Source: Deinococcales bacterium
GTDB taxonomy: Bacteria; Deinococcota; Deinococci; Deinococcales; JAAFIG01
Reading direction: 5' to 3'
Assembly (NCBI GenBank): GCA_043730305.1
Contig: JAYTKL010000416.1
Coordinates: 1 to 11,614 of the forward strand
DNA: 11,614 bases
The notes under the pieces were generated by a model, which saw only the letters and a program-made list of their open reading frames with translations, did no database searches and was not told the origin of the DNA. The position numbers and the translations under genes were made by a program. Of the stretch, positions 1 to 11,614 are shown piece after piece (position 1 is the first letter of the stretch; each line of letters begins with the position of its first letter).

Positions 1-444
1 CAGCAAAACTCTCGATTCGTATCATCATCTTGTCAAAGAACTCACCCGCTCGAGTTCCTTCCCTTGCGGGGGGCGCTCTCGAAGGCGGCGATAAATGTAT
101 CACCCAAGTTGGGATGTGTCAACACCTGATGTTTTGGGTTTGGACTCGAGTTGTAAAAGATTGATTTTTTACGTCAGGGACAAGTCCAGGTAAGCCAGTG
201 GAATTTGAGGGATAAAACTCAAGCTTCGAGAACGCGTCATTCTTGAAGCCCGAGATTATTATTTTTGGGGTTTTAGAAAATTGTTCGTGATTGCAGAAAA
301 AGCAGCGATTGTGCTTGCCCCTCTCATTCCCAACTTTACTGAATTCTCGAGAGATAAAAATTTCTGTGCTGGACTTGATTCGTTTTAAAACATTGAAAGA
401 AACTGGTGGCATTATGATTGGTTGTCTTAAAACAACCGCAGTCT

Positions 445-1206
445 TTACTGCACGGTCTGTTGGATTTCGATTGCGCCGTAAATCTCGGGTTGTTCAACCT
501 CGAGTTCTCCAGCACGAACGCCCTCAAGCATGGCGCTGAATAAAACGGTGCGTTCGCCCCAGTCGGTGGCGGGAATGTCTGCAAAGAAGAATTTTTTGAG
601 CTTTTGACTGAAGACACGTAGACGCTCGAGAGCTTGGGGAAGTGTTAAGCGGTCATGGGCGAGGTCAAACAGGTTGACTTCGCGGACGCGGCGCTTGGCG
701 GCTTCGACCAGATCGCCGATGCTTTGGGTGAGTGGGCGCATTTTGCGCGGAAGGTTGATTGGTACGGGGCTGGCAATCAGCATTTTTGAACGTTCTTTGC
801 GGCGGTCACGCAAGAACGAGATTGCACCCTCGAGTTGCGCCAGGGCTTCGACGCCTGAGAGGACATCCTCGAGTGAGGCATCAATTTCATCGGCGTCTCC
901 ATGATGAACTTTAATGGGGCGCGGCAGCAACAAACGCGCTTTGAGTTCAATCACGCCAGCCAAGTGCGGCAGGGCTTCGGACGCCAAGTCCAAACTGCCG
1001 ATGCTGAGAACCTCGAGTTCGGTGCGAAAATTTTCAAAACGCAGCAACACGGCGCGGGTCAACTCGAGGAGCGGCACAAAAGCGGGTTCGAGCTTGCCAG
1101 CACGCAACGCGGCGGCAAGCTCGAGCAGCGTGCCTTCAAAACCTTCAAAACGAGCAATGAAGGTGATCTCGAAGGTGTCTATTGGCTCGAGGATGGCTTG
1201 GGTCAT
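445..1206 (-). CDS. scpA: Segregation and condensation protein A (ScpA, kleisin of the SMC complex)
   Basis: 253 aa. N-terminal FEGFEGTLLELAAAL...LEP region resembles the ScpA FEGPLDLLLHLI motif. Central ..LDLASEALPHLAGVIELKARLLLP resembles ScpA ELDIASEYL...LLSIKSRMLLP. The ATG at 1204-1206 overlaps the trpS stop TGA (1203-1205) as ATGA, indicating translational coupling. Confidence 0.8.
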   Translation of the reverse strand: MTQAILEPIDTFEITFIARFEGFEGTLLELAAALRAGKLEPAFVPLLELTRAVLLRFENFRTELEVLSIGSLDLASEALPHLAGVIELKARLLLPRPIKVHHGDADEIDASLEDVLSGVEALAQLEGAISFLRDRRKERSKMLIASPVPINLPRKMRPLTQSIGDLVEAAKRRVREVNLFDLAHDRLTLPQALERLRVFSQKLKKFFFADIPATDWGERTVLFSAMLEGVRAGELEVEQPEIYGAIEIQQTVQ

Positions 1207-2219
1207 TGGCTGACAGGACGGATTGAATTGGGGCGCAATAAACCAATCGCGTCACGAACCTCGAGCATCGTCTCACGAGCAATTTTCTGGCAGTGTTCTG
1301 CGCCAGAAACCAAAGCGTCGGTGACTTCATGCGGGTGAGCTTGAAGGTGCGCGGCTCGAGCTTGAATCGGCTCGAGGGTTTCCATCAGACCGACCATCAG
1401 GCGTTTTTTGCAATCAATACAACCAATGCCGGCGGTACGGCAACCCGTGTCCACTTCTTGAATGGTCTCGAGGCTCGAGAAGAGCTTATGGTACGAGAAG
1501 ATCACACACTTTTCTGGTGTTCCAGGGTCGTTGCGGCGCACCCTAGCGGGATCGGTGGGCGCAACCCGAATTTTCTCCCAGAGTGCGGTTTGAGGCTCGA
1601 GCAACTCGAGGGTGTTGTTTTTGGATTTACTCATCTTGCCCGAATTGTCCAGACCAGGCACTCGAGCGGCGCTTTTGTCGATGCTGGCTTTGGGTTCTGG
1701 AAAGACAGGATTTTCGGGAGAGAACCTGGCGTTAAAACGCCGCGCGACCTCACGGGTGAGTTCGATGTGCTGAATTTGATCCTCGCCGACGGGAACGGTA
1801 TCGGCTTTGTAAAGCAGAATGTCGGCGGCTTGAAGCACGGGGTACATCAGTAAACCTGCCAGAACGCTGTGTTGTTCGGACTTATCCTTGAATTGCGTCA
1901 TGCGCTCAAGTTCGCCGAGCGGGGTTTGGGTACTGAAGACCCAGCCAAGTTCGAGGTGTTCTGGTACGTGTGACTGTGCGAAAAGCACAATTTTGTTGGG
2001 GTCAAGTCCCGCCGCCATGTTCGCCAGCGCCGCGTCGAAGGTGAGTTTCCCAAGCTGTTCACGGTCATGAGGAATGGTGATGGCGTGATAATCCACAATG
2101 CAAAAAATTGCGTCCTTACCGATTTGCTCACCAATTTTGACCCAGTTGCGGATTGCGCCCAAGTAATTGCCGATGTGCAAGTCGCCGGTTGGTTGAATGC
2201 CAGAAAAAACACGTTTCAC
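1203..2219 (-). CDS. trpS: Tryptophan--tRNA ligase (TrpRS, class I aaRS)
   Basis: 338 aa. N-terminus KRVFSGIQPTGDLHIGNYLGAIRNW carries the HIGH-type motif (HIGN) and a KMSKS motif (GKMSKSK) is present. The start codon is GTG (the + strand reads CAC at 2217-2219). Confidence 0.9.
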   Translation of the reverse strand: MKRVFSGIQPTGDLHIGNYLGAIRNWVKIGEQIGKDAIFCIVDYHAITIPHDREQLGKLTFDAALANMAAGLDPNKIVLFAQSHVPEHLELGWVFSTQTPLGELERMTQFKDKSEQHSVLAGLLMYPVLQAADILLYKADTVPVGEDQIQHIELTREVARRFNARFSPENPVFPEPKASIDKSAARVPGLDNSGKMSKSKNNTLELLEPQTALWEKIRVAPTDPARVRRNDPGTPEKCVIFSYHKLFSSLETIQEVDTGCRTAGIGCIDCKKRLMVGLMETLEPIQARAAHLQAHPHEVTDALVSGAEHCQKIARETMLEVRDAIGLLRPNSIRPVSQ

Positions 2220-2362
2220 GGCTCGAGTATACCGCCCATTTGAGATTTGCTTTGAGACCAGAGAAGTGGTTGAACTCGAGTGCGGGGTAATTCAATTTGA
2301 TTATCTCGAGTTTCTTTTTCAAACTAAAAAATAACTATTTTCACTTAAAACGAAAATTATAC

Positions 2363-2392
2363 TTAACAAATTATAAGATTAGGTTTTATAGT
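2363..2392 (+). promoter_or_regulatory. Candidate sigma70-type promoter for the 64-aa ORF: -35 TTAACA (2363-2368), 18-nt spacer, -10 TATAGT (2387-2392). It lies in the AT-rich divergent region shared with trpS.
   Basis: Hexamer matches read directly from the sequence. The AT-rich 2320-2400 block also contains TATAAT-like hexamers on the minus strand that could drive trpS. Confidence 0.3.
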
Positions 2393-2411
2393 ATTTCCAG
2401 GAGGCAGGAAA

Positions 2412-2606
2412 ATGAACAACCAAACCGAATGGGCACTCAGCGTCAACCGTCAGCACCTCGAGCAACTCCTGCACGACGCAGACAACCACCGTCAACTTCA
2501 AAGCGCTCTCGGCAACTGGCGACACCAACTCGCTCAAACCCTACAAGCCTGGGCAAAAAAACTCGAACCAGAACTCGAGCTTCAAACAACCAGAAAAATG
2601 GCATAA
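2412..2606 (+). CDS. Hypothetical small protein (64 aa, hydrophilic, predicted helical)
   Basis: ATG preceded by AGGAGG about 8 nt upstream (ccaggaggcaggaaaATG). Stop TAA at 2604-2606, followed by a hairpin. I recognise no domain. Confidence 0.4.
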   Translation: MNNQTEWALSVNRQHLEQLLHDADNHRQLQSALGNWRHQLAQTLQAWAKKLEPELELQTTRKMA

Positions 2607-2608
2607 AA

Positions 2609-2630
2609 AAAGGCATCCGAAGATGCCTCG
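2609..2630. terminator. Intrinsic terminator hairpin AGGCATC-cgaa-GATGCCT between convergent genes. On the minus strand it is followed by T7, so it mainly serves the peroxiredoxin gene.
   Basis: 7-bp perfect stem with a 4-nt loop at 2611-2628. An A7 tract lies immediately 5' on the + strand, which reads as a T7 tail on the minus strand. Stops of flanking genes are at 2606 (+) and 2650 (-). Confidence 0.6.
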
Positions 2631-2649
2631 AGATTGAGCAAAAGTTTTT

Positions 2650-3186
2650 CTAACCGCAAGAAACAGTACCGCTCAACACCACCTTGCAATCGCCTTTTTG
2701 CTTCACGAACTCGAGATTCTCAGCCGCATCATTGACCGCGTTGACACCACGTTTGATGGCGTTCACCTTGCCCGAAGGCGCGATAATCACCGTGTCGCGG
2801 CTGTACAACCCAAACCCCGAAGCAACATCGAACGCCTTTGCCAACTCGAACTTGGTATCGGGGATTTGCGGGATTTTTAGCGCGTACTTTTTAACAAAAT
2901 CACATTGTTTGCCGCTCGCATCGTTCGAGACGCCGTACACCACCGCACCCGCATCCAAAAAATCTTGGTAACGCTTGGTGTACTCGATATTCTGCGCCGT
3001 GCAACCACTTGTAAAAGCCCGAGGGTAAAAAAACAGCACAATCCACTTTCCCTTGTCTGCCTCGAGCTTGATGGTTTTGCCAAACGAATCCTTGATGGTC
3101 GGCAGCGGCGCGAGTTCGCCGACTTTTAACGCCAGGACGAGGCTCGAGCAAACCAGTACAGCCAGAAATGCGAACAGGATTTTCAT
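2650..3186 (-). CDS. Bcp/PrxQ-type peroxiredoxin (AhpC/TSA redoxin family) with an N-terminal signal peptide
   Basis: 178 aa. VLFFYPRAFTSGCTAQ matches the Bcp/PrxQ active site F-T-P/S-G-C-T-x-Q with the peroxidatic Cys. The N-terminus MKILFAFLAVLVCSSLVLALKVG is a hydrophobic signal-peptide-like segment. There is no Cys at +5, so this is probably a 1-Cys or atypical 2-Cys enzyme. Confidence 0.8.
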   Translation of the reverse strand: MKILFAFLAVLVCSSLVLALKVGELAPLPTIKDSFGKTIKLEADKGKWIVLFFYPRAFTSGCTAQNIEYTKRYQDFLDAGAVVYGVSNDASGKQCDFVKKYALKIPQIPDTKFELAKAFDVASGFGLYSRDTVIIAPSGKVNAIKRGVNAVNDAAENLEFVKQKGDCKVVLSGTVSCG

Positions 3187-3231
3187 GACTCGAGTCTAGT
3201 CCTTTTGCTTAGGATATTTTGTAAACTGGCT

Positions 3232-4074
3232 TTAAGTTCTGTGATTTCCAGAAAGTTTCACGGGAACTTGCAACTCAATCACGCAAGGCACACCCTCGCC
3301 GTAACCCTCAGGCATCTCGAGATACACCTGACGCACCGCCCCAACAGTGCTGTAACCATTTTCTTCGACCCAAGCGAGCAAGCCAAGCAAGGCATCTTCA
3401 ACTTTTTGCCATTCGTGTACACCCTTAAACTCGAGGTATGCAGCCATCGGCACACCTGCCAGTTTATAAACCTTAACCAGGTCGCTTTCTGGGATTGGTT
3501 TCTCGAGCATTTGCGCGACTTCCATCTTCCAGAAATCATCTTGGGTTGGATGCGCAATATTGATCTGCGGCAAGGCACTCTGAACGCCGCATTGTGCCAG
3601 ATGGTCGAACAAAACCAAATAATAATTTTTGAGTGATCGAACCTTTTCCTCGAGCACATCAAGGTCAGGATTGCCGACAGACGCGACCAAGCAAGCGGGC
3701 AGCGCTTTGAGATTGACTGAATAATCAAACATGTTGTTCTCCTGACCGATGCGTTCAAGCCTGAGTTCGACTTGTTCGAGCCGATTTTTTTGTTCCAAAA
3801 TATGGGTTTCCAGTTCGGCTTTGCGCAACTCGAGCAAGTCCTTTAAGCGTTCTGGCGCGAAACCGTTGGCGGTTAAGGTCGTAATTTGCTCGAGTGAAAA
3901 TCCCAGGTCACGCAATGCCAGAATGCGGTTGAGTAACGCCATCTGACTGACGCCGTACTCACGGTATCCGGTCAGAGAATCAATACGCGTTGGTTTGAAC
4001 AAACCAATCTCGTCGTAATGACGTAACGTTCGGGTAGAAACTCGAGCCAGATGCGCAAGATCACTGATTTTCAT
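3232..4074 (-). CDS. MerR-family transcriptional regulator with a C-terminal GyrI-like (BmrR/TipA-type effector-binding) domain
   Basis: 280 aa. N-terminal MKISDLAHLARVSTRTLRHYDEIGLFKP is a canonical MerR HTH. A coiled-coil linker (LKDLLELRKAELETHILEQKNRLEQVELRLERI) follows, then a roughly 150-aa C-terminal domain typical of GyrI-like ligand binding. An SD (AAGGAAG) sits 4 nt upstream of the ATG. Confidence 0.85.
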   Translation of the reverse strand: MKISDLAHLARVSTRTLRHYDEIGLFKPTRIDSLTGYREYGVSQMALLNRILALRDLGFSLEQITTLTANGFAPERLKDLLELRKAELETHILEQKNRLEQVELRLERIGQENNMFDYSVNLKALPACLVASVGNPDLDVLEEKVRSLKNYYLVLFDHLAQCGVQSALPQINIAHPTQDDFWKMEVAQMLEKPIPESDLVKVYKLAGVPMAAYLEFKGVHEWQKVEDALLGLLAWVEENGYSTVGAVRQVYLEMPEGYGEGVPCVIELQVPVKLSGNHRT

Positions 4075-4106
4075 GTTGACTTCCTTTTGTTTGAGCGCTC
4101 GAGAAT

Positions 4107-4137
4107 CACAATGGACGTTTCCGTAACGTAAAAGTCA
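4107..4137 (-). promoter_or_regulatory. MerR-type promoter/operator for the merR-prxQ operon. On the minus strand: -35 TTGACT, a 19-bp spacer containing the dyad ACGTTacggaAACGT, then -10 CATTGT.
   Basis: Minus strand reads cgcTTGACTtttACGTTacggaAACGTcCATTGTgattc. A 19-bp spacer with a centred inverted repeat is the hallmark of MerR-regulated promoters. The -10 is weak but keeps A(-11) and T(-7). + strand coordinates: dyad 4114-4128, -35 at 4132-4137. Confidence 0.35.
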
Positions 4138-4172
4138 AGCGCCTACAAAGCACTCGAGAAGTAGAAACGAAC

Positions 4173-4200
4173 CTTGAATGATTGCTCATAAACCCTAAAA
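4173..4200 (+). promoter_or_regulatory. Candidate promoter for the secreted-protein gene: -35 TTGAAT (4173-4178), 16-nt spacer, -10 TAAAAT (4195-4200).
   Basis: Hexamer match only. The downstream gene at 4222 has no recognisable SD. Confidence 0.25.
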
Positions 4201-4221
4201 TTCTTCTCGTACACTCCTTCT

Positions 4222-5499
4222 ATGAAAAAGAACCTGCAACTCGCCGTTCTCGCCATCACCGTAGCTTTATCCAGCGCCAAAGCCACCGACGCAACCTTGT
4301 ACTACAACTTTGCCGAAATCCGCGAACCCGTGCAAATTACGGGCAACCGTTTCGATTGGTCTCCAGCCGCCGACCTTGGACAGTACCTTGTGCCTGGAAG
4401 TTTGGAACTCGAGTACCCAGAAATTTTTAACGTTAATCTTCTGCCTGCCAGCCAGAGTTTGTTGACGGCGTTTGAAGGCAAAGAAGTGCTGTTAAAACGC
4501 GATAACAAACTGGTCAAAGCCACTGTCATCAAAGCCAATATTGGCTTGTTTCAAATAGGCAACCAGTTTGTGCAAGCCAACGTTGCCGATGTGGTTTTTC
4601 CAACACTCGAGGGTGTGCGATTTGCCCCAACCTACTCGTGGACTTTGGGTGGCAGTGGCGGCTCGAGCGTGCTGACATACTTGACGAGGGGCATCACTTG
4701 GAGTCCACGTTATACGCTTGCCATTAAAGGCGATGATGCGAAATTAACGGGCTGGGCAGATGTCCAAAACGCAAGCGGTGTGGAGTACAAAACACCGAAA
4801 CTCGAGTTGATCGCTGGACAAGTCAATTTAAGTTCTGGAAATTACGACCAGAACGTGCAACCTTACGCCGTTAACGCCGCCGCCCCAATCGCCAAAGCCT
4901 CGAGCGACAGTGCGCCAAGCATCGAAGCCGCAGGTGAAAGCGCGGGTTTGCAGACCTTCAAATTTAACAGCCCTGCGACACTGGCAGCCCGCACCACGAC
5001 CAGCTTGCCGTTCATCAACACCAAAGCCAGCCTCGAGCGGAGTTTTGAGTATTACAGTGGTTTTAATGGCAGCCCAAAAATTGTGGTGCCACTCAGCCGC
5101 GTGTACAACATCAAAACCGATTCAGATTTGCCAGGTGGGGTCATGACCGTGCGTGAGGATGCCAGGGTGGTTGGGCAAGCTCGAATCTCTGACAATCCCA
5201 AAGCCGAAAAAGCCACGGTCAACCTGGGCGCAGATTTTGACTTACGCTTGACCCGCACGGTACAAACCCTGAGCCGCACGAATACCAACATCAAGTACAA
5301 AGTCAATTTCAGCATTACCAACACCAAATCCAGGGCAGTCACAGTCAAGATCAATGAGGTTTTGGGTGGGCAAAATTACGCGCTCGAGGCTGTGAAATTA
5401 CCGAACATCAAAAACAACGAAGAGGGCATCAGTGCGGTCAATACCCTGAAACCAGGCGAGAAGTTCGAGGCGACCTATACGATCACTTTCAAGTACTAA
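4222..5499 (+). CDS. Secreted protein of unknown function, probably the DUF4139 family (MuiA-like), with a cleavable signal peptide
   Basis: 425 aa. N-terminus MKKNLQLAVLAITVALSSAKA is a classic Sec signal peptide (AKA cleavage site). The mature part is Thr/Ser/Asn-rich and beta-rich. The segment LTYLTRGITWSPRYTLAIKGD resembles the DUF4139 core as I remember it. No SD is present upstream. Confidence 0.7.
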   Translation: MKKNLQLAVLAITVALSSAKATDATLYYNFAEIREPVQITGNRFDWSPAADLGQYLVPGSLELEYPEIFNVNLLPASQSLLTAFEGKEVLLKRDNKLVKATVIKANIGLFQIGNQFVQANVADVVFPTLEGVRFAPTYSWTLGGSGGSSVLTYLTRGITWSPRYTLAIKGDDAKLTGWADVQNASGVEYKTPKLELIAGQVNLSSGNYDQNVQPYAVNAAAPIAKASSDSAPSIEAAGESAGLQTFKFNSPATLAARTTTSLPFINTKASLERSFEYYSGFNGSPKIVVPLSRVYNIKTDSDLPGGVMTVREDARVVGQARISDNPKAEKATVNLGADFDLRLTRTVQTLSRTNTNIKYKVNFSITNTKSRAVTVKINEVLGGQNYALEAVKLPNIKNNEEGISAVNTLKPGEKFEATYTITFKY

Positions 5500-5513
5500 A
5501 AACCGCAACAATT

Positions 5514-5556
5514 CAAAAGCTCGAGAGGTTTTGGACTCTCGAGCTTTTGTTTTGAA
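5514..5556. terminator. Bidirectional intrinsic terminator between convergent genes: perfect 14-bp stem CAAAAGCTCGAGAG / CTCTCGAGCTTTTG, 8-nt loop, then TTTTG on the + strand.
   Basis: Stem 5514-5527 pairs with 5536-5549, loop gttttgga, T-rich tail 5550-5553. Flanked by the stop of the 4222..5499 gene (TAA at 5497-5499) and the stop of the DUF1801 gene (5559-5561, minus strand). The stem is built from two CTCGAG copies. Confidence 0.7.
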
Positions 5557-5558
5557 AT

Positions 5559-5981
5559 TTACGACTCTGGGTATTTCTCGAGCATGTGTTTTACCGAGCC
5601 TCGAATCAGTTTCTCGAGCGTGGGGAGGTCAACATCGGAGAGTTTTTTGATGTACAAACACGACTTTCCAACCACATGTTTTCCCAGTTGAGCACGTAAT
5701 GCCTCAAATTCTTCAAAACCACTGACGATGTAAAGCACGATATTTTGTTTGCGTGGCGCGAAACCAATTCGCATCCAATCGGCTTCGCGCCCAGAGGCGT
5801 ACCGGTAATGGTAAGTGCCAAAACCGATGATGCTCGCACCCCACATTTTGGCGCTCGAGTGGGTGGCGTCTTGCATGATCTGAACGATGGTCTGGCAATC
5901 GTTGCGAACCTGGTGATTTGGGATTGACTCGAGAAAATCACTTACGGAAGCATCCGTTAATTTGGTTTTGAGTTCTGCCAT
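5559..5981 (-). CDS. DUF1801 (YdhG/YdeI-like) domain protein
   Basis: 140 aa. KMWGASIIGFGTYHYRYASGREADWMRIGFAPRKQNIVLYI...GKHVVGKSCLYIKKLSDVDLPTLEKLI matches the DUF1801 core (MWG..iGFG.yhYkY.sGre.d...iGFspRK...vlY...GKh..gKsClYi..l.d.d...L..Li). An SD (AAGGA) sits 5 nt upstream of the ATG. Confidence 0.8.
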   Translation of the reverse strand: MAELKTKLTDASVSDFLESIPNHQVRNDCQTIVQIMQDATHSSAKMWGASIIGFGTYHYRYASGREADWMRIGFAPRKQNIVLYIVSGFEEFEALRAQLGKHVVGKSCLYIKKLSDVDLPTLEKLIRGSVKHMLEKYPES

Positions 5982-6038
5982 AACTGTCCTTACGCTTCAA
6001 TAGATTTTCAGAACGCAGCCTGTTTTTTTGTTGACAGC

Positions 6039-6067
6039 ATAATAGCGGCTTGGGTCCAAAACTTCAA
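6039..6067 (-). promoter_or_regulatory. Candidate promoter for the DUF1801 gene, read on the minus strand: -35 TTGAAG, 17-nt spacer, -10 TATTAT.
   Basis: Minus strand reads gattgaagTTTTGGACCCAAGCCGCtattatgc. + strand coordinates: ATAATA at 6039-6044, CTTCAA at 6062-6067. Confidence 0.25.
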
Positions 6068-6349
6068 TCACCCCAATCAGAACTGTCGAAGCCGTCGCCG
6101 AACGAATGCACAAACTCCAAGCTTTGAGCGTCAAACTTACGATTGTTGACTTTGACACGGGTTACTCGAGACTCAGCCATTTGTAGGGCTTGACGTTTGA
6201 TATTTTGAAAATTGATAGGTCATTTGTGATCGACCTCGGGCTACAATCTGAAATGTGATGGTTCTCGAGCGTCCAAAGGTGCATTTGGGAACGTTTTGTT
6301 GAAGCATCGCGTATCGTGATGCAAGAGGAAACCTCAATTCCTCTCGCAG

Positions 6350-6370
6350 TTGTCAAACACGCCTTGACAA
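6350..6370. promoter_or_regulatory. Perfect 7-bp inverted repeat TTGTCAA-N7-TTGACAA, about 70 bp upstream of the yqiJ-like/flotillin operon start. Candidate operator. Two small hairpins (6303-6321, 6323-6342) lie immediately upstream.
   Basis: Read directly: ttgtcaa acacgcc ttgacaa. The dyad half-site is itself -35-like (TTGACA). Confidence 0.25.
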
Positions 6371-6441
6371 GGCAATCAACTACAACACATTGATTCTCTA
6401 CTGCATCATATGTTTTGGAAAGTCACCCAAGGAGGAAACAC

Positions 6442-7089
6442 ATGGCATGGCTCGAGTGGTGGAATTTCATGTTTATTGCACCACTGGGTGCAGGAATCAT
6501 CATGGCGGTATTGGTCGTGTTCTCTGGAGCGTTCTCGAGCGACAGTGCAGGACATGGACACGGTGAAGCTGCCGACACAGCCGATCATGACGGACATTTT
6601 GATGGCGGTCATGGCGATTCAGATCATGGTAAAAGCTTTGATCTTTTCGCCTGGTTTGGCATCGGACGCGGCGTAAGTATCAGTGTAATGCTGCCAATTC
6701 TTTTGGCTGGCTGGGGGCTGACTGGATTTTTGAGCAATTTAATTCTCGAGCCAACCTTGCGTTTTCCTCAATTGTTCAGCGCTATCAGTGTGATCGTGGC
6801 TTTTCTAGGCTCGAGTTTTATCGGACGCAACTTTGCCCAGGGTTTTATTCAGTTTGCCGATCAAAATCGTAAAACCAACATTCAAAGCGCCGAACTGGTC
6901 GGTTGTTTCGGTTCGAGCGTTTTTGAAATCAGCAACGATGGTGGTGCAGCCAACATCAAAGACCCTTTTGGCAACATCCACCGTGTCAGTGTGATCAGTC
7001 GCGGTGAGACCATTGCCGCCAACCAAGCCGTTCGGGTGCTCGAGTATCAACGTGGGATTTATGTTGTACAGGAGGAAGTCAATGATTAG
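6442..7089 (+). CDS. NfeD-short / YqiJ-like inner-membrane protein (DUF1449, OB-fold C-terminus), partner of the downstream flotillin
   Basis: The ORF track starts at 6415, but the ATG at 6442 is preceded by GGAGG 7 nt upstream, giving MAWLEWWNF... (216 aa). It has three predicted TM helices and a His/Asp-rich loop (aa 34-63). The C-terminal domain ..DPFGNIHRVSVISRGETIAANQAVRVLEYQRGIYVV resembles the E. coli YqiJ/NfeD beta-barrel. Its stop TAG (7087-7089) overlaps the flotillin ATG (7082-7084) by 8 nt. Confidence 0.75.
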   Translation: MAWLEWWNFMFIAPLGAGIIMAVLVVFSGAFSSDSAGHGHGEAADTADHDGHFDGGHGDSDHGKSFDLFAWFGIGRGVSISVMLPILLAGWGLTGFLSNLILEPTLRFPQLFSAISVIVAFLGSSFIGRNFAQGFIQFADQNRKTNIQSAELVGCFGSSVFEISNDGGAANIKDPFGNIHRVSVISRGETIAANQAVRVLEYQRGIYVVQEEVND

Positions 7090-8887
7090 TTTTGTATTAA
7101 TTGCGTTGTCCATCCCGTTCTTTGCCTTGTCCTTGTTTGGCGCTTCGTTCATCTCGACCTGGGGTGCCATCAATTCTGGCATTACTGGTGGACTGGGACT
7201 GCTGTTCTTGCTGGTTGGTTTGGCAGCTTGGGCGTACACGCAGTTTTACATCAAACCAAGCGCCAACCTGGCGTATGTTCGCACAGGTCTGGGAGGACGC
7301 ACGGTCTTCATTGACAAAGGCGGATTCTTTATTCCAGTCGTACACAGGCTGGTCGCCGTCAACCTCGAAACCCTCAAGCTCGAGGTGGAACGCAAAGGCT
7401 TGGATGCCCTGATCACCAAAGACAATTTGCGCGTCGATGTCAAAGCCGAATTCTACATTAAAGTGCATCCCGAAGAAGATGCAGTCATGAACGCCAGCCG
7501 TTCCTTGGGCGAAAAAAGCGTGACTGCCCAAGAAGTGGCGCATCTGGTGTTTGAAAAACTGGTTTCGGCGCTGCGGTCTGTTGCCGCCACCAAAGATTTG
7601 GTCGAGATTCACTCGCAGCGCAACGCTTTTGCCAGTGGTGTTCAAGACTTGGTTCGGGCTGACCTTGAACCAAACGGTCTGAGCTTGGAATCCGTGACGA
7701 TTTCTAAACTCGATCAAACCAATCAAGATTTGCTGTCAGACACCAATATTTTTGACGCGCAAGGCAAACGCAAAATCACCGAAATCACCCAGGAAGCCTT
7801 GGTTGAACGCAACCGCATTGAACAAGAAGCCAGACGGCAACTGACCATCAAAAATGTCGAAATTGCAACCGAAGTGCTGGCACTCGAGCGTTCCAAAGCC
7901 GAAGCCGAAGCATCACAACAATCTGAAATTGCCAAAGTCCAAGCCGAAAAACATCGAGAAGCTCAAACATACCGTTTTGAACAGGATCGTCAAATCAAAG
8001 AAGCCGAAATCACGATGGAACAAGCGGTGCAAACAGCCACCATCGAACGCGATTTGCAAGTGATCTTAAAAGAACAAGAGCGCGAAAAAACCAATATTGA
8101 ACGCGAAAAAGTGATCGAGGTCGCACAACGCGAACGTGAAATTGCCGTGACCGATGCCGAACGCCGCCGTGCCGATGCCGAAAAACTGTCCTTAGAATCG
8201 CAAGCCGAACGTGAAAAAGCCAATCAGAGCATCACCACCGTTTCGCAACTGGCACAAGCCGAACGTGAAGCCCAAACCAAACTGATTGCCGCCAAACAAG
8301 CCATTGAACAAGACCGCTTTAAACAACAAACCAATGCCGAGGTCAACGCCTTTAGTGAAGTCAAAAAATCTGAAGCTCAAAAACAAAGTGCCGAACTTGA
8401 CGCCACCGCAACCTTGCGCCGTGCCGAAGCCGAATCCAGCGCCAAAGAACAAATGGCTCGAGGCGACACCGCCGTGAAACGCGTGGACGTTGACATTGCC
8501 AGGGAAAACGTTGAAGTCGAACGCGCTCGGGTTGAAGTTGCCCGTCAAGCGCTCGAGAACAAACAAACTTTCTCGGCAGCCGCGCTCGAGTTTGAATTGC
8601 AAAAACTACGGATTGAAGCAAACCGTGACGTGCAAGCAGAGATGGCAAAAGCCCTTGGGCAAATGCTTTCAAAAGGCAACATGAACATTTACGGCGACCC
8701 TGAAACCCTGGCAAAAGTGAACCAACAATTCATGAATGGCATGGGAGTTGGTGCAGCCGTAGACGGCACGCTGAGCGGCTTAGGGCTGGATAGCAAAGAT
8801 GTTTTGCCGCAACTGGCAGCCTTGCTGACACAACTTGGTGTTGTCATGAATAAACCAACGATAGATAAAACCGAAAAGGAAAAGTAA
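7082..8887 (+). CDS. Flotillin-like SPFH/Band-7 protein (YqiK/FloT family) with a long EA-rich coiled-coil
   Basis: The track ORF starts at 7004, but the in-frame ATG at 7082 follows AGGAGG (caggaggaagtcaATG), giving MISFVLIALSIPFFALSLF... (601 aa). It has an N-terminal membrane hairpin, an SPFH domain (YVRTGLGGRTVFIDKGGFFIPVVHRLVAVNLETLKLEV), and then about 300 aa of E/A/K/Q/R heptad-rich coiled coil typical of flotillins. Stop TAA at 8885-8887. Confidence 0.9.
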   Translation: MISFVLIALSIPFFALSLFGASFISTWGAINSGITGGLGLLFLLVGLAAWAYTQFYIKPSANLAYVRTGLGGRTVFIDKGGFFIPVVHRLVAVNLETLKLEVERKGLDALITKDNLRVDVKAEFYIKVHPEEDAVMNASRSLGEKSVTAQEVAHLVFEKLVSALRSVAATKDLVEIHSQRNAFASGVQDLVRADLEPNGLSLESVTISKLDQTNQDLLSDTNIFDAQGKRKITEITQEALVERNRIEQEARRQLTIKNVEIATEVLALERSKAEAEASQQSEIAKVQAEKHREAQTYRFEQDRQIKEAEITMEQAVQTATIERDLQVILKEQEREKTNIEREKVIEVAQREREIAVTDAERRRADAEKLSLESQAEREKANQSITTVSQLAQAEREAQTKLIAAKQAIEQDRFKQQTNAEVNAFSEVKKSEAQKQSAELDATATLRRAEAESSAKEQMARGDTAVKRVDVDIARENVEVERARVEVARQALENKQTFSAAALEFELQKLRIEANRDVQAEMAKALGQMLSKGNMNIYGDPETLAKVNQQFMNGMGVGAAVDGTLSGLGLDSKDVLPQLAALLTQLGVVMNKPTIDKTEKEK

Positions 8888-8907
8888 CTCTAAAACTTTA
8901 ATCAGAA

Positions 8908-8945
8908 CAAAAGCTCGAGAGACTAAATCTCGAGTTTTTTTGATT
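8908..8945. terminator. Intrinsic terminator after the flotillin gene: stem CAAAAGCTCGAG / CTCGAGTTTTT (11 bp including one G-U), 9-nt loop, U-rich tail.
   Basis: 8909-8919 pairs with 8929-8939. The T7 run at 8935-8941 is followed by gattt. Two CTCGAG copies again form the stem. Confidence 0.65.
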
Positions 8946-8979
8946 TAACATTCTCGAAAAGATCGGCTAAACTAAAACC

Positions 8980-9528
8980 ATGACCATGCTCGAGTCAAAA
9001 ATCATGACCGCACACGAATACCTCGAGTTTGAGAAAAGCTCTGAAATTCGTCATGAATTCGTGGACGGTAAACTGTACGCGATGGCGGGCGAAACACTGC
9101 TTCATGACGACATTGTTTTGAACATCGTCGAAGCTTTACGTACAACCGCTCGAGCAAAAAGTTGCCAATTGCACGCCACCAACATTCAAACGCTGGTCAA
9201 AGGCAACCGTTACCGTTACCCAGACGTTGTTCTGACTTGCGAAACCATTCGCAACCCGCGTTTGATCCAAGCGCCATGTTTTATTCTCGAGGTGCTTTCA
9301 GACAGCACCGCCGACGTGGATCACGGCATTAAACTCGAGGAGTCCACCAACATACTTTCGTTGCAACGTTACGCCATCGTTTCACAAAACACCCGTCAAG
9401 TGATTGTTTACAAACGCGAGGGCGAACGTTGGACGTTTGAAGTGCTGCTCGAGAACGGTGAGATTGAAATTCCTTGCCTCGAGACGAGCCTGACGCTCGA
9501 GCAAATTTACGCCAACCTCGAGTTTTAA
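8980..9528 (+). CDS. Uma2-family (DUF820) putative restriction-endonuclease-like protein
   Basis: 182 aa. N-terminal ..TAHEYLEFEKSSEIRHEFVDGKLYAMAGETLLHDDIVLNI.. matches the Uma2 pattern (EYL.lE...e.r.Ey.dGei..Ma). It also has the PD-(D/E)xK-like D..E.K arrangement (YPDVVLTCE...LEVLSDST). No SD is present, so the true start could instead be M3 or M9. Confidence 0.75.
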   Translation: MTMLESKIMTAHEYLEFEKSSEIRHEFVDGKLYAMAGETLLHDDIVLNIVEALRTTARAKSCQLHATNIQTLVKGNRYRYPDVVLTCETIRNPRLIQAPCFILEVLSDSTADVDHGIKLEESTNILSLQRYAIVSQNTRQVIVYKREGERWTFEVLLENGEIEIPCLETSLTLEQIYANLEF

Positions 9529-9617
9529 CCCGAGTACGCCATTTGGCTGATCGAACCTCGAGATACTTTTTAGTGTACACTCTTGAAAATACTTTTTGCA
9601 TTGGAGGTGACACGAAT

Positions 9618-9749
9618 ATGAAAACAACTCAGCCCCTTTTAACCCTCGCTTCGAGGCTCTTCGCCCTGTCTTATAAATCCAGGAGTCAAAGTGATTCATA
9701 CCGTATCAGCCTTACCATGCCAGTGCAATTCTCAACACTCGAGTTTTAA
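9618..9749 (+). CDS. Hypothetical 43-aa Ser/Thr-rich peptide: MKTTQPLLTLASRLFALSYKSRSQSDSYRISLTMPVQFSTLEF
   Basis: ATG at 9618 is preceded by a near-perfect SD, GGAGGTGA (9603-9610), with a 7-nt spacer. Stop TAA at 9747-9749 lies 18 nt before the RIO kinase ATG. 13 of 43 residues are Ser or Thr. I find no homology. The call rests on the SD strength and on position. Confidence 0.3.
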   Translation: MKTTQPLLTLASRLFALSYKSRSQSDSYRISLTMPVQFSTLEF

Positions 9750-9767
9750 AACCCAGTCGGTAGCATC

Positions 9768-10685
9768 ATGAGCCGCCGTCCAAGCACCCGCGACAGCAAC
9801 CTGTCCTGGGATGAAAACCGTGAAGCCTTCCAAGATCGCGGGCATCGTCACGCCCGCAAACCACCGCGTCGGCGTAGCGTTGCCGCGCTCTTATCCGAAA
9901 ATCAAACAGATTACAAAGTCGAAGAACACGTTAAGTTTGACGACCCAGGCTTGCAAGAACTGTTCGAGCGCGGTTTGATTACTGATCTTTTATGGGAATT
10001 AAAATCTGGTAAGGAAGCCACCGTCTACGTGGTCGAAGGTAAAGAAGGACTTGCCGCCGCCAAACTTTACATTGACTCTCGAGTGCGGTCTTTCAAGAAC
10101 GATTCGCTTTACAGAGGCTCGAGGTTCATTGGTGATAAGCGCATTCAGAAAGCCATTGAATTGCGCTCGAACACTGGCGTTCAAGTTCAAAATATTTTGT
10201 GGGTGCAAGAAGAATTTGGGCAAATGCACGCGCTGCAAAACGCTGGCGTTCCAGTGCCGCGACCCATTGCGTTAGCCGAAGCTGGCAACGTGATCTTGAT
10301 GGAATTTATTGGTGACGAAAGCGGGGCTGCACCGCGACTCTCAGATGCCAAACTTTCTAAAACTCTTGCCGAAGAAGCCTTTCGTCAGAGCGTTCACAAC
10401 ATGGGTTTGATTCTGGGCGCGGGACGGGTTCACGGCGATTACAGCACCTTCAACATTTTGTGGTGGCAAGAACGCTGCATCGTGATTGACTTCCCACAAG
10501 TCGTGCTGGTGCAAGAAAACCCCAGCGCCAACATGATTCTCGAGCGTGACGTGGCGGGTTTGTGTCGCAGTTTTGGGCATTTTGGGTTGCGTCCAGACCC
10601 AGTGGAGACTTTAAAGCAAGTGTGCCGTGTGGCTCGAGAGGTGCAGATTGCCAAACCGTCTGAAGAACTGGCATTGGTGCTTTAA
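9768..10685 (+). CDS. RIO1-family atypical Ser/Thr protein kinase
   Basis: 305 aa. ATVYVVEGKEGLAAAKLY corresponds to the RIO nucleotide-binding loop plus the conserved Lys (STGKEA.VY..........AVKIY). HGDYSTFNILW corresponds to the catalytic loop HADLSEYNIL. IDFPQVV corresponds to metal-binding IDxxQ(S/A)V. ILERDVAGLCRSF corresponds to the RIO C-terminal FL.RD..N...FF. Catalytic Lys and both Asp residues are conserved. Confidence 0.8.
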   Translation: MSRRPSTRDSNLSWDENREAFQDRGHRHARKPPRRRSVAALLSENQTDYKVEEHVKFDDPGLQELFERGLITDLLWELKSGKEATVYVVEGKEGLAAAKLYIDSRVRSFKNDSLYRGSRFIGDKRIQKAIELRSNTGVQVQNILWVQEEFGQMHALQNAGVPVPRPIALAEAGNVILMEFIGDESGAAPRLSDAKLSKTLAEEAFRQSVHNMGLILGAGRVHGDYSTFNILWWQERCIVIDFPQVVLVQENPSANMILERDVAGLCRSFGHFGLRPDPVETLKQVCRVAREVQIAKPSEELALVL

Positions 10686-10741
10686 ACGCGATCTACATCA
10701 AATTCGATCTTTCATCTTTCTTTTACCAGAACGGGGTTTTC

Positions 10742-11488
10742 ATGAATATTCCAGAAATGAATTATGACGGTGCATTTTACAAAGCCATTGGTGATTTTCA
10801 ACGCGAGAAGTATCTCGAGGAGGGTTACACGCAAGGCACAGTTCAAGAGGTGGATTTTTTGATTGAGCATCTGAACCTCAAACCAGGCAGTCGAATTCTT
10901 GATGTGGGTTGCGGCACGGGTCGTCACTGTCTCGAGTTCGCCAAACGCGGTTTTGACATGCTTGGCGTGGACATTTCAGATGGTCATATCAATGTGGCGA
11001 AACGATTGGCAAGCGAGCAAAATTTAAACACCGAATTTATGGTTTTAGACGCTCGAGCCATGAATTTTAACGCCGAGTTTGATGCCGCAATTTGTTTGTG
11101 CGAAGGTGCGTTTGGCATTGCGGGAGACGAAATGGGACATCGCCAAATTTTGGCAGGCACGGCTCGAGCACTGCGTTCCAACGCGCCGTTTGTCCTGACG
11201 GCTATCAATGCCTTATCTGCTGTGCGAAACCTACCCAATCCAGGTACGATTCGTTTTGACCCGTACACACTGACCTCGTACAGCAAATGGACTCCAACCA
11301 GTCCCGAAGGTGAAACTCGAGAATTTGATGGGTACTGCACTGCTTTTACTTACCGAGAATTGAAGTGGTTGCTTGAGGGCGCAGGTTTTGCAGTGCAACA
11401 AGCTTATGGCTGCGTGGCAGGACGCTTTGAGAGCAAAGTATTGACGCTCGAGGATATTGAAATCATGATGGTGGCGCATAAAACTTAA
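10742..11488 (+). CDS. Class I SAM-dependent methyltransferase (small-molecule/UbiE-like type)
   Basis: 248 aa. Motif I ILDVGCGTGRHCLEFAKRGFDMLGVDIS. The acidic residue ending beta-2 and motif II/III spacing (MVLDARAMNF....AAICLC) match Rossmann-fold MTases. There is no DPPY/NPPF motif, so it is unlikely to be a DNA N6A/N4C MTase. Confidence 0.85.
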   Translation: MNIPEMNYDGAFYKAIGDFQREKYLEEGYTQGTVQEVDFLIEHLNLKPGSRILDVGCGTGRHCLEFAKRGFDMLGVDISDGHINVAKRLASEQNLNTEFMVLDARAMNFNAEFDAAICLCEGAFGIAGDEMGHRQILAGTARALRSNAPFVLTAINALSAVRNLPNPGTIRFDPYTLTSYSKWTPTSPEGETREFDGYCTAFTYRELKWLLEGAGFAVQQAYGCVAGRFESKVLTLEDIEIMMVAHKT

Positions 11489-11568
11489 ACTCGAGCCTTC
11501 ACATCCGTCATTCGGCAGATGCAAAACCGCAGCTCGAGCGGTCAGAATAGGCGCAGGAGATTCAAACC

Positions 11569-11614
11569 ATGCAAATTCGTGCGTTTACCGAAAATGATTA
11601 CGAAACGGTTGCCA
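11569..11614 (+). CDS. 5' end of an ORF (MQIRAFTENDYETVA...). The N-terminus resembles a GNAT-family acetyltransferase, but the ORF is too short to call.
   Basis: ATG at 11569 is preceded by GGAGA, 8 nt upstream (gcaggagattcaaaccATG). The ORF runs off the window end. Confidence 0.3.
   Translation, partial: MQIRAFTENDYETVA

Follow-up and report, generated by a model that had tools for sequence, protein, structure and literature searches.

The window, by which we mean the whole stretch of 11,614 nt that was analysed, begins with a non-coding segment (1..444) that has an ScpA-like gene on one side and on the other a 23S-5S-tRNA operon, which begins 74 nt past the left edge of the window and is oriented away from it. 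The window also carries a TrpRS gene on the minus strand, the convergent DUF4139 (plus strand) and DUF1801 (minus strand) genes, a Band7/flotillin-like gene (7082..8887, plus strand) and a gene of the Uma2 family (PD-(D/E)xK-like; 9004..9528, plus strand). Each of the 12 called genes contains at least two copies of the palindrome CTCGAG, and most intergenic spacers hold copies as well; three are found in the segment at 1..444. The Uma2 gene is the densest in the window with 8 sites (15/kb). The sparsest is the Band7/flotillin-like gene with 5 sites (2.8/kb), and inside it fall the three longest gaps without CTCGAG (504-574 nt).

CTCGAG in the window and in related genomes

A direct count gives exactly 88 CTCGAG in the window (7.6/kb), scattered as single copies over 1..11614; the initial annotation had estimated about 90, and 2-6 would be expected. 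In 200 dinucleotide-preserving shuffles of the window the mean was 2.19 copies (sd 1.5, maximum 8) and none of the 200 reached 88, which corresponds to an observed/expected ratio (O/E) of 40, while Markov models of order 0, 1 and 2 predict 2.8, 2.3 and 5.7 copies. The excess of CTCGAG in the window is confirmed as a real observation. The runner-up hexamers are all sub-words of extended CTCGAG sites, e.g. GCTCGA, and the next palindrome, TCATGA, is present in 13 copies. Some other sites are avoided in the window (GGCC 0, CCGG 4 and CTAG 3 copies, where the base composition predicts about 45 of each).

The clade, which has no cultured member, was sampled over 138 kb; at least six related genomes with a GC content of 49-63% contribute, two unlinked regions included. 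No whole genome was counted, and "genome-wide" refers to the sampled regions. The pooled sample contains 755 CTCGAG in 137,951 nt (5.5/kb), the spacing across the clade genomes being one site per 130-220 bases, and CTCGAG ranks first among the hexamers of the window and of each clade locus sampled. The Markov-corrected O/E, which had been put forward as a check, is 21-68 in five clade loci (order 2, masked background) and about 26-27 in the two unlinked regions. The remainder of the source contig shows the excess too, so the suggestion that the enrichment reaches beyond the window is borne out as far as the sampled regions go. Relatives with a TrpRS identity of 72% or less show an O/E of about 1 or lower, whereas clade members, at 75% or more, are enriched; the excess thus marks one clade. 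The nearest named relatives of TrpRS and Uma2 belong to Deinococcales, Deinococcus or Thermaceae, one clade member carries the NCBI label "Deinococcales bacterium", and one gene in a clade locus (L298) has SlpA/SLH S-layer domains.

It could be argued that the enrichment is an artefact of assembly or library, that it reflects a dispersed repeat family, or that it is a by-product of codon usage or of proteins rich in Leu-Glu. In lineage L166, 24 of 102 sites adjoin an intergenic REP-like element, and high-GC genomes favouring CTC and GAG do reach about 2 CTCGAG per kb. However, the same enrichment recurs in independent assemblies from ENA, JGI, NCBI and Logan, and the sites lie in frame inside intact conserved genes. 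The REP-like element of L166 is absent from the window, where no longer repeat unit was found around the sites (families reach at most about 15 nt around a site) and the flanks show only a weak bias (G at -1, C at +6); in the clade the flank preferences are weak and differ from lineage to lineage. The initial annotation had argued, from the unconserved flanks, against one longer dispersed repeat family, and none is present in the window. Finally, the window has 49% GC and favours the codons GAA, TTG and CTG outside the motif. This explanation, when tested, is not supported and is hardly credible. CTCGAG was also compared with REP, BIME, REPIN and MITE-like repeats, which likewise are abundant palindromic DNA and often intergenic hairpins. 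These are 20-40 nt or longer, intergenic only and spread by transposition, whereas CTCGAG is a bare hexamer found mostly in genes (76% of the sites in the window) and in frame; without a longer shared unit or conserved flanks it cannot be identified with a repeat of the REP/MITE type.

Coding constraint, hairpins and spacing

Of the 67 coding sites in the window 49 read CTC-GAG in frame, phases 1 and 2 accounting for 10 and 8, and the remaining 21 sites are found in 1,927 nt of non-coding DNA; the density is 10.9/kb between genes and 6.9/kb within them. For the clade, over 88 kb, the corresponding figures are 8.4/kb non-coding and 5.0/kb coding, and the frame counts are 264, 63 and 58, all three frames being far above the outgroup. 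The share of coding sites in frame as CTC-GAG (69-73% in window and clade) follows because only certain peptides are tolerated. The site is close to saturation: in the clade it is carried by 56-75% of LE peptides, by 28-62% of [ASPT]-R-[VADEG] and by 33-42% of x-S-[SR], against 0-3% in an outgroup. A synonymous-codon shuffle of the coding DNA of the window gives 7.0 +/- 2.4 CTCGAG where 67 are seen. That the signal acts on DNA and not on protein, as the initial annotation held, is upheld both by this failure to reproduce the count and by the higher intergenic density.

Of 64 Leu-Glu dipeptides in the window 49 (77%) are spelled CTCGAG, and outside the motif CTC makes up 12% of the other Leu codons and GAG 24% of the other Glu codons. 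The excess overrides the codon preferences of the clade and consumes over half of the synonymous capacity for CTCGAG, in all three reading frames. It also raises the Leu-Glu content and replaces conserved residues. The excess of LE that had been predicted is real: the window has 64 dipeptides where 27 would be expected, the contig 118 where 50 would be, and the tallies offered for single proteins were roughly right: 8 in the 182-aa Uma2 ORF (7 in the called gene of 174 aa), 10 in the ScpA-like protein and 7 in TrpRS. It should be noted that Uma2 homologues everywhere have 5-8 LE, so the richness of this protein is partly a family trait.

Non-coding DNA shows the strongest excess and 23S rRNA almost none of it, with 1 CTCGAG in 2,878 nt against 22 expected (P = 7e-9); the spacers of the rRNA operon hold 7 in 344 nt. 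The excess is thus limited by function.

Pairs of sites can be found in hairpins. Between the convergent DUF4139 and DUF1801 genes an inverted repeat (5509..5554) has 19-nt arms that are 89% complementary, an 8-nt loop and one CTCGAG in each arm (5520 and 5538); since it is flanked by T-runs on both sides it looks like a bidirectional terminator. The best terminator-like site of the window in hairpin prediction (8909..8939, plus strand) lies 3' of the Band7/flotillin-like gene, and its stem of 12 pairs consists of two CTCGAG copies (8914 and 8929), with a 7-nt loop and a TTTTT tail. CTCGAG appears to be co-opted here, two neighbouring copies building stems which by sequence are terminator-like. 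The initial annotation had hairpins seeded throughout transcripts. This stands only for the site pairs that form the two best terminator-like hairpins; in pooled clade DNA pairs less than 30 nt apart are only about half as frequent as an exponential distribution of gaps predicts, and there are no tandem copies. Close pairs between genes are, by our estimate, no commoner than the intergenic density predicts, the window having two clear terminator-like cases. The spacing is otherwise near-random (CV 0.65-1.28, gaps above 1 kb) in pieces of up to 25 kb.

A function at the level of RNA, according to which selection on transcripts would favour CUCGAG as a signal for structure, processing or translation, can be supported by the stems just described and by the strong in-frame bias, which could suggest a translational role. 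This is at variance with several observations: the motif reaches its highest density in non-coding DNA, including spacers that do not look transcribed, it is present in all three frames, close pairs within genes are under-represented, and 23S rRNA, the most abundant structured RNA, is nearly without it. The frame bias follows from the tolerated peptides, and we find an RNA function very improbable.

The spacing also bears on the model that CTCGAG is the site of an abundant clade-specific DNA-binding protein (nucleoid-associated, chromosome-organising or repair-loading) and that selection keeps its density. Xu et al. reportedly proposed a similar role for the cyanobacterial palindrome HIP1 from its periodicity. 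A palindrome suits a dimeric binder, the sites are conserved above background, and the deficit of short gaps and the absence of tandems fit diminishing returns of adjacent sites. However, apart from this deficit the spacing is near-random, protein constraint or selection against hairpins inside genes accounts for the deficit just as well, and no candidate protein is known. We regard the model as quite unlikely.

Retention and turnover of sites

In a comparison limited to a single pair of genomes and about 6 kb, at 84% DNA identity, 37 of 51 CTCGAG sites (73%) were kept against 41% of control hexamers. CTC and GAG codons that belong to the motif are better conserved than those elsewhere (P = 0.005 and 0.025), by a test which has been used to argue for selection on HIP1 (PMC5861425). 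Alignments of orthologues, which had been recommended for this question, show sites conserved above the codon background and made by point substitutions without indels. In the TrpRS alignment sites are both gained and lost between lineages, in some cases with amino-acid replacement, and the LE count of TrpRS is 4.8 in the clade and 3.5 elsewhere (P = 1e-5).

Three in-frame sites in the TrpRS gene, all on the minus strand, illustrate this turnover. The Leu-Glu site at 1605..1610 (alignment column 230) is Ile-Gly in the clade lineages L083 and L082, Leu-Asp in L166 and Ile-Gly (ATCGGT/ATTGGC) in all three outgroups, and judged from the alignment the protein was altered by installing CTCGAG. The Leu-Glu site at 1467..1472 (column 276) is Ile-Asp, spelled ATCGAT, in a close relative with 95% identical TrpRS; it is a recent gain in which the TCGA core was kept. 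CTC-GAG at 1260..1265 (column 345) is common to four of five clade lineages; the fifth spells LE as CTGGAG, and Gly-Glu or Gln-Glu stands at this place in the outgroups. As such comparisons show, old sites are retained above background and new ones arise independently in each lineage. The gains and losses, some of which replace residues, fit a process active now or recently, in agreement with the "probably still active" of the initial annotation.

Such a process might be a ratchet of repair or gene conversion without any function, in which a CTCGAG methyltransferase together with methyl-directed or very-short-patch-like mismatch repair would push mismatches within half-sites and beside them to the motif and leave the sites as a mutational by-product. 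Elhai's model for HIP1 is said to be a mismatch-repair bias linked to a methyltransferase. The ratchet would account for an excess which peaks where constraint is least, under a pressure limited by function alone, and for replacements at conserved residues that look slightly deleterious; with tens of thousands of sites per genome, selection on the single site would be very weak. The central CpG transition variants CTTGAG/CTCAAG are moreover the sole transition class not enriched (pooled O/E about 0.8, range 0.33-1.24), the one-off neighbours TTCGAG/CTCGAA and CCCGAG/CTCGGG being enriched about 2.2-fold (pooled). A gene of the DUF559 family, which has a Vsr-like endonuclease fold, is present in one clade locus, but the family is widespread and this proves nothing; neither the methyltransferase nor a Vsr has been identified. 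The Dcm/Vsr bias at CCWGG in E. coli is likewise a DNA-level effect, tied to a methyltransferase, that raises a palindromic target. Its effect is small and accompanied by depletion of T-containing neighbours, as a single-position T:G bias gives, whereas the excess of CTCGAG is 20-70-fold and no neighbour is strongly depleted. With CTTGAG/CTCAAG at an O/E of about 0.8 the signature of Vsr-type very-short-patch repair is missing, and the undepleted one-off neighbours speak against a simple Vsr bias at one position being the only driver. The initial annotation had offered an orphan XhoI-type methyltransferase with a Vsr-like bias, or an uptake or recombination signal, as possible mechanisms, and these stand as hypotheses. 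A functionless ratchet we regard as rather unlikely.

CTCGAG as a highly iterated palindrome

Highly iterated palindromes (HIPs) have an O/E of 15-300, occur in all frames and in non-coding DNA, are conserved and co-occur with cognate methyltransferases (PMC4390886, PMC5861425). Like cyanobacterial HIP1 (GCGATCGC) and the alternate HIPs (GGGATCCC, TCGATCGA, GGCGCC, GCSGC, RCCGGY), CTCGAG is a short GC-containing palindrome, and like them it is present as dispersed single copies without indels or conserved flanks (PMC4390886, PMC5861425). It occurs in all coding frames and in non-coding DNA with an O/E within the range of HIP1, conservation of the sites and of the codons they are made of exceeds background, the motif belongs to a particular lineage and can differ from one lineage to another, and the outer-position one-off variants are the commonest. 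In the sampled regions it thus meets the HIP criteria of top oligomer, O/E, dispersed copies born by substitution, presence in all frames and conservation. The class criterion of a cyanobacterial host is not met, since the host belongs to Deinococcota. CTCGAG is furthermore not on Elhai's list, its effect on protein composition is visible, and its density of 4.5-8 per kb differs from the 1-2 per kb or so of HIPs (PMC4390886). The methyltransferase that co-occurs with HIPs was not found either: a search seeded with M.TaqI returned true TaqI orthologues only, none of them on clade contigs, and Pfam lists gave no DNA methyltransferase genes in the approximately 138 kb of clade DNA. Restriction-site avoidance also concerns short palindromes genome-wide, but has the opposite sign. 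With CTCGAG the HIP class of highly iterated palindromes gains a new phylum and a new motif, one that is 3-8 times as dense as HIP1; the HIP1-like, DNA-level enrichment first proposed has held on every test run. We found no prior report of a CTCGAG excess in the literature.

Our reading is that in this uncultured Deinococcales clade a sequence-specific force on DNA installs and keeps CTCGAG nearly wherever function tolerates it, and that a methylation-linked self mark spread via transformation or recombination, as has lately been proposed for HIP1, is its likeliest form; we give this a probability of about 0.45. By inference from the work on HIP1, CTCGAG would be the target of a clade-specific DNA methyltransferase, and when methylated it would mark DNA as "self" and favour uptake or integration of conspecific DNA in natural transformation. 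Motif-rich alleles would then be spread by recombination until halted by protein and RNA constraints, in a molecular drive similar to the one acting on DNA uptake sequences. Natural transformation is well established in those Deinococcota that have been cultured (Thermus, Deinococcus).

The uptake sequences of Pasteurellaceae (USS) and Neisseriaceae (DUS), whose accumulation in naturally transformable bacteria is explained by molecular drive, resemble CTCGAG in being clade-specific, hyperabundant motifs in genes and spacers, with a preferred reading frame, tolerated peptides and a measurable effect on the proteome; their inverted pairs serve as terminators, which the two terminator-like hairpins of the window recall. 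They differ in being non-palindromic, 9-12 nt long and present at about 1/kb, and their uptake specificity has been shown experimentally. We know of no sequence-specific uptake reported in Deinococcota. An extended consensus of about 9-12 nt as in USS/DUS was not met, only the 6-mer being fixed, and this is far shorter than the known uptake sequences. The self mark also lacks any methyltransferase, methylation or uptake data for the clade, a repair bias which restores lost sites predicts conservation above background just as well, and at 3-8 times the density of any HIP the analogy may not carry over. The most specific form of the proposal is that CTCGAG is a methylated "self-DNA watermark" steering transformation or recombination to conspecific DNA; it would then be denser than any known uptake- or HIP-like system and the first one beyond the Cyanobacteria and Proteobacteria, with a drive that saturates more than half of the synonymous opportunities and rewrites conserved residues. 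We put this forward as a tentative and still doubtful proposal.

About 30 years of study of HIP1 have brought no agreement on whether selection, biased repair or an uptake signal is responsible. To our knowledge all known HIPs come from one phylum, and this leaves mechanism and lineage history confounded. With a different motif and a host in Deinococcota, an independent case would make the HIP question comparative, and if the watermark should prove true, CTCGAG arose independently of HIP1 and would be a natural replicate for testing what HIPs are for. The phylogenetic boundary is sharp, with complete or near-complete MAGs on either side, and genes gained where the palindrome appears (methyltransferase, nuclease, competence components) can be sought. 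If their sites are unmethylated, the genomes of the clade would be cut by XhoI-type enzymes to pieces of about 150-200 bp. The density of CTCGAG is a cheap marker for contigs of the clade and matters for codon-usage models, for detection of horizontal transfer and for metagenome binning and annotation of the group; its extreme value shows how far a pressure at the level of DNA can push codon choice, and even protein sequence.

Abundance and placement of CTCGAG in the window

The window, which corresponds to positions 3,467-15,080 of a 54-kb metagenome contig (ENA ERZ28573519, scaffold_419), contains exactly 88 copies of CTCGAG in 11,614 nt of 49.4% GC. The hexamer was found 2.19 ± 1.51 times in dinucleotide-preserving shuffles (n = 200; the largest value was 8 and none reached 88), and Markov models of order 0, 1 and 2 predict 2.8, 2.3 and 5.7 copies, which confirms the high count reported in the initial annotation. 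The remaining frequent hexamers of the window are sub-words of extended CTCGAG sites, and the second palindrome by count, TCATGA, has 13 copies. The flanks of the sites show a weak bias (G at -1, C at +6). A longer dispersed repeat family had been named as a finding that would speak against an enrichment of the hexamer itself; a repeat search of the window found no family reaching past about 15 nt around CTCGAG. A dispersed repeat or MITE is thus ruled out and the sites are independent hexamers, not copies of a longer element. Neither Rfam nor ARAGORN found a structured RNA or tRNA gene in the window.

Gene calls on the source contig, combined with Pfam and NCBIfam matches, give 12 complete genes in the window: a ScpA-like protein, TrpRS, a 64-aa ORF, AhpC/TSA, a MerR-family regulator, DUF4139, DUF1801, a 215-aa ORF, a Band7/flotillin-like protein, Uma2, a RIO1 kinase and a small-molecule SAM methyltransferase. 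Of the 88 sites 67 are coding; CTC-GAG is read in frame at 49 of them, and phases 1 and 2 account for 10 and 8. Non-coding DNA makes up 1,927 nt of the window and has the other 21, so that the density is 10.9/kb outside genes vs 6.9/kb inside them. The corresponding values for 88 kb of DNA with gene calls are 8.4/kb and 5.0/kb, with 69% of the coding sites in frame 0. The highest density in the window, 15/kb, is found in the gene for the Uma2-family putative endonuclease (9004-9528). This protein has 381 homologues at E ≤ 1e-10, with 49-94% identity in the 120 listed; few of those listed carry an organism name, and these are Deinococcales or Thermaceae. Uma2 genes are much expanded also in cyanobacteria, the other phylum with highly iterated palindromes (HIPs), a parallel that may be coincidental. 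Membrane-protein genes (EamA, TerC, MIP) tend toward few sites, which we infer to reflect the charged Glu encoded by the in-frame site. Five GNAT acetyltransferase genes to the right of the window have in their midst a PhdYeFM/YoeB toxin-antitoxin pair (14681-15233 of the source-contig locus L291); YoeB has no CTCGAG in 282 nt, and the gene is too short to judge whether it was acquired recently.

The claim that the signal is not a product of protein-level selection was borne out. When synonymous codons were shuffled with proteins and codon usage kept, 7.0 ± 2.4 sites remained vs the 67 observed; it should be noted that the codon usage kept in this way is already distorted by the motif. Outside Leu-Glu (LE) contexts Leu is preferentially encoded by TTG and CTG (CTC 12%) and Glu by GAA (GAG 24%), whereas CTCGAG spells 49 of the 64 LE dipeptides in the window, where 27 LE are expected. 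The peptides able to host the hexamer are LE in frame 0, [ASPT]-R-[VADEG] in frame 1 and x-S-[SR] in frame 2. The site is present in 75%, 53% and 42% of these, respectively, in a longer stretch of the source contig, in 56-68%, 28-62% and 33-34% in two relatives, and in 3%, 0% and 0% in an outgroup of similar GC. In the source contig and the relatives the motif therefore fills about one third to three quarters of the places which the protein permits. A protein-level or codon-usage artefact is ruled out by three results, namely the outcome of the synonymous shuffle, the higher density between genes and the occurrence of sites in all three frames; the signal acts at the DNA level.

In pooled clade DNA the spacing of the sites is near random except for gaps of ≤30 nt, of which there are 56 vs about 115 from an exponential expectation (our own estimate), and directly abutting copies are absent. 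Neighbouring copies pair with one another: the best terminator-like hairpin of the window, at 8909-8939, is built in this way, as is a bidirectional one that separates two convergent genes (5509-5554). Close pairs may be scarce because such hairpins are selected against within genes.

Extent and boundary of the enrichment

Outside the window, another 9.9 kb of the source contig has 75 sites (7.6/kb). Relatives were located via TrpRS and five loci were fetched: L085 (TrpRS identity 95%, GC 50%, 6.3 CTCGAG/kb), L083 (82%, 53%, 4.5/kb), L086 (80%, 60%, 8.2/kb), L082 (79%, 61%, 4.6/kb, on a 5.08-Mb contig) and L166 (75%, 58%, 4.8/kb). CTCGAG is the top hexamer in every fetched clade relative. L085 is largely syntenic with the window, and the gene neighbourhoods of L082, L083 and L166 are unlike that of the window except for trpS and scpA. 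Uma2 homologues led to two more regions, neither of them linked to trpS: L297 (4.7/kb), which is the dcw cell-division cluster from a MAG that NCBI labels "Deinococcales bacterium", and L298, a pheST/slpA region on a 775-kb JGI contig (GC 63%, 6.0/kb). The observed/expected ratio (O/E; Markov-2, masked background) is 21-68 in the clade loci and 26-27 in these two regions. The expectation that the enrichment extends beyond the window held in all sampled regions, with 755 sites in 137,951 nt of pooled clade DNA (5.5/kb). A local island or an assembly artefact is ruled out, as more of the source contig, independent assemblies and unlinked regions are equally dense. The enrichment is clade-wide, acts at the DNA level, is near-saturating and was seen in every region sampled, and it persists over a 14-point range of GC content within the clade.

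The boundary of the enrichment is sharp. The relatives outside the clade have an O/E near 1 or lower at TrpRS identities of 72% (L294, a Deinococcales MAG of 68% GC with 0.83 CTCGAG/kb), 69% (L295, one site in 16.6 kb), 67% (L168 and L169, one site each in 12.7 kb, and L170, 0.3/kb) and 65% (L002, no site). No excess was found in 80 more distant loci from a species-representative genome collection, the maximum being 1.95/kb in DNA above 70% GC. TrpRS-based scans of genome and metagenome contigs served as negative controls, and among the matches listed L086 was the only clade member. The closest named relatives of TrpRS and Uma2 among the matches listed are Deinococcales, Deinococcus and Thermaceae. 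From the distribution over enriched and unenriched relatives it follows that the trait is a shared derived character of one uncultured clade of Deinococcota.

Other palindromes were also recorded in these loci. Base composition predicts about 45 copies each of GGCC, CCGG and CTAG in the window, which has 0, 4 and 3, and 38 of the 64 palindromic hexamers are missing from it. No GGCC occurs in L291 (20.7 kb of the source contig, positions 4208-24954), L085 (12.3 kb) or L297 (14.5 kb); its level is reduced in L298 and ordinary in L082, L083 and L166. The avoidance suggests a lineage-specific restriction-modification pressure of HaeIII or HpaII type, opposite to the trend of CTCGAG. GATC is strongly depleted in the unenriched L168 and L169, which have 9 and 5 copies, respectively, in stretches of about 12.7 kb. 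Beside gyrB in L168 (9412-11820) lie genes for an N6_N4 methyltransferase, a MutH/MvaI_BcnI-like endonuclease and a D12-class (Dam-like) methyltransferase. This cluster has the look of a restriction-modification system for GATC, and avoidance of that site is what such a system would bring about.

L166 carries an intergenic REP-like hairpin element, GAACACCGTC...GACGGTGTTC, with 21 core copies in 21 kb (e.g., at 6230-6360, 11880-12060, 13020-13150 and 14130-14260), which often abuts TTCTCGAGA. Of the 102 CTCGAG sites of this locus, 24 lie ≤45 nt from the element, which accounts for the TCTCGAGA flank preference seen there; the element is absent from the window and the other clade loci. CTCGAG is also the top or second hexamer in some viral contigs (L260 and L274 of IMG/VR; also L254 and L275). 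L274 (GC 70%) has 45 copies in 8.2 kb, which take up 45 of its 76 CTC trinucleotides; abutting copies are common there and include the tandem CTCGAGCTCGAG. In L260 (GC 64%), which has genes for a portal protein and a terminase, there are 44 copies in 8.3 kb. These contigs came from a viral scan for phages of the clade but are not linked to it. Their nearest relatives are actinobacteriophages (about 27-37% identity), so that an unrelated host-phage system of high GC may show a comparable enrichment.

Constraint and turnover of the sites

A 23S-5S-partial tRNA operon on the window's minus strand starts 74 nt to the left of the window (12294-15685 of locus L001). The 23S rRNA has one CTCGAG in 2,878 nt vs 22 expected at the local density (Poisson P = 7e-9), whereas the operon's two short spacers together have 7 sites over 344 nt. 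We conclude that the pressure is a general one that only strong functional constraint stops. The 23S rRNA contains 3 GGCC and 14 CCGG.

Over 5,965 aligned nt the window species and L085 are 84% identical, and 37 of 51 CTCGAG sites (73%) are kept in L085 vs 41% of all remaining hexamers. The codon-conservation test which Xu et al. applied to argue for selection on HIP1 (PMC5861425) was run on codon alignments of seven orthologues: within the motif 25 of 31 CTC codons are conserved vs 15 of 33 outside it (P = 0.005), and for GAG the counts are 28 of 31 vs 17 of 27 (P = 0.025). The TrpRS genes of five clade lineages have 13 site positions, mostly unshared. At one of these the window species and L085 have gained Leu-Glu from Ile-Gly, which is found as ATCGGT or ATTGGC in two clade members and in all three outgroups; L166 has Leu-Asp. 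The comparison of orthologues proposed in the initial annotation thus did uncover gains between lineages: at another position the window has Leu-Glu where the 95%-identical relative has Ile-Asp (ATCGAT), and elsewhere the clade has Leu-Glu where the outgroups have Gly-Glu or Gln-Glu. Some gains have consequently changed the TrpRS protein sequence. The number of LE per TrpRS is 4.8 in the clade vs 3.5 elsewhere (P = 1e-5; 118 sequences with equal Leu and Glu content). The sequences L291/L292, L083/L084 and L166/L167 are identical pairs, hence they give no information on strain-level polymorphism. The sites are retained above background and are still turning over.

Relation to highly iterated palindromes and possible causes

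Among known phenomena the HIP class of cyanobacteria comes closest; it comprises HIP1 (GCGATCGC) and alternates including the hexamers GGCGCC and RCCGGY, at about 1-2 per kb and each with a cognate methyltransferase (PMC4390886). HIP1 has an O/E of 15-300, is conserved beyond codon effects and occurs in all frames and in non-coding DNA (PMC5861425). CTCGAG meets every sequence-level criterion of the class that was testable here, which does not include the methyltransferase, and the HIP-like reading first proposed is to that extent supported; it differs in phylum, in motif and in its density, which is 3-8 times higher. DNA uptake sequences resemble CTCGAG in frame preference, in the effect on the proteome and possibly in the use in terminators, but CTCGAG fails their length criterion. 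No prior report of CTCGAG hyperabundance was found in the full-text literature; the coverage was incomplete and this is no proof of novelty.

A function-free repair ratchet, the stronger of the two main rivals to the reading given below, could produce the excess; we consider it unlikely, though it deserves to be kept in mind. A lead for a repair bias comes from the CTCGAG-rich L298, where pheS and pheT are separated by a DUF559 gene (6783-7178, minus strand; Pfam E = 6.5e-27). DUF559 proteins have a Vsr-like endonuclease fold; the family is widespread, and the gene is no more than a lead. None of the one-off neighbours of CTCGAG is clearly depleted: the O/E is about 2.2 for TTCGAG/CTCGAA, about 2.3 for CCCGAG/CTCGGG and about 0.8 for the CpG-transition pair CTTGAG/CTCAAG. 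This pattern speaks against the view that simple Vsr-type correction at a single cytosine is all that is at work, and such a bias could not yield a 20-70-fold excess anyway. That the hexamer is maintained as the binding site of an architectural protein seems to us still less probable.

The reading we tentatively favour, with a probability of about 0.45, is that CTCGAG would be a methylation-linked mark of self DNA, which may have been spread by transformation or recombination as is now proposed for HIP1. According to the evidence summarized in a 2026 preprint, HIP1 in donor DNA boosts natural transformation in a manner dependent on DmtC methylation, and HIP1 is there proposed to be an uptake "watermark" (10.64898/2026.06.24.733823). 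A methyltransferase was searched for with M.TaqI, which recognises the TCGA core and whose query sequence was checked against PDB 1AQJ, 1AQI/2ADM and 2IBS. The best 120 matches listed were all TaqI orthologues (56-98% identical), none from clade contigs; this result is uninformative and is no evidence that a methyltransferase is absent. The CTCGAG clade is of high interest as an independent case in which the unresolved question of HIPs can be examined, and genomes have been sequenced on either side of its sharp phylogenetic boundary.

Follow-up and report, generated by a model that had tools for sequence, protein, structure and literature searches.

A covarying leader with two nested upstream reading frames, probably a cis-acting control element, before a RIO1-family kinase gene of Deinococcales

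The 230 bases before a RIO1-family kinase gene in the window (the whole 11,614-nt stretch of Deinococcales DNA analysed; all features described below lie on its forward strand) contain a long-range RNA helix with covariation and two upstream ORFs that are retained together with a stop/start overlap at the kinase gene, and the peptide encoded by the first of these ORFs is not under selection. We put at roughly 0.6 the probability that this region is a cis-acting control leader and not the gene of a functional peptide, and we hold with the same degree of confidence that the leader is new and ties RIO synthesis to the translation of the two upstream ORFs. An earlier reading of this DNA, made from its letters without database searches (the sequence-only reading), had proposed that the first ORF encodes a precursor peptide or a dedicated kinase substrate. 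That proposal found no support, as the peptide is neither selected nor conserved, its Ser/Thr content is driven by composition, and the supposed tailoring enzymes are inconstant. What was found is the alternative that the same reading had named, a structured 5' UTR, with the Shine-Dalgarno (SD) sequence and ATG of the ORF lying within the covarying long-range helix.

The first upstream ORF and the RIO gene

The first ORF, ORF-A, is the 43-codon uORF described in the sequence-only reading, and its basic features were all confirmed: it runs from 9618 to 9749 (ATG at 9618, TAA at 9747-9749), it is preceded by the SD sequence GGAGGTGA at 9603-9610 (SD-A) with a 7-nt spacer to the ATG, and its product, MKTTQPLLTLASRLFALSYKSRSQSDSYRISLTMPVQFSTLEF, is rich in Ser and Thr (13 of 43 residues). 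Calling SD-A the best SD of the window is fair, but the sequence is not unique. AGGAGG is present four times, one copy (7070) being 6 nt upstream of the gene-caller start of a Band_7 gene (window position 7082), and GGAGGT is present twice, its second copy (5624) preceding no start codon among those examined.

The RIO gene (9768-10685) begins after an 18-nt gap and encodes a 305 aa RIO1-family kinase/ATPase (Pfam PF01163, E=1.3e-32), whose best NCBIfam match, to the PA4780-family RIO1-like kinase, falls below the cut-off. When aligned to Archaeoglobus fulgidus Rio1 (1ZP9), the protein keeps SGKEA, the AAKLY lysine, HGDYSTFN, and IDFPQ, so that the nucleotide-binding loop, catalytic Asp, and metal-binding Asp are intact, as the sequence-only reading had claimed for the catalytic residues.

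ORF-A was found in 10 of 10 close relatives and also in six lineages beyond them, with a length of 35-44 codons across all seven Deinococcota lineages. The combined chance of its frame being open in all seven was estimated by shuffling as approximately 1.3e-5, to be read with the caution that the lineages are related and that probability products, like the Fisher and Mann-Whitney p-values, overstate their independence. The sequence of the product behaves differently from that of RIO. In two independent groups of genomes ORF-A displays neither codon periodicity nor an excess of synonymous changes, whereas RIO is strongly periodic: diversity at the three codon positions is about 0.12/0.12/0.13 for ORF-A versus 0.08/0.04/0.33 for RIO of the same genomes in the close relatives, and 0.115/0.161/0.138 versus 0.113/0.061/0.366 in the second group. 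The ORF-A peptides cannot be aligned from one lineage to another, even though the RIO proteins of those lineages share 53-64% identity with that of the window, and the sole residues conserved across lineages, Arg-Ser, are encoded where the AGGAG site belonging to a second upstream ORF (ORF-B, below) is read in the ORF-A frame. The Ser/Thr richness is explained by base composition, because the body of ORF-A, with 28-39% C and 13-17% G in 7/7 lineages, is G-poor enough to give about that proportion by chance; the share in the L003 peptide (related loci carry handles beginning with L) is 13%. Searches of Pfam and NCBIfam with the peptide gave no matches, and a protein-database search retrieved three homologues only, all near-identical and from the same clade, of which the one checked for context also adjoins RIO.

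A covarying helix encloses the start site of ORF-A

Helix P1 is a covarying long-range helix that pairs SD-A and the ORF-A start codon (ATG-A, 9618-9620), both held in its 5' arm (9596-9625), with a stretch inside ORF-A. This 3', or anti-SD, arm (9691-9722) begins at the start codon of ORF-B. P1 was predicted by alifold from nine close relatives and is formed in the unconstrained MFE folds of 13/13 leaders from seven lineages, with 20-26 long-range pairs; its energy is approximately -23 kcal/mol.

Across all lineages, alignment with MAFFT followed by RNAalifold returned no consensus structure because the 3' arm was misaligned. A covariance model generated from the close relatives placed its hit correctly only for L094 (E=1e-5), L173 (0.016), and, weakly, L090-L092. 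As this model was too sequence-specific, we tested covariation by permuting cognate and non-cognate arms. By summed duplex energy, the cognate P1 arms ranked first of 5040 permutations in each of three representative sets, and among 21 segment pairs the P1 arms were the only significant combination. The remaining 20 segment pairs had no cognate-specific pairing, and no mutually exclusive structure of the kind expected of a switch was found. In the model-fitted alignment, 95.9% of the P1 cells pair, and double-sided changes affect 12 pairs, whereas shuffles gave 2.7±1.3 such pairs and slid controls 1-5. Examples of compensatory change are column -8 (GC 6, CG 4, AU 1), column +4 (AU 4, CG 5, UA 1), and column +6 (AU 6, GC 6). 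Taken as a whole, the window leader is predicted to fold no more stably than shuffled sequence (z = -0.38).

Two blocks enclosed by P1 (9624-9641 and 9651-9670) are invariant in the close relatives, and neither P1 nor coding accounts for this; the constraint may come from a binding site for a protein, from a pseudoknot, or from an effect of the nascent peptide specific to this lineage. Three further hairpins were predicted. P2 (CCUCG-N3-CGAGG, 9644-9656), a weak alifold prediction inside ORF-A, has some double changes in the model-fitted alignment. P3 (9663-9686) would pair GCCCUG (9663-9668) with CAGGAGU (9680-9686), masking the SD of ORF-B, and the permutation test lends it no support because its motifs are common to all lineages. 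P4 (9759-9785), in which the weak SD of RIO would pair with RIO codons 2-6 at the initiation region, likewise received no support for covariation in the cognate-arm permutation test.

A second upstream ORF ends on the RIO start codon

ORF-B (9691-9771; 26 codons, GTG start) is read in the +1 frame and ends with a TGA that shares bases with the ATG of RIO (ATGA). An internal ribosome-binding site, SD-B (AGGAG, 9681-9685), precedes the GTG at 9691 by 5 nt. SD-B is invariant in the close relatives, and in every lineage a GTG, TTG, or ATG start codon follows some 5-10 nt after a motif resembling an SD (GAGG in L173 and L003, otherwise AGGAG); in L172 this site serves as the start of the RIO protein itself. 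In 13/13 leaders as well as in L167, ORF-B ends with its stop overlapping the RIO start or directly adjoining it, in the form of ATGA, TGATG, TAATG, or TAGATG, of which ATGA and TGATG are classic overlapping stop/start pairs. In L167, ORF-B remains open across a 141-nt insertion (73 codons; P(open) 0.015). The chance of the open ORF-B frames is about 1e-3 over seven lineages and about 1.5e-5 with the L167 insertion counted, subject to the same overstatement of independence as above.

The RIO gene itself has a weak SD, GGTAG in the window and GGTGG in relatives. ORF-B has the layout expected of a translationally coupled frame, namely its own SD and start, an overlap of its stop with the next start, and a frame retained in diverged relatives. 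Twelve of the 13 leaders have a RIO start distinct from that of ORF-B, and in these the spacing between the start codons of ORF-A and RIO is divisible by 3, with ORF-A starts at -141 to -165, and -291, relative to RIO. Readthrough of the ORF-A stop codon into RIO would be in frame, yet several relatives have two in-frame stops, and we rejected it; a programmed frameshift joining ORF-A, ORF-B, and RIO was also rejected, as it would need two shifts and a slippery site is absent.

The promoter region

Since a consensus scan of the window leader found no canonical -35/-10 pair, we infer the promoter from conservation. The putative -10 element, GTG-TACACT (9573-9581), has T9576, A9577, A9579, and T9581 invariant in the close relatives, and a GTG(N)TANNNT motif is present at the same distance in L090, L094, L003, L088, L168, and L173; transcription probably starts near 9588. 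Upstream of this promoter lies a conserved palindrome, GCCATTTGGC (9538-9547), which may serve as an operator or activator site. The close relatives keep it almost unchanged even when the upstream gene differs, and it has counterparts in L090-L092 (ACGCCATTTAGCCGATGC) and L094 (GCCAAATGGC).

Proposed mechanism

The mechanism that we infer, including the translation of ORF-A and ORF-B, the sequence of steps, and the physiological cue, is as follows. RNA initiated at about 9588 would fold P1 almost immediately, with 9596-9625 pairing to 9691-9722 some 70-125 nt downstream, and both upstream start sites would then be masked. A 30S subunit could capture SD-A before the 3' arm is synthesised, or during breathing of P1. 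A ribosome residing on or translating ORF-A would keep P1 open and thereby expose the ORF-B start, and termination-reinitiation would pass ribosomes ending ORF-B on to the weak RIO start. The output of RIO would as a result be set by upstream translation, i.e., by ribosome availability or activity, and not by the gene's own start site. Because a stable P1 also hides SD-A, this model needs either a kinetic window or an opening factor, which we assume.

By making RIO synthesis depend on ribosome loading at an SD that is unusually strong yet masked, such a leader would link the enzyme to translation status, and it would offer a genetic handle on the conditions that switch RIO on. It would also be a clean case in nature in which a single covarying helix, together with a stop/start overlap, connects three sites of translation initiation, and would correct the attractive, and on this account wrong, reading of the locus as a peptide-modification cluster.

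Alternative explanations

Control that is mainly transcriptional appears unlikely. Under this explanation, translation of ORF-A would cover a Rho-loading site, and in leaders left untranslated Rho would terminate before or within RIO, with an intrinsic terminator used in relatives. A C-rich, G-poor composition is typical of Rho-utilisation sites and is what the body of ORF-A has in all seven lineages. The Meiothermus locus L089 has a uORF followed by a terminator-like hairpin and U-tract immediately upstream of RIO, and inspection of sequence and folds revealed similar U-run hairpins in the Thermaceae locus L095 and in Anaerolineae leaders. However, no intrinsic terminator was found in the window leader, and the explanation leaves ORF-B and its exact stop/start overlap with RIO unaccounted for. 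Rho control could act alongside translational coupling.

We also give little credence to the possibility that the nascent ORF-A peptide is an arrest peptide or a sensor of an antibiotic or metabolite, of the erm, cat, tnaC, or secM type, in which an early stall would open P1 and expose the start of ORF-B or RIO. The geometry is fitting, as the ORF-B start is masked by the SD and first 8-10 codons of ORF-A. The peptide stretches SRLFALS and RSQSDS are invariant in close relatives, synonymous sites included, which could reflect a joint constraint on peptide and RNA, and the neighbouring genes (GNATs, an APH-like kinase fold, a methyltransferase, an ABC exporter) resemble those of resistance-type loci. 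Nevertheless, there is no peptide motif shared across lineages, no alternative pairing was detected, and the RIO product is a genuine RIO1-family protein and not an aminoglycoside phosphotransferase.

It is quite improbable that the leader works purely at the RNA level with the ORFs as untranslated by-products, whether as a STAB-SD-type 5' stabiliser, an RNA thermometer, or a site for RNase III or a binding protein. Such a role would agree with conservation at the nucleotide level, with the pairing of SD-A, with a P1 that begins within about 10 nt of the inferred 5' end, and with the GAAAGGAGG-like sequences in P1 of L003, L088, and L094, which we take to resemble the cryIIIA stabiliser. It does not account for two ORFs that are open far beyond expectation, for indels that nearly all preserve the frame (the 141-nt insertion included), for SD-to-start spacing that is optimal in every lineage, or for an ORF-B stop placed exactly on the RIO start.

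The explanation in which ORF-A encodes a functional peptide, either a RiPP-like precursor that the kinase, methyltransferase, and acetyltransferases would modify or a substrate dedicated to RIO, is very improbable. Its appeal lies in the strong SD, the frame open in all lineages, the constant position beside RIO, the hydroxyl-rich peptide of the window, and the genes that follow, which are as the sequence-only reading described them. A class I SAM-dependent methyltransferase (10742-11488; Pfam Methyltransf_25 and others) comes after a 56-nt gap with no terminator-like site, and the GNAT-like ORF starting at 11569 and running off the window at 11614 is a tandem-GNAT protein of 323 aa on the source contig, where three more GNAT genes follow. 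The suggested neighbourhood of RIO and acetyltransferase is real, because tandem-GNAT genes recur downstream of RIO in many Deinococcota loci, but a tailoring role did not hold up. What lies between RIO and the GNAT array, where the window has the methyltransferase, varies: an orthologue is present in L085 only, with a remnant in L163, while L164, L173, and L174 have different methyltransferases and L084 has none. GNAT genes are absent within 4 kb of RIO in L090-L094, L003, and L088, and in L165-L167 an MsbA-like ABC exporter is found downstream in their place. The leader is kept in L090-L094, L003, L088, and L165-L167, which lack a methyltransferase or GNAT gene. The proposed check of ORF conservation and synteny was borne out for the tie between ORF and RIO across lineages and not for a stable tie to the methyltransferase or GNAT genes: flanking genes vary among relatives that retain the leader, and the leader goes with RIO, not with RIO's neighbours. 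Further against a peptide product are the absent codon periodicity, the limitation of cross-lineage residues to the Arg-Ser that is SD-B, the compositional origin of the Ser/Thr content, the burial of SD-A in a conserved helix, and the absence of any Pfam or NCBIfam match to the peptide, together with a methyltransferase score of 35 bits against the daptide RiPP methyltransferase model, whose cut-off is 175.

A hydrophobic toxin or signal peptide was rejected, as the peptides across lineages are not hydrophobic.

Comparison with known systems

In translational coupling via a uORF, as in this leader, a uORF with its own SD ends on the start of a main gene whose initiation site is weak. The leader differs in having two nested uORFs in different frames, with SD-A locked in a helix together with the ORF-B start, and in that the regulated gene, whose dependence on the uORFs we propose from the sequence, is a RIO kinase. 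In hok/sok, translation of the downstream gene requires the mok frame that overlaps it, and long-range pairing of the mRNA hides the upstream SD such that translation follows folding kinetics or processing. Both an overlapping upstream frame and long-range masking of an upstream SD are shared with the leader. In contrast, no toxin or antisense RNA is evident here, the products are not hydrophobic, and the downstream gene encodes a 305-aa kinase; as such, we do not claim membership in that family.

The ermC, cat, and cmlA genes are controlled by leader-peptide translation attenuation. The similarity lies in a short ORF with a strong SD and a downstream start paired with the leader, where a ribosome would unmask it; here, the ORF-B start region is paired with the region of SD-A and ATG-A in P1. 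Unlike in those systems, no arrest peptide, alternative hairpins, or inducer was found, and the ORF's own SD is within the masking helix. Attenuation of the trp or his type is not indicated either, ORF-A having no codon runs and the window leader no terminator. The rpmI-rplT (L35-L20) operon combines a long-range pseudoknot with translational coupling and resembles the leader in that a long-distance RNA interaction and coupling set the level of a translation-related protein; neither a binding protein nor a pseudoknot is evidenced here, and the sequences are unrelated. A RiPP cluster would share with this locus a small ORF adjoining kinase, methyltransferase, and acetyltransferase genes, and differs from it in the peptide selection, conserved core and leader, stable enzyme co-occurrence, and RiPP family match that the locus lacks.

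The sequence-only reading knew of no described small-peptide system associated with RIO kinases, which agrees with our searches. Besides the peptide's lack of family matches, Rfam 15 gave no match, whether searched with the whole window at gathering thresholds, with 9500-9800 at E<=10, or with 17 related loci, and we found no literature on bacterial RIO leaders. ARAGORN detected no tRNA or tmRNA. A repeat, CTCGAGTTTTAA, at the ends of Uma2 and ORF-A was rejected as a candidate feature, since with 88 CTCGAG sites approximately one such pair is expected by chance.

Leaders of other bacterial RIO genes

To our knowledge, bacterial RIO kinases are widespread and without known function. The archaeal and eukaryotic homologues act on the maturing small ribosomal subunit.

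Upstream ORFs with a strong SD precede 48 of 142 RIO genes (34%) from several phyla, compared to 14 of 812 other ORFs (1.7%) of the same loci. For the SDs of these uORFs, pairing with an anti-SD further downstream is predicted more often (0.72 versus 0.43, p=3.5e-9, with independence again overstated by the relatedness of the lineages). We tentatively suggest, as a possibility on the doubtful side, that the RIO genes of several bacterial phyla have an undescribed class of ribosome-sensing leader in which the strong SD of a uORF pairs with an anti-SD in its own coding region, and which acts through translational coupling in Deinococcales and, in Thermaceae and Anaerolineae, through terminators, so that RIO synthesis would scale with the free or active 30S subunits. 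If this is true, RIO, a putative factor of small-subunit maturation or quality control, would track those subunits. For one of the loci considered for terminators, L106, the scan marked a different hairpin from that seen by inspection.

An upstream ORF conserved beside the RIO gene

The window derives from an uncultured Deinococcales genome whose nearest MAGs encode RIO proteins 91-96% identical to its own. Its RIO1-family kinase gene (RIO, ATG at 9768, 9768-10685, Pfam RIO1 E=1.3e-32) is preceded by a strong ribosome-binding site, SD-A (GGAGGTGA, 9603-9610), and, after a 7-nt spacer, by the ATG (9618) of a 43-codon Ser/Thr-rich ORF, ORF-A, which ends in a TAA (9747-9749) 18 nt before the RIO ATG. 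This is as the sequence-only reading had described it, and the gene order that it gave for the remainder of the locus is likewise correct. Alignment to A. fulgidus Rio1 confirmed that the catalytic residues of RIO are intact, with the SGKEA loop, the AAKLY lysine, HGDYSTFN, and IDFPQ all retained; a class I methyltransferase gene (MTase, 10742-11488) follows 56 nt after RIO, a gap in which we looked for a terminator-like site and found none; and the GNAT-like (acetyltransferase-type) ORF starting at 11569 leaves the window and proved to encode a tandem-GNAT protein of 323 aa on the source contig.

From this layout a precursor peptide with tailoring enzymes, or a kinase substrate, had been proposed. 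We compared the locus with 10 distinct close relatives (RIO 91-96% identical) and with six more lineages of Deinococcota whose RIO proteins are 53-64% identical (L168/L170/L004, L172, L173, L090-L092, L094, L088, and L003). In all sampled leaders, close and distant, a strong SD and an ATG open an ORF of 35-44 codons 140-165 nt upstream of RIO. The upstream neighbor varies among the relatives (Uma2, DUF1801, an AraC/GyrI-like gene, and others), as does the downstream neighbor, which may be the MTase, a different MTase, a GNAT gene with nothing in between, an unknown gene, or an ABC exporter resembling MsbA. With variable flanking genes and a constant small ORF, the ORF is therefore a companion of RIO rather than a part of an MTase/GNAT module. 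Many lineages, Thermaceae included, do have tandem-GNAT genes downstream of RIO; no GNAT gene was found within 4 kb in L090-L094, L003, L088, or L165-L167.

A palindrome, GCCATTTGGC (9538-9547), located about 45 nt 5' of the inferred transcription start, is kept with the leader despite differing upstream genes and was found again in L090-L092 and L094. It could serve the RIO promoter as an operator or as an activator site.

ORF-A does not evolve as a protein

Among the ten close relatives, diversity at codon positions 1/2/3 is 0.081/0.041/0.325 in RIO and, from the per-site conservation table, about 0.12/0.12/0.13 in ORF-A codons 1-24. The same comparison among L090, L091, and L092 gives 0.113/0.061/0.366 for RIO and 0.115/0.161/0.138 for the non-overlapping part of ORF-A. 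Third positions are invariant in 15 of 24 ORF-A codons in the close relatives versus 27% in RIO. The ORF-A peptides of different lineages are unalignable, sharing an M-x-[TN]-[TN] start and an Arg-Ser whose codons, AGG AGU, are themselves a ribosome-binding site (SD-B). Their Ser/Thr content, 13-31%, is close to the ~20% expected from a composition of 13-17% G. The peptide has no family match, and a search of a 5.8-billion-protein collection retrieved only three near-identical proteins, the one whose context was checked adjoining RIO. Modification of the peptide by the neighboring enzymes is not supported, and support goes instead to the fallback offered in the sequence-only reading, namely a regulatory element of RIO.

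A nested second ORF overlaps the RIO start

SD-B (AGGAG, 9681-9685) is invariant, lies inside ORF-A, and stands 5 nt before a GTG at 9691 that opens a 26-codon ORF in the +1 frame, ORF-B, whose TGA (9769-9771) overlaps the RIO ATG as ATGA. Every lineage has an equivalent, with an SD-like AGGAG (GAGG in L173 and L003), a GTG, TTG, or ATG about 5-10 nt later, a length of 21-34 codons, and a stop on or against the RIO ATG (ATGA, TGATG, TAATG, or TAGATG). In 12 of 13 leaders, those in which RIO has a start of its own, the ATGs of ORF-A and RIO lie a multiple of three nucleotides apart. An insertion of 141 nt within ORF-B of L167 leaves the frame open over 73 codons (P=0.015, shuffling). The combined chance of an open frame is ~1e-3 for ORF-B (1.5e-5 counting L167) and ~1.3e-5 for ORF-A, figures which treat the lineages as independent and so make the case look stronger than it is. 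The openness and frame of both ORFs are maintained and their sequence is not.

In one lineage, L172, the SD-B/start site initiates RIO itself, yielding a 341-aa protein extended at its N-terminus. ORF-B therefore appears to be a former N-terminal part of RIO, detached and retained for coupling. In that locus (3907-4041) an internal AGGAG and TTG start RIO directly and a separate ORF-B is absent, an arrangement that may be ancestral. The L167 insertion (~2270-2410), which lies between the 3' arm of the helix described below and RIO, carries an internal inverted repeat (TTAATTTGTAC...GTACAAATTAA) and may be a small mobile element.

A covarying helix spans both start sites

RNAalifold applied to the close relatives pairs 9596-9625, which contains SD-A, the spacer, and the ORF-A ATG, with 9691-9722, forming a long-range helix, P1. 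Unconstrained MFE folds recover the same architecture in all 13 leaders (seven lineages), with 20-26 long-range pairs each and a 3' arm that begins -9 to +6 nt from the start codon of the second ORF; in L172, P1 pairs SD-A with RIO's own start. The arms differ in a compensatory manner between lineages (GACACG:CGUAUC, GUGCGU:ACGCAC, GCUA:UAGC, and GAAAGAGA:UCUCUUUC), and several P1 columns hold at least three pair types. In an alignment-free comparison, the summed duplex energy of the cognate arms was the best of all 5040 permutations for three different representative sets, and a permutation test over 21 segment pairs singled out the P1 arms alone. A covariance-model alignment, which is fitted to the structure and so biased towards P1, had 95.9% of cells paired and 12 pairs with both sides changed, versus 2.7±1.3 in shuffles and 1-5 in slid controls. 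The predicted stability of P1 is about -23 kcal/mol; the folding energy of the whole leader is unremarkable. These models show a covarying helix that buries the start site of ORF-A together with the start codon of ORF-B.

Predicted hairpins masking SD-B and the RIO start had no covariation support, no structure alternative to P1 was detected among the segment pairs tested, and Rfam returned no family match in the window leader or 17 related loci. Two blocks in the P1 loop, 9624-9641 and 9651-9670, are near-invariant among the ten relatives, and neither the helix nor selection on the peptide accounts for them; in the same ten, 33% of pairwise comparisons at third codon positions of RIO show a difference.

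Proposed control of RIO and rival explanations

We read the region as a cis-regulatory leader of RIO. A ribosome would capture SD-A on the nascent RNA or upon P1 opening and, while bound there, would keep P1 open and expose the ORF-B start; ribosomes terminating on ORF-B would go on to initiate anew at RIO, whose start is weak, such that RIO output would be low and set by translational capacity. Counting against this scheme, or left unexplained by it, are the stability of P1, the failure to detect an alternative structure, the ordinary folding energy of the whole leader, and the two invariant blocks. Rho-dependent attenuation is a rival that fits the C-rich, G-poor leader and the terminator-like hairpins found after uORFs in relatives. 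A nascent-peptide arrest sensor would have to work through peptides as divergent as those of ORF-A, and an untranslated RNA element would have to account for two maintained open frames. The functional peptide of the sequence-only reading is the remaining rival.

We take the RIO leader, read as cis-regulatory, to resemble the mok/hok arrangement, the erm/cat leaders, and the L35-L20 operon. No leader for bacterial RIO kinases was found described in the literature or Rfam. Bacterial uORF and translational-coupling systems are a known kind of control, which the leader appears to resemble in mode of action (PMC13285730). Neither these systems nor mok/hok, erm/cat, or L35-L20 match it in sequence or full architecture.

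Upstream ORFs before RIO genes of other phyla

Counting ORFs of 12-70 codons with a strong SD 60-330 nt upstream, we found such uORFs before 48 of the 142 RIO genes sampled, which span many phyla, versus 14 of 812 other ORFs of at least 200 aa in the same loci (1.7%; odds ratio 29), counts that are phylogenetically non-independent. Pairing with downstream sequence is predicted more often for the SDs of these uORFs than for those of ordinary strong-SD genes (0.72 versus 0.43, p=3.5e-9; p=3.7e-5 for distant loci alone). The Anaerolineae uORF of 20 codons ends in ...L[SN]APP..., the APP codons (GCGCCUCC) forming a predicted anti-SD for its own SD, and is followed by a hairpin and U-run. In Meiothermus L089, a 25-codon uORF precedes a scan-confirmed terminator-like hairpin just before RIO, and by inspection Thermaceae L095 has the same layout. 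No Rfam entry matched these leaders. Loci with such uORFs include L010, L105, L106, L107, L140, L148, and L026 (Chloroflexota), L089 and L095 (Thermaceae), and L096 and L101 (Truepera).

GNAT arrays and an abundant palindrome

Paralogous tandem-GNAT genes of ~320 aa each form arrays downstream of RIO in many Deinococcota, with up to four in a row (L001 at 11802-17145, downstream of the window; L083-L087, L168, L170, L172, L173, L093, L089, and L095), and one member is a 638-aa fusion. On the source contig, the 323-aa GNAT protein is followed by three further GNAT genes and a YefM/YoeB pair, which sits inside the array. The slot between RIO and the first GNAT gene is variable, holding an MTase in the window and L085 and other genes in L083, L086, and L087, and being empty in L084.

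The palindrome CTCGAG occurs 88 times in the 11.6 kb of the window versus about 2-3 expected, the runner-up 6-bp palindrome having 13 copies. Several Deinococcales MAG lineages carry 6-8 copies per kb, Thermaceae ~3.6, and Truepera 2-3. Loci rich in CTCGAG besides the window include L001, L083, L087, L168, L170, L173, L090, L091, L094, L088, and L003, and its count is zero in L172 and the Chloroflexota loci. None of the papers searched tied CTCGAG to highly iterated palindromes. CTCGAG behaves like the cyanobacterial HIP1, and 44 of 60 sites within genes are in codon phase 0 (Leu-Glu).
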